Source of the DNA: Dicyema japonicum
Lineage: Eukaryota; Animalia; Dicyemida
DNA: 64,000 bases
Direction: 5' to 3'
Assembly: GCA_011109175.1 (NCBI GenBank)
Contig: RDEW01000025.1
Coordinates: forward strand, 93,990-157,989
Below the pieces are notes generated by a model, which saw only the letters and a list, made by a program, of their open reading frames with translations, was not told the origin of the DNA and made no database searches. The first letter of the stretch is position 1, and every line of letters starts with the position of its first letter. This document shows, piece after piece, positions 1 to 64,000 of this stretch. A program made the translations under genes and the position numbers.

Positions 1-1304
1 TTTTTGGTAGCTGCCGTCTGCTTTTTTTTATGCTAACAATAAATATGAATTCAAATATTATGAATTGATGTCCAAAGATCATAATAGTACATGAGTAGAT
101 CCCAATAATACAAGTAAAGAAGCCTTCCATGTCTCGGATTAATTGCCAAGATTATCTTTAAATAAAGTGAGTTCTTCCTAAGCTGAGATGAGTAATGGAA
201 ACATTACTAGTGAGATATTGAGTCGCCTTGATGTTCCCACGTTATTTTTGAATTCCCGTGATGTCTCGTCGTTACCAGTTCTGTCAACTAAGTGTCAGCT
301 GATAGTACTCTTATCTTGTATATTGAATCTTGATCAAGAAAGTTAGTCTAAATTTCCATATATCTTCGACGGTGGTTTGTGTTGAAATCTCGTGACATGT
401 AAAATTGTGGCGCAGTTGAATTTTTGAAAGATCCACTGCGCCATCTGTGGAGACATACTCCGTCTGATGTTGATCCTTAGCTCTGAAACCGAATTAACTA
501 AGTAAAGACATGTATCCCTGCACTTGATTCAAAACAATCAATGCCAAACTTTTGTAGAGTAGCAGTAAGATGACTAGCCGTAGATTTTCAAATGGCTCTG
601 CCCTGTAGGATTTTGAATGAAAATTAAGAAGCTTTATATCCGCGGTTATGAAGAATTTGTAGCGAACATGTCTTTCAGTATATTTTCAAAAAAAAGTCTG
701 TCGTAATTTAGCTGTTCTAGACAGATTTGGGTCCTGGACTACATTTGTTCTTTTGCATTGCAGGGATCACTGAAATTATTTGCTACTGAGAGTTTTTTTC
801 CTAAGAAAATGGTTCGACGTGAACATTCTCATTATGGAATTTACTTTAAAGTGGTGGTCAGCAATGATTTATGTGAGCTGTAGCATATTCGGTACCTTCC
901 GTCCTAGTCTTGAATTTCAGATTATTACTTTTTTCGATTCATAATGCCGTATTGACGATGACATTTCGCTGTGTTGAATTTGTACGCCTGGTTTATAGTT
1001 TTTTTATGGATGCCAATTATATAATAGAGAGATATCACGATATTTGCCTGAGGTCCTATGAGTTTGATGTGAATACAACAGGCATATACTCGGCTGGGTC
1101 GTAGAAATTTGATCGTCTTGTAAAATTCAATTCTTCCCTCCCTTCCTCAACCATTCTGTCAGTCAAGTTTCTCACGTGATCCTGAAATGCTCCAAGAGAG
1201 ACTTCAGCTAGGCACGATGTCCCTCCCTCGAGCCCACGCTGGTATGCATTGACCGTATAATTGATTCCTCTTAGTTGCAACGACACGTTCCTTGATTACT
1301 ACGT

Positions 1305-1670
1305 ATTAAGGATTTGGGATAAGGCCTGCATCGACACCTTTTCCCAGTCGACACTTGCTGGTTCCGCGTTGAAAGCTGGGGAGGCTGCTCGGACTTTCGA
1401 GAATTTCAAAATAAAAAAATACGATAGCCTCTCCACAAGATTCCATGTACATCCCGTTGTTGTAGAGACGAGTGGAGTCTTCGGGCCAAAGACGATCTCT
1501 TTTCTAAGATCGCTTGGGTCAATTGTTTCGAAAGTCAGTAATGAGCGTGGGAAACCTAATGTTTGTTCCAAAGGATTTCTCTGGCATTTGTTAGGGGAAA
1601 CAGCCATTCTCTTCTATCAGCTAGATTATTTTGATTTTCTTGTTTCATAATCAATTGTTTTTAATTAAAA
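1305..1670 (+). mobile_element. 3' fragment of CRE-like non-LTR retrotransposon (REL endonuclease end)
   Basis: IWDKACIDTF...ENFKIKKY...PVVVETSG; closely similar to copies at 14930-15450 and 20350-21070. Confidence 0.75.
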
Positions 1671-1889
1671 AAATAACTAACAATTAAATTAAATTCTTTT
1701 CCTTATTGATGAAGAGCGGATTCGAGAAGCAGCGATTCGGGAGGTTTGACTGTATATTAAATCTCGAATGAAAAATGTCACACGTAGCGTTCCAAACGAC
1801 ACAAATAGGATCTGGGACTCCACTAATAGGATCTTTTGGAATCCATTTTTATTCATCTTTCGCGCTATTTTCATGTGTCCGTTTATACC

Positions 1890-2260
1890 CCATAATTTGC
1901 CCCACACATAACGAGAAAATATTATTAATTGAGCACAGTTCGCCACATAGGTGGATTCATTAACTTGTATCGCGAAATTTTTCATGGCATTAACTTTTTA
2001 TTTGATTTACAAACTGTTAAAATAAATAATATAATATCAATGACCTGCTGCTTAATATTTTTTGACATTTTAAAAAATCGTCGATGAACAGTATCAATAG
2101 TGGTATATCCGAAATCGTATTTTCAGCTGAGTGTGGATAAGAGTACGCACTATGTCTTTACAACAAGGAAGAATCAGTTTTTTGGCAATATTGTGAGGTT
2201 TCTTTTTTTTCGCTATACGTAATGAAATCATGTAAGATGAAGAGGACTTGAAGATTTTAT
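1890..2260 (-). mobile_element. hAT (Buster/Charlie, ZBED5-like) transposase relic
   Basis: SSYMISLRIAKKKKPHNIAKKLILP and FAIQVNESTYVANCAQLIIFSRYV match Buster-type motifs; disrupted. Confidence 0.75.
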
Positions 2261-2488
2261 TATTCCCATATCTAAGATTGGAATAGCCATACTCCGAGAA
2301 AACTCGTTCGTCACGCAGCACGCCAGCAGGCTTCCTCAACTGACATTTGTTTTAATTGTTAAAAAATTTTTCTTAAATAAAAAAACAAAAAAAAACTTAA
2401 TTAATTCTGTGTTAAAAATAATTTATTCATTAATTCGTTAATCGATTGATTCAAATTCATTCATTTATTTTAACAGCGAGATTTTCTC

Positions 2489-3448
2489 ATGAGATGTTGT
2501 GATTTTATGCTTAGACACAAATTTAATAAATTAATTCTAATCATGACCCTTGTACTTTAATATTTAATGACTAGTCAATCCTTCTTATTTTTTTATTTCA
2601 CACAAAAAACACCTTCAATGATTATTATCAGGTAAAATACAAGTTTCTGTTTGTCGTTATTTCAGGTTAAATAAACTTATTATTGATAGAACCGAACAAC
2701 GTGCAGAAAAGGGATGCCATAAGGGAAACATGGGGAAACGTAAGGCTATTGGAAAAGATGAATTCTACAATTGTTTTCTTCATCGGACAAAGTAGGACTA
2801 GGAAAATGTCGTTGATAGAGAACGAACAAAAATTGCATAATGACATTGTCATTAGTAAAAACTTTATCGAAGATTACCATAATTTGACCCTAAAAGTGGA
2901 AAATGCATTCACTTGGGCATTGAATGAGTTTAGAGACTTTGATTACTTCATTAAAATCGACGATGACGTCCTTTTGAATGTCGAAAATTTTTTCCTTTTC
3001 CTAACAAAAGCATGTCCAACAAATTTGACAGCCATACTCCATTCATATTTTGTTCAGCCAACCCTATATATATCCAGATAGAAATCCCAAAAGCAAGTGG
3101 TACCCTTTATCTTTATTAAGGTTTATTAGCAAAGATCAATATCCTAATTCAACTTACCCAGATTTTTGTGGTGGACACACGTATTTGATATCTAAGCAGG
3201 CCATCCCTCAAATTTTGAATAACTGTGGAAACCTAATCAAGCTATATTTGGAGGACGTTTATATCACTGGTGAATTTATTAACTAATTTAGTAGGATTAT
3301 GCAGACTTGAAAATAATATCCCACTACTTGTGCACCCTAAATTTATTTTAAACTATCCGATATTTGCAGATTTAAGGATTATGCGACACAACTAAATCAT
3401 TCAGAAGAATCTCTAAAGGATTTATTTGAAAAAATAAAGAACTGTTGA
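2489..3448 (+). CDS. Beta-1,3-galactosyltransferase family (GT31), spliced, type II membrane protein
   Basis: FLFVVIS-EPNNVQKRDAIRETWG, EDYHNLTLK, KIDDD, YPDFCGG, LEDVYITG; GT-AG introns of 21-25 nt; two frame problems (~3010-3050 and ~3345). Confidence 0.85.
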
Positions 3449-4299
3449 TAATCACAAGTTCATAATTAGAGACAGTTATTTTGGTTTTAACGAGGATTGG
3501 TTTGCTTGATTGTAATAATTATGCGGCATGTCAAATATAGTGTTCCCGACAATAGCGTCAATAATTTTTTTACAGTAAAAATAACCTTTTTTAAAATTTT
3601 CTCATTATAATCACCTCAGAAAAATATTCTAGTTAATTTTCCAATCTTAATAAAAAAAGCTTAAATAATTTAATAGAATTAGTTTAAATTAGAAAAATAA
3701 GTTTGGCTTGAAGAGTGACCTTCACTGCGGCGAAACAGAATTGTCGGAAGAGCATTCTTTGGTTCTCCTTCTACGTTAGCTATAACAACTGTTCTTTACT
3801 TAAATAAAGTGTGTGTTCTGCTTAAGCAGAGCCATAGCTGATATGGCTTCGCGGAAAGTGCGATAGTGCATTTTTCAGGGCAATATTGATTATATATAGT
3901 ATTCATAAAATAGGTCAAAATAGGAAATTTGAGAGGAAAAAAATATTATTTGTATCTCAGTGAGCTGAAATAGGTCAAAAAGTCTAGATATCTCTTGAAA
4001 TCTTTTTTTACCGTCATTATTAGAAATAAATTTGTTGATTGGCTAATTTGAAAAGGTTTATGTATTGAGAATGGAAATAAAGGAGAATTAGTAGGAAAAG
4101 TGTCAATTTCATAGACAGTTTACACTGTAAAGTAATTGAGTTCGAATCTTTATGAAAACCAACCAACGAAGATAAATTACTTTCAAATAATTTTATCCTA
4201 TAACTTTCCTCCTGTTCTTTAATGGGTTAAATCTCGCAAACAAGTAGATTTAATTCAGGCCAAGCTAAACTATTTATTAAGAGACTTCTCCATGTCAAA

Positions 4300-5830
4300 A
4301 ATAGCCTCACTAACTTGTAGGAGGCAAGCAGATATTAAATAGGACGCAGCAGATGTTGGTCGCTCCCATAGATCGGTCAGTCCCGGTATTGTAGATCAAT
4401 ATTGTGCCAATTAATGATATTCAAAAGGTTTTTGTTGTCAACACGTGGAGGTTGCAAAAGGAACAGAGGATATCGTATGTTGGTAGATATTGGTAGTGCC
4501 CACATCGTAGGCGAGCAAAGTTCACTCGGACATCCCTCGGAAGAGAAGATTCTGATTGGTCTATTGGAGGAGGGAGTCGGTGTAGTATTTTATTGTTTCC
4601 GAGTCTTCGGATGCTACTCGTAGAAAAAAACGTGCATCTGTTTCAGACGACTATTGTCATTGGGGTTGGAAGGGATGGATGATAACATTCTAGACAGGTC
4701 ACTTGTCATAATAATTTTTCTTTTGTTGCATAGGAAGTGGCAGGGATGTTCTAGGCTGTAGGCTTGGGAGAGGAACTGCAGGGCTCTCATTTCCAGATGG
4801 TGTCCAATTGGGAGGATCTTTGATTCCCAATGTAGATGATCAACAGGGATTGATCTGAGACATTCATTAATTGTCCTGAGCGCGATGTTTGTATTTTGTG
4901 TAGTTTGTCAATAGAAGTAAGAGAGGCAGAGGTTGACCAGCAAGGACTTGCATAGTTAATAGTTGTTCGAATGAATTGTTTATATATGATGGTTAGAGCT
5001 TCTTTGCTTTAGCCGAAGGAATGACCTGACAAAGCTTTAAGTAAGTTGATCATGTGAGATGTCTAACATGTTTAGAGAAAGTCAGTAGTTGGTCATAAAT
5101 AACTCCAAGTATTTTGGGGTGTTTCGTAACGGTGAGTGTTTTATAATGAATTGTTAAAATTGGTTAAAAATTTAGTTGGCGACGGTTGGGCGTTAATAAA
5201 GTGACGGTGAATTTCTATGGAGAGGGGGATAGGTGGTTTGCTCCAAGCCACTTTTCAAGAGTGTTCAAATGGTTCTGAACATCTTTCTCTGCTTCGTTAA
5301 CGTCTATGTCTTTAGAGGCGATAATCAGGTCATCCGCATACGATAGGAGAAGTGTTTTGGAATTGGTTGGAATATCGCTCATGTGCAAGTTAAATAAGGT
5401 AGGTGACAAAACGGAGCCTTGGGGAACTCCATTTGGAAGGACTCGGTAGTAAGATAGACAAGACTTAATTTCAGCCCGACCAATTCTTACAGAAAGGAAA
5501 TTTGTTAGCCAATTCTGAAGACGTGGATGAATTCGAGATGCAAGAATTTTGTTACTTAGGACCCGCCTTGATGTTCGATCAAACGTCTTGGTTAGGTCAA
5601 TGATAGTCCGTTTGGGAAGATTATAATTGTTGAAACCATCAGCGATATGTTGAGATATGGTAGAGATATGTGTTGATGTTGAGTATTGTGGACGAAGCCT
5701 TGTTGAAAATCAGGGAAGGGAAGAAACTTCGATGTTAGTTTCAATACAACACGTTCAACAATTTTCGATACTACAGATAGTAGTGAAATTGGTCTGAAAG
5801 ATCCCGGATCCGAAAGATCTTTTTGAGCTT
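4300..5830 (-). mobile_element. Degraded Jockey/I-group-like LINE (RT region)
   Basis: FRPISLLS, GVPQGSVLSPTLFNL and YADD motifs with frameshifts. Confidence 0.8.
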
Positions 5831-6017
5831 AAGGATTGGGATTATTCATATTGACTGTTTTTTTGCTACTTTGTGGACATTGTTCAAAACAGACATGTAC
5901 TACAACACAAAAGATACAATTATTAACAGCATTTTCACGAGAGCCATAATATTTATAGTTCCGCATAGGCAGGACACACACTTTAAGTAAAGAACAGTTA
6001 ATTTTAACATCGTAAAA

Positions 6018-6235
6018 CCAAGGAATGATCTTCACTTCTTTTTTTCTTTTTCTTGTGTGGGTCCTTTTTGACAATTCAGTTCCACAGTAAGTATCCACTG
6101 ATGACGGCGTCACTCGTCAAACCCTTTTGGCATCGTAGATGCGTGGAACCTTCCACCAGGTGAACAGCAGCGATAATCGAACCCGTAACCTAAGTCACTT
6201 TAGACCGACACCTAACCACTATGCCACCCAGCTAA
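6018..6235 (-). mobile_element. tRNA-derived SINE, copy 1
   Basis: A box TGGCATAGTGG and B box GGTTCGATT on the minus strand; body GGTTCCACGCATCTACGATGC shared with 4 other copies. Confidence 0.8.
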
Positions 6236-6339
6236 GCCTGGGGTTAATAATAGAATACGACACCGTGTAAAATATTAAATACATAATTTTCGAATCATTA
6301 TTACTTGCATTAAAGCTTTTCTATAGGTCGTGACAAAGC

Positions 6340-6480
6340 ATTTATTATTATTACCCCCAGGATCACTGGGTTAAAGAGAAAGAAATAAAAGTTATCATCT
6401 CAGTGATCCCAGACCGACAAAGGATAGATTCCGGCAAGGTCGAGAATCCTGAACAGCTCTTTTCATTGGACAAATTTCTG
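6340..6480 (-). mobile_element. Jockey-like LINE 3' end with terminal hairpin and (TAA)n tail
   Basis: Reverse complement matches 11031-11110; GGGATCACTG...CAGTGATCCT followed by taataataataaa. Confidence 0.75.
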
Positions 6481-6699
6481 TATGATTGTATATATTTCGA
6501 TAGTGTATGGAATAGAGGGCAGCTCGGTAAACTAGCCTCCTTTAAGAGTTTCCGTTGTAATTCGATTAAGAAATTTTCATTGAGCTGGATTTTGTGTTCT
6601 GGTCCAATTAACCTTATTGCAGTCTCCTTTGCGGATAGTTTCGATGAGGAAAGCATTTGCAACACGGAAATCAAATTAATAGTTAATTTTTTTGTAAAC

Positions 6700-7200
6700 T
6701 TTTTTTCTTTTATCTGTTATTTAATGACTTGAATCTGTAAGAAAGTAAAGTTAAATATTAGATTTAGGTCAATATGAACTACCTATTCATGTGCAAAATG
6801 AAGAGGTAATGAATCATACCAATTGAGATTGCTAAAGACACCAAAAATGATGAATTTAGTCACTAGTCAAATTTTATCAATAATGTGAATGTCCAATACA
6901 AAAATCAAATTTTCGATACTACCATTAATGCAGCAACTATGAAAGATTTGATTATCTGCAGCTTTCAGTGCGCTTCAAGCTAAGAATCCTAGTTGGGATT
7001 AATGCTTTTTCTTAAATCTCAAGAAAATCTCAATGATTTAATTAAAAATGCATGAAATAGGTCAAAAAATAAATTTCACCAAAAGATAAAATGTTCATTC
7101 ACTTGACTGCTTTATCCGAGACAGTCCGATCACTGTAACGATTTCTCTAAAGCCGAAAATAGAGACCTTCTGTTGTGATCAATCTAATATTAAGCCACGT
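6700..7200 (-). repeat. Segmental duplicate of the surface-protein gene 3' flank plus a remnant TM exon
   Basis: 6700-7100 matches the reverse complement of ~23560-23950; 7150-7200 matches 9015-9080. Confidence 0.7.
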
Positions 7201-8829
7201 TCATCTTTTCTGTGTTAAATAATAATAATTCAAAAATTTTTATATCCCCCAAGTAGGACAGTTATATGCAAGCATAGGTTTCACGATCGAGTTATACAAT
7301 CGGTTTCGGAATCAGATAGATGTCGTTCATTTTCTTATGAAATCTTTTCGTACAATGTTAGGAGATATCGTTGAAAATACTTTTCGTCATAAATATGTTT
7401 TTCCTATCGAGTTACCTACATAAACTGGACAACGCTATAGATGTCCCCTTTTTTCTGAACCTCTTCGGGTTTAAAACAAATCACCTTTTAAATGTCCTGA
7501 ACTTTACGCTGTCGACCTACCATGCCAAAGTTGACCGATCTATGGCAGCTACCGGTATATGCAGCTCTCACTTAATAGCAACTGGTCTCTTACAAGTTAG
7601 TGCGGCAGGGGTAACACATTAACTAGCTACATGTTCAATTTTATATAAAAACTCGAAGATTTAAAAAAATAAAAATCGATAAAAATTCTCTCTATTGACC
7701 TAAAAAATAAATTGACCTTAATTAGGATCATAACCGTTTTGTTTTTCATAGCTTAATCAGTGATTTGAATAAAGTTCTCTGTTCTATATTTCATTTCTGT
7801 ATGGCTCATCATCTACCACTGAACACAGAACACGAATCTGGTTTATTAAGATAGAAAGATCGAGTGAGATGATAAATAGTCCACATTGCTGTCTTTGATT
7901 GACCAAATCTCAAGGACGATGTAGTTATTAGAACCAACCAACAAAGATAAATTACTTTTAATCAATTTTATCCTATAACTTTCCTCCTGTTACTCTAGCT
8001 AACAAGTTTATTTAATTCAGGTCAAGTTAAACTATTTAAGAAACCCAAAACGACAATATCTTACTTATTTTAACTCATATGTGGAAGACATTGAAAGTGT
8101 TCTTCTCTTCTCGTTCTTTTCTTTTTGTGTGTTAGTTCAGAACCACAAAAAACCGTAGATGTGTGAAACCTTCAAATAGTAATTTATATCAAGAAATTAA
8201 AAATTCATTTCAATAATAACTGTTCACACAACAAATATGAAAGATTTGATATTCTGCAACATCCATAACTTTAAAGAGTATAGTCCGCGTAAAATTAAGC
8301 ATCCTAGGTTTAAGTTTATTGCTTATCCTCAATTCTAAAAAAAGCTTAAAAAATTTATTAGATTTAGCTTAAATGAATAAAATAGGTCAAAAAGGCAAAA
8401 TGGCAAAAAATAGAGGGCTATTTGAAAAGACTTTAAAGAGTACACAAGCTGAAGAGAGGCATGGTATATTGATGCCTGTTGATGAAGATGACGGCATGGA
8501 ATGTCAACCTAGGGTAGTCTCTGAATGTAGGAGACTGGTCCACATGTTCTGTCGCAATATTTAATGGATCCAAACACGAATAACCTCAAATCTATTCTGC
8601 GCAATAAGCAAAATCCCAACAACGCACAGTATTTGTTGTTCCTTAAAATTACAGTCTCGGTCAGTTCTTCGGTAAGATAAAAATAAAGAGGTCGACAAAA
8701 AGCCTGTGTCAAACCTGAAAAAGAAGAAGTGTTTGAACAAAAATAAGATCTATTAAAACTTAGAGAAAGAATTGAGTAAGAAAAAGAAATACCATTAACC
8801 CAACAAATCCCAATTCTAACTAAGACTAA

Positions 8830-10006
8830 CTAGTACTCATCGTTGATGAATAGCTTTTTCTGATCCAAATATTCCTAAAATAAATAATTTGATCAAACAT
8901 AGTCGTCCATTCTGACCTTTCTCGATTTTATCTAAAATCTTGACCAAAGTAACCAACCTTTCTAATGATTTTATAAGTAATCATTCCAAGGGATATAACG
9001 AACAAGGATGAGAAAGCCAAAAATAAAGAGACGATTATAGTCTTTCTGTTGTGATCGATCTAATAATGAGTAACATTCATTACCCAAGAATAAAGTCTGA
9101 CGCTGAAAGGAACTAAAACTCACAAAATTTAGTACCATTTTGATGGTGAATTAAATGCTCTCTTGAGAAATGCGTTGGATGCTCGATTTTCTTCAATTTC
9201 TTTTTGAGACAATTTACAAGGTTGTTTATTTTTTCTAAAATAAATTAATATTTTAATAATTTTAGTTGATCTTTTATACCTTCTATGGAAAGATGGTTTT
9301 TTTTATTTAGGTCAGTGTTCTCATTTCGTTCATGATAATTGACATTTTTGAATGAATCCTCGTTTTTTGTATTAGGGGGATACATGATGTTTTTATTTAG
9401 GTCAGTGTTCTCATTTTGTTCATGATGATTAACATTTTTGAATGAATCCTCGTTTTTTGTATTAGGAGGATACATGATGTTTTTATTTAGGTCAGTGTTC
9501 TCATTTTGTTCATGATAATTGACATTTTTGAATGAATCCTCGTTTTTTGTATTAGGAGGATAAACAATATAATCAATTCTATTGTCATCTCTATGGTTTT
9601 CAAAGTAAGCCAAATCATTAGGATGAATTATATAATCTAGAATTTAGATTACCTTCACCTTGTGTTAGCTCATTTTCATAATCTGAGAGTTTGACAAAAC
9701 TTTCCGTAATTTTCACTGGATTCTCGTTTGATTGGTTTTGAGTTGTCGTCTTTGTTGCTTCCAATTCGATTGGTCGTTGTGTAGTTGTTTTTGCTAATAT
9801 TTGTAAATAATTTAGAATTAAGAGAATAAGCAAAATTGAAATAATCTAACCTTTCTTATGAAATCCAAAATTTTTAATTATTCTCACTTAAATAAATTAA
9901 AAATAATACGTAGATCGTTAAATTTAAATTCGCTTTGGATATTTTGAAAGAGTAGTAATAGACTTAGTATTATCATCTAAAAAGTTAATACACCACATCA
10001 AACCAT
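8830..10006 (-). CDS. Novel type-I membrane protein, paralog A (signal peptide, repeat ectodomain, TM, short tail)
   Basis: ATG-only exon 1; MIILSLLLLFQNIQS signal; GT-AG introns keep the frame open; TM IIVSLFLAFSSLFVISLGMITY; ends KKLFINDEY*; same exon structure as B and C. Confidence 0.75.
9299..9562 (-). repeat. Coding tandem repeat, 3 x 90 nt (30 aa MYPPNTKNEDSFKNVNYHEQNENTDLNKNI)
   Basis: ttttatttaggtcagtgttc recurs at 9301, 9391 and 9481. Confidence 0.95.
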
Positions 10007-10179
10007 TGTATCTGTGTCTCATTATAATAATATGCTTTATTTATTAAAAAATGGTTCTCCACAATAAAATTCAATTATTATTTTATTCGTTAAATATTTA
10101 AAATAATAATTAAAATATTATTTTTTTAGAATCGTGATTAGTTATCATATCATAAGTTTACTTGTCAGTCCATCCTTGT

Positions 10180-11125
10180 AGGATAGGGGCAGTGTAACTC
10201 TTTTTTTAAATGTCTCCAGGAGAGGATTAGGCATTTTCCAACTTCTTAAATGGGAGACGTGGACAAGTGATTTGCAATAACATAAAGTCAAAATCCCGTC
10301 TAATACTAAATGGAGTCCCTCAAGAATCCCCACTATCGCCAGCCTTTTTCAATCTCTACATAAACGGCATGCCACAAACCTGTAATAAAAACTGCCTAAT
10401 CCTCTCCTATGCCGGCGATATCATTCTTTCCTCCATGGACAAAACTATTCAATCACCGACTCAGTCCGCTCAAGAAATGCTTGACATGTTCAAACAATTG
10501 CTGTAGAAGCCGATACTCGACGCATCAGCAACAAAGCCCTCTGTCACGCTGTTTACCACTTACAAAAGAAAGCTCTGTGTCTAACCAAAAATCTTTATGA
10601 AGAACCCGGCTATTTCTAATAACAAAACACCGAAAATTCTGGGAGTCACCTTTATCCGACATGTTGAAAAGATAATAACTTCTGCTCTGAGGAAATTGAG
10701 AAATTTAAAAATGCTCTTAAAAACACTTAGAGACCAAATTGGTGTCCTTGCTACGATTTATGAACAGTTTATCCGACCCACGATGACGTATGCAAGTCTT
10801 TCGTGGGCAATGCAGATTTCACAATCCTCCTCATTGAAACTATACGAATTGAGGTGACCGCAATAAGGATAATTGGACCAGAACACAAAATCCAGCCCAT
10901 TGAAAATCTCTTAATCGAATTACAAGGAAACTCTTAGAGAAGGCTAGTTTACCGAGCTGCCCTCTATTCCATGCACTATCGAATTATCTACAATCATACA
11001 GAAATTTTGAGCCGCCATGTCCAATGAGGAGAGCTGTTTAGGATTCTCGACCCCACCGGACTCGTCCTATCCCTTGTCGGTCTGGGATCACTTAGTTAGT
11101 TGAGAACCTTTTATTTTTTTTCTTT
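10180..11125 (+). mobile_element. 5'-truncated Jockey-like LINE
   Basis: GVPQESPLSP, YAGD, PKILGVTF, YEQFIRP; ends GGGATCACTTAG. Confidence 0.8.
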
Positions 11126-12986
11126 GACATGGCTCTTATTACTTACCTTGTATCCCCGTATACCGACGCTAACTCCACTCATCGCACCAATTCATTATTT
11201 CCAAAAACCTCACTTCCACCTTTCAATAAATGCATTTACAGTTAATTCAACCTCTCTAAATTTTGCGAGCTATGTCTATAAATAAAATTTGCAAGGTAGT
11301 TGGTCGAATACACTTATCATACCATCGAATTCCTGGGTCGACTAGGGAATCGAATTTCGACGCCGTTGGTGATCTTCACTTGCACTGAGGACTATTTGAG
11401 CTAATCTCGTTCCCAATCCTGAGAGGAAATACCACACAGTAAGGCAACTGTCGCATGGTCCACAAATTGATTGTTTATCGATTATTTATGAAAAATTAAT
11501 GAACATGTTTGCCTTGGGGGAAAAGGGGGAATTACTTTTGGACGTAATTTTGAAATAAAATGAAACACTTGAGACTGTGAAATGAAACACTTGACTTTTG
11601 GAAGTCATGGGAACAAAATGAAAATTTACTAGGTTCCCACGTGCGCCACACATGAGACTGTGAGCATGTTACTAATTTACATTCCATGTTAACATATTAA
11701 AAAAACATTAGTAACAGAGACTGTGACTACTGCAGTAGATGGTAATTATCGGGGGTTGTAAAAACTATCTCTGATTGTGGAGGTCGCAGAGTCATGTGCA
11801 ATAGCATTCTCGATTTCATAGATGACTCATCTACTAATACTTTTCACTGCTCCATGGTTTCAAGGGAAATTGAAAAAACCTTCGAGAGCTGAGTATTTCA
11901 AGTTTTCTTTGTTTGACAGAGTCGGCATTAGATCAATCTTAGTAAAGATAATTAATTTGGTGAAAATGGGAATTCTACTCAAATTAAAAATCTTTTTCAT
12001 GTGATGATGTTTTAAAGAACTTTCATATTTTGGATGAAATATGGGAACTTGAAGATTACCTGACTGAAATTTTGGGCAGCTAACTGTTGAATGTCTTAAA
12101 AAATTGAGTCAGATTGCCAAAAGTTAAATTGGTAATATCTGATAAAAACTCCAATTTTTTGTTAGTTTGAGATTAAAAATTGGTTTTCAGTGTGTCAGTG
12201 TCGAATGGTCACGAAACCAGAGATTTAGTACCAAAATATTTACTACATAGCTTGTATGTGTAAGTTACCAAACGAAGTGTTTAGTATGTTCACATGCTTA
12301 TACTAGAGTGGAGTGTAAACCCGTGGAGTTACCTGAAAAAGCGTGTGAATTGTGGTTCCAAAAACATCAACAATAGAAGTTGTCAAAAAACTGAGCAATA
12401 CCAGAAAATCGAGAGTACATAAAAAATCTTTACGACAATTTAAATTCACATTCAAAAATTAACATTTAAAATCTGAAATGAACAGCGAAACTTAAGTTGG
12501 AATTTACAGATCAATTTATCATAATTTGAAGCTTCGTTTTTTACCAAAATGTACTGTAGAAATGTTCACTGCCTCAGACACGGATGTGACCAATCCTAAC
12601 AAGTTCTCTAGGCAGATTAAATGTTAATCTCATCGTGATTTGGATTAGTATTTTACTTATCCAACCCGGACATGATGCTATACTTTATGGAAATTTCAAG
12701 GTACCTTGGAAAGGAATTTGTGCAGAAGGATGTTTGGGAAGGTAGGCCATCCTTTAGGAATTTTCATTATCGTTTGAGTAGAACTGATTCAAAAACCAAA
12801 TACTCGGAATTAGGATATATGTTTGGTGGCTTTCTAGATTGTATAATTTAACTTCATTGCGGATCACAGATCACACAGAAATATATAAAATTATATAATT
12901 ATTTATTAACAAATAATAATTAATTTAAATAACATCGATTTATTCATTGTTGACATTTATAAACTAACTAGCACTTTGGAAGGGCA

Positions 12987-14831
12987 ATGACAATAGTAGA
13001 CTCTTTGAGGCAGTCTATCTCACTCACAGAACGTCTATGTTCAGTTATAAATCAGTCCTACTCCAACCGACTGCTCATAAAGTTCAAATATTATCGAATT
13101 GGGAGTCCCTACCCACGACTATTTACATTTAACCCAAGTGCTTCTTCCCCTATTGGGGAGACCGTAAACAAAATAAAATTTAAACTCGACATTTTCTGCA
13201 AAAATGATATTTTGAAGAACGAAATTTATGTCAAAGAGCATGATGAGAAGATTATAAATAATGACATCTCCACATTGAGGGTTTGCGTCTAATTTATGCT
13301 TCAGGCCTTTCAAACCGGGAACCTTCTGAGTATTAACCAAATAAATTACAAAATTATCGAAAATTTGCCTGAAATTTCCGGATTTAGTCTCCCAGGTGTA
13401 CTTCACTGCAATTTCTTTATCTACCCAATAATAGAGCTACTCAACTGCTCAGAGTACCAAGTGCAGTGGTTTGTAAGCAAATCCCCACGTAAGGACAGTT
13501 TTGGCCTTTCCGCTTCAACCATAACCAAAAAATTGTTTGAATCTCTGGAAAATGACCAAAAAGGTGTAAAGCTGCCGGAGATCTTTGTTGGCCATGAAGT
13601 GAGAGCTGTCGTATTTCCGAAAAATGACTCCCAAATAGGCTTCGAAGCGATCTGTGGTGGAATCTTGAGGGAACCACCGACATTGCCGATCAGAAACTTG
13701 AAGATTAACTCTGTCAACAACGAAGACTCAAAGTATATGATTATCAATATCCTGGATGTTTAGGGTTGTGAGCTACAACGTCCTGGCTGGATCCTGTACT
13801 GTGGACTCCTACGCAAAGAACGAGCTCTATAAGTACTGCAATCCGGAGTTCCTCTGTCCAAAGTACAGGAAAGTGCTGCTTAACGAAGAAATCATCGGTA
13901 ATTCCGTTAATTATAATCATTTTGTGTATTTTTACTTCCAGGTTACAGTCCTGACATTGTTTGTCTGCAGGAAGACGATTTGGACATTGGACTGAACTCC
14001 CTGAATTCTATTTATCCCCAACGGATGTATAGAAGAACGTCTGACAAGAATCTGACGACTATTTTCCGTCAGGACAAATTCACGTGACATTTTTGCTTAA
14101 CAAAATAGTCTGATTGCTGAATTTTTTGTTGATTTGGCAGCTATATGCTTCAAGAGTCCTCATTACTCCCAAATCAGAAGTATGATGGACTCTTCTTCCC
14201 CCGAAATATCCGATCTGTTTTTCTCTCGCAAAAATTACCTCCAATGCACCGTTTTGGGTTTTCGTGGAAGCACGGAAGCCGAGTCTACCACCCTCTGCAT
14301 TGGGAACACACACCTTTATAGTCACCCCCACGCCGATGCGATCAGATTGCTGCAAGTAACCCTCTGTCTAAGTGAGATGACGATGATTTTGAACGAATTA
14401 AGCTCGAAGGTTGTTTGTTGTTTTATTTTTGGGTTATCATCCAATTCCGATGTTGTGTGGGGATTTTAACAGTTTACCTACCTCAGCTGTGTACCGATTT
14501 GCTACGGGAGACCTCATAAGGTTTGATGATGAGACTTGGAATGTGAGTGGAGTTGGGGGATTTAAGAACATAAGAGTCGATAAAATGGCTGGTATGGATC
14601 TCAGTCATTATTTGTCGTTATCCTCGGCCTTTGGGACTCCAAAATATACGCATTTTATTGAAAGGTTCTCGGGATGCCTCGATTATATCTTTTACGATAA
14701 GAAGAAACTCAATGTCCATTCATTTTCTTGAGTTTCCGGACGAAAAAGTTATAACCGAGCAGGTTGCTCTCCCAAATGAGTGGATTTCGTCTGACCATCT
14801 GGCATTGGTTGTTGATTTCTCGGTAAAGTGA
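12987..14831 (+). CDS. PDE12: 2',5'-phosphodiesterase 12 (EEP/CCR4-family deadenylase), spliced
   Basis: VVSYNVLA...LYKYC...YRKVLL..EI.GYSPDIVCLQE, NTHLYSHP, CGDFNS, FSGCLDYIFY, ALPNEWISSDHLALVVD. Confidence 0.9.
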
Positions 14832-14929
14832 ATTTTACTGATTTTTAATTATTTAATTGTAAATTTATTTTAATCATGTTTTGTTCCTTGGATCAGTGTC
14901 TCTCAACCTTTTTTTCATTTCGCCCCTCC

Positions 14930-15450
14930 CCCATAATAACTATATTCACCTGCTCTCTTGCCGTCTTAGCAGTGGCAGGATCCCGACAGGGTTTTGAAGC
15001 GCTGTTTGAGGCGGTTGGATTCTTGTCATTTATGGAATCAGTGGGTATGGATCGTGGAGATGTAAAACGCCCGGACGTGATAACTGTCTTCCCCTTCTCT
15101 TAGAGGAAATGCTTGATTTCGGATGGGGCCTGCAGCGACATTTTTTAAGTCGAGACTTTCAGGCTGCGCGTTGAAAGCTGGGGAGGCTGCTCATACAATC
15201 GAGAATTTCAAAATAAGAAAATATGACAGCCTATCAATAAGATTCTATGTACAGCCCTTAGTCGTTGTGGCGAACTTAGTCTTCGGACCAAGAAAATCTC
15301 TTTTCTAAGATCGCTCGGGTCTATGATATCGAAAGCGTGCAGCGAACGTCGGGAAACCGAGAGGTGTTCCAAAAGATTTCTCTGACAATTGTCACCACTC
15401 AATTATCTAGCTTGATTACTTTGATTTTTTGTAACGTAATAAATTATTCT
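14930..15450 (+). mobile_element. CRE-like retrotransposon 3' fragment (REL)
   Basis: DRGDVKRPDVITVFPF, ENFKIRKY; contains stops and frameshifts. Confidence 0.8.
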
Positions 15451-16278
15451 TAATTAGTAATTTCTATTAAAAGACACTTGACCTTGGTGAAGGTTTACCA
15501 GATGCTCTATATTTGGGATTCTTTTAGTAAAAGCTACTCTAATGTCTCCTCTTATGCAGATGTAAAAAATTATTACGCTCCTTCCGTATCATAAGTTTAT
15601 GTTCTCCATGTTCGATGAATTATTATTTTACTTCTTACTTTTTAAATAAAGTGAGTTCTGCCAAAGCTGAGGTTTAATAACGTAAACATTACTATTTCTT
15701 GGCACCAGGGCTGCTGAAATGCACAATATTTGCCGATCACGGATATTACATCATCATTTGCAGAGAAGATATTATGCGTTTTTTATTTGTTAAAATAAAA
15801 TAACCAGCATTGACGACAATTTCTTCATTTGCAGATTTGTAGGCATTTATCAATGAAGTTTTTTATTCTTTCGTCATTGTTTTGCCTTGTGTTTTCAATT
15901 CACTATTTTTTCCTAGTGATTTAGGATGCTTGAATTACGCGTGTTTTAACAAACGAAGTGGAATGAGCGCTTCGTCACGAAGCTCAACACCACATGGCAA
16001 TAGATCATTAGATTTTAAATAAAACCAAAGAAATATAGTTCTCTTTATTTATTTTATTTTTTAAGAGGTGATTTCTAGTACTACTTAAAACTATAACATT
16101 TATATTTTATTTCATTTAAAATTATTCGCTGTTATTCGCGGAAACGCTTACTCCGTGATGTCAGCAGCCGCTCTCCCCCATAGTTAATAAATAATATTTT
16201 ATTGTTAATAAATTTTTGTTTTATAAAAAAAAAAAAATTTTAAAATTATTAGCGTGATTTCTAATACTTCGTGATGAG

Positions 16279-17200
16279 TAGGGCGATTTTTGTCAATAAA
16301 GTCAAAAATTTATATGCTCTTTAAAAATGTTTAAAATTATTAAAATGTCGTTTTTAGTCAAAAATATTATATTAATCAAAGTTATAATGTCAAAAAAGGT
16401 CAAAATTTAATTTTTTAGGTCAATAAAGTCAAAATTTTTATTGATTTGTATTGATTTTTTAATTTTTCGAGTTTTTAAATAAAAATAAATACTAGCGTGG
16501 GATCAACTATCATCATTCATTATGTTGCCGCGTTCAATCGATAATGACATTGAAAAGAATTATTCTGTTTTGTGCTTTAACTAACTAACATTTGTAACTG
16601 AAAAAAAGCAATTTTTATTAAATCACGTAGATCGTCTAAGAAACAAATCAAATTATCAGGTTCATTATTACTATTTTATATGTGTCAATATTATACAACC
16701 CATTGATTTTCTCTTTTCATCTGCCGACATATAGGACGATAATTACACTGAGGCTTTTGTCAAATCCGATATTCCTTGCATAAGTTAAACAGTAAAAGCT
16801 TACGAGGACTTGTTGAGAATATTGACATAATCTTCCTTCTACTACGCTTGCCGAAAAAGTGTAGAAAACTTATGCCAAGAGCAGCTTTACAGATTTTATT
16901 TTCATTCATTATAGATCTGGAAATTTTTTTGATTGATGAAACTGATATCCGAGGACAGAAATATCACTTAATGGAAAAATTTCTGATCCCAAGAAAATAT
17001 TTTTAATATTTTGTCGTCATGTCCTCTGCGGCTAACTCTTCGATTACCTGTCAGATAATTGAGAATTCTAAGGAATTTTGCGAGACGCGGTAGAACACAT
17101 CAGATATTTCATTTCGGGGACGATTTATGTGGAATCAGGAAGTACTGGAATTGAGATTATCTGTCAATCGCTATTGCCGATCACAGGAAATTCTCGTCTA
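16279..17200 (+). mobile_element. hAT (CGGBP-like) transposon relic with putative terminus TAGGGCGATTTTT and GTCAAAA subterminal repeats
   Basis: EAFVKSDIP/LHKLN and IDETD motifs; the same terminal sequence occurs at 57570. Confidence 0.55.
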
Positions 17201-17461
17201 TAAACAACTCCTTTTCTGGTATTAACTTTTTTTTCTTATTAAAAAGTACTAGTTGTGATTGATTACAACTCAAAATATACAATGATCAAACTCACAAAAA
17301 GTAAAACCTATTTGGAAATGACAAAATTATGTCAAACATAATTTATTATGTTGGCACGCTTTAATTCTTCAAACCGATGACGGCAAAGCATTTTGAATGC
17401 TCACATGGAAAAATTGTACACAAAGTTCTCTATAAAGCATTTAATAGGCAGGCAAAGGGCT

Positions 17462-17661
17462 CCAAGGCCAAGTTTTTCTTGTGTGTGGGTCCTTTCTAGA
17501 CAATCCAGTTCGCAGTGGGTATCCACCGATGACGGGGGCACTTGTCAAACCCTTTTAGCATCGTAGATGCGTGGCACCTTCCACCAGGTGAACAGCAGCG
17601 AGATTCGAACCCGTAACCTTAGTCACTTTAGCCCGACACCTAACCACCATGCAACCCGGCT
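17462..17661 (-). mobile_element. tRNA-derived SINE, copy 2
   Basis: Highly similar to 6018-6235; B box GGTTCGAATC. Confidence 0.8.
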
Positions 17662-18497
17662 TAGTTAGTTTATCTAACGGAAATTTAAGGCCGTATCAGT
17701 CTTTTAAAAGGACATCGTGTTTGAATAGAATAATTTTTTCCTATAAAATTTATTTATAGACTGCTGGGAGCACGCCATAATAACGACCGAAAAACTCGGT
17801 TTCCCTAGGCAAGATCAGGCTATTTTCTACAAAGTATGGTGCTAATAACGGTGGGCTATTAAATGAGAAGGTGTCGATAGAATTACAAAATAATAATTTA
17901 ATTGATAAAAATAACTTAAAAAGCTTCATAATGTCATCTACGGCGCATAGGTAAACCAACACGTCGACCTAGTCGTCGACAAAATGGATAAAATACAGTA
18001 ACTACTCACTATGATCGGAGACTTTGTTCAAGTGTATTCAAGACCGCAATATTTTTAGGGGCGATCAACAATCCATGTCTTCATTAGATCATTTAGCCAA
18101 TCAGTATGATCCATGATCTACCAAGACTATGTGTGGAGGCATATCACGGTAGTGAGAAATACTCATCTCCTACTATGATTAAGTGTGATATTCGCCACAT
18201 AAAAAGTTGCTGAGTCATAAGGTGCAACATGTAGTAAAGAAAACCAGGATCATATCAAGGTGGACAGTGTTGTCCGAACCACGAAGTAACGACGTGAGAG
18301 GGAATCGCAACACAAAGAACCACAAAAAGTTATCTAAGATAGTTAAGAGAAGGTATGAATCTTCAACATAGTAACTTTTTTGGGTTTCTTAAATAAAGTT
18401 TTTTTTAATTATTTAATAAATAAAATAATAATTAAATTTTACTGTGGAGAACCATATTTTAATAAATAAAGCATATTATTATAATGAGATACAGATA

Positions 18498-19321
18498 ATG
18501 GTTTAATGTGTTGAATTAATTTTTTAGATAATAACACTAAGTCTATTACTACTCTTTCAAAATATCCAATGCAATTTCAAATCCGATATTCGAAGTATTA
18601 TTTTTCAATTTATTTAAGGTAATAGAGCGTATGTGTATAGATCAGATTTGATAGGTAAGAGTTGATAGTTTAAATTAACTTATTTTCTTAATTCGAATGT
18701 ATTTATAAACTATTAGAAAACAACGGAACAATGAGTAATATTGAAAAAAATATTTACAGTAAACTAAAATATGAAGATGACTTAATAAGTTGAGGTTCAG
18801 TCTAATTTCTAGATTCAATATTCCTTCCTGAAAATGTTATGCCTGAGGATCATTATTACGTTCCAAATATAGAAAGTATAAAAAATTAACTACAATTATC
18901 AAAATATTAATTTATTGTAGATAAACTCGTATTAATTGAATATTTGCTCAAAGTGAAATTAAAGAAAATCCGTGATCAGGATCTAAGATATTTCAATAGA
19001 GAGGATTCAAATCACCATCAGAACGGTATTAAATTTTGTGACTTTTAGCCCCTTTAAGAGTCAGATTTTATTCTTGGGTATGAGTGTTACTCATTATTAG
19101 ATTGATCACAACAGAAAGACTATAATTGTCTTGTTATCCTTGACTTTATCATCCATGTTAGTTATACTCCTGGTGCTGTTTTATCATAAAATCATTAAAA
19201 GGGTTGGTTACTTTGGTAAAGATTTTAGATAAAATCGAGAAAGGTCAGGATGGGAGACAAAGTTTTATCAAATTACTTATTTTAGGAACATTTGACTCAG
19301 AAAAATAATGAGTTTAGTTAG
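18498..19321 (+). CDS. Novel type-I membrane protein, paralog B
   Basis: ATG|intron|ATAATAACACTAAGTCTATTACTACTC signal; spliced frame stays open through RVRFYSW|IDHNRKTIIVLLSLTLSSMLVILLVLFY to NNEFS*. Confidence 0.75.
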
Positions 19322-19809
19322 TCTTAGTTAGAATTGGGATTATTAATTGGGTTAATGGAAATTTTTTCTTTTTTTGAATTTAGTTTAAATATATCTTATC
19401 TATGTTTTGCTCAATCACATATTCTTAAAATTTTTCTCTAGTCAAGAAGATTCGATCTAATGACTTTTCTAAAAGTATCAGTGTCACTATTTAATTGACT
19501 CATTTCTTAAATCTCTCATTTACATACACATCATTCTCATTAGCCTTTCAACGAAATTATTCACAAGAATGACGATCGATAAAACATTTTGTGGGAACAT
19601 TCAATTTTTCACCCACTATCTCTTAATGTGAGAAAACGGATGCCTGCAGGGAAGTAACAGCCAAAAGCGACGCTCCCTTAGATCAGTCATTATATGAACA
19701 TTATTTTTTCTGCTGAGATTTATTTTGTGACCTATTTCATGCATTAAATTATTATTGAAAGACAGTATCATTGAAATGAACTATTAATTTCTTGGTATGA
19801 ATGACTATT

Positions 19810-19960
19810 TGAAGGTTCCACGTATCTACGATCCTTTTTGGTTGACGAATGACGTCATCATATTTCACCATTACGGAACTAGATTGTCTTCTGGAACTCA
19901 CACATAAAAAGAAAAGATCGACAAGTCAAAAACATTTTCAATCTCTTGGATTTGCCTTGT
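19810..19960 (+). mobile_element. 5'-truncated SINE, copy 3
   Basis: gaaggttccacgtatctacgat...ggaactagattgtc...aagtcaaaaacattttcaatctcttgg. Confidence 0.7.
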
Positions 19961-20349
19961 AGTAGTAACATTACTGTTCTTATTTCTTACTGTTCTTATG
20001 CCAGGTTTAATTGACATCACTGTCAAGGCGATAGTTCTTTTTGGCTTTGAAATGACAATCAAAGACAGCATTGTGGACTATGTATCATTCTATCTTTGTA
20101 TCTTATAAATCAGACACCAATAGATGAACATGTTCGAATTATTATCATTTAACCCAGAAAAGGGAACAAGAATTTGTTAAACCATCTAAACAGGTGCGAG
20201 TGGTTTTTGAAGTTCTCCTCCCTATTACCACAGTTTTCTGTATTCAAGACACTCCTTTTTCTGCACAATTTGTAGAGGCGTGGATTTTTTCAGAACTTTT
20301 TAACGTGGTTCTAGTGACGTCAGGTAGTTCACCTTATGTTATGGCGTTC

Positions 20350-21070
20350 AGCGTCAAAAGCATGAAAAGACCCGTTTTCTTTCCCCATCGATCCGATTTG
20401 TTTGAAACCATTCTTACCCGTCAGATTTGGTTGTATCGGCCTAACATCTGGTTCCCTTCTGGAACAAGATTCCCTCCGGAATTGGATATCAATCCGTTTC
20501 AGAATTTACCGATGCCAGTCTCATCCATGCCGTTGTGGATCTATTGTGAATTGCAAAGGACTTCATCCGCTCTCTTGCTGTCTCAGCAGAGGCCGGTTCT
20601 CTAGGCATGCTGCCATCAACGGGGTTGTGAAGCGCTTTCTTGAGGCGGCTGGATTCACGCCATCTTCAGAAAAGGTGAGATTGGATCGTGGATATGGAAA
20701 GCGCCCAGACGGAGTAACTTTCTTTCCCTTCTCTTTGGGGGAATTCTTGATTTGGGATGGGGCGTGTATCAACACTTTCCTAGTTGAGACATGCTGGTTC
20801 CTTGTTGAAAGCTGGGGAGGCTGTCGGACTTTTGAGAATTTCAAGATAAAAAAATACGGCAGCCTCTCCACTAGATTCCATATACAACCCATTGTCGTCG
20901 ATACGAGTGAAGTCTTTGGCACTAAGACAGTCTCTTTTCTAAGATCGCGTGATTCAATGATATCGAAAGTCAGTCATGGTTGTTAAAGAAGGATTTCTCT
21001 GGCAGTTGTCAGGGGAAACAGCCATTCCATCCTATTAGCTAGATTATTTTAAATGTCTTGTTACGTAATA
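20350..21070 (+). mobile_element. CRE-like retrotransposon 3' part (zinc knuckle + REL)
   Basis: CRCG...HPLSC...RHAAIN...GKRPDG...IWDGAC. Confidence 0.85.
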
Positions 21071-22193
21071 AATTCTTTTTGATCTCTTAGATTATAAAAA
21101 ATGAGGAACAAATGGTTGAAGTCACATCTAATATTCAGATAAGATAATTTATGTAAAAACGTTCGTTCTAAACAAAACTACAAAAACAAGGACACTAAGG
21201 AGGAGAAAATAGCTACTTACGAATTACTAGGATAGTTGGAGTATGACTATTAAATAGGTTAATTAGAATTTTCTCTCACTAAGTTCTTTCTCTTGTGACC
21301 TATCAATTCTTCGTTTATTTATCCACTTATCGATATTTCCTAGTCATAAAAATTCGTTCTCACTAACTTTTCTAAAAAAGACCATTATAGACTGGCTATT
21401 AAATTGACATACTAATTCTCTCTTATTTTTATTTGTAACGTAAAATCATTCAAGAAAGGTACAATCAACTAATGATTTATAAAAATCATGATTCCAGGAA
21501 CATTACGAGCAGTTGACGGGTTTTCAATCTCAAGGACGACTTTTAAGTGTGGTGAGTGAATAACTTCAAGGGTAGGGCTGTGGACTACGTATTAGCTTAC
21601 TCGATCTTGGTATCTTAATTAAATCTAACTTATGCGTTCTGTCTAGGTTGAGGAGGTGGAGTCCCTCTCTTGTTATGTCTAGAATGCACTACGGAAATGA
21701 GAACTTTTCCTTTATGACATTCAATGTCATGGTCTTATGCACCACTATAAGATCTGACCTTTTTATGCCCTAAAGAATTATGGAAAATCGGTTCCGTGCT
21801 TCAGAGAGACATAAACGAACATCCAGATTGATGAGGATTATGGTGAATACAGATTTCTCTTACTACAAACAGGGTGATGACAGTATTCATTCCTTTTCTG
21901 CTCCGAAAGTCTACAAATACGCAAATACTGGAGGAGAGTTCGGAGATGTCATATGGGCAGATGGCTAAATTAGACAATGCGCGCTCGGAGCTGTTTCAGT
22001 TACAAAAATCGAACCTAAGGTGGAAGCTGGAAAATAAGGCAAGCGAGAAGGTTGCTAAAAATTAAATAGTAACTTTTTGGTTTGTTAAATAAAGTTTTTA
22101 TTTAAATTAATATATAAAATAATAATGAAATTTTACTGTGGAAAACCATATTTTAATAAATAAAGCATATTATTATAATGAGACACAGATACT

Positions 22194-23145
22194 ATGGTTT
22201 GATGTGGTGAATTAACTTTTTAGATGATAATACTAAGTCTATTACTACTCTTTCAAAATATCCAAAGCGAATTAAAAATCGAAGATCTACGTATTAATTT
22301 AATTTATTTAAGTTGAGATATCGTCTAAGTTTGGATTAATCCGAAAGGTTAGATTACTTCAATTTAACTTATTTTCTTAATTCTAATATAATTATAAACT
22401 ATTAGAAGACAACCAAAAACTAGAGACCACTGATGAAGATTCTGTCAATCATTTAAATTACAACAATGAATTAATGAGTTGAGGTTCAATCTAAATTCTA
22501 GATTCAATAATCGTTCCTGAAGATATTATTCCTCATTTAAACCATGAGAGCAAGAATAGTGAAAATCATTTTTATCCTCACGAAAAACATAGAATTGATT
22601 ATATCATGTATCCCCCTAATCACAAAATCGAGGGTTCATTCAAAAATCTTAATAATCATGAACGAAATGAGAACATTGACCTAAATAAAAATAACCATCT
22701 TCCCATAGAAGGTATAAAAGATTAACTAAAATTATTAAAATATTGATTTATTGTAGAAAAAATAAACAACCTTGTGAAATGTCTCAAAAAGAAATTGAAG
22801 AACGCATTCTCAGGAGAGCATTCAATTCACCATCATAATGGTACTAAATTTTGTGAGTTTTAGTTCCTTTCACCGTCAGACTTTATTCTTGGGTAATGAA
22901 TGTTACTTATTATTAGATCGATCACAACAGAAAAACTATAATCGTCTCTTTATTTTTGGCTTTCTCATCCTTGTTCGTTATATCCTTTGGAATGATTACT
23001 TATAAAATCATTAGAAAGGTTGGTTACTTTGGTAAAGATTTTAGATAAAATCGAGAAAGGTCAGAATGACGACTATGTTTGATCAAATTATTTATTTTAG
23101 GAATATTTGGATCAGAAAAAGCTATTCATCAACGATGAGTGCTAG
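22194..23145 (+). CDS. Novel type-I membrane protein, paralog C (two apparent 1-nt frameshifts: pseudogene or consensus error)
   Basis: Near-identical to A in signal, TM and tail; has one copy of A's 30-aa repeat unit; indels in exon 3 (~22340) and at ~23067. Confidence 0.65.
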
Positions 23146-24289
23146 TTAGTCTTACTTAGAATTGGGATTTATTGGGTTAATGGAAATTCTTTTTCTTCAG
23201 TTTATATTTAAATATATCTTATCTATGGATTCCTTAATCATATAATCTTAAAATATTTTTCTCAAAAAGATTCGATCTACTAACTTTTCAAAAGTATCAG
23301 TATCAACTATTGGTTGACTCATTTCTTACTGATTCTGTCTTATTTTCATCCTCATCCTTCTCAAATAGCCTGCAACAAAATTATTTATAAGAATGACGAT
23401 CGCTAATACATTTCGTGCGAACATCTTATTATTTACCCACTGTCTCTAAAAATTAGACAACTGATGCTTGCAGGGAGGTAGCAACCAAAAGCGACGTTCC
23501 CTTAGATCAGGGAGGTAGCAACCAAATGCGACGTTCCTTAGACGTTCCCTTAGATATGAACATTATCTTTTCTGCTGAAATTTATTTGTTTGACCTATTT
23601 CTTGCATTTTTAATTACATTATTGATCTTTCATGATATTCAAGAAAAAACATTAGAGTAAAACCTAGGATGCTCAGTTTGAAGCGCATGAAAGCTCCGAA
23701 TGATCATATCTTTCATAGTTGTTGCATTAATAGTTGCCATTGAAAATTGGATTATTGTGTTGGACATTCACATTATTGATGAGATTTGACTAGTAACTAA
23801 AATCCGTCATTTTTTTGGGTTTTTATTAATCTTAATTCGTATGATTCATTACTTCTTCAATTCGCACATGAATAAGTAGTTCATGTCGACCTAAATTTAT
23901 TATTTATCATAATTTTCGTGCAGAATTAAGTCATTAAATAACAGAGAAAAAGTTATCTAATATGGAACAGTTCGACAATGATATCCATAAACAGGTGGCT
24001 AGGTATGTATGGGATTGACAAAAGTGTCTAATGTCTAGCTTTTATTCTGTCAATAGGAGTCGATCGGTTTGCCTAGTAGCTGATGGCAATTGGCTAAGTA
24101 CTGGAGATTTACAGAGTGTTGTGGACTATGCATCAGCGAAATCAACTCCGATGTCTTTATTAAATCCGAATTATTAGTTGCTATAAAGTCTATGTTCGGG
24201 CAGCATGCGTTTTATCATGATTTTAGTGGGAGAAGTAATAAAAATAATAATTGAATTTGATATAAATTTTTTCATATCCTGTATTTTCC

Positions 24290-25010
24290 CTCTCTGGAGG
24301 TTATCCCTCGTCCATCAATCTTAGACCGTTATGACTAAGAGGTTCTCCAGGCCATGTTAGCGGAGGACCTTAACTTCAACGATTTCCGAACTTCAATGAT
24401 TCAATAAAGTTGGCAGCACCTCATCCTCTCGTAGACGGTTCAATCTAGTCAGTTACCCCGATCTTAATGACATGTAGAAACCAGGTCAATGCGCATCAAA
24501 ATGAGAATGTTTGATAATATCATCAAACTTGTCAGGTGAGAGATGGTTAAACTCAGATCCATCCAAGAGGCAGAAAGGTCCCGAGCGGATGTGCTAAATG
24601 ATTCTTCTGAAATCTCTCTCGAAGGTTTATCCGAATTGTCTATTTGTTTATTTATTGAACCAACAAACCACCGTCATATCCAAAATAACAAAATTCAGGT
24701 GATCCCAGCCTCCCTCAACAGTTTCCGAATCTTTTCTCGGTATTCCGAGTGCGTTCCTGAGCATTTCCGATATGGATGGGGTCCGCATACTCGAGTACTT
24801 CGCAGGGGCACTGTTCCAGCCTGTTCCTCTATCATATTTTCTAGGTTTCTTGGCAGAATTTCCACTCGGGAATATTTCCTTAGTAGGTTTGCTGGCTTCA
24901 CTTGAATGCTGCATATCTTGTACAAATTCGTTGCAGAAAGGTTAGATCCCCAGATATTACATGCGTATCCAATTGTAGTCTCGATGAACTGTTTGTATCT
25001 ATGGCGGCAG
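24290..25010 (-). mobile_element. Jockey-like LINE 3' fragments
   Basis: YKQFIETTIGYA; ORF ends LLREAGIT*. Confidence 0.65.
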
Positions 25011-25084
25011 GGACATCTTTTTTATCAATTTTATAAATGCTGTAAATTTTTTATTATAATTAAAATATTTAAATTAATTTATTA

Positions 25085-25735
25085 ATGGTTGTGGTGTCGT
25101 CTTGCGTCAGCAAAAGGTTTTCTTAGTATTATTATATCAAAATAGTGAAATTTTTAATATTTTACTCGACATGCCACATCAGTATTGTTTTTGAGGTTCC
25201 CCATACCGCCAACTTGACAGAGGGCGGCGGTATGGGGGCTCATTTTGAGCCCACTGTCTCCAACTTTGTACTCTTATTGGTTCAATTTAGCTCACTTCTT
25301 TATCCCCTTATTCTTCTTCTCGTCTAAATTTTAACATTAGTTTTGGATTAAATACTAACAAACTCACATTAAGTGGATTATTTGTCTCTTCTCGCCTGTT
25401 CGTAAATCTTCCTCCAGGAATCCACCTCCCACAGTACTCACATGAATGGTAATGGGTTTTCCTACTTTAATTGCTTTATTTTGGCTGAAATTTTCTTAAT
25501 TATTAGTTTCGTCTTACTTTTGGATTTCTGTACCTCCCATCTGAACATTTTCGACGTTGTCTTCTGCATTGATAAGAGCCACAAAGGTCATTTTTAAATT
25601 GATTTCCCAGAAAGCAAGAAGATATTTAAAATGCTAATCTCCATTGGATGTCATTTCGTCCCTTCTAACAGCTTTGTGATGGTCGGAATTACTGACAAAT
25701 TATTGCTTGAAATCAACCTTGATGACTCACTTTGA
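25085..25735 (+). CDS. OAZ: Ornithine decarboxylase antizyme, expressed by +1 programmed frameshifting, spliced
   Basis: ORF1 ends TGT TTT TGA (25186-25194). The +1 frame reads EVPH...RLFVNLPPG...CFVLLLDFCTSHLNIFDVVFCIDKSHKESKKIFKMLISIGCHFV, matching the antizyme motif FAVLLEFAEEQL..HVFICFHK....LLRTFSFLGF. Introns at 25117-25145, 25268-25290, 25449-25506 and ~25587-25610. Confidence 0.9.
25189..25258 (+). promoter_or_regulatory. Antizyme frameshift site and 3' RNA pseudoknot
   Basis: Stem 1: CCCCATACCGCC (25199-25210) with GGCGGTATGGGG (25226-25237). Stem 2: loop GACAGAGGGC (25216-25225) with GCCCACTGTC (25249-25258), one mismatch. Confidence 0.85.
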
Positions 25736-26199
25736 GGTAAAACAGTCTGTTTATTCTCTTTAACTGCTTAATTTAGTCATTATGACTGCTGTGTCTCATT
25801 TTGATCGGCATGTTTGATAAGTTAGTATTATGGTACCTCGACTGTGGTATTGAATGTTGGAGGCTTAATTAATAAAGGTAGTATGCTTCGTATTATAATG
25901 GTGACCTGTTATTTTAGTTGGCGGAAATTATCTGGTGAACCTACATTGCACATAATGTCTGTTTGGTTAATGATGGACGATTATGATGTCTCCTCCCCCC
26001 TTTTTAATGAACTAAAGAGAGATACTTCTGAAACCCGATAATGTCTGCTTAGCTTCAATATGAACAATAAGCCTTGTCTATCTTTTTCTCGTGAGCATGA
26101 AGGAGGTGATGGATCCACGAGAAATTGGAATCCCGAAGTTCTGAACAAAGGACTGTAAGGTATACGAAAAAGCAGGTTCGACTCTTTTCCATTTAAAAA

Positions 26200-26435
26200 T
26201 TGAAGCAATTACGGATCATTTTATCGAACGAAAAGCGCAACGCATTGGCGATGTAATAAATAAAAGGATTTCGTTCTTCCTTGCTCCGCTGAAGCGGTTC
26301 TCAATGACGGGTACGAATAGACGTAATGCTTGAAAAGGGTGCGTCTCATTCCGACCGTGGAACTGGGATCATATAGTTAGTTGAGGAGTTTCTTTCACTA
26401 AACTGGTGATCCTGGGGAACAAACAAATAATAAAC
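26200..26435 (+). mobile_element. Jockey-like LINE 3' end
   Basis: GGGATCATATAGTTAGTT...GGTGATCCTGGGG followed by an A-rich tail. Confidence 0.6.
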
Positions 26436-26541
26436 GAAATAATCTATACATCACACAATATTCCTAGTACTTCACAACACACATCATAAATCAGCAAAAC
26501 CGAGCACACATAAAAAATTCAGCACTCAAAAATTCAAATTA

Positions 26542-27920
26542 TTACCGCCTTCGACTGGGACCAGACCATCCTCCATAACTTCCAGCAGAATCCCGTGATT
26601 CATAGAAATCTGAATGAATAAAACAGACAAACTTCTTTTATTTGTATTCCTCCCTTGACGACTCGGAGCACCTTCATAATGGCCAGCTTGTCTAGTTGGT
26701 CGAAATACCATATTGAAGGACCCATCGTTATTCCCGCTAAAGAAGTCTTCTTGATGCCTTCTTTGAGGATGACTTTGCTGTCCCTGCCATGATTGGGAAG
26801 ACGAAATTCTCTGTTGTTGCATAGAAAACGTCTCCTTTTGAGGAATATTAGCCATCTCCAACATTCTTCCTCCTCGGTCGGGGACATGATCAATTCTGAC
26901 TCGGTTGACATCACACGTGACCCGATCATCCATGCAACTAATACGATCAAACACAAGTAAATCTAAAAATATGACTTAAAAAACCTTCAGATGATGAAAG
27001 CAGATCCCCCAATCCCACGTGGCCTAGAGAACCCATCCACGATCTTAGTGACTCCAGCAAACCAGAGATATACCCCGTTTTAGCCTAAAATAAACACTTT
27101 TATCCAATAAAGGTCAAAATAGCACAAAAATACCTCAGCCTTTGGAGACTCACTCATAGACTTCACAGTGAAAGTAAGTCTTTTATATAAAAGGTCCCTT
27201 CTGGTTTGATAGTCGTTTTGAAGCAGTTTTACAATCCTTTTTAGGGCTTTCAACCGTTTTGGAGACAAGTTTCTCTTTACAAGCAAATCATTGACAGAAA
27301 TTTGTATTTTTGACGCCTCAAAGGCGAATTTTAACTAAAATAAAATATTCTGGAACTTTATCGTTGAAATAACTAAAAAATCAGCCACGTGTAGATTTAA
27401 TGGGGTGCCTCACATCCAAGCTCGATAAAGGTTAATTTAAGTTCGTTAACGATTTCTTGAACATTCTATGAAAGTCAGGGACATAATAAACCGACTCGGC
27501 AGATTTACTGTTGAGCTTAGAGAGTTTGACGAGTTCCAATTCCTGGCAAAGATACTCTAAAGACATTAGATCAAAGCCTATGCCGATTATTACATACGAG
27601 TTTTCCTCTAGAGCAGCTTCAATAGACGAGACGCTCACATACGACTGGAAGGGACATTCATAGAAATTCAGAACAGCACATAACTTTTGACAAAAGGCCA
27701 CAAAGGAGTCTGTAAATAACAGAAAAACCACTAACCAGAATTAGTGGGGACAGCAGGATGTAAATTGTAGTAAAAAGCCAATTTATCGACAAGGAAGCAG
27801 ATTATATCGGCATAATTGGTAACTAGTAAGTTGGTGTCAGATTCGTCAGTGAATTTGTATCTAATTGTTTAACTAGTATAATAACCCAAATAAATCGAGA
27901 CATTCAGTAACAAAGTTCAT
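26542..27920 (-). CDS. FAM98: FAM98 family protein (tRNA-ligase complex), spliced
   Basis: LEYLCQELE, LQNDYQTRRDLLYKRLTFTVKSM, VRIDHVPDRGGR, G/R-rich tail. Confidence 0.85.
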
Positions 27921-27989
27921 TTTTAAATATTTTATTTAAATTAAAATTTTAGTTATTTATAATAATTATATTTAAATTTTTTTTCCCTA

Positions 27990-28769
27990 ATGATTGATGT
28001 GGAGTCTTCTTCTGATACTGATTTGGATTTTCTAGAAGGTAAGAAATTCTATTAGTAATGATAAAATTTAACAAATACAATTCTTATTCAGTAGAGAAAA
28101 GCATTGATGACTTGCCAGATGTTTCAAAGGGGTTGACAATGAACATGAATAACTTAGAGTGCATTTACAACGATACTAAAAAGAAGTACTTGATCTTTGA
28201 TTTTTGGTTGCTAAGGAAACGAGATGGTCTATTTAGACAAAAATCTGACTTATTAATCAAGGAAACACTTCCAGAATTTGTTGACAGCCTATCAATCATT
28301 GAGAGGAGGAGAGACGAGAAAATTGCCTTAATCTGTTTGTTTTTCTTATTTAAATTAGCTGAAAGAAGAAAATTGAAGCTTGAGTACATAAATTCTGAAT
28401 TGTTGCATCAACTTGGTTTGTTGGAGGCTCAATTTGAGGTAGTTTCAGTTTTCCCATTTTTACTGTTTTTTGACATTTTTACTTGAAGGATGAAAAAAAT
28501 CAGCTCTATGGGAAGTTGGTCGAAACATTGGAAGAAGATGCGAAAAAGCTGCAAAATGAGCGAAATGATGCGTATTTTTATCTCGGTTGGAATTTTTGTT
28601 TATTTTTAGACAAAATTACAGAAAATGCTCAAAATGACGTAAATCCGCCGAAAAGAGATAATTCATGTATTTTGTTAATTATTTGTAAGATTTCAAATTT
28701 TTAAGCAAAGAAGACATTTATGATGATATTTTTAAGATTCAAAAAGTTGCCATTTTATTGAACGAGTAG
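27990..28769 (+). CDS. SDS3/BRMS1-like Sin3-HDAC complex subunit, spliced
   Basis: PEFVDSLSIIERRRDEKI...QFE-DEKNQLYGKLVETLEEDAKKLQNER; C-terminal EDIYDDIFKI. Confidence 0.65.
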
Positions 28770-28899
28770 TTGGTTAAAGAATATGAATGCTTCTCGTCTT
28801 AGACTTTTTTTAATTAAATAAAACTATTATTTTTTTAATTAAATAATTTTTTGTTCGGACTTGTTCCGATGTTGAGAAATACCAAGGTTCTGTATGCTG

Positions 28900-30613
28900 C
28901 TTGCAGGAGACTAAAATAATGACTTGATCAAATACATGGAAATTGCCGCTTCTGTTCCTATGTAATATTGGTTTCCAACACCCCGCGTGTCATTAAACTA
29001 CATGGACTGGGCAACGATTCTTACCTACCGAAGGCTCTATTAACATTTTCAACCAAATTGACTACATTTGCCGAGTCAAAAAAAATCACTCCTACGTGCC
29101 TCGAAGTCTTACGGGTGAACAGCTATCGACAGTGATCACAAGATAGTCTTTACCAAGTTCACAACGAGGACATCAACTCACCTAAGACGAAGAGAGCCAA
29201 ACGTAGATGTAAGAAGAAGCTACAAAATGGGACAACTGTGTTGCTCTACATCGATCAGAGACAACTACCAATTGTCAATTACTAGATTCTTCCGAAACCT
29301 GTATGCCGGACTTCATCCAGGAGGCACTTGGGTGGAGACAATGAAAGGGATCTTTTCGGCAGCAAATGAGAGTATCGGAACATGTTCCCAGCACTATGTA
29401 AAAATGTATACATCCAAATGTCCCGTTAAAGAACAAAGGAGACTATGATTACAACTGGAAAATACGTCTGATCCGAACAGGAACAAACCTTGAAGTCTAG
29501 AAGAACATCCCCAGAAAACAATCAAGATTTTGAATAAGAAGAACGCCACTTACCTACATGATCTAAAAGTTGCCAAGTTAAACTGTTCAGGAACTCATCA
29601 AAATGTTCACTGCAAAAACAAATAAACAAACTAAAACTCCATGTCGGGAATGGAAGATTCTTAACAAATCCCAAAGATCAGGCTGATTATATTGCGACGT
29701 ATTTCGAGGGTATATTAACTGTCCACGGAGAAATATCTGATCATACTTGTGGATACGCCACCCAACTCGATAGAGCTATCACACTTGGCGAAATCTCAAA
29801 TGAATGGCTTCCTGAAGCGGATGGAATCAATTCAGAACTTCTCGCCTGCACTAACAAACAAACTGGCGGAATTACTTAACTTTATATGTTTAGAAAAAAG
29901 AATACCTCGTTCTTGGACCCGGACTATAATACCAATACAAAACCTAACAAGCATGCTGGACCTGTTGAAAACCTACTCCAATAATCCTGCTAAACACTTT
30001 ACGAAAACTTCTGCCATTAGTTACGTTGAACACCGAATCAGAGAACAAGTGGACAACTATCAATCCCCCAGTCACAGTGGCGCTATCAACCAGAGATTTG
30101 AAAGTGCAACAACAGTCCTGGTCTTTGACATGGTCCGCCGTGGTCTACTTCTCAGGATACTGGAACAATTCTTAGACCCTGATTTTGTCAGTATGATCAG
30201 AGAGTTGTATCTAACACGAAACTTAGAGTGGTGGTCGGTAGGACGTTATCCAGTGAATTTACGTTCAATGTTGGTACTCCCCAGGGAGATTCCCTTTTGC
30301 CCCTGCTATTTTTATTATATCTGGAGACGGCATTACGAGACCTTCAGAAGTTCTATGATGGCAACATCGTCGAAATTGCTTACGCAGATGAGGTTGACTT
30401 TGTGTGATAAACAAATCGGCCCTACTTCGACTCCTCGAGGTGGCACCTGCTTAGTTGAACAATGGTTCCTCAGAATGAACACGGCAATAACCGACATTGT
30501 TGAAATCAGGAAAATGAAAACCAGATCAAGTGAAACGTGGCACAAAAAATAAACTTGCCTCTTTACTTGGAGACAGTCAAGATATTTCCAGAAGGATGCC
30601 TCGCTTAAGTAAC
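28900..30613 (+). mobile_element. Degraded RTE-like LINE (APE end + RT); host of the CRE insertion; resumes at 33807-33951
   Basis: NQIDYI and SDHKIV (APE); GTPQGDSLLPLLF and AYADE (RT). Confidence 0.75.
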
Positions 30614-30623
30614 GATGACTAAG

Positions 30624-33600
30624 TTTTTTTTTTTTGGCTTTATAAATTTAAACAATAGAAGTCAGGTAGTTGCCGCCCTCATCGCGTGGCTTTTCCTCTC
30701 AAAATTGCGAGCGAAATTCGTTCAAATAGCCAGCGGCGTTCGCGGAGATCTCCAGTGCATGAGGTGATCCGGTTTCCAAGACGTCCGAAAAACTCGAGTG
30801 TAGAGGGGGAGTAGGATCCGGAAGTCTCCATAGCAAAAAGAACAAATTTGACATCATCAGGAAGGTCGACGTATTTAACGAGTTTGGCCTTCTCCGCCTT
30901 TACGGATGCTGAACAGGCCCTTGTAGCACTCTCGTGAAGATTTTTCTGGGCGAACGTGTCCTGTACATGTCACATCTCAAACCAGTGGTTTCCCGGCCTC
31001 AAATGGAAATATGGTCATCCCGTCCGGTCGTTTCCCGTCACTTCTGCATAACCCGACCGGTTCAAGAATGGCCGAGTATCCAGCAGCATCCATAGCTCGC
31101 CTGACAATTTCATTCAGAGCCTTGTGCCTTGGGGATCTGCCAGCGCTCCTCCTGCAGGCGAGAGGGTGCAGGCCATAGCAAGTCTATCAGGATGCCCCTC
31201 GGGCACGGGTGAGGTACACATACTTTTAGTCCCAGCGCAGAGAGATACCAGTTCTAACGCATTCATCATCCAGAAAAGTGCCCAAAGCTCCATTGGGGAT
31301 GGCGTTTAGCCAAGCTCCGCTCTCAGGGAAAAAAAACGTGTTGTCGTTGTGTGTTGTTGTTTTTCGCCTATTGTGATTATTTTCCTATTTTTGACTTTCT
31401 CTTATTGACTATTTTCGCCTATTGAGACTATTCCCTTATTCTTGATTTTCGCCTATTGTTGATTCAGTGGAATGTTACTCGAAAAGTCATCGTCTAATTG
31501 CTCTGCCTGCAACATGAGCAATTTGAGAAAGTTTGGAATTTCTTGTTCTGCCTGTGGAGTCTTCTTTCAGCTCGGGTGTTTGAAGCTCTCTCAGGCCTCT
31601 ATCCGTGCTCTTGGGCTATGGCACTGCCGCTCGTGCCTTGGAATTGGTTCGGGGTTTCCTAATGGTCACGCGAGTGCATGTACCTCCGGGGCAGACCTTT
31701 CCAATTTGGATCCAGATTCGCTGCTCAAAATTATCAATGAACGCCGGTCATCGAGGAGTATCCCGGTGAAGATCCCTAAAGCAGCCCGCCCCCTAGCTGC
31801 CGAAGCCTTAACCAAAGCAATCGACGATGCACTCCGCTCCGACTCTATAAACGACTGGATACGTTTGTTTAATTTTGCTCCTTTCGCTCTTGGCTCCTCT
31901 AGAGATCGCAATGGGAAGGAGTCTCTCTCGATTGAGATGAAGAACAACATCCGCGCATTTATGGATGGAACTCACTTTACGGACCTCACGTCCTTCTGCA
32001 TCCGTTCAACTGAGACTCGGAGTTCAACTCGGGAAACGGAGATTCTTCGCCTAAGAAAGACCGTACGATCGAAGTTGCTTGAAGGAGGAACCCGATCCGC
32101 ATTGAAGGCCCTCTCACTCTCAGATGGACCACGCAATCCAACCATTGATACTTACAAGACGCTATTGGGGAAACATCCACCCTCTCCGAATGACCTACGC
32201 CATTGCTCGCCCCCATCAGAAGCGACCCCTTTGACACGTCGCCTGAGGATGTCATCACGGCGTTATGGAACTTTGCACCAAGTAGCTGTGGAGGTCTCGA
32301 TGGCTTAAGGCCCGGCCATCTTAAAGACCTTATTTCACCGACTATTGGAGACCAAGCAAGTCGTCTTTCATACTCACTCACTTCTCTTATGAACAGGATA
32401 TTATCTGGACATTTGCCTGATTTGATACGTCATATCTTGTTTTCGGCTAGTCTGATTGCCGTCGACAAGAAGGGAGGTGGAATCCGCCCGATCGCGGTCG
32501 GATTCACTTTCAGAAGACTAGCAGCCAAGATTGCTTCCAGATTTTCTACGTCAATCTTGTCAAAATCCTTACTTCCCAGTCAAGTTGGAGTCGGAGTTCG
32601 TCTTGGATGTGAGGCAGCCGTTCACTCCGTCAGAAGATTCAGGAACAGCAGCATTCAAGACTTTAAAAGGCACATTATGGTAAAACTGGACATCAAGAAC
32701 GCTTTTAACAGCTTAAGAAGAGACTGCATTCTGGAGGCCTGCAAGGAAAGATGTCCGTACATATTTGAACTGGTCAATTATTCATACGGAAAACCTTCAT
32801 CACTATTGCACGGGGATTTCATAGTTCCATCGTCCTCAGGTGTTCAACAGGGCGACCCCCTCGGACCACTGCTGTTCTCCCTCGGCATTGAGAGGATCAC
32901 GAAGCTCTCTAGATGCCCACTCAACATCTGGTACCTCGATGACGCTGTCTTAGGAGGTCCCCGGAAACGGTCTTCCAGGACTTAGAAGTACTCACCCCGC
33001 GCTGTCCGAGGTGGGTCTTCAGTTGAATATAACGAAATGTGAAATAACAAACTGTGGTCTTGCTGACGATGACTTCTCTTCAATTGTTCAAAAATTTTAC
33101 TCCTTGTTTCCCGGTGGGATTTCGACCCCTGAAAATGAATTGATTTTTCTTGGATCCCCGATCACTAGTAATGCGATGAAGCATGTCCTCCTTGACAAAA
33201 AACGACTCCTATGCGATTCGCTGGAAAGATTACAGCTGCTGGACTTGCACACAGCACTATTCCTATTGAAAAGAAGTCTCAACATCCAGAGAATCTCCTA
33301 TCTACTAAGGACAGCTCCATATTATTCTCAACTGGAGCTGCTCGAGAATTTTGATTTGTCTCTCCTCAGCTCGACGGAGCAAATATTTAATGTCCGATTC
33401 GACGATGATACATGGATGCAGGCTACACTCCAGTTAGATTCGGGGGTCTTGGGGGTCTTGGAATCCGTCGAACTTTGGACGTCTCACTTCCCGCTCATTT
33501 ATCATCACTCACGGCCTGCAAACCTTTGGTCAGGAGGATTCTACACTCCCCACCCGAATTCTCAACTGACCAAGAGATAATCCACGCACGAGAAGCCTGG

Positions 33601-33799
33601 AATGCCACCAACCTCCCCCTGCCTCCTTCCCAAGATCGCCAGCGAAACCTGGACAACTTATTATGCTGGAAATCATTTGGACTCCTACTAGAATCTGCCA
33701 ATCAGCACCGACGCGCTTGTTTGCTTTCGGGGCTTCCCCTGAGAGCGGAGCTTGGCTAAACGCCATCCCCAATGGAGCTTTGGGCACTTTTCTGGATGA
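30624..33799. mobile_element. Near full-length CRE-like non-LTR retrotransposon (PHD-like, RT, REL) with inverted 5' part
   Basis: 31329-33799 (+): Cys-rich N-terminus, IRPIAVG, GVQQGDPLGPLLF, WYLDD. 30624-31328 (-): RH...GKRPDG REL and poly(A). TSD GATGACTAAGTT at 30614-30625 and 33795-33806. Confidence 0.9.
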
Positions 33800-33951
33800 C
33801 TAAGTTAAAGAAGAGTTGATTTGGCAAACGACGATCCTACACATCACTTCGTTTAAGACTGTATGAAGTCTTTGTTAAGCCGATCCTTGACCTGGGGGAC
33901 GTCTAAAACCGAACAACTTAGACTAGATTCTTTCCACCAAACAACTTAGGT

Positions 33952-34200
33952 CAGAGGTGTCAAACTCATTTCGCTTCGAGGGGCCGATTTGTAATTATTT
34001 CGCATCGGGGGAAGATTAGTTTTGATATTTTTAAAAAAAATTATTTATCATAATGAAAAACTAAAAATAAGAAAAACTTAATTATTTAATCACACCCTTC
34101 AATTTTGGTGAAAGCTACTTCCAGAAGATTAAATCTTTTTTGAATACAATTTTTGATTATACATAGTTTGTATCAAATTAAAAAATATTATTATAGAATG
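33952..34200 (-). mobile_element. hAT element end
   Basis: TIR-like CAGAGGTGTCAAACTC; 34040-34140 matches hAT internal sequence 39945-40050. Confidence 0.6.
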
Positions 34201-34664
34201 TAATCAATATTTATTATATTTCGGTCTTAAAATTTCGTCTTTTGTGAGAATCGTTAATATTAGCGATATTAGATCTTTCAACAGAGGCAGAACTAGAAGT
34301 TATAAGCTGAAATAGTAACTTTCAAAAAAGAGTAGAGCATAGTACAAAGTTTTTGCATAAAATAAATAATAAATAAATCTTAATCTTTTACATAAGTTTG
34401 GTAACAATCCAAACTATTTCGCAAAGATTTGAAAAGTATTATTTTTGCTGCACTAAACCAAGTAAAGTAGCTTTTTTGGATTAATGAATTTTTCATTTAA
34501 TGGGTATTTTACTTAATGATCCAAATTTTAATTTTTAATGATTTTCCACTCAAAATTGAAATTTAATAAATTTTTATTAATGATCTTAATTATATTTAAA
34601 AATAAATTAATAATTAAATAAATAATTTTGTAAATGTACACGTGCCGTAAAGTTAGTAATGTAA

Positions 34665-34850
34665 GAAAATAAGGAAAACATACTCTTTCAAACAAAAAAA
34701 GGAAGTCATCGAGTACAAAAAAATTTTCCGTCTTCACTCAAGTTTCTCTAAGCAGAAAATTTAAAATGCCTGTTGGAACGATAATTTTATTTAAAAAAAT
34801 AAAAATACAATAATTGAAAAAAATAGGAAATGCAAAAATATTACAACTAG
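34665..34850 (+). mobile_element. pogo/Tigger (CENP-B HTH) relic, apparently interrupted by the MULE
   Basis: RKTYSFKQKKEVIEY...LSRKFKMPVGTI; possible continuation YEAL/IEWI at ~37330-37360. Confidence 0.45.
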
Positions 34851-34859
34851 CTCTTAAAT

Positions 34860-37313
34860 GGTTCCCATTCAAAATGGCCTCTTTCAAATATGGCCTCCAT
34901 TAAAATGGCCTCCATTCAAACGGCCTCCATTCAAAATGGCCTCCAATAAAATTTCTCAGGTTTTGGATACGTTCATCAATAGACATCACGAGATATTTTA
35001 CCAAGGTCCTCGACATCTTTAGGTAAAAAGTCATCTTTTTATATTATAAAAATTGATTTTTAAAGGTCCCTCGACATCTTTAGGAAAAGTCATCTTTTTG
35101 AAATCTTATAAAAATGATTTTACAGGTCCTATGGGTAACTGGAACAATTTACCAAGGTCCTCGACATCTTTTAGTGAAAAAGTCATTTTTGAAATCTTAT
35201 AAAAATTGATTTTAACAGGTCCTATGGGTAAGTGGACACATTTACCAAGGTCCTCGACATCTTTAGGTAAAAAAGTCATCTTTTTTAATATTTTTATATA
35301 AGTTTAAAATGAAATATTTATTTTCAAAGAAAAAAAGAAAATGATTATAAATGTTAATAGAACACATATTCTACTAAATTGAATATATATTCTTCGGATC
35401 ATACATATTAAGTAATATTTGTTCTTGAACAAATCTCAATATTATTCTCAGATAAAGCGATATATTTAGTTTTTCTAAAATTTTTTCTCCATTTTGTAAT
35501 CTTAAGAATTTAATCATTATGCCTTCTTCTTTATCAATTTCTTTACAAAATTTCTTGGCGTCTTGTTTAGTGTCCCAAATGTTTCTAAAAACGTTGTGCC
35601 AGCCTTCAATGAGTTATTTGTCCGAGGTAAGTCCTCATATAGATTATTATCCAATTAATTAATTGGAAATCTTGGAATTAATCCATTTTCTTGATTTCCG
35701 ATATAATTGATCAAGAAATATTGATATAATGGAGTTAGAATCACAGGAAAATCTGATCTCGACACTATCCAATCAAAAGTGTTCTTTACAGTATGTGTAG
35801 GAATAAAGGAGAGGCATTTCAACAGTTTTACAAATCTATCGTTAATTTTAAATCACATTTAACTATTTATATCTTCATTATTATGTCGTTTGAAAATTCT
35901 AGTTCCAATATTTTTTTTATTAATATTTTGTCCTAGATGGAACATGCAGCAATTTATCCGTGCGTTTGGAAATGATTTTTGAAAAGAGTTTATTGCTCCT
36001 TTTTCAAAATCTGAGACAATAACTCTTGGTTCTAAATCCGGAATGAGACGTTTTAATTATTTGAAGCATTGTGTCATATTCATTTTCAGTTTTTGATGTT
36101 AAAAGACAGAAATTATTGGAATTACATGGTGATTAATTATTACCGATATTGTGAATAATTGCTTCCAAGGAAGAGGGCAGACAGAAAAAGTCAATAGACC
36201 ATATTTTATGATTTTTTAATGGTGTCGTCATTTCAGAATTAAAAAAAATAACCATATTTGTCTCAACATCTGATAAGTTAATCATTAATATACCAATATT
36301 TTGGCGAAAACTGTGTCCAAACTGATAGAATCTATGCCCTCGTAAGGTATACATTAAATTCTCCTCAATATTAAGAACTGAATCATCACTTTCGTGTGGG
36401 ATACTTTTTCTTGTTCTATTAATCAGTTGTTCCAGAGAAGAATGAGTCCCTGTCAAAGCAATAGTTGTCAAATTTTGTCCAAGCAGAGAATTATTAATTA
36501 TCTGTCTAGGACCCATATCACATAAGAGTGATTTCTACCTTATGTCCTCCCGTATTAAGGCTCTCTTGACAAATTCACTCTTGGAAGATGATTATGTTCC
36601 TTCAGACTCCAAACTTCATCACAGGATAGAATAGTTTTTACAGGTCCAGGGCAACTACGATCTGAGCACTTCCAATATGTGATATGTCCCTTCCTGTATA
36701 TTAAATAATACAGATTTCCATCATGTTCTAAACTTCTATTTCCCTTTTGGTTAACAAGAAACGGCATGCAATAGTGAATCAATTAATTAATTAAATTATT
36801 CAAAAGTTTTATTATAATAAAAGAAATTAAAAGAGACAATAACTTATTAAATTTAGTTTTAATAAAAATAATTTTTATTCCGAAGTCAATTAGTATCTTA
36901 AAATCATAGGGTTTGGAGGACTTTGGTAAAATGTTAAGCTCACCCATAGGATCCCTTAAAATCAATTTTTATAAGATTTAAAAAAGATGACTTTTTTACC
37001 TAAAGATGTCGAGGACCTTGGTAAATGTTCCACTTACCCATAGGACTTCTTAAAATCAATTTTTATAAGATTTAAAAAAGATGACTTTTTTACCTAAAGA
37101 TGTCGAGGACCTTGGTAAAATCAATTTTTATAAGATTTAAAAAAGATGACTTTTTTACCCTAAAGATGTCGTTTCGCTAAAATCTCGTGATGTTTATTGA
37201 TGAACGTATCCAAAACCTGAAAAAATTAATTGGAGGCCATTTTGAATGAGGCCGTTTTGAATGAGGCCATTTTGAATGGAGGCCATTTTGAAAGAGGCCA
37301 TTTGAATGACACG
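34860..37313 (-). mobile_element. MULE/Mutator DNA transposon with ~400-bp repeat-built TIRs and a degenerate FLYWCH-MULE transposase (36767 to ~35340)
   Basis: YWKCSDRSC...HNH (FLYWCH); SDFEKGAINSF...CCMFHLGQ and EGWHN; TIRs ~34860-35290 and ~36905-37313. Confidence 0.9.
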
Positions 37314-37596
37314 CTATAAATGATATATAATTTACGAAGCTTTATTGAGTGGATTATAAATTCTCAAGATATATAAGAAACCCTAGGTTTTGAACTAAGG
37401 AAGTGTTGTGTGTACGAATAATCTGTTAAAATTAAAAGAACTTGAAGAGTTTTTAGAAGCTGTACAAATAAGAATTTTGATACAAGCTAAGAGAGCGACT
37501 TGCAGACTTTCCAAAAAAATAAGTCAGTAAAATGTCATTCGCTTCAAAACCCGGGAATAATTCATCCTAGGAAGAACCTAAAAGTATTTAACAGGG

Positions 37597-38166
37597 TTAT
37601 AATGAGACTCTGTATGTTTGCCTTATGACATCACATGTTGTCATGGGTGACGTAGCATATATCGTTCCACTCTCATAGAATGCTGTTATGTTAAAATCAA
37701 AATTCCAATCCATGTGCCATTTTAATCTCGTATCTTGGAAATAAAGTAACTGCGAAATAAGCATGGATTTACTGGTAGGATACGAGCTTCTAGCTACCAT
37801 ATTCAAGAGAGAAGTCTTAATACAAATATTAAAAAATTCGTATAAATTAAATATTAAGGGTTATAATGGTTCCCAATAAGATTAAAGTAGAATTCCTTAA
37901 CCACGTGTCTTTTAATCTTGGCCTTCTCAAGATCTTCTGTTGCTTTATCCAATTGGGCCTAACAGGATATTACATTGATGTAACCTGAACTCGCTGCAAC
38001 TCAAATTTTAAAGCATCGTCTGCCATTTTTGTCTTTTGACGACTCTTTTTTACCGCCTCGTTATTCAAATTTCTCTTTTTACTAGAAATCAAAGAGTTAG
38101 TTACATATATTCGATATATTCCTTGTTATTTTGAATATGCATACAAACTGGTATTCTTGCTGGCAT
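37597..38166 (-). CDS. C/EBP-like bZIP transcription factor, spliced
   Basis: EYIKKRNLNNEAVKKSRQKTK (C/EBP basic region NNxAVxKSR) followed by heptad leucines; 23-nt and 26-nt introns. Confidence 0.75.
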
Positions 38167-38296
38167 TTTACGATGAAATTTAACCGCAAAAATATTTTTA
38201 TAATAATAATTCAAATTATTTTAAATAATATTTTAATTCGATAATTTAATTTCAAATAATTTATCAAATTTTTTCATGCGCTATTTATCCTCACTT

Positions 38297-38708
38297 CAGC
38301 TGAGAAAAATAACAGGAACTACTTGGCCTACGAGAATATCGAGAAATGCTTTATATAAGAGATGCAGCACTAGACCTATCAGCTTAGAAGTACTGGAATC
38401 CTGATGGAAGCTATTCGGACACGTGCTGAGGATGGAATTAACATCCCCACCGAACATATCTATGGAAACATACTATGTTAGTCAAGAAGGCCGCTATCGA
38501 GGAAGATCTAGAACACTGCCAATAGTCTTACAAAAAGACCTGGTCAATATTAACAGAAATCTAAAAAATGCTGACGACCTGGACAACGTGAGAGTTTTGG
38601 CGAGGAACAGGGGAGCATGGAAAAGGATGACAGCTAACCTTGTTTCTTTTGCTGCACATGCGGGGCTATAATTAGTATGGCTCTCGTGAAGTGCTTAAAT
38701 AAATAATA
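38297..38708 (+). mobile_element. 5'-truncated RTE-like LINE with 14-bp TSD
   Basis: TSD ATTTATCCTCACTT at 38283-38296 and 38709-38722; RGRSRTLPIVLQKDL; (TAA)n tail. Confidence 0.85.
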
Positions 38709-39409
38709 ATTTATCCTCACTTGTGTCTTCAATCTAAATAAAATAAATCTATAAGCAGAGAATACTACGACTAATTGAACTCCTCAGTAATCATGGTAAC
38801 TGCATTGCGACTATCCCATCTTCCACTACTCAATACTCTGCGCCTGATGTGCCTCACTTATTTAGGCAACATGGATTTGTACTATTTAACTGGGCATACG
38901 AAGCCGGATTCTATTCTTGTACTGTCCCACGTGAATGGCACATTTAGTGATTATTTATTCCTCCCTTCCTATTCAAAGGGAAGAGTTCGTTGGGAGGGTG
39001 AATCTCTCTCTTTAAAGGAAACGGCTAATATATACGAGCTGAATGATACCTTTGATGTCGGGAAGATCAAAGAATTTAAACCAATACAAAAATACTCATT
39101 TTTATTGACGATCTGGACCCCCAATTAAAATGGCCCAATATTTGCCACAATTTGGATTTGCCTGGTACGTGATCCATTCCTTCAGTCAATGAGACTAAGA
39201 AAGGATCCCGAAGAGGTTGAAAAAATTCGTCAGGCTTGTCAAATTATGGGAGATCTTTAAAACACGTGAAGTTAACTCAAAGAAAAAATGTATGAATTGA
39301 CCACCAACACAATTAGATGTCTGAGTATCTCATAATGAGTGAAATTCGCATCAATGTGTTCTCAGAGGAGCCCATGGAATGACTTTCCAGTCCGTAGTAG
39401 CTTGTACGT

Positions 39410-41003
39410 CAGGGTTGGCCAACCAGTCGATCGGGGGGTTTCTTGGTCGATCGCAATCGATTGAGTTTTAACGAGACGATACGATTAATATCGCGAAACT
39501 ATGTGTATTTTCCCGTTTATTTTTCCATGATATAACTGTCAAGTGAGAATTATTTGCTATTATACCAATGAAAGAAAGAACAACTGGCAAAAATATCTTA
39601 ATTCTTTTGTTATTATTCGATTTATTACCGTTAACAAAGGAAATTACAACATTAATAAATTAATTAACACAAAAATCCATCAAACGTGGTCCCAGCCGAC
39701 ATTACTGACGTTGCGCTGCCTCACAATTGCAACAGAGATCATCTGGAAAAGCCACCGTGTCTCACGCGTCGTGGCTTTTTAGTGTAGCTAGGCTTTTTAT
39801 GAAACGAAGCAATTTCTCAATTATTCTTCCAGTCGTCTCAACAACAATGGGGTAAAACGCGATTCGGTCGCGTAGCACTTCGTATTTCTTCTCTTTTGCC
39901 CTCATCAAAGGAAAAATAGTCCTGATATATTAATTTTTTAAGAAAATATTTATTTATTATGATGAAAAACAAAAAAATAAGAGAAACTTAATTATTTAAT
40001 CACACCCTTTAATTTTGGCTACTTCCAGAGTATTGACATCTTTTTGTTCCAATTTTTATTAAAGTGAATAAATTTTTTGTTAGTGAGAATTGTTCTTTGA
40101 GCAGTTTTTTTTATTTTCATAAATGAAAAAAGCTGTTCACACATATTTCGAACCAAAACGGACAATGTAGCAACACCAGCATGTTGTCCAACCATATTCG
40201 GAGGACCATCGGTGCAATAACAATCTTCTAAAATAAAACCCATAGTCAAAGAGAATTTTTGTAGTTTTACAAAGATATCTTTATTTATTTAAAACCCCGG
40301 GATCACTGAGAAAGAAAAACAGAAAAACGTCAGAAAGTTAGGTAATCTAAGTTCCCGCAATCGAATGAGCCATCCAACGTCTGTGGTCTCCTATTGTTCC
40401 CACTACCGTGCGAAAAAGCTTTTTCTCAATCTTGCAGAGGAATCCGATTGTGTAGGATAACTTCCTAACCAATCGACTTTATTTTGTATTGGAAAAGGAC
40501 AATCTAAGCGGGTTTCCTTCCTCCTTACAGACCCGAAGGATCCGGTTTCGCGACTACGGGTCGTAGCTTCCACGAGTAAAAAATTAACCATTGATCCAAA
40601 ATGAAATTCTCCAACAATATAGTTTTCCGTATATTGTTGAGCTTAGTCTCTGGACGAATTGATTTTGTGGAGCTTAGTCTCTGGACGTGTGCTTAACGTG
40701 ATGTCTTGTGGCTCACCCGAAAAGGTGTGACCCATTCCGGAAAGGAACGAAAAGAGCCATCAAATTTCCCCTCATATGAGCCAGAATTCGAAATAATTGC
40801 AGGAGACAAAAATAGCATTAAATTTTTTATTATAAAATAAAAATTCTCTCCGTTTTTGACGCGTTTGTTTCTTGTTTACATTTTTGGTAAATAAAATCTA
40901 ATATTTAAAAAAATTGTTATTAAAATACAAAAAATGTATAGTCGATCGCCAGATAATCGCTATATATAAGTAGCTCGCGAGCGAAAAAGGTTGTCCACCC
41001 CTG
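39410..41003 (-). mobile_element. Non-autonomous hAT (Buster/GTF2IRD2-like) carrying nested CRE and LINE 3' fragments
   Basis: TIRs CAGGGTTGGCCAACC / GGTTGTCCACCCCTG; TGTACGT on both flanks; CTDGPPNMVG and CEQLFSFMK; nested CRE end ~39660-39900 and LINE end ~40290-40620. Confidence 0.85.
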
Positions 41004-42249
41004 ACTGTACGTGATCTTGTTATAAACAGGTGGTTTGAATTCTACCATAATTCACTATATGGATTATATAGGGGTTTCCAAACTCGGGGATCTTATACTA
41101 ACTGATACTGGATGTCACGTGGGTTATCATAGCACTGATTTAACTCGATTGTGGCCTTCCAGTGGTTGGTCCTTTGTATATTTAAAGGTACCTTCCCTGA
41201 AACCCAAAGGGATTTCTACGAGTGTGTCTTGGAAACCAATCTGGTGTGTATTGAGTCGTTTAGAAGGCATAATTCGCTTAATTTTGTGAATAATTAAATG
41301 TATAAAGTATTGGCTGAAAATTTGGTAAAGAGGAGAGTTGTTACTGCTGGAATCACTAACGTCACTAATGTTTCATTGTCATATTTTAAATTAGATAGTG
41401 AGATCGGAATTATGCCCCCATCACGTGTTTCATTATTCGGGACTGGATGTCCATGATACGGATTCCGTTAGCAGAGTGTGTGCCTTTGAAGTTTGGATTT
41501 GTAGTTACAGTTGAACCTGGTATTTGCTGTGAGAAACATGTAGGTTTATATTTGGACAAAAATTGTCATTTTGTGAATGAGAAGTACAGGGGGATTGGAA
41601 TCTGAATTGAGGATGAATTGTAAATAACTGATGAAGGGCTTGAGGTATTGACGAGTAATACCCCAAAAGAGATTAGGGATGTTGAAATTTTTTAACGATT
41701 ACAAAGTTTTTAGTAAAACATTGGTTATATAAAATATTTTTATTTTTGCTTTCGTTTTTATTGGTATTATTGTTCAAGTGGGAACTTATATTCAAAAGGC
41801 TAGGTTTATTTGTTACTTAATGATTTTGAGATTACTCAGATCATAGTTTAAATATCTAGGTCCCCTACCTGGCTTCCGAAGAACCCCAGGGTTCATGGCT
41901 TAAAATATAAATTAAATTTTTAACTTTTTTCAACTGTCAATAATAACGAGAAGAAATAGTTACCGATAATAGAGAACAGTTACCACAGTTATAGACAAGT
42001 ACATCAAGACACAATCAGAATTGCACTAAAAATTAGAGCTTTTATTCATCATATGAAGTATATTTGAATTAAAAAACCCAGCGAGATTAGGGAAATTAAT
42101 TTGTCTTTTAGTACTATTCTAGTCACTATAAAATAACGTAACGTACCTCCTCTATGACCCGAGAACTACAGCAAGTTAGACATTGACCTCAAAAAACAGT
42201 ACAAAATAAAAATATAAGAATAAACTAAAATTATGTATAACAAAGTTAT

Positions 42250-45140
42250 TTAAAAGTATAATTCTCTCTCACTCGCATTATCATCAGCCTTCACTTCATC
42301 CCCCAAATCAGATGTTCTAAATTGAATCCGCATTTCACGTGCTTGATCTTTCAACACTTTCGACTTAGAACTCAGCTGTAACAGTCGGCTTGTCTGTTGA
42401 CTTGGATTACTTGGCTGACATGACAGCATCAATCGTCGTTGGTTGGTCGCACTCAACAAATGAGAAGGAAGGGACTGCTTCTCGGGTATTGATTGCACTG
42501 GCCTCTGACTCACTGAAGTCGAGTTGTACTCAGCAACCATCTCATCGAAGGCACGTGCTACATTCTCTGGGATGCAGTCCATATTAACCGTTCCATACTC
42601 CAGCATAATCGACATGATCCCCACATGGCTCTTCAAGGCAGCCTCCCTTCGAGCCAAATCACGTTCTTTTTGAATCAGAGCCTCTTCTCTCATCAGAATC
42701 CCTTATCCAAGTCATCCAGCTTGTTGGGGTCTTTCTGTTTCTCACCATGATTCTTGTGATCTTCAAGACGCCTATTAGCCTCGTCCAGCTGAATCTTAGC
42801 TGCTTTGAATGAACTGTCAATTGAAATGGCTGATTTCTAGCAAAAATTAGTAATCATACAAACAAGAACACTGTCGTTATACGAAAACAGCTCATATAAA
42901 GAGGGGAAGACGGGCTTTGCTGGATGATTCAATATTTGGGGGAATATTTTATCAAAGTTAACTTTATCCGACTTTTTTAGCAGTTCAAATGGTTTTTCCG
43001 GCACGTGATTAAGCCACCAATAGACATGTCAGGTGGGGGTAATACGTTCGAAACTGGACACGTGTTTAGACGGATTCTGAGTGGTAGAGTGTTCTTGAAT
43101 TTGGCTACAGGTAAGATACAGACATCACCAGCAGCGTTGCACGTGTCCAGAGTACTACTTCTGGTGATTTCTGGATGTGCGGACATATATTTACGTAGAT
43201 AGACCTGGGAGAGGTTATCAGAACTTGACTGATCAGCCTCAAACGCAGACAGGGCTGTCTCCCGTTCTAAAAATTAGAATTTGTTGAACCATAGTGGAGA
43301 CAGGAGTAAAGATAATTGTCAAAGGGGTCAGCTGATCTTGCAGGGACAACATCGTTCTTTTCGTCATACAAGTACGTATGGATATCAATGTGATTGTACA
43401 GTCTCTCATCCAAGAGGTCGAAGATGTGCTGATCAATTCTAAAGATAGTGTCTACAGTAACAAATAAAAAAGACCGATGTATTCATGGATGCGCTTTCGA
43501 CGAAGAACATCCGTCTGTTTGCGATAATTCAGATTTTGATTCATCTAGGAATATAGGAATAATCCAACTCATCTTAGCCTCTTCTGTGAACTTGTTAACT
43601 TTCTGGGTGAGAATGTGCAGTTCCGATCGGTAGGCACAGTGAATCTCATACATTTCAGGAGATTCGGCAGTTTTTGAAATTAGAAAAAACTGTTTTGTCC
43701 GGTTGCATTATCCCTCGTAAGCAAATTCTTGAGTGGAATCACAGCACTCTAAAGCATAAAATTTTTTTATTTAATAATAAAAGTATTAAATTAGTTTTTT
43801 TAATAAAAATAAATTATTAAAAAATATAATAAATATATATTTATTAATGATTAACACTAACTTTTCCATCAGCGTGCAGAACGAGTACTTGTGGTTGGGA
43901 CTGCATTGAAGGAATACTACGAGACCATCAATTATAAGCAGTATTGCGTCTACTAGTTAATTGGGAGTAATACCTATCAATTTTCCATTGTGCAACCTCA
44001 ATTGAATTCCCATCTCAAATAAGAGATTATTCAAACTTATATTACTCCGCTAAATATTATGCCGAAAAATACAGAAAATTCCTCCCCATTGAAAACCACA
44101 GCAGATTTCCGATCAAAGGCTGATGTGATCTCTTCTTTCCTTACTTGAAGTTTCTTGGCGTTAATATTCGAGTTGATATTCAGCAAGACCTCTTGGATAT
44201 TCGACTTGGCCTCCATGAGAAGTACTTCATCCAACGTATCCGCTAAAATGTAAATGAAGACTACGCTCTGCGTGTTTGATCATTTCCGACACAATGATGG
44301 GGTACTTTGAGATCCTCTGGGAAATTAGTTGGTGAAGGTCTTGGATAGAGCGGTTGTGGAAGATGACATTGTCCATACATTTCTACAACTAACCCACGTG
44401 GCTTACTTGGAGGTAAGCAGCAAATTTCTTTGAAGAGCGAATATTCTCCTTCAACAGCAAAATACTGTCCTGTGTTTGATGACAAAAATTGGAGTAAATT
44501 TTGGTGACATTTTCGCCGTTTGTTGAGGTAAACTAAATAAAATTAATTATTTTATTTAATAAATTTTAAAAATAATAAATTTATCTTACAAAATGCGATA
44601 TTGTCTTGCCAATGTTTAACACAATGTCGTTGATATTGGGACGCAGCGATTTGAGAGTTTGACAAAACTCTGAGTGGTACTTCATTAGTTCGTCCAAGAC
44701 AGGAAAAAGCTTCACGACCGTGTCTACGCTCATTTCCAGGTCGTTGAGGAATGAAAGAGAGTACAGCTCCATCATTTTGAGTGCCTTCACTGTATTGCAC
44801 TCAGTCTTATATAACTCGTGCACCAAATTCTGCATATTAATCTCATTTTTGCTCATATTAGTCAATATCTAACAATTACCCTAATATGACAACCTGTATG
44901 TCGCACAGCGAGGACCAGGGAGGGCTAGCAGTGCCGAATTCAGAGTCAGTTTCCATCAAATCATCATATCTACTAATAAATATTAAAATTTAGAGTTAAA
45001 ATGTAGCTAATATGAATACCCTTTGTAAGTCATGAGTGTATGTGTTATTGGAACCGAATATCTGCTTTGATGACCTAAAATATACCTTACGGCTGGTTTC
45101 CTTTCGGAGAACTTTGATTTCTATTTAAATTATTAGTCAT
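42250..45140 (-). CDS. DH-PH RhoGEF (ARHGEF2/18/28/AKAP13-like), spliced; start approximate
   Basis: LVHELYKTE...LFPVLDELMKYH, PH-like EMYEIHC region, C-terminal coiled coil. Confidence 0.8.
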
Positions 45141-45247
45141 AAAAACAGTTTTAAGCCGCACAAGAGCAAATGTTTTTTAAATAAAATATTAATTTAAATA
45201 AAAATATAATTAAAAGTTATTTAAGTATAATAAAAAATACATTTTTA

Positions 45248-45741
45248 ATGGGTTCATCACAGCTTTTGTCTGATCCTTCCTTTTTATTACGTCTCCTTAT
45301 CTAAACAAAATTTGATTTTTAGATACTCTGTTTAAGTAAGAATTAGTTGGAGCAACAGAATTCCTATTACAGACTATTTTGTCTAGATTTCATTATTTTC
45401 ATACCCATACTTCTTGTGTTTGTATTGAGTCCTTCGTTGAACTCCTTCTCATTGGTCTCACTTACTGTTATATTCCCAGAGTAAGTGATCTGTTCTCTCA
45501 TTGGCGTTAATGTGAGGAATCTTTGTGTTTCTCTTCCTTAATATTGGTTATATTCTCTGCTTACTTTTTATTACTGTCCTTGGTTGTATCTGATCAGTTT
45601 CCTATGATTATATGCATCACTTATCACTTTATTGCTCATTCACCTCACTTCGCTCTATTTAACCGTGTAATTCTATTTATGGAAATTATTTTTTCGTATT
45701 TTATCACTTTTATCTTTCCGCAAATTATTTTATTTGATTAA
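45248..45741 (+). CDS. Small hydrophobic multi-pass membrane protein (weakly TMEM17/TMEM216-like)
   Basis: ATG after an AT-only spacer, tiny-intron pattern, hydrophobic exons; exon structure not resolved. Confidence 0.3.
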
Positions 45742-47145
45742 ATTTATAAACAATTATTTAAATCAAAAAATAATTAAATAAAAAATTAAATTATCTTTTA
45801 TTTAAGTGAATACTAAAGTTCACCTACCTTCTCCATTGGCATCTATAAGGATTTCCTCACCTTTACTTTATGCGAGTTTAGATAGATAAGTCTCTTGGTG
45901 AGTCAATGACACTGTGATAGATTTTCTTCAAGGCTAGCTTAGTTTTCAAGGTTATTTGATATATGTTAGCATAAATTGTCCATATTTAGATTAAATTTGC
46001 TTCAATTTATTGATGGTAAATCAATTCCTTAATTTATGATAAAAATATCAATAAAGCAGATTTAATGCTATTCTTCTCAAATCTCTTCTCTAAATTACAG
46101 TTATTAGTAGTGACTGACTTCACAGCCTGTCTCCAACACACAGTACAGCTTCTCATGCATTTTAATAATGGGATTCCATATATAAAGATCCTCAGGATGA
46201 TGTGAATTGGTGATCTCTATAATTTTTAATGGTATCGAATTTATTATCACTATCAACCTCATTATATCAAAATTTTTGTCACGGATGAGAGGATCTCACA
46301 CATCAATCCTTTGTACTAAGATGCACTCGTATTTTATTTTCTAACAAATTTTATGGATTAATTGATTTATGTGTGAATTTATGATAAAACTTAATTATAC
46401 TTTATTTTTGTGCGTTGATAAATATATTATTCTATTGCAGGTAAAAAGAGTCCCATGACTCTTGGGCTAATTTATCAGAGAGGTGGTGACGTACCTATAT
46501 TTTATGAAATTTCAGAATAGTAACACGATATGTAATTCTTGTCTTCCTTCTTGTGAGGAAGGACGAGATGATGGAAAAATCGAAAATCAAAGTTCTAGAC
46601 AAAGGATGTGTCGGATGCACGTAGGACGGGATTTGAATCTCGTCCATCAAAAAATGAAAAAATAGAAGATCATCTGTCAGAAGCTGCATGTGTAAGGGAA
46701 TAGAAAGACAATGAAAATATAAAACTATTAAGTGACGAAAGAATGGAAGATCATCTGTCAGAATCTAGGATAACAGTTAGTATGGTTCTGAATATGTTGA
46801 TAATAAAATGACTTTTCTGTGGTCACATGTTCGATTTTTTTACACAAAGAAATCAAGTGGGTTTATTAAATCATAAGTTGTTTTCATTTGTACGTCATTA
46901 GTTTTCCTAATTCGATTTTAAAGTGATTAAGTAATGAGTGTTTAATCGTCCGAACTGAATAAAATTGATTCTCGAGAACACACCAACCATTCTGCCTAGC
47001 AGAACACCAGTAAGAACTTCGGAAGCGTCGTAACCGGATGTTGGTGGAATACATGATTTCGTGGACAATTAATTTCATAATTTGTTATTTATCTTAAAAA
47101 TAGAATTGACTATTAAAAAACCGACGTTTTTTATCCCAAGTAAAA

Positions 47146-47380
47146 GGTCGGATGGCTCAATATAAAAGTTCCTGACCAAAATCATGGGGTCCACTGTTCG
47201 AATCTCGCTAGTGTCCATTCGGTTGAAGGTTCCACGCATCTATGATGCTTTAGAGATTGACAAGTGACGCCGTCATCAGTGTTTCAACACTTCGGAACTG
47301 AATTGTCTTATGGAACTAACACAAACAAAAAGAAAAGAACGACAAGTCAAGAACACTCTCAATGTCTTGGATATGCCTTG
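47146..47380 (+). mobile_element. tRNA-derived SINE, copy 4
   Basis: TGGCTCAA A box, GTTCGAATC B box, shared body and tail ending gccttgg. Confidence 0.8.
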
Positions 47381-47899
47381 GATTAATTGAAAATACTCTT
47401 CTTACTTCTTAAAATAAGGTTTGAGTATTGTCCAAGGTGGGTTTAAGTAATAGAAACATTCCGAACAGACTTCCTTCCTAATCCTGATAGAAAATAATTA
47501 CGCAGTTAGAGATCAGGTATTTTAACTATAATTTTGTTTTTCGTTTTTTTTATTAAAAAAATTAACGCTGAATGTTTGCAAAACGGAAGTAGTTGATATC
47601 AGAAAAATGGGAAAAAGATCGTATAAAATATGAAGGAATACCAATGAGCTTGGGCCCTTATTTGGAGACAGTGAGGACATGGTTAGAAGAAAAACCCTTG
47701 TTGTATCTACGCTAAACAAAGTTAAAAAAAACTGGATTGATACGAGGATCAAGTATATCATTCCGGCTAATACTATACAACGCCTTAGACCAGTCTTACT
47801 TTTAATTCACCAGCGAAGAAATATCCAAGGCTGAGGAACATGGGAAAATTTCGGCAGCTTAGGAAAATGCTCAGATATAATTGGAACAACAAAAATAGA

Positions 47900-48385
47900 T
47901 AAGAATGCTTTATATGATGTTTCCCCCGCTGTCTTTCGACTCTCTATTTGAGATGGAGGCTCTTCAAGCGTATTTTGAGATTGGAAATGGATACACCAGG
48001 TAATATAGCGATGGAGGAGTACTTAGTTGAGACTGGGTCACGTTTCTATGGACTCCCACGAATCACACTTCCAAAATACTTGATTTAATCTCAAGTACGT
48101 TAAAAGAAAAATGAAATGTGGAGATCATTTGAACTACTTGAGAGAGGTTGCACACGACCGAGGAAGGTGGATCTGCTTAGTTAGTTTGATCGATTGGGAC
48201 GGATAAACAATCTCCAGGGTAGAATATTTCTTCGATTTTTCGCTTGGCAGAGTCAGCATTTGCGGAGTCCGAATGATCAGATAATGCAATACGTGAAGTA
48301 GAGGGATCGACGCATCTCAGATTCCATACGAGAGCTCTTCCATGCAGGAAGGGAAAAATTGTTATCTCATCTTTTCGCGACAAAT
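47900..48385. mobile_element. Jockey-like 3' end (+) abutting a CRE REL fragment (-)
   Basis: ggatctgcttagttagtttg; ITIFPFLHGRALVWNLRCVD. Confidence 0.55.
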
Positions 48386-49167
48386 TGTATTTATAATACT
48401 GATTATGGTGATATCTTTAATATTATAGATGACTGTGGAGTTGATCAAAAATCAACGTACCATAACATCACTGGTAAAAAGAATCAAAGGGAACCTGAAC
48501 GATTTGTGAAAGGAACTCTGGTCTCGAAATGTTTAAGCGCATTTAAGATGAGTATCAGTACACCAGCTAACACAAATGGTGAATAATACTTACAAGATTC
48601 AGTGAAAATTTCAAGGACGTCGAGATATTACGTTTCCATAATTTATTGTGGCTTCTGACTAAAAATTATTGCGTCTAATAACTCCTAGAATGTAAAGGTA
48701 ATCAGGGTCACAAAATAACTGACAAATCAAAATACTCGTGGGATTGACTTACCCAACTTATTTTCTTTATTGGGGAGTATCAGACCCTATTTATTTTTTG
48801 CCTCGAATCACTGAGAAGGAATTAATAGTAGATGATGTATCCAATTCTAAATCTGCCAACAGTAGTGAGATCTTTTAAGATCACAAAACTATTCATCCAG
48901 AATCAAAAGAATTGAAGTCAAAAGGTCCTGTTTTGTGCCATCGTTGCACCGGGTGCCACATGATAGTGGTGAACCATACGACCCCTGGAATCAACCTAAG
49001 AACATGAAACAGGAAGAGAGGGCCTTTACGAATGATATCTCTAAGAGACTTTCTATAATACAAAAAAACAATAAAAGTGAAATTTAAAAAATGAAAAAAA
49101 CAGTTTATTATGGATTGTAAATGGATGTTTAGCCTTAATAGTAGGATATTTGTCCTTAAACTTCAAA

Positions 49168-49727
49168 CTATGGGACAGTGTCTCGACCAGGAAATGCAGA
49201 TATTCCGTTGAAGAACTGATCAGTGGATGGATCAAATCTGTGATATTCTGTTCGAATTGATAAATTCGGACACGTGTTCTCCATTTTAAGGTCATCCAGG
49301 AACTGCTTGCTTGAAACTGGTCGACGGTAGAAGTTATAGACATCCCCCACCGTACTCATTTTGGATAGCAGATTACTGGGACAGGATGGTCCAATTCCTC
49401 GTAGAGGGAATTGAGGATCTAGTCAATTTTTAGGAGATACCTTGAATTTATCCTCAATGTCTTCGATATTGATATCCTGAATGTCTCCTTCTTTTCCTAA
49501 ATGTTGCTTACAAAGCTCAGTGATGATTTCCATAAGGTTCTTTGGTGGAAGGTAAGCTTTGTTAGCTCTTTCAATGTCCTTATACTAGTAAGTCCTCCTT
49601 CTACTGATTCGTTAAGACATTGGGACGTTGATATTATATTGGATGAACTGAAAGCTCTACTAATAAGTCTTATAATCAGTTTCTTTAATATTATGTGTTT
49701 CAGTTAAACCTGGTGACCTGCCAACAT
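49168..49727 (-). CDS. MRPL50: Mitochondrial ribosomal protein mL50, spliced
   Basis: RANKAYLPP...EDKFK|ILNSLYEELDHPVPSNLLSKMSTVGDVYNFYRRPV; introns of 27, 20 and 22 nt. Confidence 0.8.
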
Positions 49728-50154
49728 TGAAAGTTAATTTATTTTTAAATTAAAAAAATGAATTTTATAATAAAAAATTAAAATAGTACTAATTTCGGAA
49801 TTTTTGGCATCATAAATTGTTAAATTAAAATCTTTCTATAAATAATTTTTTAAATGCCAAGTGTTTTTCATTTTTTCAAGTGTTAGCGTGGTGCTATTTT
49901 ACTGTTTGGTTGGTGCTTTCTTTTCCTTTCTACCTTTCTTCTCTGCCCTTGTCTACTATAGCGGTGTCATGCGATCCATTTATCTTAAATGTCGGCCTAT
50001 ACAAGGGTGGCACGAAAAAGGATCATTTCTTTTCCCACTCCAGTAGAAAACCTTTTTCTTCCTTTGCCGTTTGTTCTGAAAAAAATTGAAAAAACTTGTT
50101 CCTCAAATGTCAGTGATTCACCATACAAATTCTTAGACTGATTACTCAATTTGT

Positions 50155-51032
50155 CTAACTGTGGGGCGGTCTCAAGAGAACATATTTATTCTTGAATAGA
50201 CGAGTGTGTCTCCGGCCCAAAAAGGGAGACTCACGTGTAACCAAATAAGTGCGAGAGATTATCAAGCCTAGGATCTTTTTTCTAGTCCCAATTGGCAGGA
50301 GTTTAATCACATAGAAAGAAAAAATGTAGTAGAGGTTAAGTCGCCAATTTAACAAAATATTTATACAAAATTACACCTCAATAATAATCACTTCGTCCCA
50401 CCTCACTACAGACGATCCTTGCCAAATTCTCAAGGTTGAAGTATATCATGTGTCTCAACCAGCTCTGTATCCAAAAAAAAGTGACCATTTAGTCCATGTA
50501 TGCTAGAAAATCAAAAGCGGAGAATCATATTGACATAAAGGCATTTGTCCAATGGAATCAATTGCCTATTTTTCAAGTATCGTAATTAAAAAAGAAAAAC
50601 GCGATCGTTATCCCGGCCTCTCTGAGTGACGATTTATCTTCTCTAGTGCTCATCTCGTGATCCCACGCACTTTCAGAAGATTCGTGCTACTGGCAAGCGT
50701 CCAAGTGAGATGAATGGCACGTTCGTTTTTTCAGTTAGATCTCAAAGATGGTAGGGTCCTCTATGGAAGGCAAAAAATCATTAATAGTTCCACTACTGAG
50801 CACTGGAACTTCTTGAATTTCTTTAGGTAGAATATCGCTAGATTTTTCCAAACAACGAGAACTTTCACGAAAACCATAATGCTTATAGCCCCATTCACAA
50901 CTAAAGGAATAATTTTAGATATCAGCATCCCTTGTATCTTCTGCTTTCTCAATATTTTCCTCAATTGTTAGCTACTCAGGAAAAAAGACATTTCACCACC
51001 TCTTCCAACATCTGACCGATGAACAAATCCAT
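50155..51032 (-). other. Unidentified spliced gene or pseudogene, head-to-head with OXA1L
   Basis: ATG MDLFIGQMLEE then a tiny intron; the frame cannot be closed without indels. Confidence 0.3.
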
Positions 51033-51103
51033 CGAATTTAAAATCCAAAAAATTAAAATTAAATTGGCAGAATAATAATTTAAAATTAATTAAATTATAT
51101 TTT

Positions 51104-52302
51104 ATGTTACGATTTGTATCACGTTATGGTTGTTATGTTTCCACTTTTTCTAATTTCATCAACCCAAGGACGTCCTTCATAGTCAGTCGTCGGTTTCAGA
51201 GCACAAATATCCCTGACAGCGATGAAACTGATTTTATTCCTCCCCCTCCAACTCTAATACCAGAACCACCACCGACTCCTGATTTAAATATATTGGGTGA
51301 GGAAACACTGTCTTCACTCGGACTTGGTGGATATAGTCCTGCAAGCCTTTACAGATTGTCGATTGAAGCCTTGCACGTGCATGGGTCACTTCCTTGGTGG
51401 CAGGCTATTTTATGTGGAACCTTTGTCATTAGAATCATTATGTCGCACATAAACATATGCCAGGTGAGACAATCAACGAAACTCACCAACGCCACTAAGA
51501 AAATTGAGGATTATAAGGAGAGGATCACTGCGGCACGACTTTGTGGGGACAATATTGAATGTAAGCTTAAATTTGACTTTCGTAGTGTCTAAGGTCTCAA
51601 TAGAGTTTCAAAGTTTTATGAAGAGTATGAACATTAAATATCGGTATTTCGCCTACTCTATGCCCGTGTTTTTTCTGACGTACACTGGACTGAGATCGAT
51701 GATAAATTTGCCTGTGCCAAGCTTTAGAACAGGCGGCACTGGCTTCTTCCAGGATCTCACAGTCTATGATCCTACTTATATTCTTCCATCCCTCACTTGC
51801 GTTTTTTTAATAACCCAATTTTTTGTAAGCTGACCCTGAATGATTTCTAGATTTCAAGGTCAACCATGCCCCCTATGGGTAGGTTAATGAAGCTTTCCAT
51901 GCCGCTTCTGCCTTTCATTGGTTTTGCAATGATTTATAAATTGCCTGCCGTTTGTCTTCTTTTAATATTTAGGGTATGCTTCTTCATTGGACCTGCTCGA
52001 ATTTCCTTGCGTTGGTTCAGACTATTATATTCAAGAATGAGAGGGTCAAGGATGTCTTGAACATACCCACAGTTAAGACCGAGGTGATTAACGTGAAAAG
52101 GGGATCTCCTAGGAAATCGATTTTTGAAGAACTTTCTGGCAGTAATAACTGCTACTGACTCCTAGTTTATAAAAATGTTAGTAAAATGAAAACTGTGGAA
52201 GAACGCCTAAAACATGATTCTGATGTTTTCCTAAAGTCGGGGTCTTCTCCCATAAAAAAGACATTTTTCAGGGATCCTACGAAAAAACACAATTTGAAGT
52301 AA
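51104..52302 (+). CDS. OXA1L: Mitochondrial insertase OXA1L, spliced
   Basis: Presequence; LGLGGYSP...LPWWQAI; [24 protein letters not shown]; HWTCSNF. Confidence 0.92.
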
Positions 52303-52330
52303 ATAATGATTTTTGACTATAAAAGGTGCT

Positions 52331-52980
52331 TTATTGTCTAAAATTCAATTTTCTTTCATAATCAATAGTTTTGTGTACTGAATATGTCAAATTTTCTATT
52401 TTTCTTTTAAAGTTCACATCGACGCTTTTAAAGGGGTCAGGGAAGGGGTACTTTTGAGTTTCTCTAGGACTTCCTTGAGGATAGAATGAGTAGTTTCTTA
52501 TCATCGTTGGAGGTATGGTTTTTCTTTGTGCTTCTTTTGATGACATTGGTCTTTCGATTTCGTCTGTTTTCAACTGCAGTCTCAGATGAAGAGGTACCTC
52601 GAGGGTTTCCCCCATGGTGGTGTTTATGCTGGGGTTTTCGTCAGGGAGGGGAGTCCAATACGTGGTACGTTTCAGAGCCCTTCCTTGTATGGACAACACT
52701 TCTAAGTCTTCCGTTTGCTTTTTGTCTTTATTTTGTGGGAGGAAATGGTGATTCTTATGGTTGGACAATTCTCGATATAGGGATTTCTGGTTACTTTGAA
52801 TTTTCAACAAGCAGGAAATATTCGGATTCGTTGTTAACTCAGTCGTGAGTTTGTTTATGTTATTTTTGAATAAATTCTTGCTTGTGTAATTTTCTTTAAC
52901 AATTTTGTTAAGTCTAAGCATTTTTCATAACCTGACCTTTTTATTGAGGAGATTGTGGCTGAATCATAAGGGAAACTCAT
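52331..52980 (-). CDS. Hypothetical protein (~205 aa, one 24-nt intron)
   Basis: Long open exon plus an upstream ATG exon with a GT-AG intron; no family recognised. Confidence 0.6.
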
Positions 52981-53850
52981 TTATTTACCGAAGCCGCAGT
53001 TTATTGTAAATTTTAAGTATTTAAATAATAAAAATTTGTACTTTAGAAAATTAATTTAAATTAATTTATCGAGATTTTAATTAAAAATTATTTTTTTACG
53101 TTCAAAAATATTAAATAATACATTTTAATGGACGTGTTTCCTCACAATATTTGCGATTCTCAGTTTTTAAATTTAATTTTTTAGTGAAACTGCCTAATTA
53201 ATGAGTGTAACTTTTTTTTTATTTGTGTAACTAATTGTAAATATTCAATAATTTCTAACCACAGCAAGCGTGTGTTAGAATTAAAAAATACATTATGTGT
53301 GGGAGATCAGTACAAGATGCCCCCTCTCCGATATCGGACTTTTTTTTCGTCCGTCTTGGTTACCTCTTTTAACCTGGTGATCACGGGAAAACTTTTTTTT
53401 ATTATTGAAAGGCCCAGGTAGCTCCGTGATTAGGAATTATAATAATGGTACTTTGTTTAATCATCCCCCACTTGGTAATTGACTAAAGATTTTTCTTAGT
53501 GCTCTGTGTTCCTCATCTTCCCTCGTTCTACTAAAGTAGCTTATGTGATCCAATTGTCTTATGTGATGCTCAGTCTCAGGACAACACTAAAAGGATCTCT
53601 CTCAATCTATTGGAAAGGTTCACACAATTGAAAAGGTAGTTTTTAATTAACAGTCTGTGTTAAATGAAATTATTGCTAGTTGGGATCACAGGTGAATTAT
53701 TACTTTAACTTGGAAAATAAGAAAATTTAAAAAAATCAGAAAATAATAATTTGATAATATTAAAATTTATTCTAAATATATTTATTAATTTAAATTTTAA
53801 ATATTTTTTCTTAAATTACGTTTTTGTGGTTGTTGCCTTAGTTGAAAGAA

Positions 53851-54840
53851 ATGAGTTTCACTACAAAAAGTGGAAGAGTAGTAAAATCTACTAATTCTGA
53901 AAATATTGTTTCATCAAATATCCTTGATTCAAAAACTTATGAAGAAGAATCAACATCTGAGACTAAAACTATTCATGAGACTCGAAAACCTGGTCCTCAG
54001 AGAAATTTGGCCACTAATCGATTTGAGGCCTCGTCTTCTAGAATGCCCACAGTCCGACTGGGGAACAAGAAGAAATTTAAGAAGAGGATTCGGAAAATTC
54101 ATACAGAAGAAGAAATGGTAGACAGTTCTGGTATGAATTATTCTCATTTCAGGCAATCCACTGACGGAGGAAGAAGCTAGGAAGAAAAAGCGTAGGATGA
54201 GATCAGAGAAGAAGCTGAAGAGACCGTGGAATGCCTATCAAGTTTGGGGAGAGCCTCTGCGGAAAAGAATCCTCGTAAAGTACCCCGACATGGATCTCGG
54301 ACAAGTGAGCAGTAAGTTAGCGGAAATGTGGCGCAATGTACCAGAATCTGAAAAGGCGGTAAATTTCATCCAAACCATAGTCTTGGAGAGCAAAGGCAAG
54401 GATGTTGGCAGGTGGGTCTTTCCCTCCTTCCAGACCAGGTCGAAGTGACTTCAAGGTCAACCACGAGGCAGCCGCAGAGTTTCATCGGCTATCTTCAAAG
54501 GCATATAATGACGAAATTTTGTTTGATTACGTAAGCGTTTCCATTTACTTGGCAGACCCCTTCCTTGCATCCAATCTCTACTGCCACGTACTTTAAGCTA
54601 TTGGGGGAGTCTTTGACTACTGTCGGGGAGAAGCTGTTGGACCATAAGGTATCGTTGTTTGTTTAGGCATAGGGGAGTGTGGCCATTAACGGTAGTCTTT
54701 CTGTGATCCTCGATTCAGTACTGTGTATGATTGCCCCAATGCTGTGTCTCACTCACCAAATTCCTAATTTGGCTTGTCTTGATAAAGCTCAGCTTGGGAA
54801 TATTCTAGAGTCTATCGTTTATATTATGCCTGGACTTTAG
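53851..54840 (+). CDS. HMGXB4: HMG-box protein HMGXB4, spliced
   Basis: AYQVW...SKLAEMWRNVPESEK; C-terminus LLGESLTTVGEKL...GSLSVILDSVLC...YIMPGL*. Confidence 0.92.
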
Positions 54841-56119
54841 CTTTCTTTCTTTGATAATTTAAATTACTTGATTACGCTTATATTTAATATGAGGGTTCAG
54901 CAGGTGGTCGTCTAGTACACTGTATCTCCTTAAGAATGACGTAGCCCTTTAATGACCAGGTAGCTTAGTGGTCGGGATGTAATGGTGTAACAATTGACCC
55001 TGGTTTTGAGTCCTTCGTTGGATGCTTGTTCATAGGTTACTATTCTTTTCCTCTGTTTATTGTCTTCTCTCGCTCTACAGGAGTGGTGTTATGTGATCTA
55101 TTTGTCTCAAATTAATCTTAGTGCAAGATGGTATGAAAAATATTATTACACACTTAATTGCAAAGAATCAATCCTTACTTTTTTTGCATTTAGTAAGTGG
55201 TGACATTGGATGCTATTTTTGCAACTGTGGGAATTTAATACCTTTAATTAGTTGTTGACTAACTTGTTTCTATGTGTACTCAAGTTATCAAATAGACATA
55301 CGAGACATCGGGTACATGAATTTTCCGAAATAAGTTAAAGTCGAATACGTCAATGTGGTTTAATCGATTCTAAAAAATAGGCTTTGAGCTAAAGGAGGGT
55401 CCAATCTTATAGTCTCAAATTTAATGCAACTAACGCTAATTTTATCCACGATCAGGCTGCATGTGTATTAAGCTCCTCGAGGGATCATATTTTAGTAAAG
55501 GAAGTATTTGCACATGGATTTAGCAAATACAATACAATATCATGATTGAACACTTTATGGCTTACAAAGAAAAAAAACTATAGAAGTATGAGAGGAGACT
55601 TTTAATGAACAGTGTCTCTTCAAAATGCTGGTTTCTCACATGAGTAGTTAGTTTCGTTTTACTTTGACTTAGGAATTTTCATTTGATTTTTATGCTAGAC
55701 GTCTACTAAAAACAACATATAAATAAACTTAATGCCACTGCTGATATGAGAATACGGTTGCCAGAAGACTTTCACTTCAAATGGAACCATCGAAGAACTA
55801 TTTAGAGAAGTGGGCACCCCATCGATTATTTATATGAAGATCCTAAGCAGAGAAGAATCATTAAGGACGTTATTCTAGTGAAGTCGGTGAAGATGATCGA
55901 TTTCGGCCCACGGAGAAGAATACGTTGATAAGCCCTAATATATTTATGTTTCTCCTTGACATTAAGCGAAATAATCGAAGAAACATGGTGTAAAATCACA
56001 AATATGAGTTGAGTGAGTATAAAACCGTAATGCTAACGATAAAGTAAATTTAAAATTCCTAAAAAATTAATTAGTCAAGTGGTCAATTAGTCGGAGGGTT
56101 TATGGATTATTTTATTATT

Positions 56120-56870
56120 ATTTATTTAATAACCCCGAAAAGGGAACACCAAGAAAGAAGGAGTAATCCAACTAATTAAGTGATCCCGGTACGCCTCAAC
56201 AGGATCGAGAGGTTTTTTCCTGTGTTCCTCCAGAGTACCCACGGCTTTCCTGAATAGACGACGATCATCTTTTCATTAGAGTGAAGAGGAGTGGGTTTTT
56301 CCCCAAATTTCGTGTATTTGAGCCTTTAGCCTTGAATGGAAGAAACGATTTGTCTCTTGGCCACACAGACCAAATGAAGCCGGAGCCATTATTTTTGATT
56401 GCGGGCGTGGTCAAGCATTGGAGGGAAAAGATCGGGGGTAGATTTGTTTGACGTGCTAGTTTGCCAATTAGGGTATTGATCTTGAGTGAATTGATATCGA
56501 AGCTCCATAGGCCCATGAGGCACAGGGCGTACTCAATCGTCGGTTTTTAGGAGTTGATTGAACACGACGAGGGCGCATTCCTGTGAAGGTTTGGACTTCA
56601 AGAGCGGTTTGATAATATTAAGTTTTCCTGAGACCCTTTGTCATAACGTTCTTCACATGTTTGAGAAAATGACATCAAAAGGGTCAAATGTCACTCCCAG
56701 GATAGTTGGACGAGTCTGTAGTGGTAAGGAGTCTCCAAAAATGTTCAAATCAAGTGTATGTTTTTCTTTTCTGTCCGTGGTGAAAATTGTATATGTTGAT
56801 TTGTCCCTGGATACGGAGAGACGATTCAACTTCAACCAGTCAGAGGGTTAATGGATGGCGACTGCATCTA
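56120..56870 (-). mobile_element. Jockey-like LINE 3' part
   Basis: PTILGVTFD; ends GGGATCACTTAA, hairpin and (TAA)n. Confidence 0.7.
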
Positions 56871-57079
56871 TTGCACTCAATGTTTATTTTGCTTCATGGT
56901 GGAGCCCTTGTTTACTTCTTTTGATTAAAATTCAATCAGAGTCATAATCGTCCGACATCTAACAGGTGCAATTGGTATGGAGATATGAGACTTCGAGACA
57001 AAACGTAAAAACAACTCCCTTGGATACAGTGATGAATTCTACAAGGACTGCATAGATTCTTTGTCTTTAATAAAAACTT

Positions 57080-57567
57080 ATTATTACTTCAGTATCACCT
57101 GGTTAAAAGGAAGGAGAAAAGTTCCAACCTAACTAAGTGACCCCAGACAGACACATGATAGGTCCTATCCGAAATGGAAGAGAATCCTGGAGGACATGTA
57201 GTTATCTCGTATCTAGGGCGGGTTTTTAAAGTATTCATTCATGACTTCATAGAGGGAGTTGTTAGGGCAGAGTAGCTACCCAAAACATCATCTGTTGTCG
57301 TCCAATCAAAACTGATTCCAGAGATGCGGGCATAACCTAGTGCGGCCCATGAGACGATCAAATCTACTAGCCTTTTCCAACTCCCCCAGTTGCAAGAAAT
57401 TCTCCTCAGGACATCCAATTTAAGTTGCCGTTTAATAGGCTTCAGGTCGTTGTCAAGCACTGATGATAAGGTAATGCGTGGGCGACCACGCGATTTCTTT
57501 CGTGAAATAATACTCCTAGTCCTGTTGGCAGTGGTTGATCTGTTAAGGCGTAATATGTGTCTCATAA
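57080..57567 (-). mobile_element. Jockey-like 3' end plus RTE-like 3' fragment
   Basis: GGGGTCACTTAG end; SRGRPRITLSSVLDNDL. Confidence 0.6.
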
Positions 57568-57569
57568 GT

Positions 57570-58950
57570 AGGGCGATTTTTTTAACCTAAAAAATAAAAA
57601 ATTTAACCTAAAAAATTAACTTTATTAACCTAAAACCTAAAAAAATTAACCCAAAAATTTAACTTATAACTAAACTAAACAACAGTAAAACTTTGTTACA
57701 CATACAAATTACATAATTTTCTAAATTTTGGTAGAAAATTTCGATTGGATCTTAGAAAACTCTATCTCAGAGAAACATCGTTAAACCGAGCACGAGTTGG
57801 CTGACAATTCAGGAGTATTGAATACTCGGCAGGAGATATGTGTGAATTAGTCATTTTCATTATGTTTGAAATATTATTTTTGAAGCCTTTTATTTATGTA
57901 TCTTTAATAAATTTGTTGTCATCTTCCAAATTCCAACGATTCTAAACTATCATATGCTTGTTCAATTGTGGAGCGTGTACTTTGGTAATAATATCCGCAA
58001 TAGCGACATATTCAGAAACCTGGAATGTTCGATAGCTTCGGATATGGTCACATGGACTGCAAACTAACATGTGTTTCTGAGACTTTCTTTAGCTGTTCGA
58101 ACTAGATATCTATCATCCGCGAATGATTCGATAATATTTTGAACTCCGATCAGATTTTCTGAATAGTACGGCCTTAAGCCAAGTCCCCTAGCACACGAGA
58201 TGGAATGGCGATGTTTCTGTCTTTGAATATTAGTTTTCTTCTATTGTTCTTGTTAATTGGTGCTTGTACAGTAGCTATCATCAAATCAATTTCCGGATAA
58301 GTCTCTTATTTTCTCACAACAATTGTGTAATAGATGAACGGCACATGTGACATGAATAACTTGGGTAAGATTTTTAGGTATTTTGCCAGCTAAAACAAAA
58401 TTTTACCTGATTTCATATAATTTGCAGCATCCGAAATTAACAAAAGGAAATTTTCCATTTGAACCAAATTATTTCCAAGTGCATCGTTGATCATCTGAAG
58501 TAATGATGTTCTTGTTAGAAGCAGATTCTATCGCCTTAAACGATATCAATATGTTGTTTCAGGAGAATTTAACGATCCAATCATCACAGCAACGTATCTT
58601 TGGCCCCGGATTTTTGTTTCATCCGTATTAGCAAAAACTTTTTGATCCAATATGATTTGATCCACACAGTTTCTAGCTTTTGAGGAACTCGTGCTGAGCC
58701 TCCGTAAAACAATTCTCTAAAGCCACGGCATAGATAGTTTGTTTAGTGGAATATCAGATTTTATAATTGCTCTGGTTATTTGTAGAGCCCAATCATCATT
58801 TTTGGAATATTAGTCAATGTGTCCTTGGTGGCGATTCGGTCAGAGAATGTACAAAAAATAATTGTTGTTTCGCAAAACTCAATTAATTTTGATGTTTTTG
58901 TGAGGCTCCACTGGAATTCACAAAATGCCTTTTCTAGGTTAAAATAAATT
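57570..58950 (-). mobile_element. hAT (CGGBP-like) transposase relic with terminus TAGGGCGATTTTT and TTAACCTAA subterminal repeats
   Basis: IHVTCAVHLLHNCCEKIR, LLNCQPT, ENY; many disruptions. Confidence 0.65.
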
Positions 58951-59450
58951 TTAACTTTTTTAATTTAACTTTCCCTACTCATGCAGCTATTTTAACTTTT
59001 TTAACTTAGTTCTCCTACTCATAAGCAGCTTCCATCAAGATTCAACAATATCTAAACCTAAGCGTCCTGTTCTGTATTTTGTTAGGACTTTGTTGGTGTT
59101 TTGTTAAGACTCGTTCTATTAACATTCGATGGAAAGATTCTAGCGATTCAATCAATTTGAAATGTTAGAATTATTGATTCGGCAAAAAATTAAATTTTTA
59201 TCTGAAATCACTAAGAATTTATTGAAATGACTAAAATAATGACATTAATAACAAAAATCAATATATATTCGAAATTTGAATATTTTTTATTTAAAATTAT
59301 TTTTGTTTACATGACAACATAAAAATTTAAATTTAAGCTTTTAATTTCGTGGCGGTTTTAATTTTTTATATTTAAAAAATATAATATTAATTAAATTATT
59401 TAAATTTTAAATAAAATATTAAATTTTACTGCCAAGTTCTCTCGTTGTTC

Positions 59451-60096
59451 ATGATTCAGAAATCAATTAAAATAGTTTTAATTGGAATGGGTTCAGTTGG
59501 GAAGACCGCCCTAACCCTTCAGTTCATGTACGACGAGGTACAGTGAATAATGTAATTCTCCAGTTCACTGAGGACTACGAACCAACCAGGAGTGATATAT
59601 ACAGGAAGGATCTCTCAGATCCTAAATACTGCAATAGACATCCTGGACACAGCTGGGCAGGAAGCCGCGGGGAATATTCATTCCTCCCTTGTGAAGCAAG
59701 GACATGGCTATATGCTTGTTTGCTCCGTCGATAACATGGAAAGTGTGGAATCTCTTGGCCGTTATCGGTATTACCTGTGTTCCTGATTTCGTAGGGATGA
59801 GGTTCATAGACTGAACCCTTCAAGCGAAAAAACACCGATATTGCTGGTAGGTAACAAAATCGACCTTGACGATCGACCCAACTTCGAGAAACAACTGAGA
59901 GAGAAGGCCTCCTTGTGGGGCGTCCCTAGTATTTTTACCTCAGCTAAAACCTGCAAGAATGTTACTGAAGTGTAAAAAAGGTTTATTCCAGGCTTTTATG
60001 AAACTTTTTGAAATGACTAAAGATCTAATGGAATTTGCTGATTGTCCCGCTACTACTAAGGCGGCTAAGAAAAGTAGTAAATGCTGCTTTTACTGA
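59451..60096 (+). CDS. Divergent Ral-like small GTPase (frameshift near 59610)
   Basis: [41 protein letters not shown], C-terminal CCFY. Confidence 0.8.
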
Positions 60097-61899
60097 ATTT
60101 CCTATATTTTTATTATGACGATTTTATGAAAACTATGTTTTCATATTTTAATTTTTATCCTTAGTTGTGTAGGAAACTAGCTTTTGCGTGGTATCTCACT
60201 GTGGTTAGATAAACAGATTTTTTATCAGCCTTTCCGTCGAGGGGTAGTGATGTTCCCATTTACTTAACCCCCTGCTTAGGCAAGACATACCTTTTTATAG
60301 AAAAGGAAAGAACAGTTATCCTAACAATCAAGGAATAAGGCCAAGACACTGAGAGTGTTCTTAACTTGTTCCATTGTCGGTTTCGTGCCAGTCCCTAGAT
60401 ACGGGGATTACATTTTATTAAGAATTTGGTTCGCCATATTTTTAAGTTATTTAATAAATAATTATGAATTAATTAAATTATATTTTTTGTCTACATTAAC
60501 TAAATTTTTGACCACATTGTAAAATAACCACATGAATGGTTGATTGCGAATTTTTTCGCTTGATTTGATAATACAAGGCAGGTTAGATTATGAACTTCGT
60601 GTTTAGCTGTCAAATATTTTTTCACATTCTATTTATTTTTTTTATTTTTTCACATTCTGTAATCAACTAATAATGCTCATCCAGATTCTGAAACAGGCAA
60701 AATTTAGACCAGAACGTTGGTATTGCATCCGACGCTTATTACTTCAGCAACTTAATGTATTCAATGACTCTATCACTTCATTCATGGACAAAAACAGAGA
60801 AGATAGGTTACATTTATCTTGAAAAAATATTTCGTGCAATAAAGGTATATCTACACATCAACCTTCCGAATCACGACTAACTAACCATGGCTAGGTAAGG
60901 AGATAAATTTCGATTTAACAGGTAAATGCGCAACATTAGTCATTTAAGCTAAATTTTATTTTATTCACTTGTTAGCTATGTTAGAAGCCCTTACGCATTT
61001 CTTATAAGCATATGGGTTTTGCTTGGGGTTTTGCTTGTGTTGTGTTCCTTATTATTTTTTCTACTAGTTTCTTCAATGTAGAACTACTCAACCATCAAAA
61101 TTACTAGAGATTTCAATCATTCAGCCAACTACCAGGGAAGTATCGAACAATCAATAAAGTAAGTAATTTTAAAAATTCAACGCATGACAATCTTCAATAA
61201 TCGATGTACTCAGTTAATAATTATTTACACAGGGAGAATAAATAAATGTATTATCTTGGCGATTTTAATCTACAAAAAAGGCAACATGATCTTATTTCTA
61301 AAACTTTAAAATCACCACATTACTTCATTTTCTCGAATCAATAGAAATCGCCTTCTTCAGATTGGACTCAGTAATCTCTCCTACTTTGATGTCCTTAGAT
61401 CAACCACACGCCACTTCCGCAAGTCGGCAGGAAGCAGAAATGTACTCTTTATCAGACAAATTATCCAATATTTTTGTTAATAGCATTTTACTAAATTTAA
61501 CAGCTTGACAAATTTATTAACTAAAAGTCAAAAATTTCCTTATTATTAGCAGCGTACAGAGAACCAAATAAACTACACGTGCAGTTTCTGGCAGATTATC
61601 CTTAAGCTCTTTCAATTTTGGGTTGGAAAATTTTGAACTCGTGTATGCTCCCCATCGACATTTGTTTTGTTCAAGACCTTAAGTTCCCGATGTTTTCTGA
61701 GTTCTTCATCTTGTCAATCAAGACTAACTAGAAATGAAAGGTCCATCATGGAAATAAACAAGCATTTCATGGAATAGAGGGCGTTACTACCTCTGACTAA
61801 TTTCACTACATTTTGATAGATAGCTGTAAAATAGAGTATCTCAAACTTTTCTTGGATGAAGAAATCTCAGAAAAAATTAGACAGCTTCAGTCTTGCACC

Positions 61900-62240
61900 C
61901 AGGTTATGTTTCTAAGCAAACCGAAGATCAGAAGAGATGGAAATACCAAAGAATTTCAGACGATTTCTTGTTTGTCTCATATACTGTAAAGACGTCAGGT
62001 ATTCTTGGCCCATAAACGGACGATCTATTTTCACATCCAGAAATGCAGTTTTTATTCTAAGAGATTTATAAAGGGTAGCTCCAAAAAGGCACATATTATC
62101 TATACCACTAGACCGATATGTGCTTGTGGAATCGAGGGAGGAGCATCGGGCCAAGATGAAGCCCCTGTTAGAGCGTGCTGGGATCACGTGATTAGTTAGT
62201 TTGTGTAACCGTGGTTTCTGGTGTTATTATTATTAAGACA
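61900..62240 (+). mobile_element. Jockey-like LINE 3' end
   Basis: GCTGGGATCACGTGA end, hairpin, (TTA)n tail. Confidence 0.6.
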
Positions 62241-62284
62241 CTTTATTTTAAGTAAAAACAGTTATTATAACTAATCGATGAGAA

Positions 62285-62503
62285 CCAAGGAATGCTCTTC
62301 ACTCCTTTTTTCTTTTTGTTGTGTGTATGTCCTTTATAGACTATCCCGTTCCGACGTGATATTTTCCTTGATGACGGTGTCACTCGTCAAACCAAAACAT
62401 CGTAGATGCGTGGTACCTTCAACTGAATATACATCAGCGAGATTCGAACCAGAAATCATCAGGCCTTTTGCCAGGCACTTATGACACTGCACCATCCCGG
62501 CTG
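62285..62503 (-). mobile_element. tRNA-derived SINE, copy 5
   Basis: GGTTCGAATCTCGCTG B box and shared body. Confidence 0.8.
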
Positions 62504-62928
62504 GGTAGCATCAAAAAGCAATAAAAATTTTCTTTTTTTGTTATTAACATATAATGGGGTTTCCGTACAAAAGTTTTCATCAATCATGAAGCAAAGTGTA
62601 CATTCGCTTTAATGGAGTTGTCACCACTTTAACCTATCTACAATTTATCACATGGCAAATTAAGCGTGGTCCTTTTCAAAGAAGATTTTTCTAAGCTCCT
62701 CCAATTTTAGACAGTCGGTTGATTCTCAACATGTTTTGCGAATATAAATCTTGATCATACGTCACTCACAGGTCCACGATCGTGGTGTAAAAATCTATAC
62801 AAAAGCGATCAAAAATGATTAATTTAATATAAATATAAATTTGTTTTTTTATCAAAATTAATTTATATTATATAATAAACATAACAAGTGACCTAATTAT
62901 AACCAGTGACGTGTTCATTAACATTTCT

Positions 62929-64000
62929 ATGTTGTTAATATTTTTTTCATTGATCACAAAAATCGAAGTTGAACATAATATAATATTTTATGGAGATTAT
63001 TTTTTGACAAATATCAATGAGAAAGTATTTAATAATAAATATTATAGAAAACAATCGATTTATTCAGAATAACATCAAATCAAAACGGAAATAAATTGAA
63101 GTATAAAATCAAGAAATACAATTTAACTGTCGAATTGATCATTCAACATCTAAGAATTCTATGACATAACAATGAAAATTGAATTAAATTCCAGTAATTT
63201 AATATTTAACTATTAAAGGCAATAAAACCTATACAAATACAATAAACATCGCACATATCAAAAATGGAGAATATTACAGATGTGGAGATACTTCCATCAG
63301 TTTAGAGAATGACTATTCTGTCACAATATATTCTTTGATAATACAATATAGAACTGATCTTTATTATTCACATATAACTGGAAGAGGTTTGAATATAATT
63401 TAATAAAGCTCATGACTGTAATCCATCTAACGATCCAAATACTCCAATTTGGTATTTTATGAATGGAAATCAACTCATGGGTTTAATAAGTGGGAATATT
63501 GAAATCGATGAATACACTGATGAACATGTAAAATTTAAAATTTTTATTATAGTTTACACATATTTTTACTTTTAAGAATGTCAAACTCCAAAATTGATTT
63601 TGAAATTGATAGAATTAAGGTGCATCTAAATTTATCCTCGATCCAAATATTTTTTATATTAAAATTAAAACAAAATAAATATTATATTTCGGAAATTACT
63701 TTAATCTACAAAAACAAAAATATGGGGACATGGTATAATAATAATCCGAATTATGTCGACGTCGGAAATCATTATAATTGTAAAATGTTTAGTGTTATTT
63801 TTCATGAAATTCGTGTTAAATTTTTATCATTCAAAGCGCAATTTTTTCCGAAAGGATTTGAATTTCAATTTAATCGGAAATGGTTTGAATTTTGGTAAAT
63901 TTAGATTCTGGGTGTTTTGAAAATGAATTAGCTATAAGAAAGCATATGCTCACTCTTTCACAAAATTATAAAACAATTCTCGAAAATGATAGGTCTAATC
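62929..64000 (+). CDS. Probable Ig-like domain surface/secreted protein, runs off the window end
   Basis: Hydrophobic N-terminus; TINIAHIKNGEYYRC, CNPSNDPNTPIWYFMNGNQL, DVGNHYNC; tiny GT-AG introns. Confidence 0.45.

Follow-up and report, generated by a model that had tools for sequence, protein, structure and literature searches.

Three genes of Dicyema japonicum, A, B and C, raise the question why the introns and promoters of paralogs should be more alike than their exons. They are a clean test case for whether such a pattern results from constraint on non-coding DNA or from acceleration of the coding parts; exons and introns alternate every 25–100 nt in this family. The genes lie in a 64,000-nt stretch of DNA (the window). 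They were originally predicted to encode diversifying host-facing antigens or adhesins with variable ectodomains and a homogenised membrane anchor. Dicyemids are among the simplest animals; they are attached to octopus kidney tissue and feed through the membranes of their outer cells (PMC6736024). The surface molecules of dicyemids are almost uncharted, and the family provides concrete candidates, namely orphan predicted membrane proteins which appear to be kept open, co-regulated and free to change. In our view A, B and C probably belong to a taxon-restricted, co-regulated family of type I membrane proteins under weak sequence constraint.

Gene models and extent of the family

Spliced models and similarity blocks of 100–260 nt at 80–97% identity (repeat finder), far above chance, confirm that A, B and C are paralogs located where they had been predicted. 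A further copy has left a relic in the window.

8830–10006, minus strand: gene A, 10 coding exons, 301 aa, frame fully open by spliced model and translation (exons 10006–10004, 9976–9910, 9886–9851, 9793–9659, 9636–9280, 9234–9136, 9112–9084, 9059–8958, 8931–8899, 8874–8830).
18498–19321, plus strand: gene B, 10 coding exons, 181 aa, frame fully open by spliced model and translation (exons 18498–18500, 18528–18594, 18619–18654, 18717–18788, 18813–18875, 18921–19025, 19049–19077, 19101–19202, 19229–19261, 19286–19321).
22194–23145, plus strand: gene C, 10-exon plan as in A and B, frame open with two read-supported bases counted (exons 22194–22196, 22224–22290, 22313–22347, 22406–22477, 22502–22711, 22757–22840, 22864–22892, 22917–23018, 23045–23076, 23101–23145).
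7148–7204, minus strand: relic fragment of another copy, containing the last part of intron 7 and the first part of the membrane exon (blastn search of the window with the family sequences).

The three genes share an ATG-only first coding exon, which is followed by a signal-peptide exon. Their introns are GT..AG, occupy the same positions and phases and have lengths of 22–62 nt (22–57 nt in A); GT..AG is kept at all nine introns in six copies. Together with the W|I junction motif, the helix and the tail described below, the predicted common features are thus present in A, B and C. Exon 2 of gene B begins with ATA, where the aligned copies have a second ATG. Therefore, the upstream ATG and intron 1 are needed in this gene. 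Exons 3–6 are all phase 1-1 and comprise 36, 72–228, 63–357 and 57–105 nt, respectively.

In the assembly, single bases are missing from gene C after 22337 in exon 3 and after 23067 in exon 9. An extra C and an extra G, respectively, are found at these positions in every read-derived contig from four of four read sets. The frameshift in exon 3 of gene C is an assembly error: the exon has 35 nt and a broken frame as assembled, and 36 nt in frame with the read-supported base. Hence, the exon 3 peptide given previously for C was slightly off at its end. Exon 3 had also been said to differ strongly between the genes. It is indeed variable, but it is recognisably homologous in five of six full-length copies, contains a stop codon in none of the six and has a length of 36 nt in five of them as assembled (in all six with the additional base in C). 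A last intron of 42 nt, leaving a 15-nt exon 9, had to be abandoned. Copies D, E and J do not have its GT donor, and synonymous changes between copies occur in the 18 nt that this model removes. The last intron of the family is a conserved sequence of 24–25 nt (GTTTGA...TAG), and exon 9 has 33 nt. Genes of this kind can be mis-modelled from this assembly because of single-base errors, introns of 24 nt and a first coding exon of only 3 nt.

The size of the family was determined by a whole-genome DNA search and a search with a family-specific 15-nt word (assembly of 67.5 Mb, 377 scaffolds). Seven further copies were found outside A, B and C. Four scaffolds carry the roughly nine open loci of the family; in addition, there are one pseudogene truncated at its 5' end (G) and several fragments, including some on another scaffold. 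Copy E contains an in-frame stop, and copies D and F each have one single-base frame problem as assembled. Copy J is minimal; since it retains only ~25 ectodomain residues, at least one open copy can dispense with its ectodomain. The family is an orphan: Pfam matches were absent for every exon, a profile of exon 5 had 0 matches among 1.84 billion representative proteins, and a protein atlas search returned scores at noise level only. This agrees with the original prediction, in which no known family was recognised.

Architecture of the predicted proteins

The predicted products of about 100–300 aa consist, in this order, of a cleavable signal peptide, an ectodomain, one membrane helix and a basic tail, where signal peptide and helix were called by hydropathy and by reading of the sequence. 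Gene A has one strong hydrophobic window at residues ~248–270. Its Kyte-Doolittle score in a 19-residue window exceeds 1.6 only at residues 247–256, with a maximum of 2.4; the N-terminal h-region of 9 residues is below the length that scores as a helix. The membrane helix is followed by a basic K/R-rich stop-transfer stretch (K-S-R-K). By hydropathy, an N-terminal signal, a helix of ~20 residues and positive charges behind it correspond to a type I membrane architecture.

The ectodomain is rich in Asn, Lys, Glu, Thr and His. It is composed of degenerate Y-P-x-x-N/E repeats plus a T-T-T-x-N-Q patch; in gene A it contains one Cys and no cysteine framework. An AlphaFold model of exon 5 has a pLDDT of 46 and no secondary structure, and the ectodomain is predicted to be disordered. 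Close to the membrane a W / I-x-H-N motif is found, and the junction W|I-D-H-N-R-K-T is common to A, B and C. The tail of ~30 residues carries D-Q-K-K-L-[L/I/F] in six of nine copies (L-L in D and E, L-I in F, L-F in A, C and J; absent in B, H and I). This short, putative motif agrees with the acidic dileucine sorting consensus or comes close to it. The tail is supported by the conserved last intron and tail frame, the homologous stop and synonymous changes within D-Q-K-K-L.

Presumably, the proteins pass through the secretory pathway as they are made and reside in the plasma membrane or endocytic membranes of the outer cells of the parasite, where they may serve as a coat or sorting component. 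Selection would act on architecture, composition and trafficking signals rather than on the exact sequence. The conserved non-coding DNA may provide the copies with a common regulation and may secure the splicing of very short exons.

Sequence exchange, conserved non-coding DNA and drifting exons

Five elements in the window are relevant for the divergence of the three genes.

9300–9569, minus strand: three tandem in-frame 90-nt (30-residue) repeats in exon 5 of gene A, 93–100% identity (repeat family D3 and translation).
22603–23200, plus strand: A-like gene-conversion tract in C, partner in A at 9388–8778 (informative sites).
~22184–22365: second, shorter A-like tract in C (informative sites).
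10007–10106, minus strand: conserved 100 nt upstream of gene A, counterparts at 18400–18497 (B) and 22095–22193 (C).
8792–8829, minus strand: conserved ~40 nt directly behind the gene A stop, with TTGGGTTAATGG at the end, counterparts at 19322–19358 (B) and 23146–23183 (C) (alignments).

The number of 90-nt units in exon 5 is three in A, one in C and none in B. From the last of these repeats to ~50 nt past the stop A and C are 96–98% identical, introns included, as had been noted for the transmembrane and tail half. Inside the main tract of C, 79 informative sites are A-like and 8 B-like, in contrast to 9 and 58 downstream and 1 and 19 upstream (Fisher p = 2e-27 for tract versus flanks). Outside the two tracts C is B-like, and so is the flanking DNA on either side. 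Judged by these sites, two A-type tracts are embedded in a B-type locus, and the paralogs exchange sequence; the suspected gene conversion was thus detected. The near-identity of A and C is consequently due to a conversion tract and not to an anchor homogenised throughout the family. Homogenisation was borne out for A and C only, whereas the anchor is 73–86% identical in the other pairs and as divergent as the rest. The family diversifies by three routes: repeats are gained and lost in frame, whole phase-1 exons are lost, and gene conversion takes place between ectopic copies.

The conserved upstream stretch consists of a TATA-like A/T-rich part and the 15-nt word TAATGWGAYACAGAT directly before the ATG. 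This word has nine matches in the 67.5-Mb genome, eight of which are at family members. The 100 nt upstream are 86–95% identical in all pairs of six copies, and this level is the same whatever the age of the pair. The introns are 77–92% identical, interiors included, with length differences between copies of 1, 2 or 5 nt. Conserved secondary structure was looked for in the ~40 nt past the stop, and none was found. In all 15 pairs the exons are less conserved than the introns and than the 100 nt upstream, as stated originally. Where flanking DNA can be aligned, its identity is 0.85–0.86 for B–C and 0.81–0.90 for D–E. In these pairs exon divergence is close to that of the flanks or a little higher, and introns and promoter have diverged about half as fast as the flanks; the excess of intron over flank conservation has p = 6e-4 (D–E) and p = 0.02 (B–C). 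Therefore, the contrast between exons and introns largely stems from constrained non-coding DNA. Actin paralogs of the same genome served as a control. Their upstream identity is 0.39–0.61, and intron and third-position identities are 0.44–0.50 versus 0.41–0.49 in distant pairs and 0.83 versus 0.73 in the closest pair. Actin introns track third codon positions, and the conserved-intron signature is absent from this control. On the reading favoured here, the signal peptide, the 100-nt promoter, the introns and the ~40 nt past the stop are under purifying selection. If this holds true, the information in some ultra-short introns would not be limited to their splice sites.

In the signal peptide, identity is 0.88–1.0 at codon positions 1 and 2 and 0.69–0.94 at position 3. 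At least 17 length-change events separate the copies in exons 3–6 and the last exon. Of these, 15 are exact multiples of 3 and two are off by a single base, which is the same kind of difference as the read-shown assembly error in C. Since 4.8% of point changes in A would make a stop, 4–8 stops per lineage are expected without selection. No new stops are present in A, B, C, D, F and J, and because exon length changes also stay in frame, the family genes are kept open. The dN/dS ratios are 0.22–0.88 in the ectodomain exons (Nei-Gojobori, 11 pairs), a range that rests on low-complexity sequence which is hard to align, and 0.36–1.0 in the membrane block, where dS rests on ~32 synonymous sites. In distant pairs the membrane block is ~65% identical at each of the three codon positions, and differences per codon position are spread evenly (196/198/235). 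The mature protein drifts at close to the local neutral rate (dN/dS 0.2–1.0), although a mixture of positive and purifying selection could equally result in such a rate. Diversifying selection, as originally predicted, is not supported by ratios below 1 or at most 1.0; exon divergence is nonetheless above that of the introns, as the same prediction had it.

A set of host-facing variant antigens or adhesins, with exposed parts under diversifying selection and an anchor kept uniform by homogenisation, is unlikely. It would agree with exons being the more divergent part in 15 of 15 pairs, with the divergence of B–C ectodomain exons (23.7% versus 15.1% in the intergenic flank, p = 0.008) and with a membrane-block dN about equal to flank divergence. 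Recurrent repeat gain and loss, the conversion patchwork and exons 3–6, which can be skipped without loss of frame, also fit. However, dN/dS is not above 1 in any pair or region, the even spread over codon positions is that of weak constraint, the anchor is homogenised nowhere but in the A–C tract, D–E exons are no more divergent than their flanks, and copy J stays open. What is retained of the original antigen reading is an orphan multi-copy membrane family with exchange between its members; its selection is not borne out and the repertoire amounts to about nine loci. To our knowledge the cephalopod host is without antibody-type immunity, which weakens the analogy to antigenic variation.

It is rather improbable that a gene-sized cassette (~110 nt upstream to ~130 nt past exon 9) was recently copied or repeatedly homogenised. 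Introns and gene ends would then show the true neutral divergence, and exons including synonymous sites would be accelerated by coding-directed mutation or selection, as proposed for some toxin genes. Homology between subfamilies does end at the unit edges, and short exchanged patches are present in C. In 14 of 15 pairs dS (0.23–1.1) exceeds intron divergence (0.03–0.28), as in D–F (0.27 versus 0.24 and 0.20); for A–C, however, a dS of 0.032 is above introns 6–8 (0.028) only and not above all introns (0.072). Toxin gene families have been described in which introns and signal peptides are conserved while the mature regions diverge (PMC2474615). On the other hand, the alignable flanks match the exons and are about twice as divergent as the introns, which indicates constrained introns rather than accelerated exons. 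The flat upstream identity at any pair age is that of a functional element, and conversion tracts would have to skip exons of 29–102 nt yet homogenise introns of 23–26 nt. It is likewise doubtful that an exon-aimed process (diversifying selection plus short-tract conversion, or targeted mutation) drives exons including synonymous sites apart while introns, promoter and 3' end are held constant. Were divergence exon-driven, a very simple animal parasite would have a small diversifying set of host-facing coat proteins.

It is highly improbable that the loci are non-functional and represent either ORFs in decay or a repeated element with its own signals as the conserved blocks: the copies do sit among transposon fragments, with pseudogene G, fragments on another scaffold, the relic in the window and the stop in E, and the runs containing the locus have the appearance of DNA data (intergenic stretches evenly covered, no intron-sized joints), but most copies keep an open frame over nine to ten exons, exon lengths, unlike intron lengths, change in frame, the signal peptide is conserved at the protein level, helix hydrophobicity is retained despite sequence turnover, all nine introns keep GT..AG in six copies, and read depth over the genes is single-copy-like, unlike that of the adjoining transposon.

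Comparison with known systems

The weakly constrained membrane family that we favour resembles several known systems in part. As outlined in the cited reports, schistosome micro-exon genes (MEGs) are parasite-specific orphans with a signal peptide, frame-keeping exons, fast evolution and a presumed role at the host interface (10.1101/2023.06.21.545858, PMC4350168). The Dicyema family is likewise an orphan and fast-evolving, with a conserved signal peptide and phase 1-1 exons 3–6 in multiples of 3. In contrast to MEGs, its exons are mostly not micro (29–357 nt versus ~3–81 nt for MEG micro-exons), its introns have 22–62 nt instead of kilobases, and its products are predicted to be membrane-anchored with a cytoplasmic tail rather than secreted. 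Sequence similarity to MEGs was found neither with Pfam per exon nor with the exon-5 profile against 1.84 billion proteins.

Synonymous sites of PLA2 and conopeptide genes have diverged further than the introns. Toxin families of this type combine a conserved signal peptide, introns and gene ends with a divergent mature region and exchange segments between paralogs (PMC2474615). The Dicyema genes share this layout and the exchange with snake three-finger toxins, PLA2 and cone-snail peptides. Those toxins, however, have dN/dS ≥1 and a fixed cysteine scaffold and are secreted, whereas the Dicyema proteins have a dN/dS of 0.22–1.0, no cysteine framework and a predicted membrane anchor, and the flank comparison points to constrained introns.

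Members of the var, VSG and VSP families exchange sequence by gene conversion, and they combine variable exposed domains with flanking or regulatory DNA that is conserved. The repertoires of these families range from tens to thousands, their members are expressed one at a time, and diversification is driven by the adaptive immunity of the host. The Dicyema genes are also a multigene family with conserved flanking and regulatory DNA and gene conversion, but with about nine loci, an invertebrate host and an ectodomain dN/dS of 0.22–0.88.

LIMP-II and CD3-gamma are single-pass membrane proteins sorted by [DE]xxxL[LI] signals. Here the likeness is at the motif level, without homology; A, C and J have L-F, and B, H and I are without the motif. 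In common with these sorted proteins, the Dicyema family has a predicted type I topology and a short basic tail, with D-Q-K-K-L-L in D and E and D-Q-K-K-L-I in F as candidate signals.

Gene models of A, B and C

Three paralogous genes with ten coding exons each were modelled in the window, an AT-rich stretch of eukaryotic DNA whose introns are very short:

A: 8830-10006, minus strand
B: 18498-19321, plus strand
C: 22194-23145, plus strand

A repeat finder returned shared blocks of 100-260 nt with 80-97% identity among the three genes. A and C align from about 110 nt 5' of the ATG to about 50-60 nt beyond the stop codon, and the alignment of B with C extends about 450 nt further. The models were built by projecting intron positions through the alignment; an unconstrained spliced-ORF search was dropped as a model source because it yielded many spurious models. 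The ATG-only first exon and the common intron plan of the original prediction are borne out by the projected models, in which every intron is GT..AG and 22-62 nt long.

Coding exons of A, B and C
Exon 1: ATG only, followed by a 27-nt intron
Exon 2: 67 nt, signal peptide
Exon 3: 36 nt (C after read correction)
Exons 4-6: three ectodomain exons of variable length
Exon 7: 29 nt, ends in W
Exon 8: 102 nt; I-D-H-N-R-K-T motif, membrane helix and first basic residues
Exon 9: 33 nt (C after read correction)
Exon 10 (last): 36-48 nt across the family

The frame is uninterrupted in A (301 aa) and B (181 aa), but broken in C as assembled by a 35-nt exon 3. Reads from four runs (one study, one sample, none recorded as RNA) were placed on 18300-23300, where intergenic coverage was even and intron-sized joints were absent, and were used for assembly correction. 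In all four runs the read-derived contigs are one base longer than the assembly at each of 21338, 21379-21380, 22045-22046, 22337 and 23067. The bases added after 22337 and after 23067 bring exon 3 of C back to 36 nt and its exon 9 to 33 nt. Hence, the assembly contains single-base deletion errors here, seemingly about one per kb, which bears on the judgement of other copies. Before a pseudogene is called elsewhere in this genome, an apparent frameshift should be compared with reads.

Further copies and coding evidence

The whole assembly (67,542,437 bases in 377 pieces; published as 67.5 Mb in 377 scaffolds with a scaffold N50 of 1,000.2 kb and a mean intron of 38 bp, PMC6736024) was searched at the DNA level with unit C as query. 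Seven loci were found beyond A-C, of which D, E and F are full-length.

Family loci beyond A, B and C
D, scaffold C35: open but for one single-base frame problem
E, scaffold C35: in-frame stop and a frame problem
F, scaffold C334: open but for one single-base frame problem
G, scaffold C290: 5' half and splice sites lost
H and I, scaffold C374 (L013, L014): open, without exon 3
J, scaffold C35: open, without exons 3-5, only about 98 residues
Scaffold C135: two small family fragments
Window 7148-7204: 45-nt family relic

Exon 9 of H and I has a common one-base deletion relative to the rest of the family, and in the last exon of I a 7-nt loss and a 5-nt gain bring the frame back to the family's D-E-C stop. 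Intron 6 of H appears to have a GC donor. A 15-nt word just 5' of the ATG has nine matches in the genome, eight at family members and the ninth by chance. Scaffolds C235 (5'-word match) and C212 (3'-word match) were considered as sites of extra members and rejected as chance matches, with no gene at either.

Exon 2 opens with ATA or GTG in B and J, so these copies can start only from the upstream ATG with splicing; in H the upstream ATG is replaced by ACG and the exon-2 ATG is retained. The predicted ATG-only first coding exon is supported by this family comparison.

Length differences among the copies in exons 3-6 and the last exon amount to at least 17 events. Fifteen of the 17 are exact multiples of three; the remaining two miss this by a single base, as does the read-proven error in C. 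Intron lengths differ by 1, 2 or 5 nt. The stop-creating share of point changes in A is 4.8%. At the observed divergence 4-8 new stops are expected per lineage, and none was seen in six copies. In the signal peptide, codon positions 1 and 2 are conserved and position 3 is variable. The helix turns over in sequence while its hydrophobicity is kept.

The 42-nt last intron originally proposed does not stand, since the GT required directly after K-S-R-K is missing in D, E and J; the 18 nt that it would excise show synonymous differences among copies (AGA/AGG, TTG/TTA, GTC/GTT). A last intron of 24-25 nt, starting with GTTTGA (GTTTTA in B) and ending in (T/A)TAG, is found in A-F and J. After it the frame is open up to a stop at the homologous position, the last-exon lengths (45, 36, 45, 48, 48, 48 and 42 nt) are each divisible by three, and the D-Q-K-K-L codons change synonymously between copies. 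A tail ending at the TGA within GTTTGA (C-terminal D-x-V) was rejected because the downstream frame, the homologous stop and the in-frame length changes are all conserved. An RNA structure check of the conserved 3' end gave no consensus pairs.

A galactosyltransferase gene lies at 2683-3286 (+), about 5.5 kb from A (Pfam Galactosyl_T, E = 8e-22 and 1.5e-9 for two of its exons). An 86% identical 900-nt copy of the stretch that holds it (2393-3290) directly adjoins pseudogene G, thus a segment with both genes was duplicated. A reverse-transcriptase fragment (10267-10503, +; RVT_1, E = 2e-8) lies directly upstream of A, and an endonuclease/exonuclease/phosphatase-like ORF (14411-14728, +) between A and B scores 23.3 bits, below the Pfam cut-off of 24.5. 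An 84-nt repeat at 6131-6214, 17559-17642 and 62398-62481 (74-100% identity) has a tRNA-like GGTTCGAATC box on the opposite strand and may be a tRNA-derived short interspersed element; neither ARAGORN nor Rfam found a tRNA in the window. A high-copy element at 20471-21138, also at 1336-1665 and 15006-15392, has a contig depth 10-40x that of neighbouring DNA, with loose contig ends piling up at 20989-21024. Diverged copies of it occur near each family gene, and its ORF has no Pfam match.

Divergence of exons, introns and flanks

Rates were compared in the 15 pairs formed by the six full-length copies A-F.

Pairwise identity among full-length copies
100 nt upstream: 86-95% (15 pairs)
All introns: 80-93% (15 pairs)
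Intron interiors, 6 nt trimmed per end: 77-92% (15 pairs)
Ectodomain exons: 74-84%, with hundreds of gap columns (15 pairs)
Membrane block (exons around the membrane helix): 73-86% (all pairs but A-C)
Membrane block, gaps removed, codon positions 1/2/3: about 0.67/0.71/0.63 (distant pairs)

Introns and upstream DNA are therefore more alike than exons in 15 pairs, as originally observed for A, B and C, but this is not so in five actin paralogs of the same genome that served as control. Their introns are 25-28 nt long at the same positions; the actin genes L044 (scaffold C318) and L045 (C345), for example, have three, after coding nt 126, 342 and 576. Between older actin paralogs the intron positions are kept and the intron sequences are not: intron identity is 0.44-0.50 vs 0.41-0.49 at third positions, so that one tracks the other. 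The closest actin pair has 0.83 vs 0.73, and actin upstream identity is 0.39-0.61. Since actin introns track third positions, conservation of tiny introns is not general in this genome, and actin introns are a usable baseline for its intron turnover.

The contrast between introns and exons had been read as diversifying selection on host-facing antigens or adhesins. The key support for this reading, dN/dS above 1, is lacking in both the membrane block (0.36-1.0) and the ectodomain (0.22-0.88), and the repertoire is small. We thus regard an antigen or adhesin family as unlikely. Membrane-block dS (0.23-1.1, from small synonymous-site counts) exceeds intron divergence (0.03-0.28) in 14 of the 15 pairs, the exception being D-F; for A-C it does so only with the intron 6-8 figure.

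Only two pairs have alignable flanks, B-C (identity 0.85-0.86) and D-E (0.81-0.90). Introns are conserved above the flanks in both (D-E, p = 6e-4; B-C, p = 0.02), as is the promoter in B-C (p = 0.007); the ectodomain exons of B-C fall somewhat below the flank in conservation (p = 0.008), and membrane-block dN roughly matches flank divergence. These comparisons indicate that the sequence coding for the mature protein changes at close to the local neutral rate, with the ectodomain perhaps slightly faster, and introns and promoter at about half the neutral rate or less. A gene-sized cassette, young or homogenised, with truly accelerated exons would suit the observation that homology ends at the unit edges between subfamilies, but both flank comparisons are contrary to it and make it unlikely.

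A and C are indeed nearly identical over the half that encodes membrane helix and tail. Where two of the three genes share a base against the third, C resembles B upstream (19 vs 1 A-like) and downstream (58 vs 9), but A in 22603-23200 (79 vs 8 B-like; p = 2e-27), with a second A-like stretch at about 22184-22365. These sites identify gene conversion between two copies in inverted orientation, 13 kb apart, as the source of the near-identity. Hence, the proposed homogenised anchor does not extend to the family, since in pairs other than A-C the anchor has diverged as much as the rest of the gene. Within 22873-23107, in the 3' half of C, contigs and assembly disagree at eight sites, of which seven are exonic, and some contig variants equal the A or B base at that site. 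These variants may represent contigs of a paralog placed at the wrong locus, a second haplotype (heterozygosity was published as 1.24%) or further conversion.

Predicted protein and interpretation

The N-terminus has a hydrophobic core of nine residues followed by Q-N-I-Q-S. Protein A has a sole strong 19-residue hydrophobic window at about 248-270 (Kyte-Doolittle 2.4) with basic residues after it. Signal peptide, single helix and basic tail predict a type I membrane topology. The ectodomain of A consists of 16% Asn, 10.5% Lys, 9% Glu, 7% Thr and 6% His, with one Cys, one N-x-S/T site and three tandem repeats of 30 residues. An AlphaFold model of exon 5 from a shallow four-sequence alignment has a pLDDT of 46 and no secondary structure, which fits a disordered segment. 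Conserved islands are T-T-T-x-N-Q (exon 4), Y-P-x-x-N/E units and N-E-N-x-D-L-N-K (exon 5), and W/I-x-H-N at the membrane.

No known family had been recognised originally. In agreement, Pfam gave nothing above noise on seven exon translations and a protein atlas search scored no better than shuffled sequence. An exon-5 profile had no match among 1.84 billion representative proteins, which is weak evidence of absence as that library may not hold this organism. No relatives were found in libraries that may not cover dicyemids.

We consider it probable that A, B and C belong to a taxon-restricted family of co-regulated small type I membrane proteins under weak sequence constraint. Selection would then keep the architecture and composition together with the signal peptide and a few motifs, while the rest drifts; variation would come from in-frame gain or loss of repeats, deletion of complete phase-1 exons and ectopic conversion. 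In the tail, D-Q-K-K-L is followed by L (D, E), I (F) or F (A, C, J), and this putative motif would fit or nearly fit the acidic dileucine sorting consensus. From the topology, the sorting-like tail and the animal's way of feeding we infer a surface or endocytic location; dicyemids feed by endocytosis through their outer cells (PMC6736024).
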